DNA from: Podarcis vaucheri
Taxonomy: Eukaryota
Reading direction: 5' to 3' (one strand)
Assembly (NCBI GenBank): GCA_965113315.1
Contig: OZ220372.1
DNA: 64,000 nt
Every line of letters starts with the position of its first letter. Position 1 is the first letter of the stretch. The notes under the pieces were generated by a model that had not been told where the DNA came from, searched no databases, and worked only from the letters and a program-made list of their open reading frames with translations. Shown piece after piece: positions 1 through 64,000 of the stretch. A program made the translations under genes and the position numbers.

Positions 1-3000
1 GGCAGAACACCTGTTTTGCATGCATTCAATCCCTGGCATCTCCAGTTTAAAGGGATCAAATAGCAGGTGATGGGAATAAATCTGCCTTACACTGGAGAGC
101 TGCTGCCAGACGCTGTCATGACATTTCACAACACTATTTGGGCTGGAATATTTCCCACGTTGCTTTGAAGACCCTGACTGTGCTTTACTATTTGCACACT
201 TTCCCCCTTAAGAAGTGAACAAATGTAATGTCAAAAAGCTCACCTGCATGTCAGACTGCTTCCAAAGAAGACATGCGAGGCGTAAAACATGTAAAACTCC
301 TCCTGTCTTTCAGAATTCACATTATGATACACAATGAGCTTTGCTCCAAGTTTCATAGCCACTACAGGCAGGAAATAGACATATCCTGCTTTGGATCACA
401 GTGTTTTCCCTTTACTTCCCAGTGGGTTGGGCAACATCCTTCATGCACAGCTGTTAGGGACAAGAAGGCCCTCCAGATGGTGGCAGGGCAACACCACCCT
501 GCCTAATCAAGTGATAACAGCTAGGCCAGGCCACTGGTCCATCTAGCAAGTCCAGTATTGTATTTCTCACGGTGGGCAGCCAGATGCTTCCAGGGAGCCC
601 AAAGGAATGTCATGAAGGCAACAAGCCCTCCTCAACAACTAGTATCCAGTGGCATCTTATCTCTGGATGTATTTAGCTCTTGCGTCTAACAGCCACTGAC
701 AGACCTATCTTCCAGCAATGGGTCAAACTTCTTTTAAAAGCCATCTCATCAGCCAGGGGACATCACCGCATCCTTGGTAGAGAATTCAGTACATAAGCTA
801 TCCATTTAGTGAAGATGACCCAGGGGTGTTGAAAAAGAACAAAAGGTGGTGGCACAACTGCTTAAGCGCAGAAGGGAGAGCACCCCAGGCCCAGCCATGG
901 CACAGAGGGCGGCCTACCCTCCTGTACCTCTCTCCCATTTTGTACTGAACTCTGGTAGTACAATTCTTAGCAGGTGTGCTATCCCTTTAGAGCTTGTGCA
1001 TGCTACAAGTCCATGCTTCTCTCTGTGCATGTGTGTGTGTGTATGCACATGAGAAGAACTGAGTGTTCTGCTCCTAGGAACAGTTGGCATGGATCCATGC
1101 TGGCATCCCTGGGCCTGTAAGGCACAAGTCACTTGAGGCTCACTGTAACATTATCATGCTGGTATGAAGAAACTGCAACCCTTTGTGCTTCAGTCCCAGT
1201 GAGCTGCGGCTATGCACTACTACATAAGCTCTTTGATCTCAAAGGACACCAAAGAAATAAAATGCATACAGTTGAGGCTGGATGTGTGGACACCAGTACA
1301 CTTTGGACTCTGGTATACACACCACTGCAAACCCCCTAGGGCTGGGGTCTGCTCTCATCAGGGCTCCAGAAGCGAACTTTCCCTGGAATGGAGAGCTGTG
1401 GTCTTTAGTCCTCACAGCATACAGAAAACTAAGCCCAACACTGCAATAGTTTGCATGTTTACTCTGTGTCCAATAGGACTTACTCCTAATAAGTTTGTTT
1501 TGCATCGCAGCCTTAACCTAAACACATTTACTATACAGTAAGCCCTGTTAAGCACAATGGAACCTGTTTCTGAATAAGCATGCACAGGACTGCATTGCCC
1601 CATAACCACATTTGTGTATACGTAATATTTCCCCTGTTATAGCTGCCTTTGTCTCCCTCTGTCCCCTGTTTACTTGAAATTTAGATTGCCAAGTTCTTGG
1701 GGGCAGGGACCTGTCTCAGTTTAAATTAGTATTTAAGGCACCATGCGTGTGTGTGTGTGTGTGTGTGTGTGTACACATACATAATACTAGTGAATGTCCC
1801 TGCAAGACCTCTTCCCTTTTTAATGTTTTCTCATCCACTACTGAAATGTGGATTGTACGCAAGCTCCAAAAAACATACATTTACTTATGAAACTCTACAA
1901 ACCACAATGCACATGTAAGTGTCAATTATCATTATCAATTCCAGCGTAGACCTCTAGCTTCCGTTTACAACACTGACTGTATGCCCTGACCCACCCCTTA
2001 CAGTGTATTCACAGAATCCCTCCAACAAAAGGCATTATGCCCAATTATTTCCCCCCTAAAGTCATCAACACATGGAACAAGACAATTAAACATTTTCAGC
2101 TTCAAAATACATGTGATATGGTCAATACTCACAGAACAGTGATGAAATCTATTTCTTTTTCTCAGAGGTTAAAATCCTTGTCAGTAAGCAGAGCACTCAC
2201 AATTGTTAACAACCTCTGACTTGGTGAATCTCCAGAACTATAAATTCCCCTGTTGCCTGCTTTTGTTCTCAGGATCCAGCACTGCAAAGGTTCCTTTTGT
2301 GAAAACCTACAGGTACCATTTCCTTCCTTCACTTCTATTTGTGGGTGTGAAGCATGCTGAAAATCGAGGTGAAAGGGAAACAGTATTTTTGATGTGCATC
2401 TCCTTTCGTAAGCTTCTCCCAGAGCATCTCACCAGAGCATCTTGTGGAGATGGTGTGATGATGCAGCAGGCTGCCATTCCGTCACTGTTGTCATGACAAC
2501 CAAGATGTGGTCCCCTGTGGTAGAACAATGCAGATGCAAAGGTAGGACAGAAATTATGTGCTGAGCATCCTTTTGGAAGGCACTAGAGACCTTTCCATTG
2601 ACATACATCCTTTTTTTTTTAATGAATCCCTAGAAATGACTTTTCCCCTCTCATACCAGGTGTCCTATTTTCGAGGCTCTGGAGCACCCACTATCATTTG
2701 ATACGCAGAAAACCAGGCTGAACCCTGAATGTGAATTCTCCATTTTCTTTGTGAGAATATTGCAGGCATCTGAGAACATAAATCTAAATATTTCTAAATA
2801 TTTCTGGGCGAGAGCAGAGGAACTACTGTATTATTAACACATTAATAATATAAGGCAGCAATCCTATGCACAGTTACTTGGCTATTAGCCACAGAAATAA
2901 GTGAGGCTTACTTCTCTGTGCTGTTCTGAGTACAGGAAATGGCCAACTGATGCATGTCCGAAAGACATGTGATTGCGCATGGATGCACGGGGCCAGACTC

Positions 3001-3262
3001 CAAAATGACTCCAAAATGTCACTCAGTGTGTCACAGAAAGGGAAGATTGGGGGCATCTCTCGTTGATCCCCCTTCATGTTCCCAGCACACCTTGTTAAGG
3101 CCGCTCTTTTCCTGTCACCTCACACCATCACCTTGGCAACCTCTGTCTGCCCAGGCCCAAGGATTCCTCTTAGATGGGCCATCAACACCTTTTGTCTCAT
3201 TAAGGGCTTGGGCTTATCCCCAGTTTAGCTATGTGAAGCTGCCTGAGATTGTGATCCTAAAC

Positions 3263-3598
3263 CAGGGGTAGGCAACCTAAGGCCCATGGGCCACAAGCAG
3301 CCCATGGGGGTCATTTAACCGGCCCATGAGCCGCCCCTGAACTGAGCTGCCCACTCAGTGAGTCCCTGTGCACTGTGCTAAACCGGCGCATCGCAGCGAC
3401 TCACTTCTGTGGTGTTGAAAATCGCGTCTGCGCACGCTCAGACGCTGGAAATTGTGTCTGCACAGACACCAGAAATTGTGTCGACGCAGACGCCGGAAAT
3501 CGCAGCCGCGCATGCTCATGCGCCTGTGCGATCCAGCCCACGGAAGGATCTCCACTGAAGTGAACCAGCCCAGGCAAGGTAAACCTTGCCGACCCCTG
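3263..3598. mobile_element. hAT-type MITE (336 bp)
   Basis: Imperfect TIRs CAGGGGTAGGCAA...TTGCCGACCCCTG and a perfect 8-bp TSD TCCTAAAC (3255-3262 / 3599-3606). Confidence 0.85.
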
Positions 3599-3849
3599 TC
3601 CTAAACTGAAAGCAACACCACTTGGCTTAGTTTTAATTAACCAAACTTTCATAAATGTATGAGTTCGCTCAGATTCTGAATGTAGAGATTATGGCGTGCC
3701 TGCCCCTCCGCCAAACTCATATCATTAAAAAAACCACAGGTGTTTGGAAGTACACATGATCACATACATGTACACTAATTGGAGAGACAAGGTTGCTTGT
3801 GGCTCTGTTTGTGGTACATGCAGTGGCAAGCATGGAGTTTGTTGCTCTG

Positions 3850-4395
3850 CAATGGTCCCTAGAATCGCTTTGGGCCTCCAGAAATGCTGAGGGTTCTCCA
3901 GCAGGTGGCTGGTGCCTGTGGCTCCCTCCCACATGCACCACCACTCTGTGGATGTTTTCTTGGCAGCAACAGCTCCTTAGCAGGCCCAAGGACCTTGCGG
4001 AGGAAGCTAATGGGATCAAGAGGCCTCATCTGCCCCGTCACTTACAAAGGAGGACATAAAAGTGACAGCCGCTAATGGCCGGCAACATTCTCATCAACTG
4101 CCTCATCAGCACGATTTCCCAAGCAAAAGGTTGTGGCGGCTGAAGGAGCACAAGCATCACTGAAGGGGCTGGCTCTTTGCCAGCAGCAGAGAGAAAATGT
4201 GTGCGCATATATAGATGTGTTTGCAGCCACAGAGCAGAAAAGCAGGGGTGCTTCCATATATATATATATATATATATATATGAAGATGACGAGTGAGACC
4301 TCGTCGAAACGTCGCACAGACACCCCGACTCTTACACGGGAAGACACCCGAAGACACCAAAACCTGCATTCCTGTACCCGTGAAAATCTACGAAA

Positions 4396-4449
<54 letters not shown>

Positions 4450-6390
4450 CTTGCTTCATCAAGTCCTCTGCTGCTTCCTCAGCTTCTGCCCACATGGAGA
4501 AAAGGAAATGCTGGGGTTTTAATCTGAATCAGGGTAAAGTCTCAGCACAGCTCATAGCTCAGTGGAAGAGAGAGCCAGAGGTATAGTGGCCCATTACTAT
4601 TTCTGCAGCAAGGACCCTGTCTTCAGTGTCCTAGAGTTGCCCAATCAGCAGGAAAGGGGAGCTTTTTAGCCACTGAGAAGTCTTCTCACCCTTTGTGCTG
4701 ATTGGAGCTAATCAGAGTCAACGGTGGTGAGGATTGGCTCCTAGGGTCACTCTGAAGAAGGTGCGTGGTAAGATCACCGAGTGGGTTTTCCCCCTGTATG
4801 CTCCGAAGCTACACATTTAGGAACACATAAAATACAAGGTGCTTCAGTTTCAAGCACTCCCATTGTTCTAGGCACATTTTGCAGCAGGGAATTTCATTAG
4901 CATGAGCAGTTTCTGAACTCCTGGCACGGTACTGCGCCTAATATTTCAGATTAAAACTGCAAAGTGGAAGGAAAGGCGGACCTTTTTCTGCCCCCCCCCT
5001 CCTTCCAGCTACTCTCTGAAGACTGTACAGTAGTGATTTGGCTGGGTGGGTGACTGCCAATCCTCATGCAGCCAAAACTGTACCACCCATACAAAAGAGA
5101 GAAGTATCAGCAAACTCAGAGAATCCCATGCTTTGTAGAAGTTGTTCAGGTTGGGAAAGGGAAGGCTGCCAGGGAAGGCTGCAGGCATCTCAAGTATGTC
5201 TTTCTTAAGCCCTTGCAAATGCTCACAAAAGTTTGACCCTTTTGAGGGGTTGAGCATCAGGGTGCTTGCAAATCCCTACTTTCACAGTAGCTTCCCCTCC
5301 TGAGCCAGTCTGCATAATTTCTCAGGCTGCCCTTGCTTGGGGCCCACCTTGAATGAGTCAGTAAGCCTGGAAAGGCAAGATGATGCTCCCGAACTATTAA
5401 TGTTGGAACTAGCCTGGCCATAACAACATCAAGATGTGTGACCGTTTGCTCTGCTGGGAGGATGGGTGAGTGCAGTAAACAGTTGGGCCAGAGATGCTTT
5501 GGATTTGTACAGAGAGACTGCACAGGCAAGCTCTGCTTTGGGTTAACACTGATTTGTACTGCTAAATAATAGGAGACAATCTCTTCTCTCCGATGTGTCT
5601 CTCTAGCGTCATACAGCTGTACAAATATTTCACCATGTGACTCTTGAAGCACAACATTGAGAGCCTCTGAGCTGTGCCAAGAGAGAAAATGCCCTGAAAC
5701 AAAAGGCAGAAGCCTGGATCAGACCCAGCTGCCAAGAGCCTCCATCCCCAACCGAGTTTGGCCAGGGCTGAGTGCTCTGAGTAAGTTTTCCTTGCTCTTG
5801 CTGCAAGAACTGTCTGCAGGGAGGGAGGGAATGAGTTCTCACCCTCTCTAGCAAGGAGAGATGTGGCAGGCAAGGCAATAGGCTGGACAACCAGCTCTTT
5901 GTTATGCTGCTGTGTTATCCAGGAAAGTTGGCACTATCTGTACCGCCATCTGCATGTATTGGTACTGCTTAAAAGGTCTTTTTTTCCTGGAAGGCTATTT
6001 GAAGGGCCAGTTCTAAAGGGATGCTGAATCAGCACCAAGCTCAGGAGCCTCAAATTTCCCCGAAATATGGAAAAAGCACTGCTGCCAAGTTCATCTGGTT
6101 TGGCTAATTAGAATGATAAATGTAGTATCATCCAAGCTATCACACATGAAAATAGGCACTCTTTGGAACACTTTGAACATTTCTGTTATCACATCAGAAA
6201 CACTCAGGGATAAAGTAAAGATTGCAAGTTTTTCTCCAGTGTAACATTCTCCTGGTGCATTGTGAAAGCTGCAAAAGGCAACTTCTGGAAACTTCAGTTG
6301 TGGAATATCTGTTGGTGCTTGCTTATTAAACTCTTTCCCGGTTAGCAGTTGTTCTGCTAAAAAAGACGGCTTTACTATCTTCTCTGTCAT
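3850..6390 (-). pseudogene. Decayed Toll-like receptor gene (TLR11/12-family-like), with many frameshifts and stops, interrupted by repeats
   Basis: Collinear minus-strand fragments across frames. N-cap: KLAIFTLSLSVSDVITEMFKVFQRVPIFMC. LRR-like pieces: GSSAFSIFRGNLRLLSL, LPCLPHLSL, LGLIQASAF..FSLLAQL/EALNV, VTHLDVVMARL. LRRCT-like: CKHPDAQPLKRVKLL. Hydrophobic segment: LSLLILLSFVWVV. TIR-like pieces: YAHTFSLCCWQ, LCSFSRHNLLLGK, AVDENVA/AISG, LDPIS, QHFWRPKAILG. Family assignment rests on recalled mouse TLR12 sequence, not on a search. Confidence 0.6.
4281..4397 (+). mobile_element. Short Penelope-like element terminal fragment inserted in a (TA)n microsatellite
   Basis: TGAAGA-T-GACGAG/TGAGAC/CTCGTC-GAAAC-GTC is the hammerhead-like motif typical of PLE termini. 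It is flanked on both sides by (TA)n tracts (about 4256-4280 and 4398-4447). Confidence 0.55.
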
Positions 6391-7689
6391 AGTGACCCAT
6401 CAGATACCTGTGGGAAACCTATAAGCAGGGCATGGGTGCAATGAACCTCTCTAACTTGTGAGAGTTTAATTAAAACATAAATAAAAACCAGGAGAATGTC
6501 ACACGTATGCATGACATACATACATAGTTTGGCTGTCTGCCTGGAGATGCTTCTCTGCCTGCTCATATATACTGTATTGGGCTTTGCAATAGCCCAATCT
6601 ACACTGATTTAAGAGCAAACAAGACAGTTGTCTTTTTGGGTAAAGATTCACTAGAAAATTATAATGGCCTTATAATAAATGCTGTGAGTAGTTCGTGGTG
6701 AATCTCACCAGCTGCAGTGTCTGAAATGACAAGCTGTGTACTGACACAATATGGTAAGATGCATTCCTGCGCACATTTACCTGTGCAAATAGGGCTTGGT
6801 GGACACAGTGGGGCTTCTCAATGGTTTGCATGGTTAGCGCTCATGTGTGCATCATATTTACATATGCTGTAAACAAGAATAGTAATCCATGCCCTTGTCT
6901 AATATTTTACTTCCAGAGATTTGATTGCTGGGGATGGAGCCTGCAGACAGACAACCTTAGCAATTCACCCTGAATTGAAACAAAAAGCTTCCCAACTGGC
7001 AAAATAAGGGCTGTAATTTATCAGGGGTTTGTACCAGAAAATCGGGTCAGAGTACATTTAATACTACTCAAAAGTTTGCCAAGTGTCCTGCAAGTCTCAA
7101 TATTATTTACCAAGCACCAAAACTAGTTGATGTGCAAACGATAAATAAATAGGATGGGCTAAATTGACCTGCTCCATAAAGACTCAGAGAAAGAAATGGA
7201 ATTTAACAGGGCAATCATATACATTTGTACTCAGAAGTAAGCCCCATTTAGTTACCTGGGAGTTACTCCCAGGTAAATGTGTATAGGATCGCAGCCTCAG
7301 ATATTAATGCCCAGAATTTTATTTTTACTAAACAACTGGACGGGATCTTACCTAGAAATACCTCAATGGGTGAAGTTTTCAAGGCCTGCTCTTCCATTGG
7401 CATTGCAAAGTATCTTTTAAAACTGCTTGAAAGTTGCAAAATGAAAAGGTCTCTTGCCCAATACTAATTAAGAGTATTTCCCTCCTGCTGCCAGGCTCAG
7501 GTTCCAGTTTTACTGCAGGTATCTGTTTTCAGAATCTGCACTTTGGTGACCAACAACAGGTGGAGACCGTCTGTGCCTCAGCATAATGACAAAAAACAGG
7601 GGGAGCTGAACTCTCTCAGCACCAAGTAATCCTGACAGCTATTCTGGTTGCAAAATAAAGCCTAAGCAGGGCATTTATTACCAATATTG

Positions 7690-8970
7690 GGTATCTTTCA
7701 GGGCCTGTAGAAACCAGTTTTATTTTTTGCCCTTTTCACATACTATAGGATCTTTTTTCCTTTGCACTTCAGCTTTAGCGTTTGCATAGGTTTTTTCCCT
7801 TATTGGCGTAGTTTCTATCTCTTTGCCAGATCTGAAAGGTCTTCCTTTTCTTGTTGATCATGAGTTGACTCTCACTGTCATTCTCATCAAATCAGTCCTG
7901 GTGTTTCTTGGTTTGGTATCCAATAGTTTGTTCACAGGCTGCAATAATGGTTGTTTTTAGCTTTGTCCAGTGTTCCTCGATGTTATCAGGGAACTCTGAA
8001 AGCAGATGGTCCTTAGGAGTTGTTTGGAAGCAATCCCGCTTAATAGGATCTCCAGCACTGCTTGAGCTGAGCTCTGCGAGCGCAGCTTTCTCCTGATTGA
8101 AGCACAGAGTATTTGAGGACCAGGACATTCTCAGGGAAACCAAAATGTTTCTATTTCCAACTTTACTGTACACTTGTGAAACATGGACCACTTATTAAAA
8201 CCATCTCCAACTCCTTGAAAGATTCCCTCAAAGATGTCTCCAAAAAATTTTACACATCACTTGGGAAGACAGACAAACAAATGTCAGTGTACTGGAAGAA
8301 GCAAAGATCACCAGTGTCTAAGCAATGATTCTTCAACATCAACTTCGTTGGACTGGTCATGTTCAGATGCCTGATGTGATGGGATGATGAGCTGCTTGTG
8401 CGTAACACCTGATTATCGTCTTTCAAAGCAACTACTCTATTCCCAACTTAAGAATGGAAAGCGAAAATACCAGTGGATAAACAAAAGCAGTTTAAAGATG
8501 CTCTCAATGCAAATAATGAAAAGTGGTATAAACAGGCATCCCAACCTGCAGCCCTCCAGATGTTTTGGCCTACAACTCCCATGATCCCTAGCTAACAGGA
8601 CCAGTGGTCAGGGATGATGGGAATTGTAGTCCAAAACATCTGGAGGGCTGAAGGTTGGGGATGCCTGGGTATAAAGCACTGACAACTGGGAAACACTGGC
8701 CTTGGAGCGCTCCAATTGGAGAACAGCCTTTACCAAAGGTGTCATGGGCTTTGAAGAAGCACAAACACAGGGCAAAAAGGAGAAATGAGCTAAGAGGAAG
8801 GCACGTTTGGAAAACCCTCACCGTGATCAACTCCCACCCGGAAACCTATGTCCCCACTGTGGAAGGACGTGTGGATCCAGAATTGGCCTCCACAGTCACT
8901 TACAGACTCACCGTTAAGACTGTGTTCATGGAAGACAATCTTACTTGGTTACAAGTGATCGCCAAAGAAG
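7690..8970. mobile_element. Degenerate RTE-clade LINE fragment with an internal inversion (about 7690-8050 minus; about 8055-8970 plus)
   Basis: The minus part translates as EEHWTKLKTTIIAACEQTIGYQTKKHQD*FDEND. The plus part gives SSASAAFS*LKHRVFEDQDI..PTLLYTCETWTTY, QLLYSQLKNGKR and a C-terminal CPHCGRTCGSRIGLHSHLQTH zinc finger. Confidence 0.75.
8533..8667. mobile_element. hAT-type MITE (135 bp) nested in the RTE fragment
   Basis: Long TIRs CAGGCATCCC(C)AACCT...AGGTTGGGGATGCCTG and a perfect 8-bp TSD GGTATAAA (8525-8532 / 8668-8675). Confidence 0.9.
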
Positions 8971-9654
8971 AATGCTCACACACATTCTCTGGGAGATGTG
9001 TAGGGAGTGGAAGTCCTTTTTCCTGAGAGGAAATCCTCAGGAACAGCTAGCAACAGAAAGAGCTATCTGTAGGGTTGGTGGGAAGGGGTACAGGTAAGTG
9101 TGTAAGTTCACATTTGTTACACAGATTCAAATCTGGCAAGCAAATGCTTCATTGCAGTTTCCTGAAGCCATTTAAATAAGATTACTTACAACTTTTGCTC
9201 CAGCCATGAAGCTCATGGGGTGACCTTGGGCCAGTCACTGCCTCTCAGCCTAACCTACCTCATAGGGTGTTGTGAGGAAGAAATAGAGAGGAGAACCATT
9301 GTACACCACCTTGAGATCTTTGGAAGATAAAAGTGGTATATAGATGCCATAAATAAAATAAAATAATCTCTAAAAAGTTGAACAAAGAGCAAAGGAGACA
9401 GTATCTTCCTTGCTGAGCTCAGGTATTATACATACGGCACACTAAGGTTGCAATCCTAACCCCTAACTTACCTGGGAATAAGCCCCGTTGAATTCAGTAC
9501 TACTGAATAAACATGGTTAGAATTTCACTAAGTCTTAATATGGATTTGATGCCTGGGGCCAGAGAAAAGAAAGTTATTGTTAAGTATGTAAATACACCTT
9601 CTGGACCAGGAGATGGAAGCTTGTATCTCATTAATAGCTTTCACGGGGGCCGTA

Positions 9655-9862
9655 CAGATATACCTTGGGTTGCGAATGCTGCGGGTTGCGCGTTTTCGGG
9701 TTGCGGACCGCGCCGAACCCAGAAGTACCGGAACAGGTTACTTCCGGATTTTGGCACTTGTGCACGTGCAGAAACACCGAATCGCGTCGTGTGGGTTGTG
9801 AACACTGCGGGTTGCGAACGTGCCTCCCACACGGATCATGTTCGCAACCCGAGGTACGACTG
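9655..9862. mobile_element. Tc1/mariner-type MITE
   Basis: TA|CAG...ACCTTGGGTTGCGAA and TTCGCAACCCGAGGTACGACTG|TA termini. A related copy lies at about 47850-48111. Confidence 0.7.
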
Positions 9863-11664
9863 TACTAAGGATGAAAAAAGAGACCAAGGGGTGACCAGAG
9901 AGCTGTGATCCCTTAATGGAATTTTGCCTTACAGAAGAAATTCCATAAGAATATGGTGCTGAAAACGATATTCCTCTTGCCCCTTCTAGCCCTGTCAGAA
10001 CATCCTTTAAGGGTTAAATATGCAAAAACGAGAGGTGCGATCCAAGTTGTAGTAATCCTTTCTGGGAGAGTCTGAAAGGGCCCTGGCCTGAGCTTCTCTG
10101 GAGGCACAGAAGCAGTGAATGGCAGTTCCAGACAGGATAAAACCTCTTAAAGCTGCTTTCCTCCTTGTCTGGCCCACTGCCGCTAACCCAAGATTAGTTC
10201 TGAGTTGACGAGTCAAATGGAAAAGAAATGAGCCAGAGCTGTCATTTCTTCACTCTCCCAGAGGGGGGAGTTACCACGACACGTGGGACACGATTCCTAA
10301 TATCGTTATACTGTACCATACAGAAAAGTGTCAATAGTCTAAAAGGTCACAAGAGAAGGTTTGTTCTAATTAGCCCTGCCCCCAAGTTCCCCAGTAATGC
10401 TATAGGCTTGTTTACACACGCACACACCCACACCCCACACATAGAGAGCAGGGTTTGAATCCTCACTCAGCCAAGAAGCTCAGTGGGTGACCTTGGGCTA
10501 GTCACCATCTCTTAGCCTACCTTCCTTGGAAGATAAAGGCGGTATAAGAATAAATGTAATAAATAAGAATAATGAAATGTACAAGTGTTTGCGTGAAAGA
10601 GTGTACATTTATTGACTTGTGGTGTGCACAGGTACATAGACTGTACACTCGTTGAATATAACATGTGAAAAACTATGAGTGTTTATCTCAGTTATTTGTG
10701 TACACAAGTACACTGTACACTCATGGGCTGTCATGTGTGAATGTCACCATCATCTCCCTTTTAAGGCTCAAATCCTGTAAGGCACAATTTAGTTAACTCT
10801 ATCATGGTGATGGACGCTGGCATTTAGCTCATTGGGCCACACAATACAAGCAGGCCTCATTTAAGGGTTGAACAATGATGGCTACAACAGTCTTCTCTCC
10901 TCATCCACTTAAAAGCACCATGTACAGTCCATGTTCACACAAACAGTATACTAGAACTGAAAAGGGGCTCCTTCCATGCCATGCAGCTTGGTCTGCTAGG
11001 GCAAATGGGGCACTGCCACACCACCTTTATTCTGCCCCCACCTGCCTCCTTAGTTACAACCACTTATTTACAACCACCAGCTGGAGGTACTGCCTGTTAG
11101 CTTCCTCCTCCTTCGTTTCAGCCTTGTCCTTGTGCAACTCAGCATGGAGAAGGAGGAGGACAAAGCCAGAATTAGTTCTCTCTGCCAGACGTTAGCTTAG
11201 GCTCCACCTAGTGTTGGTCTCCCTGACTTCCACTCCATCAGTCCAGACAGTACTGGGCCCAGGGCTAAGCATGAAATCCATACAGGGACCATCAAAGTCA
11301 TACAGACACAGAAGAATTCTGCTAGTGAATCCTTTCCTCCAACATGCCTCTGTGGCCTCCAAATCACATGGGTCTTTTCCCATGGCACCCACATTTCAAC
11401 AGCCTTTCAAGGATATGCCTTATGGGGTTTCCTGATAAAAGGAACTAGTGCGTGCAATGTTAAGTGTCACTTGACTGTCAAGAGTGAGGCAGACATTGAG
11501 CATGAGCCCCATACGGAAGCCAACACCTCCAGACTACTCAGAGTACTGTTTGAGAACTTCAGAACCATGGGCAACACTTCTCTGCCAAATGACCTGTTAA
11601 CCTTCCTCCCCAATTTCATTAAAGCTGCATTTGGAACACAGGAAGCTGCCTTGTAGGCGAATCA

Positions 11665-12093
11665 AGGGAAAAGTTGTATAATTCATGATAATTTAGAATT
11701 TAAATGTATTTTCATGTAATATTTGATACTTCCAGCTGATGAAGGTGAATACATCGAAACAGGGTCCTGACCTGGTTTCCAATCCATCCCTGACTTCTGC
11801 TCAATTATTGAAACTGAGTCTCCATCTGCAAGCTGATAAATCATAAGGATCTACATTATTGTTGAGTGAAAAGGAGAACATCTTTGTAACAAATTACAGT
11901 TTTATACATATCTCTTTGAGTTTGAGTTTATAATCTCTATTAGAGTTTGTAATCTCTGTTTGAGTTTGTAATCTTTATTATAATACATACTTTTGAATGG
12001 ATTAGTTTTTGTTTCTATTGATTATTGAGTTGTGAGTAGGGACCACTCCCACTATTGAAACTTACAATGGCCTGAGTTCTTGGTGTGCTTTTT
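11665..12093 (+). mobile_element. 429-bp retroposed insertion (Penelope-like/non-autonomous) carrying a hammerhead ribozyme motif
   Basis: Flanked by a perfect 16-bp direct repeat CCTTGTAGGCGAATCA (11649-11664 / 12094-12109) that splits an older repeat. Contains a CTGATGA...GAAAC...GTC core. Confidence 0.65.
11733..11769 (+). ncRNA. Candidate minimal type I hammerhead ribozyme
   Basis: CAG|CTGATGA (11736-11742)-A-GGTG/AATA/CATC (stem II)-GAAA-C/AGG/G-TC (GUC at 11764-11766)|CTG, where the final CTG can pair with the upstream CAG (stem I). Confidence 0.5.
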
Positions 12094-15000
12094 CCTTGTA
12101 GGCGAATCAGGCAGTTTGTTCCACCTACCTCAGAGTTGCCCACTCTGATTGGCAGCTGCTCTCCAGGGTTGAAGGCAGGGGTCTCAACTTGCCCAACCAG
12201 GAGATGCCAGGGATGGAACCTAGGGGCTTCTGTATGCAAGGTAAACACTCTTACCACCTTCACCCTTCCGCTAAGCTTTGACCAGCGAGCTGCAGCTGTT
12301 GCCAGCTCTTACACCGGACTATTGCAATCACAGATATTGCTACTAAGCGCATCCTGAAAATCGCAGGCTTAATTTTTATTAAAAAGAGCCCAGAAACTTT
12401 CTAGCCCTTAAGACTGCAAATATAACCTTGAAACTGTTTGGATAATAGTTGATGAGATTTCAGGAGCCGGGGAGGGGCAGAGGATTGAGCAGGATTTCCA
12501 GCAGACCAGGAGGGGAGGGGTATTCAGTCAGGGCTGTATTTGGCACTTCCAGTACCCAGCAGAAGCAATCTGAATTATGCAAAATAAGCACTGTTATGCA
12601 AACATGCTTTACTTGCATTATTTAGCCAAGGCTCAGAATTTTGGCTTCTTTTCAGAGGGTAGGATATTTTGCACATAATTCCATTCCTTTTAATGCAGAG
12701 TATACAGAGGTATGCAGGAACCCTGTGTCCTTGAAGCTCAGGTTTCACTTACAGTTGAAAGGTAGGAGAAGAAGGTCAGGGTCAGATTTCTTGTCGCTGC
12801 CTTTCCCACCCCCACTGAAAAGTAAGCAACTGTGTGCAGAGACAGTTAACTAATTAGAAATCTAATCCCAGTTGCAGCTGTATCCAATTTTGCTCTAACA
12901 CCTCTTGAGGAAGGAGAACCCGCTGGTAAGGAGAAAGAAAGTGTGGTATTACATGCCGAAGCATGCAGTCAAGTCTACTCAAAAGTAAGACCCGTTGACT
13001 TCAAGGCATTTTATTTCCAGGTAACTGAATACAGGATAGCTGCCTAAAAAGAAAAAGCCATGTGGATTGTGTTTTACCTTCCAGTAAGTAAGCATGAAGG
13101 CTAGAAACTTGTTTCGGTGGGTTTTTAAAAATTAAAATTAAGGCTGATTTTCAAGATGTACTTAGTAGAGCTCTATGCCTGCATGAGCCTTTATAGGGAC
13201 ACATGCAAAATGTGACTTATAAAAATGTATAAACTACTTCCAAATATCTATTGCGTCCACAGGTTGAACACTACAAATTTCCAATCTACCTTTAAGGCTG
13301 AAATCCTAAATTACCTTTCCTGAATCCCAGCAGGACTTGCTTCTAGATAGCCATGTTTATTAGAACTGGGATATAGGGATGAAAAAATTACTAACACAAG
13401 CAATACACAGCAGACGCATTCAGTAAATTACAGAATTCCACCCAGATATTCCCCAGCTGAAAACTTGACTGACAGTGCCGTTGACCAATGGAACACGAAT
13501 ATAGAAACATTTCATCATCAGAACAATCTTTAATTAGCTGATCCTTCCTTGAGAGCAGGGCAATGTATCCTAGCAACCGCAGAGAACTGCCAGCTTTTGC
13601 AAAACAGACTTTCATTAACCACCTCATGGGTGGCAGACAGCAAGAGAAACAATAGTAAGTGAAGGCAATAGTGGCTCCTGGCTCTTTCTTGGTTTCTGAG
13701 TTCTTCTAAGCTCTTCTGACATTCCATCTGTACAATGTAAATAAAGATACTACAGTGCTAATTCACGCATCCTGCCAATAAATGTGAGTTTAAAAGGAGG
13801 ACCACGGATGAACTTCAATGAAAAGAGCAAGGAAGTGGAGAAGTGTATATACACGACAAAAATTAAATAGTGGTGGCCCGCAGAGATTAGAAACCGGGCA
13901 GGAACCGGAATATTATAGGGCGAAAGACTGGATGACATTTCCACCAGATCAAATGGACTAGAAACTCTAGAGGCTTAGGGAAAAAAGAATGTTGGGTGGC
14001 TTCAAAAAAGGATTAGACACATTCATAGAGGACAAGACTATCAGTGGCTACTAACCCTGAAGCATATGCTCTACTCTCCACAGCCCAAGACAGTATGCTT
14101 CTGAATATCACTTGCTGGGAACAGCAGGAGAGGATAGAGCTCTTGTGCTCTGGTCCTGCTTGCAGGTTTCCCACAGGCATCTGCCACTGGCCTGATCCAT
14201 CAGGGCTCCTCTTAATCATACATGGATGAAACTGAAAGAATGCCAATGGGAACACAATTGGGTGTTGGCTAGATCTACTCCAACACATTCTTAATTTGCA
14301 AAACAAGAGTGCATGCACACCAGGAATCTCTTAATAGTGAAGGCATAACTAATCCGTGTCAAATGATCCTGTGTGTACATTCTTGCTTAAAGAAGTGCCT
14401 TGCACTGGATTAGATTAGTGCAGCACTCTTTGTAAGAATTCCAGCCCTAGGTGGTTTACCAAAATCTGGCTCATAGTCTATCAAGTCTATTGTCTACCCT
14501 GCCCACATCCTGATAAGACTTTGCCTTCACTATTCTTACTGTTTCATAGAGTTGGAAGGGTTTGCGCAGAGCATCCAATCCAACCCATGCTTGATGTAAA
14601 GTCTTTCCAGATGTCCTTTTTATTGTGCCGTCATAATTATTTGTGCTCACGGTGATATCAGGCCAGTTGCGTGATATCCTGCTTTCAATACTCTTAGCAG
14701 CTTCAAGGTTTTGGGACAGTCATACTGTTTTGTTCCCAATCAGTGCATGTTCCACAACTTTTGGCTGAAATCCTATACACACACCCCCAAATGTTCTGGG
14801 TTATTTTTTATGTCCTGCTTTTGTTGTGTGGGAATATTGGGGAAGCGTCACAGAACAACTAATAAAGTGGAATGATTTGTGGGTGGTCCTGTATACTAAT
14901 GCATTAATGCACTAGCATTGTGCCAATGTTCCAGGATATACCCACAAAATGAAACAATAGCAACAACAAGAAAGAAAACAGTCAGGAGAGGCTCACACAT

Positions 15001-17944
15001 AGAGTGGAAAAATGTAATTCCAAAGGCTGCACCGATTGGCTGCATTATTAGCACGAGGAGATAAACCATGGTTTAATGCTACATGGATAGACTGTAACAA
15101 GCTTGAGGGAAGCATCAGGCTAGCATGCTCTCTCTCCCCTCTCCTCATCACACATGGCTAGGAGAAGGACATCTCCCAAGCTTAGTTGGGATACTTTAAA
15201 GTATCTCAGTTTAGCATTACAGTTGAACCAGGGATCCTTGGATTTTTAAAAACAAACAAACATCACATCTGTTTTCTAATAAGCCTACCATAGTTGGATT
15301 ATGAAATCAGCCAGGAAAGGAGAGGGGTAGCATATGAACACCTTGTTGGGCTCATTGAGCCTTGGCTGCATAATGCTAAAATTTAGCTGCTAAATTATGG
15401 TTTAGTGTTATGTGGTGAACCAGGCCACTATCAACAGCAAAGAAGGGAAGACAATCCAGACCCTATTAATTAATTGAACTAGCCTGCTGTTCCATTACAA
15501 GCCGAAAGGCATAGTTGTACACTGTATGCCAAGCATGTGCTAATCACAATAATCCATTCTCATAGTTGCCGATGAATAACAATTAGGGTCTCCAATATAC
15601 ATCCTGGACTTCAGTTCAAAGAGCCAAAACATTCCAATCAAGCAAAGCACAGTTTTGCATTCAATGAGCTAAACATGCCTGCAAACTACACAGTACAATT
15701 CCGTGATCCCTACCTGTCTTTCATGCTCCTCTCAGTTGGTTTTAGGGTGTGCTACCCCTCTTGATGACATTGCTATGGCTGCCTCTTCTTTTCAACATGA
15801 GAAGCTGTGACTATTTCTTTCTCTTCAGACTTAGCTGCGTGGCGTTGCTCCTTCCAGCTCAGAGTCTTAGTGTTGCTAATCTCTAATTAGCAGCCCACTA
15901 ACACAGAAGAGGCCAGGAGCTCGGAAGACTGCCCACCCCCAACCCTGTGGCCCTGTGACCGGTACTGTTCCGATCTGGATTAACGTTTGAGGTGATTTGT
16001 CCTGGAGGCCTTACTGCATGTGCCTATATTTCTAAATACCCTTGAGCTGCACTGGGTGATGGGGCATTAAAAACCAAACCAAATGAGTAACTAAAACCAC
16101 ATACAACAATTGCACAGCAAAGGGTCCAGCTTTTCCTTCTACTCACTGGTTTCTTCAGTTACTGCACCTTGTGGCTACTCTGGTCCAAAGAGGTTTCTTT
16201 TAGCAAAGATACTAACCAAAATGCAAGATCACAAAACGTGAGCCAGGGAGCGAGGAATGCCTTCCATACACAGCAAGATGAAATATTCTTTTCTGCTTTT
16301 TTTAAAAAAAGAGCTAAGGTTAAATAAGTTGAGAGAAATGTAAAACTAGTAAAACTAGTAACTTGAAAAAATAACAAAAAGGAAGCACATATTTTATAAT
16401 GCTGGAGGACAACCAATGAAGTGGATGTAAAATGACAAGTTTTAAAGCTTTCCCCCCAGAGTACTGATAATCGGAACTTACTGATATAGAACTGGAAATG
16501 GTTAAGACTATAACTGGGTTAAACCAACTATCAGCAGAGATACTAACAGCTCTTAAGAAAATAATAATAATTATGTTGGAACAGGCCAAAGGCCTGTCTT
16601 AGTCCAGCATTCTGTTCTCACAGTGGTCTATTGACTAAGACCTGTTCTTACTGAGGTGGTAGCCTCATTCTGGGCTGTACCACTTCAGATTGCAGGTGGG
16701 GACTCTTCCAATTATTAAGTTCTCTTTCACAAATGTGCCCCCTGAAAACAGAAAAAGGTGTGAGGTAAAAAGGTTTTAGACTATCCATCTCGACATGCTT
16801 GTTTTCTATATAGAAGGGAGAACCACACAAATTTATGAGCTACAAGCTGCAGATATAATAGCCCAAATACAGGGTTTGGGTTTTGTTTTTTAAAGTAAAC
16901 ATGAGTTTGCCACTTCAGTGAAAAAATAGGTAATCCAAGTATATATTATTTTGTTGAGGAATGGACTTACTGATGTGAACTGGGAGTGGCTGAAAGAAAA
17001 TGTCTTATTAGTGACCTTTGCTATACCAGTTGTTTTGGATCAGAATCTTACCTATTCCTGTTTTTTATGTATTGTTCGTATTTCACAAACCCTCTCCATG
17101 AGCAGAAAATATAGTATGTGGAGAGTTTGTCCTTATTTTTAGTGAAGGCGGAAATTGTGTGTCCAAACAAATTTCCTTCTGCCTTCATTTTCAGAAATAT
17201 GTGTTGTGGGGAGGGGAAAGGAGGGGAGAATTCAGAGGCAGTAAAAAGCAATAACAAGTAAGCTATCCAAACCTAATAAGGAAATGTTGCTTTTTGGAAT
17301 AAAAATATAATGCATAATTATATTTTGTGTGTCATACCCTGCCTGAAAAGTTGGAATTGTCTTATGCATTAAAGCTTTCTTTAGCCCAATGACACCACTC
17401 GTCTATCTGTCCCAGGGATGAAGAACTGGTGGCCCTTCAGATGTTTTTGGACATTGGCCATTCCAACTGGAACAGGTGGGAGTTCAAAGTCCAGCAGCAT
17501 TTCTCTCTCCATCTCTGATCTAGTCGAATCCTGTCTACTCCAGCCTTTCCCAAACTGGTGCCTTCTAAACCATGTTGGCCTCCAATTCCCACCAGCCCCA
17601 ATTAGCTTGGCTAATGCTCAAGGATGATAGTTGTTGTCCAAAACATGTGGAGAGTGCCAGGTTGGGGAAGACTTTTCTACAACAAATCTCTGGGCTCTCC
17701 AGCAGAGGTTGCCTCCCAGCACTTAGCACCGTAAGTCCTTTTAGCTGGAAGCAATTTGGGATCTGAACCTGGGGATTTCTGTATCCAAAGAATAGGCACT
17801 ACCGCTGAGCTGTGTAGCCAACACCGCAATCCAATAGCCAATTCAGCATGAGGGTTTCCAGTTCCTGTGGAGAGCTTTGAATCCATGTGAGGTAGCCATC
17901 TAATTTTTCACTGCATGACCTGTTGTGAGTTGTTTCTCATGTAT

Positions 17945-18056
17945 TGCTCAGTTGGTAGAGTATGAGACAGGGTGAAAGATTCTTGCATTGCAGAGGTTTG
18001 GACTAGATGACCCTTGTGGACCCCCCCAGCTCTACAATTCTATGATTCTGTGATTC
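17945..18056 (+). mobile_element. tRNA-headed SINE with CR1-type 3' tail (related copies at about 28175-28310 and 63695-63790)
   Basis: A-box-like GCTCAGTTGGTAGAG head. The tail GGACTAGATGACCCTTGTGG...CTCTACAATTCTATGATTCT resembles the 3' end of the CR1 at 37605-37700. Confidence 0.6.
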
Positions 18057-18794
18057 ATGTAACTTTCCTCTAAGCAGGTTTTGAAAGCGCATATGCGAAG
18101 TGGCCAGAAAATGACTAAATGATAAGTTTTTGTCAAAGAAGGGCGTAAATGTGTTTTCCAGTTGACATAAGAAAATAATTCATAGTACGCCTACAGAATG
18201 TTCCTATTATTTTATTCTCCTTGAGATTATTCCCTAGTCTGTTGTTGTTGTTGTTTTGCATCAGGTTATCATACACTTGATTTAAAATGAGCTCCTATAC
18301 ACTTGTCCCATCCAGATGAACGGCATTCACAAATTACATACTGTATTCCAGACTGAGGATATGGTTTTATACACACTTACCAGGGAATAAGCCCTGTTGA
18401 AGACAGTAGGCTGTACTTCTGAGTAAGCATGCATAAGATTGCACTGCAAAGGGCATTCTTGTTGGCACTTGCATACCTCCCCACAAAAAACATAGGTTAC
18501 CAAAATTGGGATACTAACATCTTCCCTATTGCTTTGGTTCCCATGCAACTTGGTTTTTTAAATATTTTATTTCAAAGTAAAAGTTATTTTGCTGTTTTGC
18601 ATGTGGTTGTGCATTAGTGATGGTTACCTGTTTGAATTCAAATAAGCCTCTTAATATCCAATTGCTGTTCTGGGTGGCAATCTTGGAAGTTGAAGATGTT
18701 GATCTTGCATAGTTCCATACTGCACCCTACAGGACACAAGAGCAAAGTACAAAAACACGTTACTATTAATTTCTCTTATAGGAACAGGCTGTTC

Positions 18795-20138
18795 TGTTGC
18801 ATCCTGGACTTGATTCCATGGACTTCTATGGGAATGTTGTTGCTTTACTTAGCTTTCTCCTGCTGAAATAGGGTTAAATTAGAGGGGTTTATATGGACTG
18901 TGTTGTGTGTGAGGTTTGTTTGATTGTTTGTTTTACTATTGAAGAATGCAGTTTTCCGAACAAGAGACAAAAGGCTTGTGGTCAAAACATTTAATGCCAA
19001 TGTGTAAATACAAGAGCTATTCTCAGTACTGGGTGGCCCAACAATCATTGGGACCAGACCGTGGGGCTCTGGGAACAGAACCACAGGCCCAACATGGTAG
19101 CTTAGTACCCCCAGTGGCAGCCTAGGGGGCTAGAGGAGGGAGGCATCCCTACACAATCTACTGGGAGACCCCAGAAGCATAGGAAGCCCCCAGAAGGACT
19201 GAACCTGTGAATTAAGCAACAAGGACTGAGAACTGTGTTTGCTTTACTCAAGAGTAGAAACTCTGTGGAAAACCCAGCTACTACAACAAGAGGAGGGGGG
19301 GGGGGTTTCTGCTCTTGGAACTGTGAACTGACCTACAAAGGGATTGTGCCTGCAAGTTCAACAGTGACTTTGAATTGCTGTGATGTCTTTTGTTTATGTG
19401 CATGCTGTTGTGTTGGGATAGTAAGGGCTTAGTTTAAATTACTCTGTTCACGGAGAAAGGCTTGGAGGAATCCAGGAAGCTGGGGGCCGCTTACAAAAGA
19501 ACTGTTATTGTGTTTTTAAATGTCTTCTTGTGTTTTTGATGTAACTTTCTGCTATCTTTCAAGCACACTGGAATGCTGGTAGTAACCATGTTGGACAGTC
19601 ATGGAAGACTGCCTTTTGCTAAGGAGGGGGTGGTATTATAGAAATAGGGGGATCCCCCTAAACCCTAGAAGTTAATAAATGCTAGGATTTTGGGTTCTTT
19701 GTAATATGCAGGGAGGCTTTAAGCTGCTAAGGGGATTCCTGGGTTGCCTTACTCAAACCAGCCTGGCTGGCCAAGGGAAGAGCAGAGCATTAAAACAGAG
19801 AGCCATTGAGGACAACTCCTTGTCCCGAGTGTGACTGGAGATTTGGAGTTTGCCAAGGTAACTGCTCTGGGGGAGGGCAAGGGGCCTCTCAGAAGAAGAG
19901 GGAGAATGGCTGAGATCCATCTTGGCAATGAAGGAAAGACTGCCTGCAATGCTCTGGGCCACGCTGTAAGATCGGGACCCCCTCCATGCAGATGGAAGGT
20001 GTAAATAAGTGAATAAACCCTGTTTCCCAAAGCACAACAGCCTCAACTGTGTCTTCTGTTATCCTAAGGGACGCAGAGCCTGCAGGTGTGCCTGTTACCC
20101 CATGTGCTCTGGCCGCTCCTTGGCAGGCTTTTGCAACA
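18795..20138 (+). mobile_element. Possible LTR-like element
   Basis: TGTTGCA...TGCAACA termini and an AATAAA about 125 nt before the end. No TSD was found and the boundaries are uncertain. Confidence 0.3.
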
Positions 20139-20599
20139 ATACATTAAAACCAGTTAGTGGGGTGGGGAGGGGAGGTAATGCCTTAAAAGTATCCGAGTTT
20201 GGTGTTCCCAAACCGAGCTGGGTTCTGGTGTTCCGTGTCTGTGAAGAACACTTGCAATAACCTGAATTCTACATTCAGGTAGGTAGCAGTGTTGGTCTGA
20301 CGCAGTCGAAATAAATAAATAAAATTAAAAAATTGTCCAGTAGCACCTTTTTTAAAATTTATTTCGACTGAATTCTGCAAAAGTCAAATTGTAATACAAT
20401 GTAAAAAAAGGAGGAATTAAAATGCAATTAAAATCCATTACACATCTAGCCCAGGGCATTAAAATTGCTACAACAGGCAAGAGAAAAACAAATCACCAAG
20501 TGGTCCAGCCAGACCCTCAGAAATTTCCAACTACGTACTGTATTAACGACGAGGGACATTATGAATTGAGGAGGCCAACGAACTAAGCTTAAATCCCCC

Positions 20600-20756
20600 T
20601 CCCTCCTGCTCCACGTTACTTCCTGCCACGGGCTGCCTTCCGGTTGTCGCAGTCCGGCCTCCCGTCAGTCAGCCTTTCCCGTCGACTTTCCCCTCTCACT
20701 CGAGAGGGACTACATTTCCCATCATGCTCTATTGCGGCGTGACTGCGGGCGCGCAG
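20600..20756 (+). promoter_or_regulatory. PEX26: PEX26 CpG-rich promoter and probable non-coding first exon
   Basis: CpG-rich stretch with ETS-like ACTTCCTG/CTTCCGG and a ZNF143/SBS motif ACTACATTTCCCATCATGC (20709-20727). Donor GCAG|GTAAAG at 20756/20757 and candidate acceptor TTTTAG| at 21250. Confidence 0.65.
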
Positions 20757-21265
20757 GTAAAGCGAGGAAGTCGTCTGTTCTGCTGCTGACCGAACAGCAG
20801 TTTAGGGGCAGTCGCATTTTTTGTTGCTCTTTATGCAGAATGTGCAGGGAGATGATCTCTGCGTCCTAGAAAGAGAGCGGGGTCTGCACTGCGTTTGCTT
20901 TTGATAGGATACAGGGCTTTATAGAAGGCGGACCCGCACCCTCAGAATTGCAATTGTGCAATTCTGCAGATCTGGACAGTCGGGATCTTCTGGATTCTGA
21001 AGAATGGTGCAACCGAAGACAATTTTCTTTTTTACTTAGCTTTCCCCCTCCTACACACCCCTGCCCCTCTTTTCTAGCCGGTGTCTGACTGCAGAGGGGA
21101 ATAGCCTGCCTCTGAAGAAGAGTTAGTGGGCTAAAAATAATAAACAAAAACCCAAATTGTTGAGTGCTGCCTAATATTTTGTCCTGAAGCTGCTGATCGC
21201 GCGAGGCAACCGGGCCTATAGCGCAGCTCAGTCGGAGTGTTTAGTTTTAGAACCAGCACCTAGAG

Positions 21266-21495
21266 ATGATGAGGAATGACCTGTCCGTGGCGCTTGCCGG
21301 CATCGGCGGGGCAGGGAGCCTGCTAAGAAGCAGCGAGCCCGTGTCTCTGTCTCCAGTGGCGTCCCAAGCAGCTTCCTTACTGGAAGAGGCTGCAGATCTG
21401 CTGGTGATGAACAGGGACTTCGCGGCTGCTCTGGACAGGTGCGAGAAAGGCTGCGAGAGCCTCAGGAAGGACCCCGAGAATGAAGATGCTGACAG
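21266..21495 (+). CDS. PEX26: PEX26 peroxisomal biogenesis factor 26, coding exon 1 (230 nt)
   Basis: MMRNDLSVALAGIGGAGSLLRSSEPV...LLEEAADLLVMNRDFAAALDRCEKGCESL matches the PEX26 N-terminus. Donor AG|GTACGT. Confidence 0.92.
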
Positions 21496-22435
21496 GTACG
21501 TGCTGAATTGAGGCAGAGGTCGGGTGAGAACTGGGAAGAGTGGGATTGATCAGTGCCAGATGTAGGTATGTGCTGAGCTATCTGCAGCCCATGATCTAGG
21601 GGCTGGGGCTCATCCTCTTGCAATAATTTTTTAAATAAAAAAACCAGGCAGATTTTATTACTTAGGCCCAGTTGCTTAGTAATATTAAACACACAATGTT
21701 TGTGTGTCTATGACTATATGAGTTTCACAATTGCGTACTTACAATTTAGTAAAGTTCGTGGAGGTTTTATGCTGCTCAGAATCAAAGAATAAAGTCAGCC
21801 ATGAAGCAATACAAGCGTTCAGATCACTGTCTATCATTATAGAGTACATTTTGAGAACAAGTGAGGATTATAATATAGCTGTGATTCCCCTGTGAATGTT
21901 CTGTGTGAATGTCTTCGATAATTCCATACTTTTGTAAACTTATTAAACTCCTAGTCTCCAGTTGCTTCAAACCAGTCCTGGAATTGATGTCGTTCTTCTA
22001 AAGGGAATTAAATAACGATATTTATTCCAGTACCTGTTAGCACAAATGGCAGAAGAATGCAGTTTCTTACAGAAAAAGACATTTTACCAAGTTACAGCAG
22101 AGGGACGGGAAGGGTAAAATGGCCCCTAGCTGTGCTGGGAGACAGCAACTTCCTGCTCCTCCTCTCCTTGAACTTCTATTACCATCTGGTTATTATAAAA
22201 CTTTGTAAATAAGAACTACTGTCTGTGTTTGCTCCCCCCTCCCCCCCAATACCTTTGCCTTTTCTGTCATGCCTTTTAGATAGCCCTTGCCCCCAGACTA
22301 CCAATCTTGTTGCTGATCTTTGTATGGCACACTGGGAGTCCTTTTCAGCAGCAGAGTGGGGTTAATTTTTAATAATAATAATAATAATAATAATAATTAA
22401 TTAATTACATTTTGTGCATCTATTTTCTGCATCAG

Positions 22436-22576
22436 CTCTGAAGAACTGAAATGCTCCTTATGCACTGTGGGTATCCAGGCCTTGGCTGAGATGAACCGAT
22501 GGAGAGAAGTCCTGCCTTGGATTCTTCAGTACTATCACGAGCCTGAATGTTGGCCTTCCAGAATTCTAGAGCTGTG
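22436..22576 (+). CDS. PEX26: PEX26 coding exon 2 (141 nt)
   Basis: Acceptor ATCAG| and donor TG|GTGGGT, with consistent phases. Translates as [30 protein letters not shown]. Not in the ORF track. Confidence 0.93.
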
Positions 22577-22839
22577 GTGGGTTCTGCTCTTACAGACACA
22601 GAGTTATATTACTGTATTTTGGAGGTGGTAAGCCTGTTACTGGACTGTACCAGTTTAGGCTGCGGGTGGGAGCTTGCATAGCTGAGTGCACCTTCATGCA
22701 GATCAGCTCCCTGCATACAAAAAACTAGATATCTGGGAGAAAGAGGCATTGCACCCTAGCCTTCTGCCAGACATGCTAGTTTTCTGTGTGTATGGATTTT
22801 CTTTTTGTATAGAGATGCAGTAAGTCATATGATCTCTCC

Positions 22840-23165
22840 TGAAGGAGCGTCTCCACCCCCATCGTTCAACCCGGACACTGAAGTCCAGTGCCGAGGGCCT
22901 TCTGGCGGTTCCCTCACTGCGAGAAGCAAAGTTACAGGGAACCAGGCAGAGGGCCTTCTTGGTGGTGGTGGCCGTCCTGTGGAACACTCTACCATCAGAT
23001 GTCAAAGAAATAAACAACTATCTGACATTTAGAAGACATCTGAAGGCAGCCCGGTTTAGGGCAGTTTGTAATGACTGATGTTTTAATGTATTTTTAATCT
23101 TTTGTTGGAAGCCTCCCAGAGTGGCTGGGGAAACCCAGCCAGATGGGCAGGGTATAAATAATAAT
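22840..23165 (+). mobile_element. L2-clade LINE 3' fragment followed by an (ATT)n-type tail
   Basis: RAFxVVAxxLW-like 3' coding remnant and a CCCAGAGTGGCTGGGGAAACCCAGCCAGATGGG...TATAAATAATAA end. Confidence 0.55.
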
Positions 23166-23408
23166 AAATTATTATTATTACTATTATTATTATTACTATT
23201 ATTATTATTACTATTATTATTATTTTGTCTGGGAAGGACGTTTTGCTTGGAGAGTGTTCTGAGGGCCAGATAGAGCCCTGCACTAAATTATACTAGCTCC
23301 CTCTGTGTCAAGGGCTTTCTTGAGAATGCATAGGAAAAATAATATGCAAATACAATGGTGTCATTATAATAATATTAAAGTGGTGGTATTGCTTTGTTTC
23401 CCTCTCAG

Positions 23409-23725
23409 CATCCTCCTGCATAGTAAAGTGGAAGAACCTCATGTGATGCTAGATGTCGCCAGAGACTGGTTACATTTCTCAGCCAATCAGCACTTGCCTA
23501 GTTACGGCCTCTTGGCTCAGCTGCACCTGTTCCATGTGCTGTTGCCGCTCAGGCTCTTTGCAGAGGCAGAGGAGCTAATCCGAGATTGTAAAGCATTGAG
23601 CAAAGAGCAACAGGTGGAGGCCTATGAGAGCATTAAGGAGCAGAGGCAGCAGTGGCTGCAGAAGGAAGAGGTGGTGTGCCAGCTTCCTGACGAGCGGCCA
23701 GAAATGGTGTGGAAGCAACGGTTGG
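23409..23725 (+). CDS. PEX26: PEX26 coding exon 3 (317 nt)
   Basis: Acceptor CTCAG| and donor G|GTAGGC. Translates as ILLHSKVEEPHVMLDVARDWL...HVLLPLRLFAEAEELI. Confidence 0.92.
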
Positions 23726-23804
23726 GTAGGCTTTTCTTAAAAGCAGTCTTATGTGTTTTGTAGCTGAAACCATAGATGCCTGGAGTATATAAATTTTCTT
23801 GCCA

Positions 23805-24198
23805 CCTAGTCTGGAAACAAAGCCTTATGAGGAGTGGTTGAAGGAGGTGGTTATGTTTAGCCTGGAAAAGAGGAGACTGAGGGGAGATATGATAGCCATC
23901 TTCAAATATCTGAAGAGCTGTCACCTGGAAGATGGAACAAGCTTGTTTTCTCCTGCTCTGGAGGGTAGGACTCGAACCAAGAAAGGAAATTCCGACTAAA
24001 CATCAGGAAAAACTTTCTGACAGTAAGCTGTTTGACAGTGGAACAGTCTCCCTTGGGAGGTTGTGGACTGACCTTCCTTGGTGGTTTTTAAGCAGAGGTC
24101 GAATGGCCATCTGTCTCAGATGGTTTAGCTGAGATTCCTGCATTGCTGGGGGTTGGACTAGATAACTCTTGAGATCCCTTCCAACTCTACAATTCTAT
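23805..24198 (+). mobile_element. CR1 LINE 3' fragment (older, diverged)
   Basis: [35 protein letters not shown] is homologous to the C-terminus of the ORF2 at 37706-40645. Ends in CCAACTCTACAATTCTAT. Confidence 0.85.
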
Positions 24199-24529
24199 TA
24201 ATCTAGTAAGAAAATTGCAGTCCTACAGCATTCAGACAGCTTAATGAAACTGTTGGGTGAAGGGGACACACTTTCAACAACTTCACTGGGATTTACTATT
24301 AGCATAGATAAAGCGTTTGCTAAGGGGCAAAAGCATTTCCTTGATCAGTCACAAGAAATTGGTGCTGGCTGTACAGTCCTCACATGACAACGGTGGTGTC
24401 TGGAGAGTTTTTAAGGGAGAAAGGTTATTTTTCATGGAATCATCTCTGGAAATAACTTTTTAAAAGTTCCTTTTGAGTGGTGCCTCCTCGCCACTTTCCC
24501 TGGCGTAATGTCTTCCTTTCGTTTTGCAG

Positions 24530-24676
24530 GTTTGGTATCCCAAAAGGTGTTGACCATATTGGCACAGCTGGGTCGAGTGCTGGGATCCTTGGCAGGCCAG
24601 CTGTGTTCCATCCCCTACAGAAAGACACTCTTGGCTGCTTTCATGTTGTGTCTCATTGTCATGAGACTTGACCCAG
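24530..24676 (+). CDS. PEX26: PEX26 coding exon 4 (147 nt; transmembrane segment)
   Basis: Acceptor TTGCAG| and donor CAG|GTATAC. Translates as ...KTLLAAFMLCLIVMRLDP. Confidence 0.92.
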
Positions 24677-25378
24677 GTATACTTGAGAGAGGGGAGACAG
24701 TGGGAGGGGAAGGGAAAGTAGTATCCAGCTGTTACCGTGTGAAATATTTAGCCTATGTGGGGTTGTATCTGGAATGGCAGTGTGTGTGTATTGACACACA
24801 GTGCTGCTTGGCCATGTTTGGGATTTCAGGAATGACTTGTAAAGCACAGACTGCTGGGGATATGGTCAAGTCTGCCGTATCTGGAGTGGGATGGAATGAG
24901 AGCCCCAAATTCACCCGAGTTCCAGGAGCAAAGGAGTAGAAGGCCTGTCAGGGAGTAGCTGCATAAGAACCAAGTATACGACAGCTTCCTGAGTTAGACT
25001 CTTGGCCGATCTAGCACTGGCAACGGCTCACTTGGGTTTCAGGCAAGGAGTCTTTCTGGGAACGGTAGTTTGTTTTAGGTGCTGGGAATTGTAGCTTTCT
25101 GAGGGGTCTTCTAACTACTCTCAGCTACCTTAACGAACTACAGTTCCCAGGTTTTTTGGGGGGGCGGAGCCGTTGCTGTTAAAGTGACACAACAGTGTTT
25201 TAAACGTATGGTGCATGTGATACCTGAGTGGTTTATTTTAGTTGTACGAGAAGCCTTGGGTCATTGTGTGTTTACATTTGGAGGAGGAATGTTTGACCAG
25301 TGTCGTGAATAATATTTGCTTATTGTTATGGGTAGATATGAGAAATGAAAGTCATTATTTTCTTCTTCTCTTTTCCAG

Positions 25379-25482
25379 CATCTCCCACTTCTCTGCCCTT
25401 CCTCAACAGGCTAATCCAGCTCTTCCATCAAGCCCGCTTGGCTGCATTTTCTTCACACTCCAGGCCTCCAGTTCAAGACTAA
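25379..25482 (+). CDS. PEX26: PEX26 last coding exon (104 nt including TAA); total CDS 939 nt, 312 aa
   Basis: Acceptor TTCCAG|. ASPTSLPFLNRLIQLFHQARLAAFSSHSRPPVQD* resembles the PEX26 C-terminal luminal tail. Confidence 0.9.
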
Positions 25483-25967
25483 CTGACTCCACTGCCTTCT
25501 GTATGATGCTGAAGCAGTGCTTGTTGGAGGACCGCGGCGAAGCCACTTGCAAGTCAATGAAGGTGACTGCAGCTGTTGAGAGAGCACCTGCAGTGAGGCA
25601 GAGACTTCTTCGAGAATTAAGGATAGTGGCAGTGCAGTATCTGGGCAGGGTATCTGCTGTGTCATGACCACAGCGATGGGACTGATAAAGCATTTCCGTG
25701 ATAGATAGTTGGAATTTGGTGGCTTTGTATACGATCACTTAGATATCAACTAGATATCTTTATAACTGAGTTCTTGGAGCTTCTGTTTAAGGCTGATTTT
25801 TTTCGTGTTTTTGATTCTGTGATATTGATTTATGTATTATATATGTATATTTGTAACATTAATTTTATTTAAATCACTTCCGTCTTGGTTTTTGGTCCCA
25901 GTTAGAAAATGCCCCTGTCCCCCGACAGTTCGCAAGCTGTGATCACGTCCACACCATTCGTTTAAAG

Positions 25968-26105
25968 CAGAGTTTCCCAAACTTGGGTCTCTGGCTGATT
26001 TTTTTACTACAACTCCCATCATCCATAGCTAGCAGGACCAGTGGTCAGGGATGATGAGAATTGTAGTCAAATAAACAGCTGGACACCCAAGTTTGGGAAA
26101 CCCTG
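25968..26105. mobile_element. hAT-type MITE (138 bp) nested in a palindromic element
   Basis: TIRs CAGAGTTTCCCAAACTTGGGT / ACCCAAGTTTGGGAAACCCTG and a perfect 8-bp TSD GTTTAAAG (25960-25967 / 26106-26113). Confidence 0.9.
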
Positions 26106-27267
26106 GTTTAAAGCAAATTTATAGCACTTTTAACAGTCATGACTCCCACACCAAAGAATTCTGGCAACTGTAGTTTACCCCTCACAGAGCTGTACTTTGC
26201 AGCACCCTTCACAAACCACAGTTCCCAGGATTCCTAGTGGGAAGCCACGTGCTTCAAATGTGTCATGTGGATATTATCCAAATGGACAGAGGTAATAAAA
26301 CGAAGCAGAGAGCAAAACAAAGCCAGCCACATTACAACTCTTAGCAGCAAAGGGAAAAAAATCCTCCAAAGGCTGCTAGAAAATAAAGGTATTGACAAAT
26401 AAGGGGACTAATCAGGACAGCCAAGGTGGGGCGTTCCATAATTTGAGCAGTGCAACCCAATGGACTCTTCCCCATGATGTGGTTAACCAAACCTCCACTG
26501 GCAACAGGACAGAGTGAGGCCTCTGATGAAAATCACAGTGGGTGGGCAGGCTCACATGGAAGGCTGAAATTCTTCAACTGTCTGGTCACAATCCCTTACT
26601 TAGGGTCCCCAAGTGCTTGACAGCCAAGCTGATTCTTGGGTGCCCATTGGGCAAGTGCAAAGGGTGTTTTGTAAGCCACCCAGAGCTGCTGTTTTAAACT
26701 TCTGATGTCCTTGATTTAAAGAGGGAATGTGGGGAAGCTTTGCAAGGGGCTTTAAAGGCAAGAGCAAGCGCTGGAAACAAGCAGGTAGGCAGAGAAGACT
26801 GAACACAACTGGAGTTAATAGGCTCAAAAACGCAAGTCTAGCTGCTGCATTTGGCACCGGCCGAAGTTTCCGAACACTTCAGCAGCCCAGCAAAGTGTGT
26901 GCTGCAGTCATTGTCCAGAAGCACCCAAGACCACAAGCTTGGTTTTTCAAGGAAACTGCTATCCCTTCCAGTAAAGGTGTGTGTCTAATCTTGGATTGGC
27001 TTTCCTACTGATCAGAAGTGCCTCTGTCTTGTCTGGCTTAAAGTATCAACTCATTAGCCCGCATTCTACCCACCACTGCTCTCAAATTGCAGTTCAGGAT
27101 CTCCACACCCTCCCTGGACGGAAGGAAGGAAATGCAAGCTAGAGATGGGTGTCCACAGCATATTACTGACACCATATAACCTCCTAGCTGTTTCATGCAG
27201 GCGTGAATTTCATGCGGGGACACACTGGAGTCCTTTGTGATGTAGGGCAGAGGCCAAGGAAGAAGAG

Positions 27268-27500
27268 TTTGGATTTGATAGCCCGCCTTTCACTCCCTTT
27301 AAGGAGTGTCAAAGTGGCTAACATTCTCCTTTCCCTTCCTCCCCCACAACAAACACTCTGTGAGGTGAGTGGGGCTGAGAGACTTCAGAGAAGTGTGACT
27401 GGCCCAAGGTCACCCAGCAGCTGCATGTGGAGGAGCGGAGACGCAAACCCAGTTCACCAGATTACGAGACTACCGCTCTTAACCACTACACCACACTGCC
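27268..27500 (-). mobile_element. Squamate tRNA-derived SINE
   Basis: The minus strand begins GCAGTGTGGTGTAGTGGTTAAGAGCGGTAG (A-box-like), followed by CTGGGTTTGCGTCTCC (B-box-like) and a GGGTGACCTTGGGCCAGTCAC core. Confidence 0.65.
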
Positions 27501-29124
27501 TCACGAATTAAACACGAATCCCTAAAAGCCATGTTCAGCAACTGACTTGCAAGGTAAGACTACAGCCACTGCTAAACAGCGCCTCCCATCCCAAAGGGAT
27601 GGTCAATGGTATTAAAAGCTTGTTGCAAGTTCCAACTGGCCTGCAGTCCCCTTGTTCAGCTCACAGCATAGGTAATCCACTAGTGTAACAGATATTTCAG
27701 TGCCAAAACCATACTGCAAAGGATAAAGATCGTACCTTGAGCACTTTGCCCAAGTAGCATAAATAGGAAACCAGCAGGTAATCGCCTAGGATGGTGGGAT
27801 CTGATGAAGGCTCCTTTGATAATGCCTTACAACTCCTTCCTTCAGTCCATACGGTATTTCACTATTCTTTACAACCTGCCCCACCAAATTGACCTGCCCT
27901 GCTCTGGCTGCCTTAAGGAGTTGGGATGGACAAGGGCCAAGAGGACAGATGATCAGCCTAACACCTCCAAGCACTGTGTCCACATCCTCAGACTGAAGGA
28001 GCTAAAACATACCTATTAAAACAGGATGATCAGGTAACAGCATAAGAAGAGCCCTTGCTGAATCAGATCAAAGGCCTATCTAACTCCACCTCCAGTTCTC
28101 ACAGCAGCCAACCACATGCCTATGTGAAACCTGCAAAAAAGTTATGAATGCAACAGCAGTACCAGATGACAGCAGGGATAGCTCAGTCTGGAGAGCAGGA
28201 GGCTCTTAATCCCAGGGTAGGGGGTTTGAACCCCATGCTGGGCAAACGATTCCTGCATTGACTAGATGAGTCTAGGAGGTCCTTTCCAACTCTACAGTTC
28301 TATGATTCTACCAAGGCTTCCATAGACTTCACAATGAGAACAGGATCTATTTTGAAACTAACACGAATGACTTTATCAGCAAGGTGCCTTGCAAACTAAC
28401 TGGTCGCTCTAGGCCAGCACAGTGCCCTTTCCCCTCTCAGAATACTTTACCCCTTGGAACAGCTCTGCTAGATGACAACGCATTGATAGGAAGATGGCAG
28501 AGAAAGTTGATGGCAAACAATAGGTGCTAGCTGAGGGATGGACAACCTGTGACTTCCAGATGCTGCTAGACACCAGCTCCCATCACTTCTGGTCATGGGC
28601 TGGTAGAGGCTGATGAAAGATGTCCTACAACATCTAGAGGGCTACAGGTTCCACATACCTATGTTTTGTTGGATTTGTGATGTGTCTTCCAAGGTCTACT
28701 CAGCAGATTCAATGTCCTGAACTCAGAAAAAAAAATGAGCATTCAGTAGAATCAAATGGGAAAGCTTTCCCATGGCCTCTACTACTTCAAGATTCGGGTG
28801 GGTGTTTGCAAATTTGAATTCTTCCCAGTGGGGGCAGGTAACTCCTTCTACATAGTAAACGATTCAGCCCAGCTTCCTTGAAATATATTTCCCTGCATGC
28901 AAGCAGCTTCCCCCCCAAAAAAACTTGTCCATGGCAGAAGCATTCAAACAAACCACCCCTACACAAAGCCAGAAGTGGCAGAGTCCCAGGAAAAGAACCC
29001 GGTTCTGCTCAGAGAATAAAACAGAGCCAAGAGGAAGACGCTCCTCCTATCATTTCAGGTGGGGAAGGGGACATGGGCAGACGGCTTCTGCTGAGCCCAC
29101 CACCTGAGAGTGAGTGAGTGTTCA

Positions 29125-29210
29125 GTGATGTAAATGGCAGGAGCAGGAAAGGGGAGGTTGCCAAGGGTGATTATGACCTTCCTCCCCTGCACTGTGATGC
29201 TCAATGGCAC
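29125..29210 (+). promoter_or_regulatory. Proximal promoter block of tubulin copy A, shared with copy B
   Basis: GTGATGTAA (29125-29133), TGACCT (29174-29179) and CTGCnCTnTGAnnCTnAAnGGCA occur in the same order upstream of copy B. Confidence 0.45.
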
Positions 29211-29341
29211 TCCCTGGGGGTGGCATGCATGGCTTGGGGTCCTTGGCACCCAGCTGCCTAGAGCGAGACAGCAGTGGGAACATCAACATCCACAGCTGCT
29301 GTTGTTAATCGGGAGCGAGAGTGAGCACTACTTGAGGCACC

Positions 29342-29344
29342 ATG
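29342..29344 (+). CDS. Alpha-tubulin 8-like copy A, exon 1 (ATG only)
   Basis: GCACC-ATG|GTAAGG gives a Kozak context plus a strong donor. Vertebrate alpha-tubulin genes have an intron directly after the start codon. Confidence 0.75.
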
Positions 29345-29807
29345 GTAAGGAAGGCAGGGGAGCTTCCTGCACATGGAAGGTACCAAGGGGAGAGAAGGTT
29401 TCCCCTGCTTCAGAACTATTGAAAGGGTAGAAGATCAAGGCAGTTTGACAATACAGGATTGATGTGGCGTAGATGTCAGGGTGGAGATCAGGGTTAGGGA
29501 ACCGCCAAATCCTGCTGGGCTTTTAAGTCCATCCCTGACCATTGGCCCTGGTGGCTGGGACTGGTGGGTGTTAGAAGTCTAAGAACATCAGGAACGCCAC
29601 GGGTCTCCCTTCCCTGATCTACACCCTGACATTTTATCCACCATCACATCAGTTCTGTGATGGCAAGGTTGATGCTGCAGCAGCCAGCTGTTCCAGGCCA
29701 GCAGCTGAATGACTTGAGAGCATTTGTATCCCACCCTTTTCCCCAAGGTGCCAAGGAGAAGCCCACAAGCAATAGCACTCCTGACTCATGTTTCCCAGAA
29801 ACTAGTA

Positions 29808-30033
29808 CAGTGGTACCTCGGGTTAAGAACTTAAATCGTTCCGGAGGTCTGTTCTTAACCTGAAACTGTTCTTAACCTGGAGCACCACTTTAGCTAATGG
29901 GGCCTCCTGCTGCTGCCGTGCCACCGCTGCACGATTTCTGTTCTCATCCTGAAGCAAAGTTCTTAACCCAAGGTACTATTGCTGGGTTAGCGGAGTCTGT
30001 AACCTGAAGCGTCTGTAACCCGAGGGAGCACTG
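29808..30033. mobile_element. Tc1/mariner-type MITE family (about 230 bp), copy 1 of 8
   Basis: TA|CAGTGGTACCTCGGGTTA...TAACCCGAGGnAnCACTG|TA. Other copies are at 36688-36929, 43685-43918, 45087-45320, 46489-46730, 57549-57779, 58137-58367 and 59209-59434. Confidence 0.85.
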
Positions 30034-30185
30034 TATAAGACCTCTGACATTGGGGATAGAAAATAGCCAGCATGTCTAGGAGCCACTGATAGCTTTATCC
30101 TACCTAAATTTATCTAACATTTTTAAGGCGTCATAGTTGCTAGCTATCACAACATCTAGTGAGTTCCATAGTTTAACCATGTTCT

Positions 30186-30563
30186 TTTTTCCATTAATTG
30201 AATTCTTTATTAAACATATTTTACAAAATTATACAGCAATATATTACAATTTGTATCCCATCCTATACCGCAGAAAAATTAAAAATACATTTTTTTAAAA
30301 AAGACCTAAAATAGACTTCCGATTGTTCTAAAAAACAAAAACGAAATTACACTTGTTCTCTTTTACAGTATCCTATTAATATATTATGTTCTTAAATCTT
30401 TTTGATAACAAAAAAGGAAAAATAAATAAATAAAAACATTAAGTTTACATATATTGTCTGTACAATGCAAGACTCATTCAAGATCTGCCAGGAGGTTTTT
30501 GCTGTCACAGTAGTTTTTCAGGTACTCCTTGAATATAATCCATTCTTGGTTTACTTTTTGCAT
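30186..30563 (-). mobile_element. 5'-truncated L1-like 3' end
   Basis: T-run plus TTTATT at the left end, an AT-rich 3' UTR-like body, and the direct repeat CATGTTCT (30178-30185 / 30564-30571). Confidence 0.5.
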
Positions 30564-30793
30564 CATGTTCTACAATGATGATAAATGAGAGAGAGCTGTC
30601 AAATATTGGTTAGGCTTTCAATCCCTCTCTGTTTTATTCAGACATTGCCAGTTAATGTTGACTGAAGCTTTCCCCTTGATTTTATTTATGCCAGCTGTCA
30701 GCAATGCACACTGTAGCAAAAAATGCCAACCACATAAATCTAATGGCATCTGAACTGGTCCAGAAAAAGATATTGGGGTTCGATATTGTTTAT

Positions 30794-30838
<45 letters not shown>

Positions 30839-31459
30839 ATTTGAAAACATCAATAAAAATTATCTAAAAGTTAAAAGTGATGGATAGCTTTATGTGCAGC
30901 AGCTGTGAAAAAGGTTAATTCCATGTTAGAGATCATAAGGAAAGCAAATGAAAATAAAACTGCCAATATAGCAACAATATTGCTATACAAATCAATGGTA
31001 CAACCACATTTGGAATACTGTGTACAGTTCTAATCACCACCCCTCCAAAAGGAGAATGTAGAAGGGAAATGTTAGGAAAGAGCCACCAAAGTGATCAATG
31101 GAATAGAGTAGATCCCCTATGAAGAAAGGCTACAGTGTTTGGAGCTTTTCATTTAGAGAAAAGGTGACTAAGGGCGGATTTACACACAGGAATAACAACG
31201 CTATAAAGAAGTCAGAAATTAAATCGTTTTATAACAAAAGAGAAAAAAACCTATGTAAAAATCAAATACAAATTTTGTTTGCTCTCTGGCGCCATCTGGT
31301 GTTGCATGTTTATAACACTTTCAAAGTGTTGTTTTTTGACTAATGTAGTTGAGTCCTAAGTAGGGGATATAACAGAGGTATAAAAATTGCATGGTATGGA
31401 GAAAATGCATAGAAAGATGGTTGCACCCACACCCCACGTCTCATAAAACCAGAACTTGG

Positions 31460-31870
31460 GTTATCTACCGCATTTTGAACCAGCTGAAGTTTCCAAATCA
31501 TCTTCAAGGGCAGCCCTGTGTAAAGAACGTTGCAATAACCCAATCTGGAAATTACAAAAGCACGCAATACAGTGGCCAGGTCATTTCTGTCCAAAAGGAA
31601 CTAGAGCTGGAAAAGGGGACTCCAAGCCACGGAGGCCACTCCAGCGATAGTATTGAACCTAAAAGCACCCCCAAGCTGAGGACCTGCTCCTTCCAGAGGC
31701 CTGCAAGGCTGTCCTGGACAGGCTGTCTCCCCACCTCCTTGACCTGAGAACTCGGAACACGCAGTACCTCTGTCTTTTCAGGATTCAGCCTCTATTTATT
31801 AGCTCACATCCAGCCCATCCCTGCCTCCAAGCAGCAGTCTAACACCTCAATTGCCTCTCCAAATTCAGAT
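31460..31870 (-). mobile_element. L2-clade LINE RT/C-terminal fragment
   Basis: DLATVLRAFVISRLGYCNVLYTGLPLKMIWKLQLVQNA is the typical L2 ORF2 C-terminal motif. Confidence 0.8.
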
Positions 31871-32102
31871 GGGACAGATAGAGGAAGAGAGGTGACTCGT
31901 GGGGTCCCGCCCAACTCTACAGTTCTTTGGTTCTAAGACAGTTCTGGTCCAGCAGTCCCAGCAGTGCCAAGCAACTAGGTCTAGCTACCATTTTAATTTG
32001 ACTAAGTGCTTCAGAGTGACTCTGCAGCTGCATTGTTGTGGGAAATCAAACTTAAAATAAATAAACCCTTCCAAGCATATGCATGAAACTACTTACAGGT
32101 TA

Positions 32103-32455
32103 GGGACGTGGGTGGCGCTGTGGGTTAAACCACAGAGCCTAGGACTTGCCGATCAGAAGGTCGGCGGTTCAAATCCCCACGACGGGGTGAGCTCCCATTG
32201 CTCGGTCCCTGCTCCTGCCAACTTAGCAGTTCGAAAGCACGTCAAAGTGCAAGTAGATAAATAGGTACCGCTCCGGCAGGAAGGTAAATGGTGTTTCCAT
32301 GCGCTGCTCTGGTTCACCAGAAGCGGCTTAGTCATGCTGGCCACAAGACCTGGAAGCTATATGCTGGCTCCCTCGGCCAATAAAGCGAGATGAGCACTGC
32401 AACCCCAGAGCTGGCCACGACTGGACCTAATGGTCAGAGGTCCCTTTACCTTTAC
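32103..32455 (+). mobile_element. Sauria-type SINE
   Basis: GGGACGTGGGTGGCGCTGTGGGTTAAACC head, GGTTCAAATCCC B-box, (ACCTTT)n tail and flanking repeat ACTTACAGG. Confidence 0.85.
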
Positions 32456-32541
32456 TTACTTACAGGGTGCAAAAAGGAATGCACCTGTCCCAAAGAGTCT
32501 GTGTCGTGTCTTCTGACTTCACCCTGTTCTCCATTCTGCAG

Positions 32542-32761
32542 CGTGAGTGCATCTCCATTCACGTTGGCCAGGCTGGAGTTCAGATCGGCAATGCATGCTG
32601 GGAACTCTTCTGCCTGGAGCATGGAATTCAGCCAGATGGCACCTTCGCGGAAAAGAACCATCCCAATAATGACGACTCCTTTGCTACGTTCTTCAGAGAG
32701 ACTGGCAACGGGAAGCATGTGCCGCGAGCTATCATGGTGGACTTGGAGCAAACTGTAGTCG
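32542..32761 (+). CDS. Alpha-tubulin 8-like copy A, exon 2 (220 nt)
   Basis: CTGCAG|[73 protein letters not shown]|GTGAGT. One codon shorter than in copy B. Confidence 0.95.
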
Positions 32762-32948
32762 GTGAGTTAAGGCTGTCTCAGGTCACATGAAATGCTTGTG
32801 AGATCATATAGTGGCTCAGGGGGCCACATTTCCTCAATGGGCCTCAGGTTTCCAAATCCCGGAATATGCCTTAGGTGGGATAACCATTAATAGATGAATC
32901 TTCCATTCCATGTGTGTAGTCAAGCCCTACTGAATTGTTCAGCTGTAA

Positions 32949-33303
32949 GACGTGGGTGGAGCTGTGGGTTAAACCACAGAGCCTAGGACTTGCCGATCAG
33001 AAGGTTGGTGGTTCGAATCCCCGCGATGGGGTGAGCTCCTGTTGCTCGGTCACTGCTCCTGCCAACCTAGCAGTTTGAAAGCACCTCAAAGTGCAAGTAG
33101 ATAAATAGGTACCGCTCCGGCGGAAAGGTAAACGGTGTTTCCGTGTGGTGCTCTGGTTTGCCAGAAGCGGCTTAGTCATGCTGGCCACATGACCCGGAAG
33201 CTGTACGCCGGCTCCCTCAGCCAGTAAAGCGAGATGAGCACCGCAACCCCAGATTCGGCCACGACTGGAACTAATGGTCAGGGGTCCTTTTATGTTTACC
33301 TTT
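32949..33303 (+). mobile_element. Sauria-type SINE
   Basis: Same family as 32103-32455. Confidence 0.85.
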
Positions 33304-33618
33304 AAGAAAACAAAAGTTGTTTTCTAATGGTATGAACAATCAATCTATTCAACTCTTTAAAGCCACAGCTTTCTATGGAATGCCCCAGCTAATAGATACT
33401 TCGGAACCTGTAGCCCAGCAGATGTTGTTGGACCATCTCAGCATCTCTGACCATTGACCATGCTGGCTGGGGCTGATGGGAGTTGGAGTGCAACAGGTTC
33501 CTCACCACTTAATTGAAATACCAGGCCATGGTTTTCTATCTAGATTCAGAGTTCGGTTGCCTTGTATTAAAATTCAGCTCCTTTTGGAAGGCCTTACGCT
33601 TCCTTCCCCCTTTCACAG

Positions 33619-33767
33619 ATGAAGTGCGGGCTGGCACCTACCGTCAGCTTTTCCACCCGGAACAGCTGATCACTGGCAAGGAAGATGCAGCTAATAACTA
33701 CGCCCGCGGTCACTACACTATCGGGAAGGACAGGATTGAGCTAGCACTGGATCGCATCCGAAAACTG
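33619..33767 (+). CDS. Alpha-tubulin 8-like copy A, exon 3 (149 nt)
   Basis: CACAG|[50 protein letters not shown]|GTAAGG. Confidence 0.95.
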
Positions 33768-34644
33768 GTAAGGCACAACGGAACTGAAAGCATGTTTTGG
33801 TAGGCTACAATGTTATACTGAATGGCACTTCAAAGAGATCAGAAATGCATTGGCTGGGTCCCTGGAGAACCTGAGGACCAAGCAAAAGAAGTTCCCCCTT
33901 TGGTCCACCTGAGTCCAACTCCACCCATCAGATATCTCTCTTAATTAGGAGGGTGTCATAGCTCTAATTTACTTGTTCATTCTAATGATTATGTTTATGT
34001 AAGTCAATATATCATCTTATTTTACAATAGATATTTACCGTATGCCAATCAGTAGATTTATTGATTGAGATCTATGGGTATAGGACGATATACGTATTTA
34101 ACAAAAATTAAAATAAAATAGATACACAGAGAGAGACATGCACACAGAAACGCACTCATGCATATGTATGGACACATACACCATCCATCCCTTTCTCCTA
34201 GCCACATTCTGGATTGGTTGAGAAAGGATGTGGAGAAGCCAGTTTGTACCACACTAAGCAGACACCTGGGTGTTTCTTTAATTCAGATGGAGAAACACTT
34301 GTTTTATAGAATGACTAGATAAAATGGAGGGCCCTTTAATACAAGGATGGGGAAGCAGTGTTGAAGAATAGTGAGGTAGGACATGGCTCCTAATATCACA
34401 TTTGCCAATTGCATGGAAAGAGAAATAAAGTTTCCGTCCTCTCCTAATGCTTTTGGTGCTGAATCTCCACCCCTCTGTCTGCCTACTTAAACAGACTAAA
34501 ATACTTTTCACAATGTACAGTCCTTCCTGGACTCTAACATTTCAGAACTCAGGAGGGGTATCTTATTTACGCAGGCTCATTGGTGTGATAAAAAAGCTCC
34601 CTGCATGTGTGAGGAAAGCACCTAAATGATGATTCCCTTTACAG

Positions 34645-35325
34645 GCTGACACCTGTTCAGGGCTACAAGGATTCCTGATTTTCCACAGCTTCGGAGGAGG
34701 CACAGGTTCTGGCTTTACCTCCCTGCTGATGGAGCGCCTGTCTGTGGACTATGGCAAGAAGTCCAAGCTGGAGTTTGCCATCTACCCAGCCCCCCAGGTT
34801 TCCACTGCGGTGGTGGAGCCCTACAATTCTATCCTGACCACCCACACCACCTTGGAGCATTCCGACTGTGCCTTCATGGTGGACAATGAGGCCATCTACG
34901 ACATCTGCCGACGCAATCTGGACATTGAGCGCCCCACGTACACCAACCTGAACCGCCTCATCAGCCAGATTGTCTCCTCCATCACCGCTTCCCTGCGTTT
35001 CGACGGCGCCCTCAACGTGGACTTGACTGAGTTCCAGACCAACCTGGTGCCTTACCCTCGCATCCACTTCCCCTTGGTGACCTATGCGCCCATCATCTCC
35101 TCCGAGAGGGCTTACCACGAGCAGCTCTCCGTGGCCGAAATCACCAGCTCCTGCTTTGAACCCAACAACCAGATGGTGAAATGCGACCCCCGCCATGGGA
35201 AGTACATGGCCTGCTGCATGCTCTACCGAGGTGATGTGGTGCCCAAAGACGTCAACGTAGCCATTGCTGCCATCAAGACCAAGAGGGCAATCCAGTTTGT
35301 GGACTGGTGCCCAACTGGCTTCAAG
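34645..35325 (+). CDS. Alpha-tubulin 8-like copy A, exon 4 (681 nt)
   Basis: TACAG|[23 protein letters not shown] (tubulin signature)...[11 protein letters not shown]|GTGAGG. Confidence 0.96.
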
Positions 35326-35621
35326 GTGAGGAGAGATTCATATTGGCATGAACTCTGGGTCCCAATGCAATCATTAAGGTTTATCAAGAGAGGAATCTTT
35401 GGAAAAGATTCAGAAAAGGGCTTTTTCTGAACATCTGAAGCTTTTTACTTTAGAAAAAAAGCAGATAAGGGGAGACATGTAGTGTGGAGAAAGGGGATGC
35501 CATAGGAATTGCTGGTGAACATACCTGTGGTTTGGTGATTCCAAAAAAAGTCACACTCCATCCCATTCCCTATTGTTATTTCCCGTATAAAATAGAACTG
35601 CCTTGCAAACTATTTCACCAT

Positions 35622-35972
35622 AGGTAAAGGTAAAGGGACCCCTGACCCCTGTTCGGTCCAGTCGCGTATGACTCTGGGGTTGTGACACTCATCTCACTTT
35701 ACTGGCCGAGGGAGCCGACATACAGCTTCTGCATCACGTGGCCAGCATGACTAAGCCGCTTCTGGCAAACCAGAGCAGTGCATGGAAATACCATTTACAT
35801 TCCCGCCGGAGCGGTACCTATTTATCTACTTGCACTGTGTGCTTTCGAACTGCTAGGTTGGCAGGAGCAGGGACTGAGCAACGGGAGCTCACCCCATCGT
35901 GGGGATTTGAACCGCTGACCTTCTGATCTGCAAGCCCTAGGCTCTGTGGTTTAACCCACAGTGCCACCTGTT
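35622..35972 (-). mobile_element. Sauria-type SINE (reverse orientation)
   Basis: (AAAGGT)n tail at the left end and a near-perfect flanking repeat TTCACCATAGG / TTCACTATAGG. Confidence 0.85.
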
Positions 35973-36186
35973 CACTATAGGGTTGCCAACAAATAGAGGG
36001 ACATCACTCAGTTCCCATAGAGAATTATGATGGAAGGTATCAGTCTTTACCAGAACTACAGGCAGTATGTCACCTCATTCTTATTCTACCTCTATGGTTC
36101 CAATTTAGAGGTGGTTGCTTGAACTGATACCATTTATGTGTGTGTCTATATGCTTGCTTTCTCCCCTTTCCTTCTAATCCTACCAG

Positions 36187-36480
36187 GTTGGCATTAATTA
36201 CCAGCCGCCAACTGTAACCCCTGGAGGAGATCTGGCCCAAGTCCAGCGCGCTGTCTGCATGCTCAGCAACACCACTGCCATTGCTGAAGCCTGGGCAAGG
36301 CTAAACCACAAGTTCGACCTGATGTTTGCCAAGAGAGCGTTTGTGCACTGGTACGTTGGTGAAGGCATGGAAGAAGGGGAGTTTGTAGAAGCTCGAGAGG
36401 ACCTGTCCGCGCTGGAGAAGGACTATGAGGAAGTGGCAACTGACTCGTTTGAGTCGGTACTCGACAGCGAGGAAATCTAA
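36187..36480 (+). CDS. Alpha-tubulin 8-like copy A, exon 5 (294 nt including TAA); total CDS 1347 nt, 448 aa
   Basis: ACCAG|[30 protein letters not shown]...[19 protein letters not shown]. Confidence 0.95.
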
Positions 36481-36687
36481 CAGTTTGCTCCTCTCTGTGC
36501 ACCAGATTGTCTCTTGTCTGTTTCTTCCCTTCCTTTGGGCCTTTGTAGACTTTGAGGGAGAAATTTCCTTCAGAGGTTCCGTGTGGAGGCTCATGAAAAG
36601 TTCCCAATGGGTCGGACTTTATTCAGTAACGCATTACAGGACAGAGTTAAAAGAGTTTGCGAGAGCTTTCTTTCAGAAAACACTATA

Positions 36688-36929
36688 CAGTGGTACCTCG
36701 GGTTACATACGCTTCAGGTTACACATGCTTCAGGTTACAGACCCCGCTAACACAGAAATAGTACCTCAGGTTAAGAACTTTGCTTCAGGATGAGAACAGA
36801 AATCGTGCGGCGGAGGCACGGCAGCAGTGGGAGGCCCCATTAGCTAAAGTGGTGCTTCAGGTTAAGAACAGTTTCAGGTTAACAACGGACCTTCGGAAAG
36901 TATTAAGTACTTAACCCGAGGTATCACTG
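36688..36929. mobile_element. Tc1/mariner-type MITE
   Basis: Same TIRs and TA flanks as 29808-30033, with the opposite internal orientation. Confidence 0.85.
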
Positions 36930-37705
36930 TATACGAAAAATATGTTGTCTTAGCTGTTTTACCTTCTGGCCAACCACTTCATTCCACCATGTTTTCACCC
37001 AACCACAGCCCTTGAAATGCAACTTTACCCAACCAGTTTCTTTTACTCTACATGCACAGCCCTCCTTGTACCTTATGCGGAGCTCTTTTTCACTCTCACA
37101 GTGTTAGGTTCCTCCTAACTGGTTCCTACCAGTTTTGTGGTCAGGCCACACTTTTGCATACATGATGATAGACATTCCTTTTGCAGGCATTCCATGTCAA
37201 CCTTTAACACAAGCCTGTGTCATGTGGGCATCCAGCATCATAATACAAGCCTACAGTGAGTCTTGAAATGAGTGAGCTGAAGAAAACTGGGCAGGGATTC
37301 AGCCTGTGTGAGATCAGCCTCCCCTGGCCGAAGGAGAGAATTGGGAGGCAGCCAAGGAAACCTCCTCCAATTGGGCGGCGGCCAGAGCAGGTCAGGTGAC
37401 TCCTATAAAAGCTTCCACATCAGGAGCAACTAGGAGACTTGGGCTGCATATACACCATACATTTAAAGCATATGTCTTCCCACAAAGGATCCTGGCAACT
37501 GTAGTTGATGAAAGGTGCTGATGGAAAATGTAGCTCTGTGAAAGGTAAACTGCAGTTCCCAGGATTCTTTTTTTGGGTGGGGTGGGGAGTGGAACCATGT
37601 GGTTTAGAATCATAGAATCATAGAATCATAGAATCATAGAATCATAGAGTTGGAAGAGACCACAAGGGCCATCGAGTCCAACCCCCTGCCAAGCAGGAAA
37701 CACCA

Positions 37706-40645
37706 TCAGAGCACTCCTGACATATGGTTGTCAAGCCTCTGCTTAAAGACCTCCAAAGTAGGAGACTCCACCACACTCCTTGGCAGCAAATTCCACTGTC
37801 GAACAGCTCTTACTGTCAGGAAGTTCTTCCTAATGTTTAGGTGGAATCTTCTTTCTTGTAGTTTGGATCCATTGCTCCGTGTCCGCTTCTCCGGAGCAGC
37901 AGAAAACAACCTTTCTCCCTCCTCTATGTGACATCCTTTTATATATTTGAACATGGCTATCATATCACCCCTTAACCTCCTCTTCTCCAGGCTAAACATG
38001 CCCAGCTCCCTTAGCCGTTCCTCATAAGGCATCGTTTCCAGGCCTTTGACCATTTTGGTTGCCCTCCTCTGGACACGTTCCAGTTTGTCAGTGTCCTTCT
38101 TGAATTGTGGTGCCCAGAACTGGACACAGTACTCCAGGTGTGGTCTGACCAGAGCAGAATACAGTGGCACTATTACTTCCCTTGATCTAGATGCTATACT
38201 CCTATTGATGCAGCCCAGAATTGCATTGGCTTTTTTAGCTGCCGCGTCACACTGTTGGCTCATGTCAAGTTTGTGGTCAACCAAGACTCCTAGATCCTTT
38301 TCACATGTACTGCTCTCAAGCCAGGTGTCACCCATCTTGTATTTGTGCCTCTCATTTTTTTTGCCCAAGTGCAATACTTTACATTTCTCCCTGTTAAAGT
38401 TCATCTTGTTTGTTTTGGCCCAGTTCTCTAATCTGTCAAGGTCGTTTTGAAGTGTGATCCTGTCCTCTGGGGTGTTAGCCACCCCTCCCAGTTTGGTGTC
38501 ATCTGCAAATTTGATCAGGATGCCCTTGAGTCCATCATCCAAGTCGTTGATAAAGATGTTGAATAAGACCGGGCCCAAGACAGAACCCTGTGGCACCCCA
38601 CTAGTCACTCTTCTCCAGGATGAAGAGGAACCATTGATGAGCACCCTTTGGGTTCGGTCAGTCAGCCAGTTACAAATCCACTGAGTGGTAGCATAGTCAA
38701 GACCGCATTTTACCAGCTTCTTTACAAGAATATCATGGGGCACCTTGTCAAATGCCTTGCTGAAATCAAGGTAGGCTACATCCACTGCGTTCCCTTCATC
38801 TACCAGGCTTGTAATTCTGTCAAAAAACAAGATCAGGTTAGTCTGACATGACTTATTTTTCAGAAATCCATGCTGACTATTGGTGATCACAGCATTCCTT
38901 TCTAGGTGCTCACAGACTGTTTGCTTAATGATCTGCTCCAGAATCTTCCCTGCTATTGATGTCAGACTGACTGGGCGGTAATTATTTGGGTCCTCTCTTT
39001 TCCCCTTTTTGAAAATAGGGACAACATTTGCCCTCCTCCAGTCTGCCGGGACTTCGCCTGTTCTCCAGGAATTCTCAAAGATGACTGCCAGTGGTTCTGA
39101 GATCACATCTGCCAGTTCTTTTAATACTCTTGGATGCAGTTCATCTGGCCCTGGAGACTTGAATACATCTAAACTAGCCAAATATTCTTGTACTATCTCC
39201 TTAGTTATTCTGGGCTGTGTTTCCTTTGCTGAATCATTTGCTCCAAATTCTTCAGGTCGGGCATTGTTTTCTTTATCGGAGAAGACTGAGGCAAAGAAGG
39301 CATTGAGTAGTTCAGCCCTTTCTGTGTCCCCTGTTTGCATTTCACCATCTTCTCCTCTGAGTGACCCCACAGTTTCTTTGTTCTTCCTTTTGCTACGAAC
39401 ATACCCATAAAAGCCTTTTTTGTTGCTTTTAACCTCTCTAGGAAGCCTGAGTTCATTCTGTGCTTTAGCTTTTCTGACTTTGTGTCTACATGTGCTGGCA
39501 ATTTGTTTGAATTCCTCTTTGGTGGTTTCCCCCCTTTTCCATTTTTTGTACACATCCTTTTTTAATCTTAATTCAGTTAAAAGTTCTTTAGATAGCCACC
39601 CTGGCTTCTTTAGGCACCTTCCATGTTTCCGTCTCATTGGTATTGCCTGATGTTGTGCTTTTAGTATCTCCCTCTTAACAAACTCCCAGCCATCATGAAC
39701 TCCCTTTCCTTTTAGTATTGTTGTCCATGGGATCTCACCCAGCACTTCCCTAAGTTTTATGAAGTCGGCTTTCTTAAAGTCAAGAAATTGAGTCCTAGTA
39801 TGCTTGGCTGCTCCTTTCCGCTGTATAGTAAACTTCAGAAGAGCATGATCACTCGCGCCTAATGATCCTTCCACTTCTACCCCACTAACCAGGTCATCAA
39901 CATTGGTTAGGACCAGATCTAAAATGGCTGTTCCTCTTGTTGCTTCTCCCACTTTCTGGACAATGAAGTTGTCTGCAAGGCCAGTGAGGAATCTGTTTGA
40001 CCTTATGCTCCTGGCTGAGTTTGACGTCCAACAAATATCCGGGTAATTGAAGTCCCCCATTACTACTATCTCCCTTCCTTTTGCATGCTTGGCCATCTGT
40101 TCCAGGAAGGCATCATCTATGTCCTCCGTTTGGCTTGGGGATCTATAGTAAACTCCCACAATGAGGTCTCTGTTATTCTTCTCTCCCTTAATGTTGACCC
40201 AAATGCTCTCACTTTGGCTTTGAGGATCTAAATCTTGGATCTCTTCACAGGTATACACATCCCTGACATATAACGCCACTCCTCCTCCTTTCTTGTCTGA
40301 AATAGATTGTATCCCCCCATTGTTTCTCTGAAATAGATTGTATCCCCCCATTATTACATTCCAATCGTGGGACTTATCCCACCAGGTTTCAGTGATGCCT
40401 ATTATGTCATATTTAGTTTGCTGTACCAAGAGCTCAAGCTCATCTTGTTTATTTCCCATTCTTTGCGCATTAGTGTACAGACATTGAAGTCCATTAATCA
40501 TTCCCCCGTGTCTCTTATTTAAGGATTTTTTCCTCCCACCACTAGGTCCGCGTGCTGTTTGCTCCATTTGGTCTATGACATTTGGATGATCATCTTCATT
40601 AATTGATAGACTCCTACCTTCAGGAGCACTGTCTCCCTCCCCCAC
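37706..40645 (-). CDS. CR1 ORF2: APE endonuclease plus reverse transcriptase
   Basis: EN motifs YTNA, ITETWW, GVYYRSP, MGDFN, LDLVL, SDH. RT motifs [25 protein letters not shown]. No stops over 979 codons. The track start is a GTG, so the true initiation site is uncertain. Confidence 0.95.
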
Positions 40646-40650
40646 ATTAG

Positions 40651-41724
40651 TCAGTTTAAAGCCCTCCTGATGAGGTTTCTGAGATTTTTGGCAAAAACAT
40701 TTCTCCCAACCGTTGTGAGGTGCAGCCCATCACATGCCAGAAGTCCATCTTCAAGAAACTGCAGTCCGTGATCTAAGAATCCAAACCGTTCCTGTTTACA
40801 CCATTTGCGAAGCCAGCTGTTCACTTGCACTATTTTCCCCTCTCTCCCTGGGCCACGTCGTTCAACTGGGAGGACAGATGAGATGACAATTTGTGCATTT
40901 AGTTGCTTCAATTTCCTGCCGAGAGCCTCGTAGTCTCTTTTGATCTTCTGGAGGCTATTGCTTGCAGTGTCATTGGTTCCCACATGAACCAAGAGGAAGG
41001 GGTATTTGTCAGTGGGTTTTATGATTCCTTGCAGTCGTTCAGTTACATCTTGGATCTTAGCCCCGGGGAGACAGCACACTTCCCGAGACATCTTGTCAGG
41101 CCCACAGATCACTGCTTCTGTTCCCCTCAGTAGGGAATCCCCTATCACCACTACACGCCTCCTCTTGGGTTTGGTCGGGGTTCTTCCGTGAGCTGTCCGT
41201 TCCAAGGTTGCCTGCACATTCCCTGAGGACTGACTTTGCTGCTCGTCTTCATATACCTGATCGACTGTAATGAGGGAGAGATCCTCAAATGGAGTCTGTT
41301 CTTCGTCTTCCATGCTAGGGGAGAGGACCTCAAAGCGATTGTGTATTTCTAAGCAATCAGAGTGAACCCTGGGCCTCCTACTTCTTTGAGTCACGTTTCT
41401 CCATATATCTGGCTCCTGTGTTGGTGAACTAGACTCCTTCTTAGGGGAGTCCCCTGTCTCCTCCTTGGTGGAGACGGTGTGCTCTGTTGCTTCCAAGAAG
41501 AGCTCCAGCTCTCTAATTCTTTGGAGCGTAGCTACACGTTCCTCCAGTTGCTGGACTTTGTCTTTTAAGAGGGCAATCAACATGCAATTGCTGCAGGTAA
41601 AGCTGCCTGCAACCTTTGGCAAGATGGCAAACATTGCGCAGGAATCGCAGGCGACTGCAGCTGTTCCCTCCCCTTCCATCTTGAGATCGTGTCGTTGGGG
41701 TTGGCTACAGAGGTCCTCCATCAT
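40651..41724 (-). CDS. CR1 ORF1: zinc-finger/coiled-coil plus SGNH/GDSL esterase domain
   Basis: CDSC...CSNC, then a heptad [15 protein letters not shown], then esterase blocks VIGDSL, CCLPGA, HVGTND, DGLHL. The first ATG is at 41724; the track start at 41772 is a GTG. Confidence 0.9.
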
Positions 41725-41857
41725 AAAAAGCTTGAAGACAGGACAAATAACTTCCCCCACACAAAAAAACACCTAGATCTCCCCCAACAAACGTTTGAGA
41801 CTAGCTCCCCTAAATCTAAAAGATGGATCTAACTGCGCGCGCCGCTAGGCGCGCGCC

Positions 41858-43551
41858 GCTGCCCTGCAAACTCTGATAAGCTCCTCCCACAGCTAATCCC
41901 CTGCCTCAACAGAAACCCTGCCCCCTCTGACCTTTACACAGGGAAAACAGCTAATGAGCCACAAAGAAAGAAACACACACACACAAGAAAACCCTTTTTG
42001 CTCCTTCTTCAACTGCTGCCCTGCAAACTCTGATAAGCTCCTCCCACAGCTAATCCCCTGCCTCAACAGAAACCCTGCCCCCTCTGACCTTTACACAGGG
42101 AAAACAGCTAATGAGCCACAAAGAAACACACACACACAAGAAAACCCTTTTTGCTCCTTCTTCAACTGCTGCCCTGCAAACTCTGATAAGCTCCTCCCAC
42201 AGCTAATCCCCTGCCTCAACAGAAACCCTGCCCCCTCTGACCTTTACACAGGGAAAACAGCTAATGAGCCACAAAGAAACACACACACACAAGAAAACCC
42301 TTTTTGCTCCTTCTTCAACTGCTGCCCTGCAAACTCTGATAAGCTCCTCCCACAGCTAATCCCCTGCCTCAACAGAAACCCTGCCCCCTCTGACCTTTAC
42401 ACAGGGAAAACAGCTAATGAGCCACAAAGAAACACACACACACAAGAAAACCCTTTTTGCTCCTTCTTCAACTGCTGCCCTGCAAACTCTGATAAGCTCC
42501 TCCCACAGCTAATCCCCTGCCTCAACAGAAACCCTGCCCCCTCTGACCTTTACACAGGGAAAACAGCTAATGAGCCACAAAGAAACACACACACACAAGA
42601 AAACCCTTTTTGCTCCTTCTTCAACTGCTGCCCTGCAAACTCTGATAAGCTCCTCCCACAGCTAATCCCCTGCCTCAACAGAAACCCTGCCCCCTCTGAC
42701 CTTTACACAGGGAAAACAGCTAATGAGCCACAAAGAAACACACACACACAAGAAAACCCTTTTTGCTCCTTCTTCAACTGCTGCCCTGCAAACTCTGATA
42801 AGCTCCTCCCACAGCTAATCCCCTGCCTCAACAGAAACCCTGCCCCCTCTGACCTTTACACAGGGAAAACAGCTAATGAGCCACAAAGAAACACACACAC
42901 ACAAGAAAACCCTTTTTGCTCCTTCTTCAACTGCTGCCCTGCAAACTCTGATAAGCTCCTCCCACAGCTAATCCCCTGCCTCAACAGAAACCCTGCCCCC
43001 TCTGACCTTTACACAGGGAAAACAGCTAATGAGCCACAAAGAAACACACACACACAAGAAAACCCTTTTTGCTCCTTCTTCAACTGCTGCCCTGCAAACT
43101 CTGATAAGCTCCTCCCACAGCTAATCCCCTGCCTCAACAGAAACCCTGCCCCCTCTGACCTTTACACAGGGAAAACAGCTAATGAGCCACAAAGAAACAC
43201 ACACACACAAGAAAACCCTTTTTGCTCCTTCTTCAACTGCTGCCCTGCAAACTCTGATAAGCTCCTCCCACAGCTAATCCCCTGCCTCAACAGAAACCCT
43301 GCCCCCTCTGACCTTTACACAGGGAAAACAGCTAATGAGCCACAAAGAAAGAAACACACACACACAAGAAAACCCTTTTTGCTCCTTCTTCAACTGCTGC
43401 CCTGCAAACTCTGATAAGCTCCTCCCACAGCTAATCCCCTGCCTCAACAGAAACCCTGCCCCCTCTGACCTTTACACAGGGAAAACAGCTAATGAGCCAC
43501 AAAGAAAGAAACACACACACACACACACACACACACAAGAAAACCCTTTTT
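41858..43551. repeat. Tandem array of about 11 near-identical 153-bp monomers forming the CR1 5' UTR
   Basis: Unit starts at 41861, 42018, 42171, 42324, 42477, 42630, 42783, 42936, 43089, 43242 and 43399. Two units are 157 bp because of an extra AAAG. The last unit is partial and has an expanded (AC)n. Confidence 0.97.
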
Positions 43552-43684
43552 AACTGTGCTTTAAATGTATGTGCTTTAAACTGTGGTTTAAACTGTGGTT
43601 TAACTGTGCTTTAAATGTATGGTGTATGTCTAACCCTGATTTTGTTGAAGACAAACCACTTTCTGAGTTCGGCTCTCAGCTGTA

Positions 43685-46600
43685 CAGTGGTACCTCGGGT
43701 TACATATACTTCAGGTTACATACGCTTCAGGTTACAGACTCCGCTAACCCAGAAATAATACCTCGGGTTAAGAACTTTGCTTCAGGATGAGAACAGAAAT
43801 CGTGCTCTGGCGGCAGCAGGAGGCCCCATTAGCTAAAGTGGTGCTTCGGGTTAAGAACAGTTTCAGGTTAAGAATGGACCCCCGGAACGAATTAAGTACT
43901 TAACCTGAGGTACCCCTGTACACAGATGGGGTCTGGTAGCCTGGCCTCCTGGCTAAAGCACAATCCACCAGGAAATTATTCAGCACAGGTCAGTTTAAAT
44001 AAGTAGGAGCCATTCAAGAGCAGCAGAACTGGTTCCATGTTTCCAGGGCCCCTTGGGCACAAGCTATCAGAGAACTCCTTGCTTTCCTCCTGGCACCTCA
44101 TTCCTTCTTGGCCTCACTCCTTTAAAATGAAGCAAGTCTTAAGCAATATGGCAACCCCAATTGTCGTAGGAAAAGTATAAGAAATGTTGAACTTTTGAAA
44201 TGATGATTGCCATTTCATCATCATGGAATGGATACACTGCTGCCACACATTTGAAATTAAGCCCTGGGTCTCTACTTTAATCTCACTTCAGACTTCATTT
44301 TGGAGATTAAAAACGTAACCTTTTTGTATAGGCAAAGTACATAAATAAATGATTCTTTTGGTATTGTAGCAATAGCCATAAGAACATGAAAAGGTGGATC
44401 AGGCCAGAGGCCCGCCTCATCCCATATCATGTTCTCATAGTGGTCAACCAGATGAGGCAATGGGAAGCTTGTAGGCAGGACCCAGGTGTCACAGCACTTG
44501 TGATTCCCAGCAAATGGCATCCAGGGGCAAATTGCCTTTGATAGTGGAGGCTGAAAAAGCTTTCACAGCTAGTAAGCACTGATAGCCTTATCAGTTTAAG
44601 AAATGTGAATTCTGTAGCATTTCAAACAACAAATTCATATATAAAACGTAAAAATAGGAGCCAAACACTGCACACGTTCTTAAAAGATTACAATTTTAAG
44701 ACTGCAAATTGCTGGAATCTGTCTTTACATGCAGGGGAAGTCCCTAACTCACTGAGGGTTTGAGACCCAGTCTGCTACAATAACATATAATAAACATAAG
44801 GCAGTGAATTATTCATGGAGAAATTCATTTACTCCAAATTTACCCCAAATGTCAGATAAAGTTTTCAATTTTTGAACTGTTGCATGACATGATCATTTGC
44901 CTTAATTTCTTCATTTACTCCATTGAACAGAGAAAGCAAAACCCTGATAATCTTTATTTCTACAAAAGTCTTTAACCAAAATTGCTGCACTCTCACCACA
45001 AATAGAAATAGGTACCCTTGTTCCCGCATTCCCTCCGACACAAAGGAGAGGAGGTGGAAGTTATGTGGGGAAGCTTTATTGGAGTACAGTGGTACCTCGG
45101 GTTACATACACTTCAGGTTACATATGCTTCAGGTTACAGACTCCGCTAACCCAGAAATAGTACCTCGGGTTAAGAACTTTGCTTCAGGATGAGAACAGAA
45201 ATCGTGCTCTGGCGGCAGCAGGAGGCCCCATTAGCTAAAGTGGTGCTTCGGGTTAAGAACAGTTTCAGGTTAAGAATGGACCCCCGGAACGAATTAAGTA
45301 CTTAACCTGAGGTACCCCTGTACACAGATGGGGTCTGGTAGCCTGGCCTCCTGGCTAAAGCACAATCCACCAGGAAATTATTCAGCACAGGTCAGTTTAA
45401 ATAAGTAGGAGCCATTCAAGAGCAGCAGAACTGGTTCCATGTTTCCAGGGCCCCTTGGGCACAAGCTATCAGAGAACTCCTTGCTTTCCTCCTGGCACCT
45501 CATTCCTTCTTGGCCTCACTCCTTTAAAATGAAGCAAGTCTTAAGCAATATGGCAACCCCAATTGTCGTAGGAAAAGTATAAGAAATGTTGAACTTTTGA
45601 AATGATGATTGCCATTTCATCATCATGGAATGGATACACTGCTGCCACACATTTGAAATTAAGCCCTGGGTCTCTACTTTAATCTCACTTCAGACTTCAT
45701 TTTGGAGATTAAAAACGTAACCTTTTTGTATAGGCAAAGTACATAAATAAATGATTCTTTTGGTATTGTAGCAATAGCCATAAGAACATGAAAAGGTGGA
45801 TCAGGCCAGAGGCCCGCCTCATCCCATATCATGTTCTCATAGTGGTCAACCAGATGAGGCAATGGGAAGCTTGTAGGCAGGACCCAGGTGTCACAGCACT
45901 TGTGATTCCCAGCAAATGGCATCCAGGGGCAAATTGCCTTTGATAGTGGAGGCTGAAAAAGCTTTCACAGCTAGTAAGCACTGATAGCCTTATCAGTTTA
46001 AGAAATGTGAATTCTGTAGCATTTCAAACAACAAATTCATATATAAAACGTAAAAATAGGAGCCAAACACTGCACACGTTCTTAAAAGATTACAATTTTA
46101 AGACTGCAAATTGCTGGAATCTGTCTTTACATGCAGGGGAAGTCCCTAACTCACTGAGGGTTTGAGACCCAGTCTGCTACAATAACATATAATAAACATA
46201 AGGCAGTGAATTATTCATGGAGAAATTCATTTACTCCAAATTTACCCCAAATGTCAGATAAAGTTTTCAATTTTTGAACTGTTGCATGACATGATCATTT
46301 GCCTTAATTTCTTCATTTACTCCATTGAACAGAGAAAGCAAAACCCTGATAATCTTTATTTCTACAAAAGTCTTTAACCAAAATTGCTGCACTCTCACCA
46401 CAAATAGAAATAGGTACCCTTGTTCCCGCATTCCCTCCGACACAAAGGAGAGGAGGTGGAAGTTATGTGGGGAAGCTTTATTGGAGTACAGTGGTACCTC
46501 GGGTTACATACACTTCAGGTTACATATGCTTCAGGTTACAGACTCCGCTAACCCAGAAATAGTACCTCGGGTTAAGAACTTTGCTTCAGGATGAGAACAG

Positions 46601-46730
46601 AAATCGTGCTCTGGCAGCACGGCGGCAGCAGGAGGCCCCATTAGCTAAAGTGGTGCTTCAGGTTAAGAACAGTTTCAGGTTAAGAGCGGACCTCCGGAAC
46701 GAATTAAGTACTTAACCCGAGGTACCACTG
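43685..46730. repeat. 1402-bp tandem duplication with structure MITE-X-MITE-X-MITE
   Basis: 43919-45086 reads identically to 45321-46488, and the ORF track gives the same peptides 1402 nt apart. MITEs start at 43685, 45087 and 46489. Confidence 0.95.
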
Positions 46731-48461
46731 TATAATACTGTGTGTGGTGCATTTTTAAAGCCAATTTGCATTTACTAGCAGAGAAATTTTCCAGAAGCAT
46801 TTGGAAAGAGGTACCATATTTATATGCTTATGCTAGAAGCCTTCAAGCCGAGATGGATCAGCTGGAGTGCTTAGATTTCAACGAGGTCATAGATATGGCT
46901 GGCAGAACAAAAACCTCATGGAATGGAGAGAACCAGTCAGTAGCAGGAGGAGACAATTGGCACTTGCTTCACCAGCCACTTCCCAATTAACACCCATTGT
47001 TCACTCCCCATTACCAAGGAGCTAAACTGAATTTGAGACACATCTCCTGACCTCATGGGCTTCTACAGAAACTGGGAGAAACTAGCCTATCATGGGGACC
47101 CGCAGCAGAAGAAACATTTCAGCCCCAGCAGAAAAAGTGTCCAGGCAAGTTAAACAGATCTGCAAAATTTGGCAGCAGGTTAGGTTGAGAGGTTGTTTTT
47201 TTTTATTTTCAAGTTTTCAACTTTTTAAAAACAACCAGAGGAGAACAACAAACCAAGAAATACAAAGAAACCAATAAATGGAACAACTTGCATATCTGTG
47301 GATCAATACATAAAACTGGAATTAATACCAACAGCGATTCTCGGATGACGTTATATTATCAAAACATTGTCCAAATAGCTGCAATTGCTTTGATGCTATA
47401 ACGCTACATGTCACTGTTAGATGCCTAGGTAATAAAGGACCACCAGGTGGCCTAAAAGGACTGTGGCCGTACTTTATCCTGCATTACTTGTAGTATATGG
47501 AGTATATTTTTTTCAGCTATAGTTACTGACCAGACATTGCTATACCATGCAGATAAGTTTAGGTTGTTCAGAGATTTCCAGTGCCGGGTGACAATCTGCC
47601 CCTAGCCGCTGCCAGCAGAAAGGGTTAGGCTGAGAGCTGGTGACTGACCCAAGGTCAGTCTTCAAGGTTTAGTTAGTGCAATAGAGCACATATAGGTTCA
47701 ATTTTTTAAGGAGACTTCACAGGCTCCATCTCTGCAGTCCCCTCTCTTCTTCACAGTATTTTTCTTTTGGTTCAAAGAGTGGCCTTTGCTGGGAACTCCT
47801 GGTATCATTTTATGTTCTGCTTCATTCCATCATATGACACCGGAGACTGTAGTAACTGCCTTTAGTTACAGATGCTTCAGGTTGTGTATTTTCAGGTTGC
47901 GCATCGCGCCGAACCCGGAAGTACCAGAACAGGTTACTTCCAGGTTTCGGCACTCGTGCATGCGCAGAAGCACTAAATCGTGCTTTGTGCATGCGCACAA
48001 GCGCCAAATTGCAACCCGCGCCTGCGCAGATGCGGTGCTGCGGGTTGCGAACGCTGCGGGTTGTGAACGTGCCTGCCACAAGGATCACGTTCGCAACCTG
48101 AGCATCCACTGTATAATGTTTTTATATATGTTGGAAGCTGCCCAGAGCGGCTGTGGCCACCCAGTAAGATGTGTGGGGCATAAATACTAAAACTATCGCT
48201 AAGGAATGGGATGTCCCTATTTTGATAGCAGAAATGTTGGAAGGTATGCTACCCATAGACATCGGTCCCTAAAGAGCCAGTGGAATGTATTCAATAGCAG
48301 CCACTAGCCGCTGAAGGCCATTAAAGAAAGCGGTCAAGCTAGACAAAAGCCCAGAGGACAGGATCTTAATCAGAAGTCTGTGTGACATGCTGGAAAACAC
48401 ACAAAATGCACAGAGAGTGGAAGAGCAGTGCACTGTTTATCTGCCTCTATGTCGGAGCCTG

Positions 48462-48540
48462 GTGATGTAATCAGGCAAGGGCTGTGTGTGGTGGGAATTG
48501 TGACCTCTTTCCTCATCTGCTCTATGACACTGAAGGGCAT
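48462..48540 (+). promoter_or_regulatory. Proximal promoter block of TUBA8 copy B, shared with copy A
   Basis: GTGATGTAA (48462-48470), TGACCT (48501-48506) and CTGCTCTATGACACTGAAGGGCA. Confidence 0.45.
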
Positions 48541-48685
48541 GAGCAGGTGCTTAGTGCCAGTGGCACCTCTCCTCCTGCATTACAGCTCAAAGTGATACAG
48601 CAGGAGTAGGAGAGAGACGGAGAGAACAGAAACGAAGCCTTCTAACTGTTCACCAAGAAGGGAAGTGAGAATCAGTCAGAGCATT

Positions 48686-48688
48686 ATG
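48686..48688 (+). CDS. TUBA8: TUBA8 copy B, exon 1 (ATG only)
   Basis: GCATT-ATG|GTAAGC. Nearly the same distance from the shared promoter block as in copy A (224 vs 217 nt). Confidence 0.75.
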
Positions 48689-51600
48689 GTAAGCAAGAGG
48701 GGGTATGAGGAAACCACAGAACAAGGGGAAACGAGAGTCTCTCTGCTGCCACTTGCTCTGCTTTGCAGCCATGGCCATCAAGAGGCAAACAGAGTTTTAT
48801 TTCGGACAGGATAGCTTCTTCTGCAGCCCTTGGCTAGATTTCAACGTTTCTGGCGCAGACAGCAAGCTGGAAGAAGTCACCAGGACTGCATTCCTGTGCG
48901 TCTTCAGAGGGTGGGTGGGTAGAAAGTCCCACTCAAATCAGAAGGCATTACTTCTGAGTAAACCTGCTTAGGATTGCACTCTGAGTAGGTACATTTTCAC
49001 CACGAAGGAAACTGAGACACTAAAACCTGGGGTGCTTGCCAATACGTTTCTATACCGAAATTAATCATGCTTTCCCGCCAATTCAGCTGCGGGGAGCAAT
49101 GTCTTAAAAAACAGATGAAGTGTTTCATATTCTCTCCATTTTAGAGATGAGGCTGAAAACAAGTGGCTTGCTGAGTCACACTCCTTGGCTATGGTGGGCT
49201 TGGGTTTCCAGGTCAAAGTCTCACAATCTTATCTTTGGGTCAGCTATGGATGCTCTAAAACATTCTTTTTTGGCAGAGCCAGAAATTGAACTAGGGCATA
49301 TCTATTATTGTTTTATTATCTATTTAATTTATCAGTTGCTTTTCTTGCTGCGGGTAACACAAAGCGCCTTTGCAAATAAATGCAATGTCTCTACACTAAG
49401 ACCAGTCTCACACCAGTTTAATAGTCATGGCTCGCAATCAAATAACGTAAGTATAATCTCTCGAAAGGGGCAAGGGATCTCTTGCAAAGCAGCAGAAATC
49501 TCAAGCCCCTTTCCTAAGATCATTTGGGCAAAGACGTGGTGATTAAACTGGTTTCCAACTAGTTTAAATTTGCAGCCTAGAAGCTCCCTTGTGAACAATT
49601 ACTATCGGAAAGGGCTGTAGCTCAGAGGTAGAGAGCTTGCTTTCTACTCAGAAGGACCAAACTTTAACTCTTGGCATCTCCAGGTGTGACTGGAAAAACC
49701 TCTGTCTGAAGCTCTGGAGAGGGCCTGCAAGTTAGTGTAGATGATGTTGAGCTGGATGGATCTATGCTCAGACTTGGTAGAAGACTGCTTTTTTTTGCTA
49801 AAGCATCCATGACAGATGGCCATCTAACCTGTTTAAAAACCTCCAGGGAAGGAGAGTCTACTACCTCTTAGTCTCTGCCTTGGGTGTTTCTTTGTATTGC
49901 TTTTAAATCTTTTCTTCCTCCTTCTATTATTGACAGGCTGAAAACCTTGCTTTCCTAAAAGCTCGGATTTTTTGCTACAAGGAAAGTGACAGGAAAAGAC
50001 ACTGGAAAGTGTAGGATAACGATCTGATGCAAACAAATCAGGAGAAATATTCAGTAAACTGGTAATCTGGACGTGGCCTTAGAGAACAGCATATTATTGT
50101 TTGAGGCAATCAATACATCAAACAGCTTTCACATTTCTTTTCCAGAGTACTAACCAGGCAGTCATGGGGAGACATTTCATTTTGGAGAGCAGAAGAGTAG
50201 CAAAAATAATGAGTATGGCTATAGTATTTAAAGAATATGCCTTCCTCCAAAGGCTACTGGGAGCTGCAGTTTATGCCTACAACTGCCAGCTTCAAATGTA
50301 TGGTGTATGTGCAGTCTAAGGTGGTGTAATTGCTGTGTAGACGAGGGGTTTTCAGCAGGTGAAATTACTTATTCTGTACACCTATCAAAGGTGCAGGAAA
50401 GTCTTTTCTTTTCCACCTGGCCATCCTAAGTTATTAGGCGAGCAAGGGTTTATTATTAATGGTGTTTCTGTCCTTGATAACAAAATTTCCCTGATTTGTG
50501 AGAATCAATGCTACTTTCTGGATCAGAACGTATTTCTGGAGGGGCACAAGCTGCCGTTCTTGTCACCAGAAAAGAGTTAAGAAATCAGAAGGCTCTGCAC
50601 CCTTCTTAAGTTACACCCGGTGGAGAAATACCATCTGGCTGCGTCAGGTCCCAGTCAGGAATAAAAATAAACTCACTTGGCTCACAGTATCCTTTCAAGA
50701 TCTATCAAAATCCATATGGGATCAAGAGTGTTCTTTGTACACCTCTACAGTGTTTGTACATGGACACAGCCAGAGAATGCAGAGCCCATTTTGGAATGTG
50801 CAAATTTTTGCCATATTACCAGACCGAATAATGCTTTTGTGGCAAACTTTTTCATGTGCTGGCTTTGCTCCGGTTCCATAATGTCTAGCTTGCATTTGTC
50901 AGATGAGAATGGATACAGATTTGCTTCTGTATTATTGAAATAAATACAGATTGTAGTACAGATTCAGAAATTTTTAAATGAAGATTTATGATGATTATTA
51001 ATAATAATTATATTAAGTTCAGAAACTGAAGTTCTACCAATATGTATCTGTCAGTATATTGGGATATAATCAATTACAAATGAATTAGATAGCAACAACT
51101 GCACAGACAGTGAAAAAAAAATTATTAAAGGATACTGTGTTCTTACAAGCTTGTCATGACTTCGTTAATAATAAGAGTATTAATGGTGAACAAGATTTTC
51201 TGAAAGACAGTATGTCCGCCATATCTGATCAATCTGTCTGCAATGTTGAGTTATAGGGGAATATTTGCTGTGTTCTACAGCACTGGATGGGTGAAAGTCA
51301 TTTGGGATCTACTGGTGATTTGCCATAGTTGGCAAGAGTTTGTGACTCCCAATTGGTGGTGGTTCTTCTTTTAAATGAGGTTGATGAAATGAAGAAAGTT
51401 GGAAGGGTAGGGATGGCACCAGGAATATAATTTTGTGTTGAAGAACTGTGAGTAATGGTGGCTGATGCTTGTTGGGACAGGTGGGGTCAAAAGCAGAGAA
51501 CCTAACAGCAGGTTAGCAATGAAAAGCGGAGACAAATAATTCTAGTCTTACCCTCCTTCTGGTTGAGCCCTGTAAGGCAAAATTGAGACTAAAAGGGAGG

Positions 51601-51702
51601 AAGCTGATAGGAAGTTATGTCCCTGGACCTGAGGGAATGGGCTGACCCAATGTGTGCTCTTGTTCTACTGACCTTTGCTCCGTTGTCCTCCTTCTTCCAC
51701 AG

Positions 51703-51925
51703 CGTGAGTGTATCTCTGTACATGTTGGGCAAGCTGGAGTTCAAATTGGCAATGCATGCTGGGAGCTTTTCTGCTTAGAACATGGCATCCACCCAGATGG
51801 AACTTTCCAGGACAAAGCCAACAAATTTAATGACGACGATTCTTTTACCACATTCTTCAGCGAAACTCGCACAGGAAAACACGTGCCGCGGGCTGTCATG
51901 GTGGACCTAGAACCCACTGTAGTAG
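51703..51925 (+). CDS. TUBA8: TUBA8 copy B, exon 2 (223 nt)
   Basis: CCACAG|[10 protein letters not shown]...[24 protein letters not shown]...DLEPTVV|GTCAGT. The [14 protein letters not shown] loop is TUBA8-type. Confidence 0.95.
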
Positions 51926-52236
51926 GTCAGTGGAATAACTAGCAGTAGCATATGCAGATGAGACCACTTAATGTATAACAGTGCGGGGGACCAATGTAGA
52001 GTGACTTGATGTGCGTACAAACAGGGTTCCTTCATCTTTAACAGTTGAACTGAAGAAACTTGGTGCCATGCAAGCATTGGGGGGGGGGAGAGTTATATCT
52101 TTCAGAAGTCCTCCTCACGCAATTATAAAGGCACATTATAAAGATCTATTGTGCTATCCAGAGGTCTTCTGTTCTTCAGCAGAAGCCTGCTATGAGGCTG
52201 TTGCATATACTGGGTTCATTCATATTCCCTTATGGG

Positions 52237-53021
52237 TGTCAGCTGCATCCCATTGCTGACAGAGAGGGGGAGAGCGTGGAGAGACAGGAGGAGGTAATTA
52301 GGCAGGAATGTGGAAAGAGGGAAGAGCAGCCTAATTGCAGTAAAAGCCTGAGCTCCGAGAACAAGGAGAAGGAAGGGGGGAGTTCTAGGGAGAAGACACA
52401 GACTGACATTTTAAGCTTGGACTCAGAGGGAGGGCCACCGGAAATAGCCCGTTCCATGATGCGCAGGCAAGCAAGAATTAATGAGAAGCATTGTTATGTA
52501 CTGAGTTGAATAGGATCCAAACTGCAGCAGTCTGATTGGTCCTAGAACAATAGGATTCAGAATGCAGCAGTCTGATTGGTCCAAGAACAATGCAGCAGTA
52601 TGATTGGTTGGCAGGAACCACCCAATCATGCTCCAGATATAAGTGAATCCACAACCTGATTGGCTTACAGTAGAATTCCAGAATTAACCAATCATGTGCA
52701 GCCCATTGTGTAAATAATGTATATAAAGCAGATACTTTGAGGGGACTTCCATTCATTCCTCCTCACCACTATGAGCTGAATAAAGAGCATGAAATCACTT
52801 TGCGACTCTGAGTATATTTCGGGCATGAACAGGAAAGGAAGCAAAAGTGGGGCTTTAAATAGGGGAAGAGGAAGGGGCGGAACTCAGACTTGGCAACGGC
52901 TAATTTGGAAGCAGACCCTGAGTGACTGAGCTCCAGAGTGATTTGTATGTTTTGAGCAATAAACCTGAGTTAATTGCTGCTGGAGTTGTCTCGCTTTTGT
53001 TGGAGAGACCCAACCATTACA
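52237..53021 (+). mobile_element. Solo-LTR-like element (outer)
   Basis: TG...CA termini, a perfect 5-bp TSD ATGGG (52232-52236 / 53022-53026), a TATA-like TTTAAAT and an AATAAA near the 3' end. Confidence 0.65.
52492..52821 (+). mobile_element. Solo-LTR-like element (inner, nested)
   Basis: TGTTATGTACTG...TATATTTCG termini, repeated GATTGG (CCAAT) boxes, TATATAAA, AATAAA and flanks AGCAT / GGCAT. Confidence 0.65.
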
Positions 53022-54407
53022 ATGGGTCATTAGTCATTAGTCAACCTTACACAAGGTTGGGCACAAAGAGCTTATCTTGCTTGTTGCAGAGTGTATAAAA
53101 CATTGGTGCACCAAGATCTATTTTCAAGGATTTGTGATTTCCCTCCCATAAATGTTGAAAGCTGCATGTCCTTGGTTCAGGTAGCATATCTCTCTTAGTG
53201 TGTGTGTTTGTGTATGATAACATTTCTTCGTGAACATTTCTTGCTATGTGTTCCGAGAAAAACACAACTATTTGCCACAAAGGAAGAGCAGCTCATGCCA
53301 TCTTCCATTTGCTCCCACATGCATGCACCCCCACACCCCAAGCAACAGCTGCATACCACATAGTTATCAGAAGAAGCATCAGCTCAGGAGCTTCTTTTGG
53401 CATAGCAATGGCTGTCTTGCGCTGCACCATCAACATTAATCTTGCTGTTCCCTGGCCTAGTCTGAACCAGCAGGGTGTTGACGCAGCCCCTGTTTGGCTT
53501 GTAAGCATCATGCACAAGTATGCCTCTGTGTAAAAATGCTGGATATGCTTGTTTCTGTTTAGTTTGTTTAGTTCCGCTTAGTGCTTTGAAAAAGATCCAT
53601 GCCCTCTGTTGTACATCACAGCCAGGGTTCAAGGCCTTGCACAATAATAACTGTGTTTAATTACTGTTTAACAGTAGCTGCATGGTGACATGATCTGAAT
53701 GCAGTGGGTGGGGCTGGGGAGACAATCATTTTGAATATTGATGGACTGGGCTTGGATCAGGTAAATTCATTTTAATTTTGCTAGTTAACTGCACATTTTT
53801 TGCTGACGGAAACCTCTGCAGGGCGGACTTTGGTAATTTGGTCCCCTGAGCAAGGACAAAATTTGACACCACCCACACTAAATATTTCAATTTCCCCCAC
53901 AATAATTCCTTTTGGTACAGTTGTTTTTTTATGGATCTTCTCAGTAGGTACCGATATAAATATAGGTATCAACATCACTATTAATGTATGCCCCCTTGCC
54001 TTGGCACCCAATGCGGAAACCTGCCAATACCACCCTAAATCCGGCACTGACCTGCAACCAATAAGAGCCTTCCATTTCCCAGGCTAATTTACCTGATCCA
54101 TCCTCTGTCTCTACATATTACACACAGTTCTCTCTCTCTTCTTCCACTTTTGGGAGTTGTTACCAAGCAGCTACTGCTAAACAGTCCTGCAACGTGGGAA
54201 CAGCACAAGGCCTCGAACCCCAGAAGTCCCACTCTGACATCAACAGGAGCCACCAATCCTTTCTCAAAGCACACAAAACGTAAAACACACACCCAGCATT
54301 CCTCCATAGACCCGACACTCCACAAAATTCTGTTCAGAATCGCAGAGAAAGCCAGAATAATTTAATAATTTTAAAGTTCATCTGGCTTACAACAAAGACG
54401 GCATCCT

Positions 54408-54609
54408 TCTCTTCTCTTCTTCCTTTCTTTTCTTCTCTTCTCTTTCTTGTCATGACAATGTAAAGTTTTAAGTGAAAAATATCTTTAATGTATGTATATT
54501 GCGCGCGGGGTGTTTGGATTTTTTTCTTTGATATGCTTTTTTCTTTTCTATTTTTCTTTTTGTTTCTTTTCTGGAAAATCAATAAAAATCAATTTAAAAA
54601 AAAAAAAAA
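54408..54609 (+). mobile_element. 5'-truncated poly(A) retroposon (L1-type 3' end)
   Basis: AATAAA at 54581, an A-tail, and a perfect 17-bp TSD AACAAAGACGGCATCCT (54391-54407 / 54610-54626). Confidence 0.8.
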
Positions 54610-54714
54610 AACAAAGACGGCATCCTATATAAGGTATTCAGTTGGCACATATCAGCATTAAAGAAACATGTCCACAACAAACTCTGACCACGCTCTGCTT
54701 ACTTTCCTTAACAG

Positions 54715-54863
54715 ATGAAGTGCGGGCTGGAGCTTACCGCCAGCTTTTCCACCCAGAGCAGCTCATCGCTGGCAAGGAAGACGCTGCCAATAACTATGCC
54801 CGTGGCCACTACACCATTGGCAAGGAGAGCATCGACATAGTACTAGATCGCATTCGCAAGCTG
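54715..54863 (+). CDS. TUBA8: TUBA8 copy B, exon 3 (149 nt)
   Basis: AACAG|[50 protein letters not shown]|GTAGGT. Confidence 0.95.
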
Positions 54864-55467
54864 GTAGGTAGAAGGTTGCCAATGGAAAGTGATATGCGGC
54901 TTGGGAGCAGGATGAGGCAGAAATCTGGAGGGCTATAATTTTTTATTTCATTCTCAGAAGTTAGGTCCATAGTGGACAGAGGCTGGATGCTTCATTATTC
55001 AGAGATCAGTGGTTTTCCAAAATTAGGAAATATTTCCTCAGTAACTGTGAGGAAATATTTTCCACACCACCTCCTTGGCCAAGGAACCTCTGCATGCTTG
55101 CCACATACCTCCTGTGCTGTAGGAAATCCTGGGGCATATTCTAAGGGACCCATGAAGACACTGGCCACCCTGTTGGACCTATAGCAGAGAAATGAATGAA
55201 ACTTACTTCTTCCTCTACTTAGCTTGTTTGGTGGGCTTCTTGTTGGGGGTGGGGAAAGCTGATTTATTTAATTTAAAATACTTAGAAATGTCTTCATATT
55301 TAAAGATCTCAAAGCATTATATAAAAGGATGAAAATCTCACAGCACATAATAAAATAATATAAAACCAGCATAAAATACAATTCCACAGCTTCACAGTGA
55401 TGAATATCACAAATCTAAACACTTGAGCAAAGTGTATATGCTGAAAACATAAAATGTTGCTGTATAC

Positions 55468-55725
55468 CAGAGGTCAGCAAACTTTTTCAGCAGGGGGCCG
55501 GTCCACTGTCCCTCAGACCTTGTGGGGGGGGCCAGACTGTGGTTTTTTTTTGGGGGGGGGAATGAATTCCTATGCCCCACAAATAACCCAGAGATACATT
55601 TTAAATAAAAGGACACATTCTACTCATGTAAAAACAGGCTGGACCGTTGCTGGACCGTCCGCGGGCCAGATTTAGAAGGTGATTGGGCCAGATCCGGCCC
55701 CCGGGCCTTAGTTTGCCTACCCATG
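55468..55725. mobile_element. hAT-type MITE
   Basis: CAGAGGTCAGCAAAC...GTTTGCCTACCCATG termini and a TSD CTGTATAC / CTGTATAG. Confidence 0.75.
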
Positions 55726-55855
55726 CTGTATAGCATATGTCCATGTTCCATGCGGCAGGTGCCATCACACTACTCAGAATAGCCACAAAATGGATTGGAT
55801 ATACAGATGATTGGATATCCGTGCCCCAGGAGATTACACCATTGTCCAGGCTGTG

Positions 55856-56741
<886 letters not shown>

Positions 56742-56798
56742 TAACACCCACAATGATGATGATGATGATAATAATAATAATAATTGTTATGTTGTGGG

Positions 56799-57048
56799 TG
56801 AACATATCAGACGACACAGCGATTCTTTAAACAGCTCTTGTTTATTCACAGGCTAGAACTGAACTGAACTGAAGGGTTCAGCCAGCCTGCTTATATAGAG
56901 CTCCACTAGAACGCAACAGTAACCATTTTCCGTAACTATCCAATCACTGAACGTAACTTTCAATCCCTTATTTGCATATGTGGACCTGAGTGAAAACTAT
57001 CTACTGTATCCCCCTGCTGGCCCAGGGTGAGAACTTCAGTACACAACA
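56799..57048 (-). mobile_element. Solo-LTR-like element
   Basis: The minus strand starts TGTTGTGTACTGA (compare 52492), carries TATATAA and AATAAA, and ends ...ATGTTCA. No TSD was found. Confidence 0.45.
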
Positions 57049-58624
57049 CCAATAATAATAATGGTGACAAAAGTGTTGTTTGTATGTGCTGCAGTCATAC
57101 CAAGAGTCATTTTTTGAGTGGACCCTTGTGGCTGGGAACTGCATTTGGAGGACTAATTTTGCCCCTCTCCACCTCTCTGCTCAGTCCTCTAAGGGCAATT
57201 TTGAGATCAAGGAGGAGGAAGCTGACAGGCGCAGCCACCCCCACCCCCCTCCAGGCTGATTTCAAGTTGGAATGCTGGCAGATGGATTAGAGGTCCATTC
57301 ACCTGAACTGTCCAGCCTCCCCCATGCCGCTCTTCTTGGAAGAGTTTGCGGGGGGAGCGCGTGCAAGCCTAGCATGGAGAAGGGCCATATCTCTATGGCA
57401 GAGCATCTGGTATGCACACACAAGGTCCTTGATTCAATTCCAAGCATGTCCAGGTTAGGCTGGGAAATGCTGCCAGCCAGTGTACGCAATAGTAGATGGA
57501 CCAATGGTCTGACTCCGTCTCCGGCAGTTTCCTATGTCATTATTAGTATAGTGGTACCTCGGGTTAAGAACTTAATTTGTTCTGGAGGTCCGTTCTTAAC
57601 CTGAAACTATTCTTAACCTGAAGCACCACTTTAGCTAATGGGGCCTCCCGCTGTTGCTGCATGATTTCTGTTCCCATCCTGAAGCAAAGTTCTTAACCTG
57701 AGGTACTATTTCTGGGTTAGCGGAGTCTGTAACCTGAAGCGCCTGTAACCTGAAGCATCTGTAACCCGAGGTACCACAGTATGACTATTTTAAAAATTTT
57801 ATACCATCAAACCTTGGTTGTCAAACACCCTGGAACTTGTATGTTTTTGGCTTCCAAACGCCGCAAACCTGAAAGTGAGTGTTCCGGTTTGCGAACGTTC
57901 TTTTGGAACCTGAATGTCCGATGAGGCTTCCTGCAGCCAATCAGAGGTTTTCGAACATTTTGGCAGTCAAACAGACTTTCGGAACGGATTCTGTTCGACT
58001 TTCCAAGGTATGACTGTACTGCTTTCATCAATAGATCTCGGAGCAGTTCACAACATAAAATGACAATATAAAACCTCAAAATACATAGTAAAAAATAAGA
58101 ACCACAACAAACCAACCCTCCTCCCACTCATACGTACAGTGGTACCTCGGGTTAAGAACTTAATTCGTTCTGCAAGTCTGTTCTTAACCTGAGACTGTTC
58201 TTAACCTGAAGCAACACTTTAGCTAATGGGGCCTTCCACTGCCGCCGCGCAATTTCTGTTCTCATCCTAAAGCAAAATTCTTAACCCAAGGTATTATTTC
58301 TGGGTTAGCAGAGTCTGTAACCTGAAGCGTCTGTAACCTGAAGTGTATGTAACCTGAGGTACTACTGTATATGCAGTCCTCATCAGCTAATTTTTTTTAG
58401 GGGTTTCATGGCTGATTTTAAATGCAATGCACTTCTGCATATCCCAGGCATAGTGAAACCTTAGTTCTGTTTGTAGCTGTTCCCACTCTGCTTCCCCAGG
58501 AGAGGCTTGAGCTTGCTATTTGAGGGAATGATGACAATGGGCCAGTATCAGCTGAGGCATTCCGCTGCCCACGCTTAATTTCTGTCTGTACAGTTGCCTT
58601 TTCTTCCCTCCTCTTGGTTTCCAG

Positions 58625-58918
58625 GTTGGCATCAATTACCAGCCGCCGACCATCGTTCCCGGGGGCGACCTTGCTCAAGTGCAGCGTGCCGTCTGCATGC
58701 TCAGCAACACCACCGCCATCGCCGAGGCCTGGGCGAGGCTGGACCACAAGTTTGATCTGATGTATGCCAAGCGAGCTTTTGTGCACTGGTATGTTGGTGA
58801 GGGCATGGAGGAAGGAGAGTTTGCGGAGGCCCGGGAAGATTTAGCTGCGCTGGAGAAAGATTACGAGGAAGTTGGGACAGACTCCTTTGAAGAAGAAAAT
58901 GACGGGGAAGAGTATTAA
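58625..58918 (+). CDS. TUBA8: TUBA8 copy B, exon 5 (294 nt including TAA); total CDS 1350 nt, 449 aa
   Basis: TCCAG|[24 protein letters not shown]...[19 protein letters not shown]. The tail is close to mammalian TUBA8, and PEX26-TUBA8 synteny is known from mammals. Confidence 0.95.
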
Positions 58919-61900
58919 AAATGGTGCTCCTGGCAGCTCTTCATTGCACTGGGAATACAGCTCACCAAACTCTTTGCTGCCCAGCAGCTTCTGATCATTT
59001 CATGGGGGGTGGATGGAGGAATGGACAGTGGAAGGGTTTGGTGGATTGGACCCTGTGCCTACTCCTGCAGCATATGTAAAAAATAGACCATCCATCTGCA
59101 AAAAAACAATTTCCAGTGACTTCCTTTCTTTATTATGCCTTATATTGTGAGGGGGGAGGAAATATTCTGCTCCTTTCTTAAAGCAGTCCAAGAAAAAAAA
59201 TACAAGTACAGTGGTACCTTGGGTTAAGAACTTAATTCGTTCGGGAGATCCGTTCTTAACCTGAAACTGTTCTTAACCTGAAGCACCACTTTAGCTAATG
59301 GAGCCTCCTGCTACTGCTGCGCCACTGGAGCACGATTTCTGTTCTCATCCTGAAGCAAAGTTCTTGACCCAAGGTAATATTTCTGGGTTAGCGGAGTCTG
59401 TAACCTGAAGCATATGTAACTTGAGGTACCACTATACCAGTTAGTACCAGTATGGCATGGGTGACACAGGACTCAGGGGCTGTTGCAACATCCCTGGTTC
59501 GGACTTATGCCTCAACTGTCCTACATTCCAGGTTCATAGCCAGAAATTCTGAAGTGAGGAGGCTGAAGGCAGTAGGGAATCATTGCAACAGATGAAACAC
59601 AAGTAGTCTAAAAGATCTGGAATTCATTTGTCTGCGTTATTTCTTTGTAAGCAATTGGGTAAAATATTGGCTACATACCTGCTTATAAGTCAACGAAAAA
59701 GGCTACAAAGTTGAATTTAAAAAGGAAGAAAGAACATTCCACATTCTGGAAGGGGGCATGGAATATCTCCATGTGGGCTAGGCTCCTATAGTCCTGCCTC
59801 CTCCTCCTTTTTTACATTGCCTTATAGCATAGCTGTCAACGTTTCCCTTTTTTAAAGGGAAATTCCCTTATTCCAAATCGTGAGGATTCCTCACGAGAAA
59901 AGGGAAAAGTTGACAGCTATGCTTTATAGCTACAGCAGCAGACAGCCTGATTTTCTGATACTTGTTCCAGGTAAAACATTTTCCCCATTTTATCTTCTTG
60001 CGATGTGTCAGGGATGCCTTTAAAAAGTTTTATTATTGTGCACTCGATTGTGCTAGACTTCTGTGGATTTCAGCCCCAGGTGAGCTGTTTATTGAGAATT
60101 CTTCCTGATTTGTTTGTACCCGCTTTGCAAGGAAGTTAGAAGACCTTGACCATTTATTGAGCATTCATTCTGATTTGTTTGTGGGTGGTCTCATGACATT
60201 GCATCAACAAAGTGTTTCTCCACCTTTAAGTGCACTTCCCCATCCTTTTTACCAAAAATAAAAATAAAAATCCATTTTTGGGGGAGAAACAAGTACTGTT
60301 GAATGTACATAAGTAAAATCTTCTATCATTTCAATGCCTTGGTACATAAAAAGTGATGTTGTTACCATCAAGTAATGTTGTTAATCATAAAATATATATC
60401 GTAAGAATATTTAAATATATATAATGTTACACAAGAATGTCGTTTAATTTTCTAATTTAGTGAGGCAATCTGTCCCAGAGAACTCTCTTCGATGGGCTAT
60501 TTGTAATTAAATAAAATCATTTCATTGAGTTTACTAAGTAATTAAGATCCCATTAAAAATCAATCAAATCAGATATATATATATCCCCGTTTAAACTAAT
60601 CCCAGAGATTACTTAATTTAATATCTCTCCCAGCAACATATGTGGATTTTTACATTTCACATTCTTTTCTTCGAGTAAGAAATTGGCATTTTTTAAAAAC
60701 AACAACCATAAATCTATTATCCTGTTGTCAACCTAATTATGTTTGTTTTATCAGACCTTAGCAAATTTTCTGATTCAGGAGGGTCTGCATTTCTCCTCAT
60801 GACTGACATACAGTGGTATGAGTTACTGTTAGAAGATTAATGATCTTTATTGAGGAAATTATTACATTTCTGTTGCTAACAATTCTTAGAATACACAGAT
60901 ACATTTGATGCTTGCAACACATTTATTATGGTGCAACTATTCATGGGCTACAGCTAGGGGTGGATGAACTTGTCAGTTTCATTTTCTCTCAATTTGCAAA
61001 TCCACCCCCCTGACTTGCTAAGTGCAGTTCTCCACATTTCTGCATTAGTTCCTTAAAAAAGGACTCATGAAAATTTATCAGCATTTTAGTGCAAATTTAT
61101 CCTAATATACATATTTCTATGTGCTATTTTGTTGGATATACATTTATTTGCAATTCATTTCCCTATATAAAATGCATTTTTGTATGTTAGTTTCACCAAT
61201 ATATGCATTTTTATGTATGCTTTACCCTGGCACATACATTTTTGTACACATTACTTGGCTTGAAAACCACACTGCAAAATTCAGAGAAGTGTAACTTTTG
61301 AAAGAGGGCTGTGTTTCATTTTGTGTATTGCTCCTGAAAGCACAGGTTTGATAGATTCATCTTTACGTGAATGAAATGGATGAAATTTCCCCCTCACCCC
61401 TAACTACTGTCCATCAGGTGCATGAAATGGCATCTTGAGTTACAGGAACCAAATCTACATAGTTGTGGGGGGGGGCTTGTAAACATGAAAGTCAGCAAGA
61501 AATAAAATGTAGAAAGGGACAGACCTTGATAATGGCCTTATTAACAGGGACTATTCACTGTGGCAAACCCAGACACCGGTTCTTGTCTCCCGATCTACTG
61601 TGGCAGCACCTTTGGGGAATATTCCATTTCTGAATTTCCTGAATGCATCCCCTTTGCCTCTGCGACTCTATGAAACGAAACTTTTGTCAAGCTACCTAAC
61701 ATGAGGGCTGGGGAAATGCCATGTTCTGTATAGTCTGAAGCAGTCAGGTGGTCAAACTGGTGAGGACATTTTTTAACCCCTCAGTATTTGGCACACTGGG
61801 TCTCTCCTAGCCCTATTAGGAGATGCAGGGAAATTCAGCCTTTGATCTTCTGCATGCAAATCATGCGGTCTCCCACTAAACCACAGCCTTAGCACATTAA

Positions 61901-62504
61901 ATGAAAAACAGACCTGAGGTTTGACAGAAACCCGCTGAGCCCAGGAAACAATAGTAGCTAAGCTCCCACTGTTGACATACGCAGAAGCTAAGAAATGAAA
62001 CTTAAAGGCTGTGGGGAAGGTCTGATCACTGCTGATCGAGGCAGCTGTCACTCACAAAACCCAGCAGGGTGTATGTGTGTCATCAAGTCCCAACCATTGA
62101 AGGCCAGTGGATTAGGGGGCAGAGATCATATAATTGTTCTCAGTGTCAAGTTACATTTCGTGAAAGAATCAGTTGCCATAACTTGGCTTGGGATATATCT
62201 TCTTAAATCCATTTTGGATGCAGCGTGGCATGATAATTTTTTTTTTGAGGGGGGAGTCCAAGTTATGCTGGTGAGATTTACCATATTTTTCTCCTTCCTC
62301 AGGAGGAAATTGCACAGATCTCAGTCAGGGCTTATTCCCTAGAAAGCATACACAGGACTGGTCATATTTAGGAACGACAGTTCAATCCTATACTCAGAAG
62401 TAAGCCCCATTGACTTCAATGGCACAGCCAGGTAAGGTATAATGGATGTCAGCCTCATTGAATTCAGTGGGCACTTCCCTCTGTGTAACATATAGGATCA
62501 GGCG

Positions 62505-62774
62505 CAGGGCCGGATTTAGGTTTGATGAGGCCCTAAGATACTGAAGGTAATGGGGCACTTTATATTTTAGGGAATAGGCTGGCAGGCGCAGCCCATTACT
62601 TACATCATAGGAGCCTACACAACACAAAACACTGTTGCTGTACATAGGTTTTATTTTATTTTTATTTTTTGGAAATCTACATCCAGTTTTTTTCTTTAAT
62701 TTTTTTTTGCAGCCCCCCAAGAGAGTGGGGCCCTAAGCTATAGCTTGTTTAGCTCATACATAAATCCAGCACTG
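62505..62774. mobile_element. hAT-like MITE
   Basis: CAGGGCCGGATTTA...TAAATCCAGCACTG TIRs and an imperfect 8-bp flank ATCAGGCG / ATCAAGCT. Confidence 0.7.
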
Positions 62775-63018
62775 ATCAAGCTCAAACAACACAGGTGCCC
62801 GTCAGCAATATTATTTTAAATCACCACGATTAAAAATAATCTCCGGAGGGCATCTAGATAAAAGGCAGTCTGCAGTGGCATAGCATTAAACTAAAAACAA
62901 ATATCTGCTCACCCCTCCATGCGGGCATTAAAAAAACACACAACGTACCGGACCCTGCTTAGCTACCCCCATCCCTCTTTAATAATTGAAAATACAGAAG
63001 CGCGCCTAACGTGTGATC

Positions 63019-63326
63019 CAGTGCCGGATTTACGTATAAGCTAAACAAGCTATAGCTTAGGGTCCCACTCTCTTGGGGCCCCCCAAAAAAATTAAAGGAA
63101 AAAAACCCTGGTTGCACATTTCCAAAATATAAGACAAATAAAATAAAACTAGCCTGCTCGCCTACTCCCTAAAATATCACTGGTTTGCTCCTATTAGGTC
63201 CATAAATTACCATATAGCATATATTCAACACACAAAAAAACAGTCCAGCTGTCCTTTGTTGTTGACAAAGGACAGCTGGACATATAAAGGGCCCCATTAC
63301 CTTCATCAAACCTAAGCCCGGGTCTG
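63019..63326. mobile_element. Second copy of the same hAT-like MITE, inverted relative to 62505-62774
   Basis: CAGTGCCGGATTTA start. The internal AGCTAAACAAGCTATAGCTTAGGG is the reverse complement of sequence in the first copy. Confidence 0.7.
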
Positions 63327-63329
63327 GCG

Positions 63330-63592
63330 CGGTCCCTTTTCTGCTGCAAGCGGGTGGGGGCGGAGCTGCTCCGGAGCCGCGCTTAAGTTTCACTTTCCAA
63401 GCTCTTCTCTCAAAAGGGGAAATCAAAACTCATCTCGGCGGCTCCGCTCTGCCCTCTAGCCGAGGAGCGCCGCGCTCAGAAGGGAAGCTTGGCGAGCGCG
63501 GCGCGGACAGGCTCGTTTCCACGCTCGTGGAAAGCGAAGTGAAGCGGGGCAGCGAGGAGATCCGGGCGGCTGGCGGTCGAGGCGCAGTAAGT
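63330..63592 (+). promoter_or_regulatory. CpG-island promoter and first non-coding exon of the next gene, with ISRE elements (probably USP18 by synteny)
   Basis: GC box, a consensus ISRE AGTTTCACTTTCC (63386-63398), ISRE-like GGAAATCAAAACT (63418-63430) and GGAAAGCGAAGT (63529-63540), and a donor GTAAGT at 63587. No coding sequence for this gene lies in the window. Confidence 0.65.
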
Positions 63593-64000
63593 CCCAATTC
63601 TTCTCGTGCTCAAACGTTGCATATTCCGTTTGCTTGCTTGTTTTTTTTTGAATATTTCAGCTCTTCGGAGAGAGTCGGTGCTCCACTTGCTTTGGGAAAA
63701 TAGCGCTGTTGGCACGAGACTCTTAGTCCCTGGGTCGTGGGTTCGAGTTCTGCACTGCAGCGGGGTGGACTAGATGACCCAATTTTGTGATTCAATCCTT
63801 AACTTCATTCTACCGGGATGGCTCTTTGCGATCCGGAACGCCTCCCCAGACTTATCAGCAGGCTGACAAAAACTACTTGTTGAGAAACAAAATAATAGGA
63901 AATAGGGAATAGAAAGGAGCCCCAGAGGGTTCATTGGGTTCACTCAAAAATTAAAGGGTGCAGGGCTAACTGAGCGACATGGATAAGGGATCATATTCTG

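Follow-up and report, generated by a model that had tools for sequence, protein, structure and literature searches.

A 153-bp tandem repeat lies ahead of the first open reading frame of a LINE in the window, by which we mean the whole 64,000-nucleotide stretch of Podarcis vaucheri contig OZ220372.1 (GCA_965113315.1) analysed here. Are these units promoter monomers comparable to those of mouse L1, or are they a passenger of the element?

A monomer array ahead of ORF1

TRF over the window reports a period of 153, 10.8 copies and 99% matches at 41858-43519. In the assembly, eleven unit starts fall within 41858-43551: eight identical 153-bp units, two of 157 bp that are lengthened by an extra GAAA, and, on the outside, a partial unit that has a longer CA tract and ends at 43551. 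These results bear out an earlier note on this DNA, made from the sequence alone, which had described about 11 near-identical 153-bp units with a partial unit at the element's 5' junction. The same note placed the array about 135 nt from the first ORF1 ATG and beside a doubled GC box; counted from the array, the ATG lies 134 nt into the body, and the box is at 41835-41856. Divided in the register of the family, the array consists of 10 full units, one 5'-cut unit and a 17-bp remnant (Table 1).

The 3' end of CR1 elements is defined by short tandem octamers, and the element carrying the array ends in a (ATTCTATG)n tail of 5.5 copies with no poly(A). Given this tail, an open ORF1 of the esterase type and an open ORF2 encoding endonuclease and reverse transcriptase, we identify the element as CR1 by its anatomy. 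An esterase-type ORF1 is treated as a CR1 trait in excerpts of PMC13343379. The segments 37450-37604 and 43552-43627, which contain the arms of a 21-bp inverted repeat, are likely an older short element split by the CR1 insertion.

Table 1. Coordinates of the CR1 element, its monomer array and neighbouring features in the window.
Feature	Position	Strand	Basis or remark
3' UTR and (ATTCTATG)n tail	37605..37705	-	Repeat finding
ORF2, endonuclease and reverse transcriptase, open, 1007 aa stop to stop	37706..40729	-	PF03372, PF00078
ORF1, GDSL/SGNH esterase type, open	40651..41724	-	Profile match PF13472, E 3.4e-9
Tether, 133 nt	41725..41857	-	8 CpG, no upstream ATG
Hairpin, CpG-rich, 9-bp stem (doubled GC box)	41835..41856	-	At array-tether joint; family deletion hotspot
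17-bp remnant (unit positions 1-17)	41858..41874	-	Array terminally redundant; seldom a 5' end
10 full monomers (153 bp; two of 157 bp), family register	41875..43412	-	Repeat finding and unit splitting; register from other copies' 5' ends
Putative start sites (position 1)	42031, 42184, 42337, 42490, 42643, 42796, 42949, 43102, 43255, 43412	-	Other copies' 5' ends
Outermost monomer, 5'-cut at unit position 33 (A-run)	43413..43551	-	TG tract lengthened; element's 5' junction
21-bp inverted repeat flanking CR1, left arm	37450..37470	+	Seen directly in sequence
21-bp inverted repeat flanking CR1, right arm	43607-43627		Seen directly in sequence
ATG/GT, exon 1 of second alpha-tubulin gene	48686..48688	+	Head to head with CR1, 5.1 kb from array
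~250-bp element copies	29801-30035, 36683-36941, 43680-43923, 45085-45325, 46487-46734, 57539-57782, 58135-58371, 59202-59436

The window copy is atypical in its long array (arrays with at least 10 units occur in 5/100 sampled copies) and in its 5' end at unit position 33, off the preferred point of the family. Its array has no private changes where 3.2 are expected. It is a 5'-cut, probably recently expanded family member.

Tandem 5' units throughout a young CR1 family

A 24-mer from the tether has 955 exact matches in the genome and a 27-mer from the unit has 3930, with no match for the reversed control of either; some 955 copies thus extend into the 5' UTR. In this young CR1 LINE, the array is the 5' UTR across the family. 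In a set of 47 arrays found through the unit itself (38 and 9 more), a CR1 body lies at the 3' side in 47/47, and the number of units in the family ranges from 1 to about 72. The earlier note had proposed to test whether the monomers always abut CR1 in variable number, and in the arrays examined they do: the monomer did not emerge as a CR1-independent minisatellite, nor are other full-length copies confined to a single unit. One apparent orphan array proved to be split by a 6-kb LINE insertion, with the CR1 body still joined.

For a sample not chosen by the unit, we turned to the 955 tether matches and examined the first 100, which all come from two contigs. Four of these copies were set by hand from their junctions, and one (at least 35 units, with its end beyond the fetched stretch) was omitted from the end counts. 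Units are present in 92/100 sampled copies (mean 3.3, median 2), and both ORFs are open in 39/100. Median body divergence is 1.3%, and the window copy differs by 0.6% from its nearest sampled relative.

Two observations concern the surroundings of individual copies. A 6.1-kb LINE lies inside a 22-unit array (L080:5305-end and L084:1-4776; G000:C1, 24.148-24.154 Mb) and has two open frames (659 and 1159 aa), an endonuclease-reverse transcriptase by Pfam, a (TTTGA)n tail, a target duplication of ~14 bp and the CAAGATGGCG word near its 5' end. A full-length CR1 copy (L035; G000:C26, 95.197 Mb) sits inside a degenerate (CCCTAA)n telomere-like tract.

5' ends share one register within the unit

A preferred 5' truncation point, which the earlier note had proposed to look for, exists. 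Unit positions 151-12, an interval of 15 of the 153 positions, account for 62 of the 91 array 5' ends (p=7.5e-41), with a peak of 31 ends at positions 1-3, directly after ..GAGCTTATC. Because so many ends share one 15-base interval, each unit likely holds a start site. Position 1 is the A of ..TTATC/AGAG.., and the C/A step at which it lies is the usual start dinucleotide of RNA polymerase II. The other 29 ends, that of the window copy among them, lie outside the preferred interval, five of them at position 73. Genome-wide pattern counts of 4167 just inside the boundary and 3244 spanning it, a gap to which mutation losses contribute, fit this register.

Individual junctions add detail. In two insertions the 5' end is duplicated, and both duplicate copies begin at position 2. 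These junctions (L086:5050-5110 and L088:5065-5125), in which the unit's first 23-30 bases are duplicated and one of which has a copied flank piece in between, can be read as traces of re-priming during insertion, with a template that behaved as if it ended twice at position 2. A G precedes the +1 A in 6/8 ends at position 1, a count that is confounded by target duplications and fits a copied cap. Target-site duplications are short and ambiguous, and at several 5' ends 1-3 bases are common to the element and the target. None of the arrays examined is preceded by a shared non-monomer 5' sequence. An early impression of a variant specific to the outermost unit (T at position 16) was not borne out.

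Raw RNA reads of a related species (four runs from two studies) cover ORF1 and the unit at 206-327 reads per run, and they cross unit-to-unit joints in 4/4 runs. Loose read ends resemble a tag, presumably a template-switch tag, and point to sense-strand RNA. Among the tagged ends listed, all are either within ORF1 or around unit position 100-110 and none is at position 1, with the 42031 site masked; 20 reads end at 41932, possibly from one molecule. The reads over the unit and ORF1 may come from read-through of host pre-mRNA.

On the sequence evidence, it is very probable that the 153-bp units are promoter modules in one form or another. As to the form, we lean towards each unit being a putative promoter module that starts RNA at the C/A of position 1 and needs the rest of the unit downstream, and we favour this over a unit that acts from upstream. 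RNA would start at any boundary that is followed by a full unit, at about one chance in four per unit, so that daughters would keep at least one unit yet tend to lose the outer ones. The position of the listed tagged read ends, off position 1, and the 29/91 array ends elsewhere in the unit count against the downstream-dependent form.

Few copies start at the innermost boundary

The innermost boundary is identical to the others in its upstream unit and in its first 17 bases, and has the tether downstream; every full-length cDNA passes it first. From the innermost boundary outward, the copies ending at each number 3/95, 23/81, 12/50, 8/32 and 5/23 (Fisher p=2e-6 for the first two). When only copies that keep the unit end are counted, 3 unit-less copies stand against 15 with one unit (p=0.008). 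The simple reading of the scarce innermost ends is that a start requires unit sequence downstream, and they mildly favour promoter sequence within the unit.

Genome-wide junction counts (541 vs 360) had given the appearance of an excess of unit-less copies. The first 100 of the 541 matches comprise 72 with an upstream unit end, 20 from an unrelated element, seven mutated copies with units and one unit-less copy. The 23 unexplained matches are the 20 from the unrelated element and three mutated copies with units, and we reject the apparent excess because 20/23 fetched matches are an unrelated element that shares a 15-mer. Sorted in this way, the junctions are an independent check that agrees with the scarcity of unit-less copies. 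This abundant, young-looking, CpG-rich short element (L171-L179, L181-L185, L187-L192) has CAGGGGTCTGCAACC-type inverted ends, and we take it to be a hAT-like MITE. The 15-mer that it has in common with the CR1 junction is apparently a coincidence.

Another possible reading, to which we give less credence, is that each unit is an upstream promoter firing at the next boundary and that unit-less RNAs are made and rarely inserted; the CpG hairpin 18 bases behind the cap may then be methylated in DNA or block translation in cis. An upstream promoter predicts the identical register of 5' ends, and motifs are found where it would need them: relative to the next boundary, G-rich boxes lie at ~-51 and ~-32, AAAGGTCA at ~-61 and TGATTAG at ~-83. 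We assume that the boxes are GC-box-like and that AAAGGTCA is NBRE-like. The usual place for an upstream promoter is 20-80 bases upstream of the start, and the presence of GC-box-like and NBRE-like motifs there speaks against the downstream-dependent form. No TATA box lies at -30 of the boundary, which goes against the upstream reading. The three unit-less copies, all of which start within 3 bases of the boundary, and the strong hairpin at the array-tether joint are in its favour, but it needs an extra assumption to accommodate 3/95 against 23/81. An upstream promoter would lose at least one unit with each jump, and the array must therefore re-expand for the lineage to survive; frequent expansion in place would allow this, yet old subfamilies lasted with no more than 2 units in any of 19 copies.

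It could be the CpG hairpin at +18, and not missing downstream sequence, that accounts for the scarcity of unit-less copies. Both arms are kept at about 51-52 of 95 hairpin joints, and 15-17 deletions at the hairpin run into a unit, mostly at differing points. The GC box appears dispensable, because some hairpin deletions are common to sister copies. Unit-less starts occur in 0/9 box-less copies, a count that goes against the upstream reading, and in 2/17 single-box copies, and these numbers are too small to decide.

Truncation hotspot or independent repeat

It is improbable that the register is a 5' truncation hotspot, with the array a passenger and transcription starting elsewhere. Such a hotspot might arise where reverse transcriptase stalls at a G-quadruplex-like run, and a four-G-run motif is present at sense-strand unit positions 103-142. 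Microhomology joining is the other route, in keeping with the 1-3 target bases shared by several ends and with the five ends at position 73, which look microhomology-driven. A stall is disfavoured because it would strike the innermost boundary first, and this boundary has the fewest ends. In addition, positions 138-150, which border the G-run, contain none of the 91 ends, the predicted fold of the unit is not superior to that of shuffles (z=0.94), and the arrays lack a common non-monomer 5' sequence from which transcription would start elsewhere. The unit has no match in Rfam. The idea that the array is an assembly artefact, or its unit a minisatellite independent of CR1, is largely refuted and barely credible: the eight identical units of the window array and the arrays that reach 33-72 units, one of which spans an assembly gap, would suit it, but all unit-chosen arrays join a CR1 body, including the apparent orphan split by a LINE, and raw reads of the related species cross unit joints.

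Motifs and CpG content

The array in the window contains no CpG over its 1694 bp, and the words TGATAAG, TAATCC and TGACCTTT are each present 11 times, as the earlier note had described. Its further claim that the array cannot be silenced by CpG methylation is weak: 107/795 (13%) of the GC-matched 153-bp flank windows are equally CpG-free, and the adjoining tether contains 8 CpG. The absence is nevertheless stable, in that across the family 268/276 unit segments lack CpG and 8/276 carry it. TAATCC is not a constant feature, because only 2/12 old-subfamily units carry it. GATA and AAAGGTCA words are retained in old and young units, and TGAGTCA is found in 6/12 old units and 0/264 young units.

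In shuffles, GATA arises by chance in 6%, TAATCC in 1%, AGGTCA in 14% and all three together in 0/2000; we give these rates no weight because the motifs were picked after the fact. The lack of ATG in the unit does not reach significance: it is matched by 25% of shuffles, and by 9% where a one-unit leader is considered.

Array turnover and age

In a within-family tree, arrays of at least 3 units occur in 0/19 old-branch copies and in 38/81 others (p=9e-5). In long arrays (21 to about 72 units) there are higher-order patterns, and locus-private changes recur. Single private changes number ~25 against ~54 expected in arrays of at least 5 units, and 25 against 31 expected in short arrays; the shortfall in the longer class modestly indicates expansion in place. 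New units would come from slippage or unequal exchange inside the array once the element has inserted, and probably also from reverse-transcriptase template jumps that lead from one repeated boundary to another. The arrays of 33 to about 72 units, which have higher-order patterns (L069/L071/L072, L032/L170, L056/L057, L091 and L104), may show how a LINE promoter could turn into satellite DNA.

A broader scheme would make the array a self-renewing, methylation-proof LINE promoter, which we consider doubtful. CpG-free units would start RNA, and the CpG hairpin, the only nearby CpG cluster, would both disable the innermost start and make the reverse transcriptase jump. Jumps between the 17-base repeats would rebuild units during retrotransposition, and monomer promoters would have to be seen as a design that recurs among vertebrate CR1 elements, not as an oddity of mouse L1.

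Parallels with mouse L1 and other CR1 elements

Mouse L1Md A, Tf and Gf elements carry monomers and a tether before ORF1, according to excerpts of PMC6454616, PMC9022269 and PMC5381506. The lizard CR1 is alike in its tandem units and tether ahead of ORF1, in its variable unit number (mean 3.3, compared with 3-4 given for young mouse L1 subfamilies in such excerpts) and in a common 5' truncation point that is read as the start site. Older subfamilies have fewer units in the lizard CR1, and likewise in mouse L1 in the available part of PMC9022269. Very long arrays are rare in both, and for mouse L1 unequal crossing-over is invoked in the excerpted literature. The earlier comparison with mouse L1 monomer promoters thus holds for the array layout, the varying unit number and the common 5' end; promoter function is likely, and additivity would be a further parallel.

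The lizard element, with its esterase ORF1 and octamer tail, belongs by anatomy to the CR1 clade, so the layout arose independently of mouse L1. By descent the units are not mouse L1Md monomers, which have YY1 or AP-1 sites, given the CR1 proteins, the 0 CpG and the young units without TGAGTCA, although they would work in a similar way. They are 153 bp long and CpG-free, whereas mouse L1 monomers carry CpG islands in the available part of PMC5381506. Unlike mouse L1, the lizard unit lacks the YY1 motif (GCCATCTT), its register looks sharper, with a peak at 3 positions, and a CpG hairpin, often deleted, lies at the joint. Promoter activity has been measured in mouse L1, whereas in the lizard CR1 the promoter is predicted from sequence.

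Tandem 5' units have been described in other members of the group. Excerpts of PMC13343379 (2026) report species-specific tandem 5' subunits, in 1-5 copies of 100-500 bp and close to the 5' UTR, in ORF1-less CR1-group elements. In the excerpts the subunits occupy one legend sentence, and neither promoter nor monomer is mentioned; the lizard CR1, in contrast, has an ORF1 and up to ~72 units. For the chicken CR1-B 5' UTR, excerpts of PMC2734521 give measured promoter activity, and for turtle and pufferfish CR1 5' UTRs 32-bp direct repeats. The chicken UTR as presented there is a single ~240-bp sequence with E boxes and no monomer array, unlike that of the lizard CR1. The literature searched contains no account of monomer promoters in squamate CR1, and Repbase or Dfam entries, subscription papers and supplements may hold one. 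PMC11303007 does not mention tandem, promoter or monomer, PMC8665684 does not mention promoter and uses tandem once in an unrelated sense, and the available part of PMC6947457 has nothing relevant to CR1 monomer arrays.

The monomer-plus-tether layout of mouse L1 has arisen a second time, in a reptile CR1 that is active and has hundreds of full-length copies that are nearly identical. Excerpts of PMC6454616 treat the maintenance and re-expansion of LINE monomer promoters as a question still to be answered. The sharp register, the natural unit-less control and the CpG-free unit make the questions of upstream or downstream action and of methylation directly testable in the lizard family.

Genomic setting of the insertion

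The array lies 5.1 kb from the ATG/GT at 48686 of the second alpha-tubulin gene (copy B), in line with the ~5 kb upstream of its start that had been noted earlier, and the CR1 is transcribed away from this gene. The long exons of the two alpha-tubulin genes (34626-35336 and 55997-56707) are 97.6% identical and the other exons 77-81%; the likeness of the long exons suggests recent gene conversion. Around the tubulin genes there are also eight copies of a ~250-bp interspersed element with a doubled 16-mer (Table 1).
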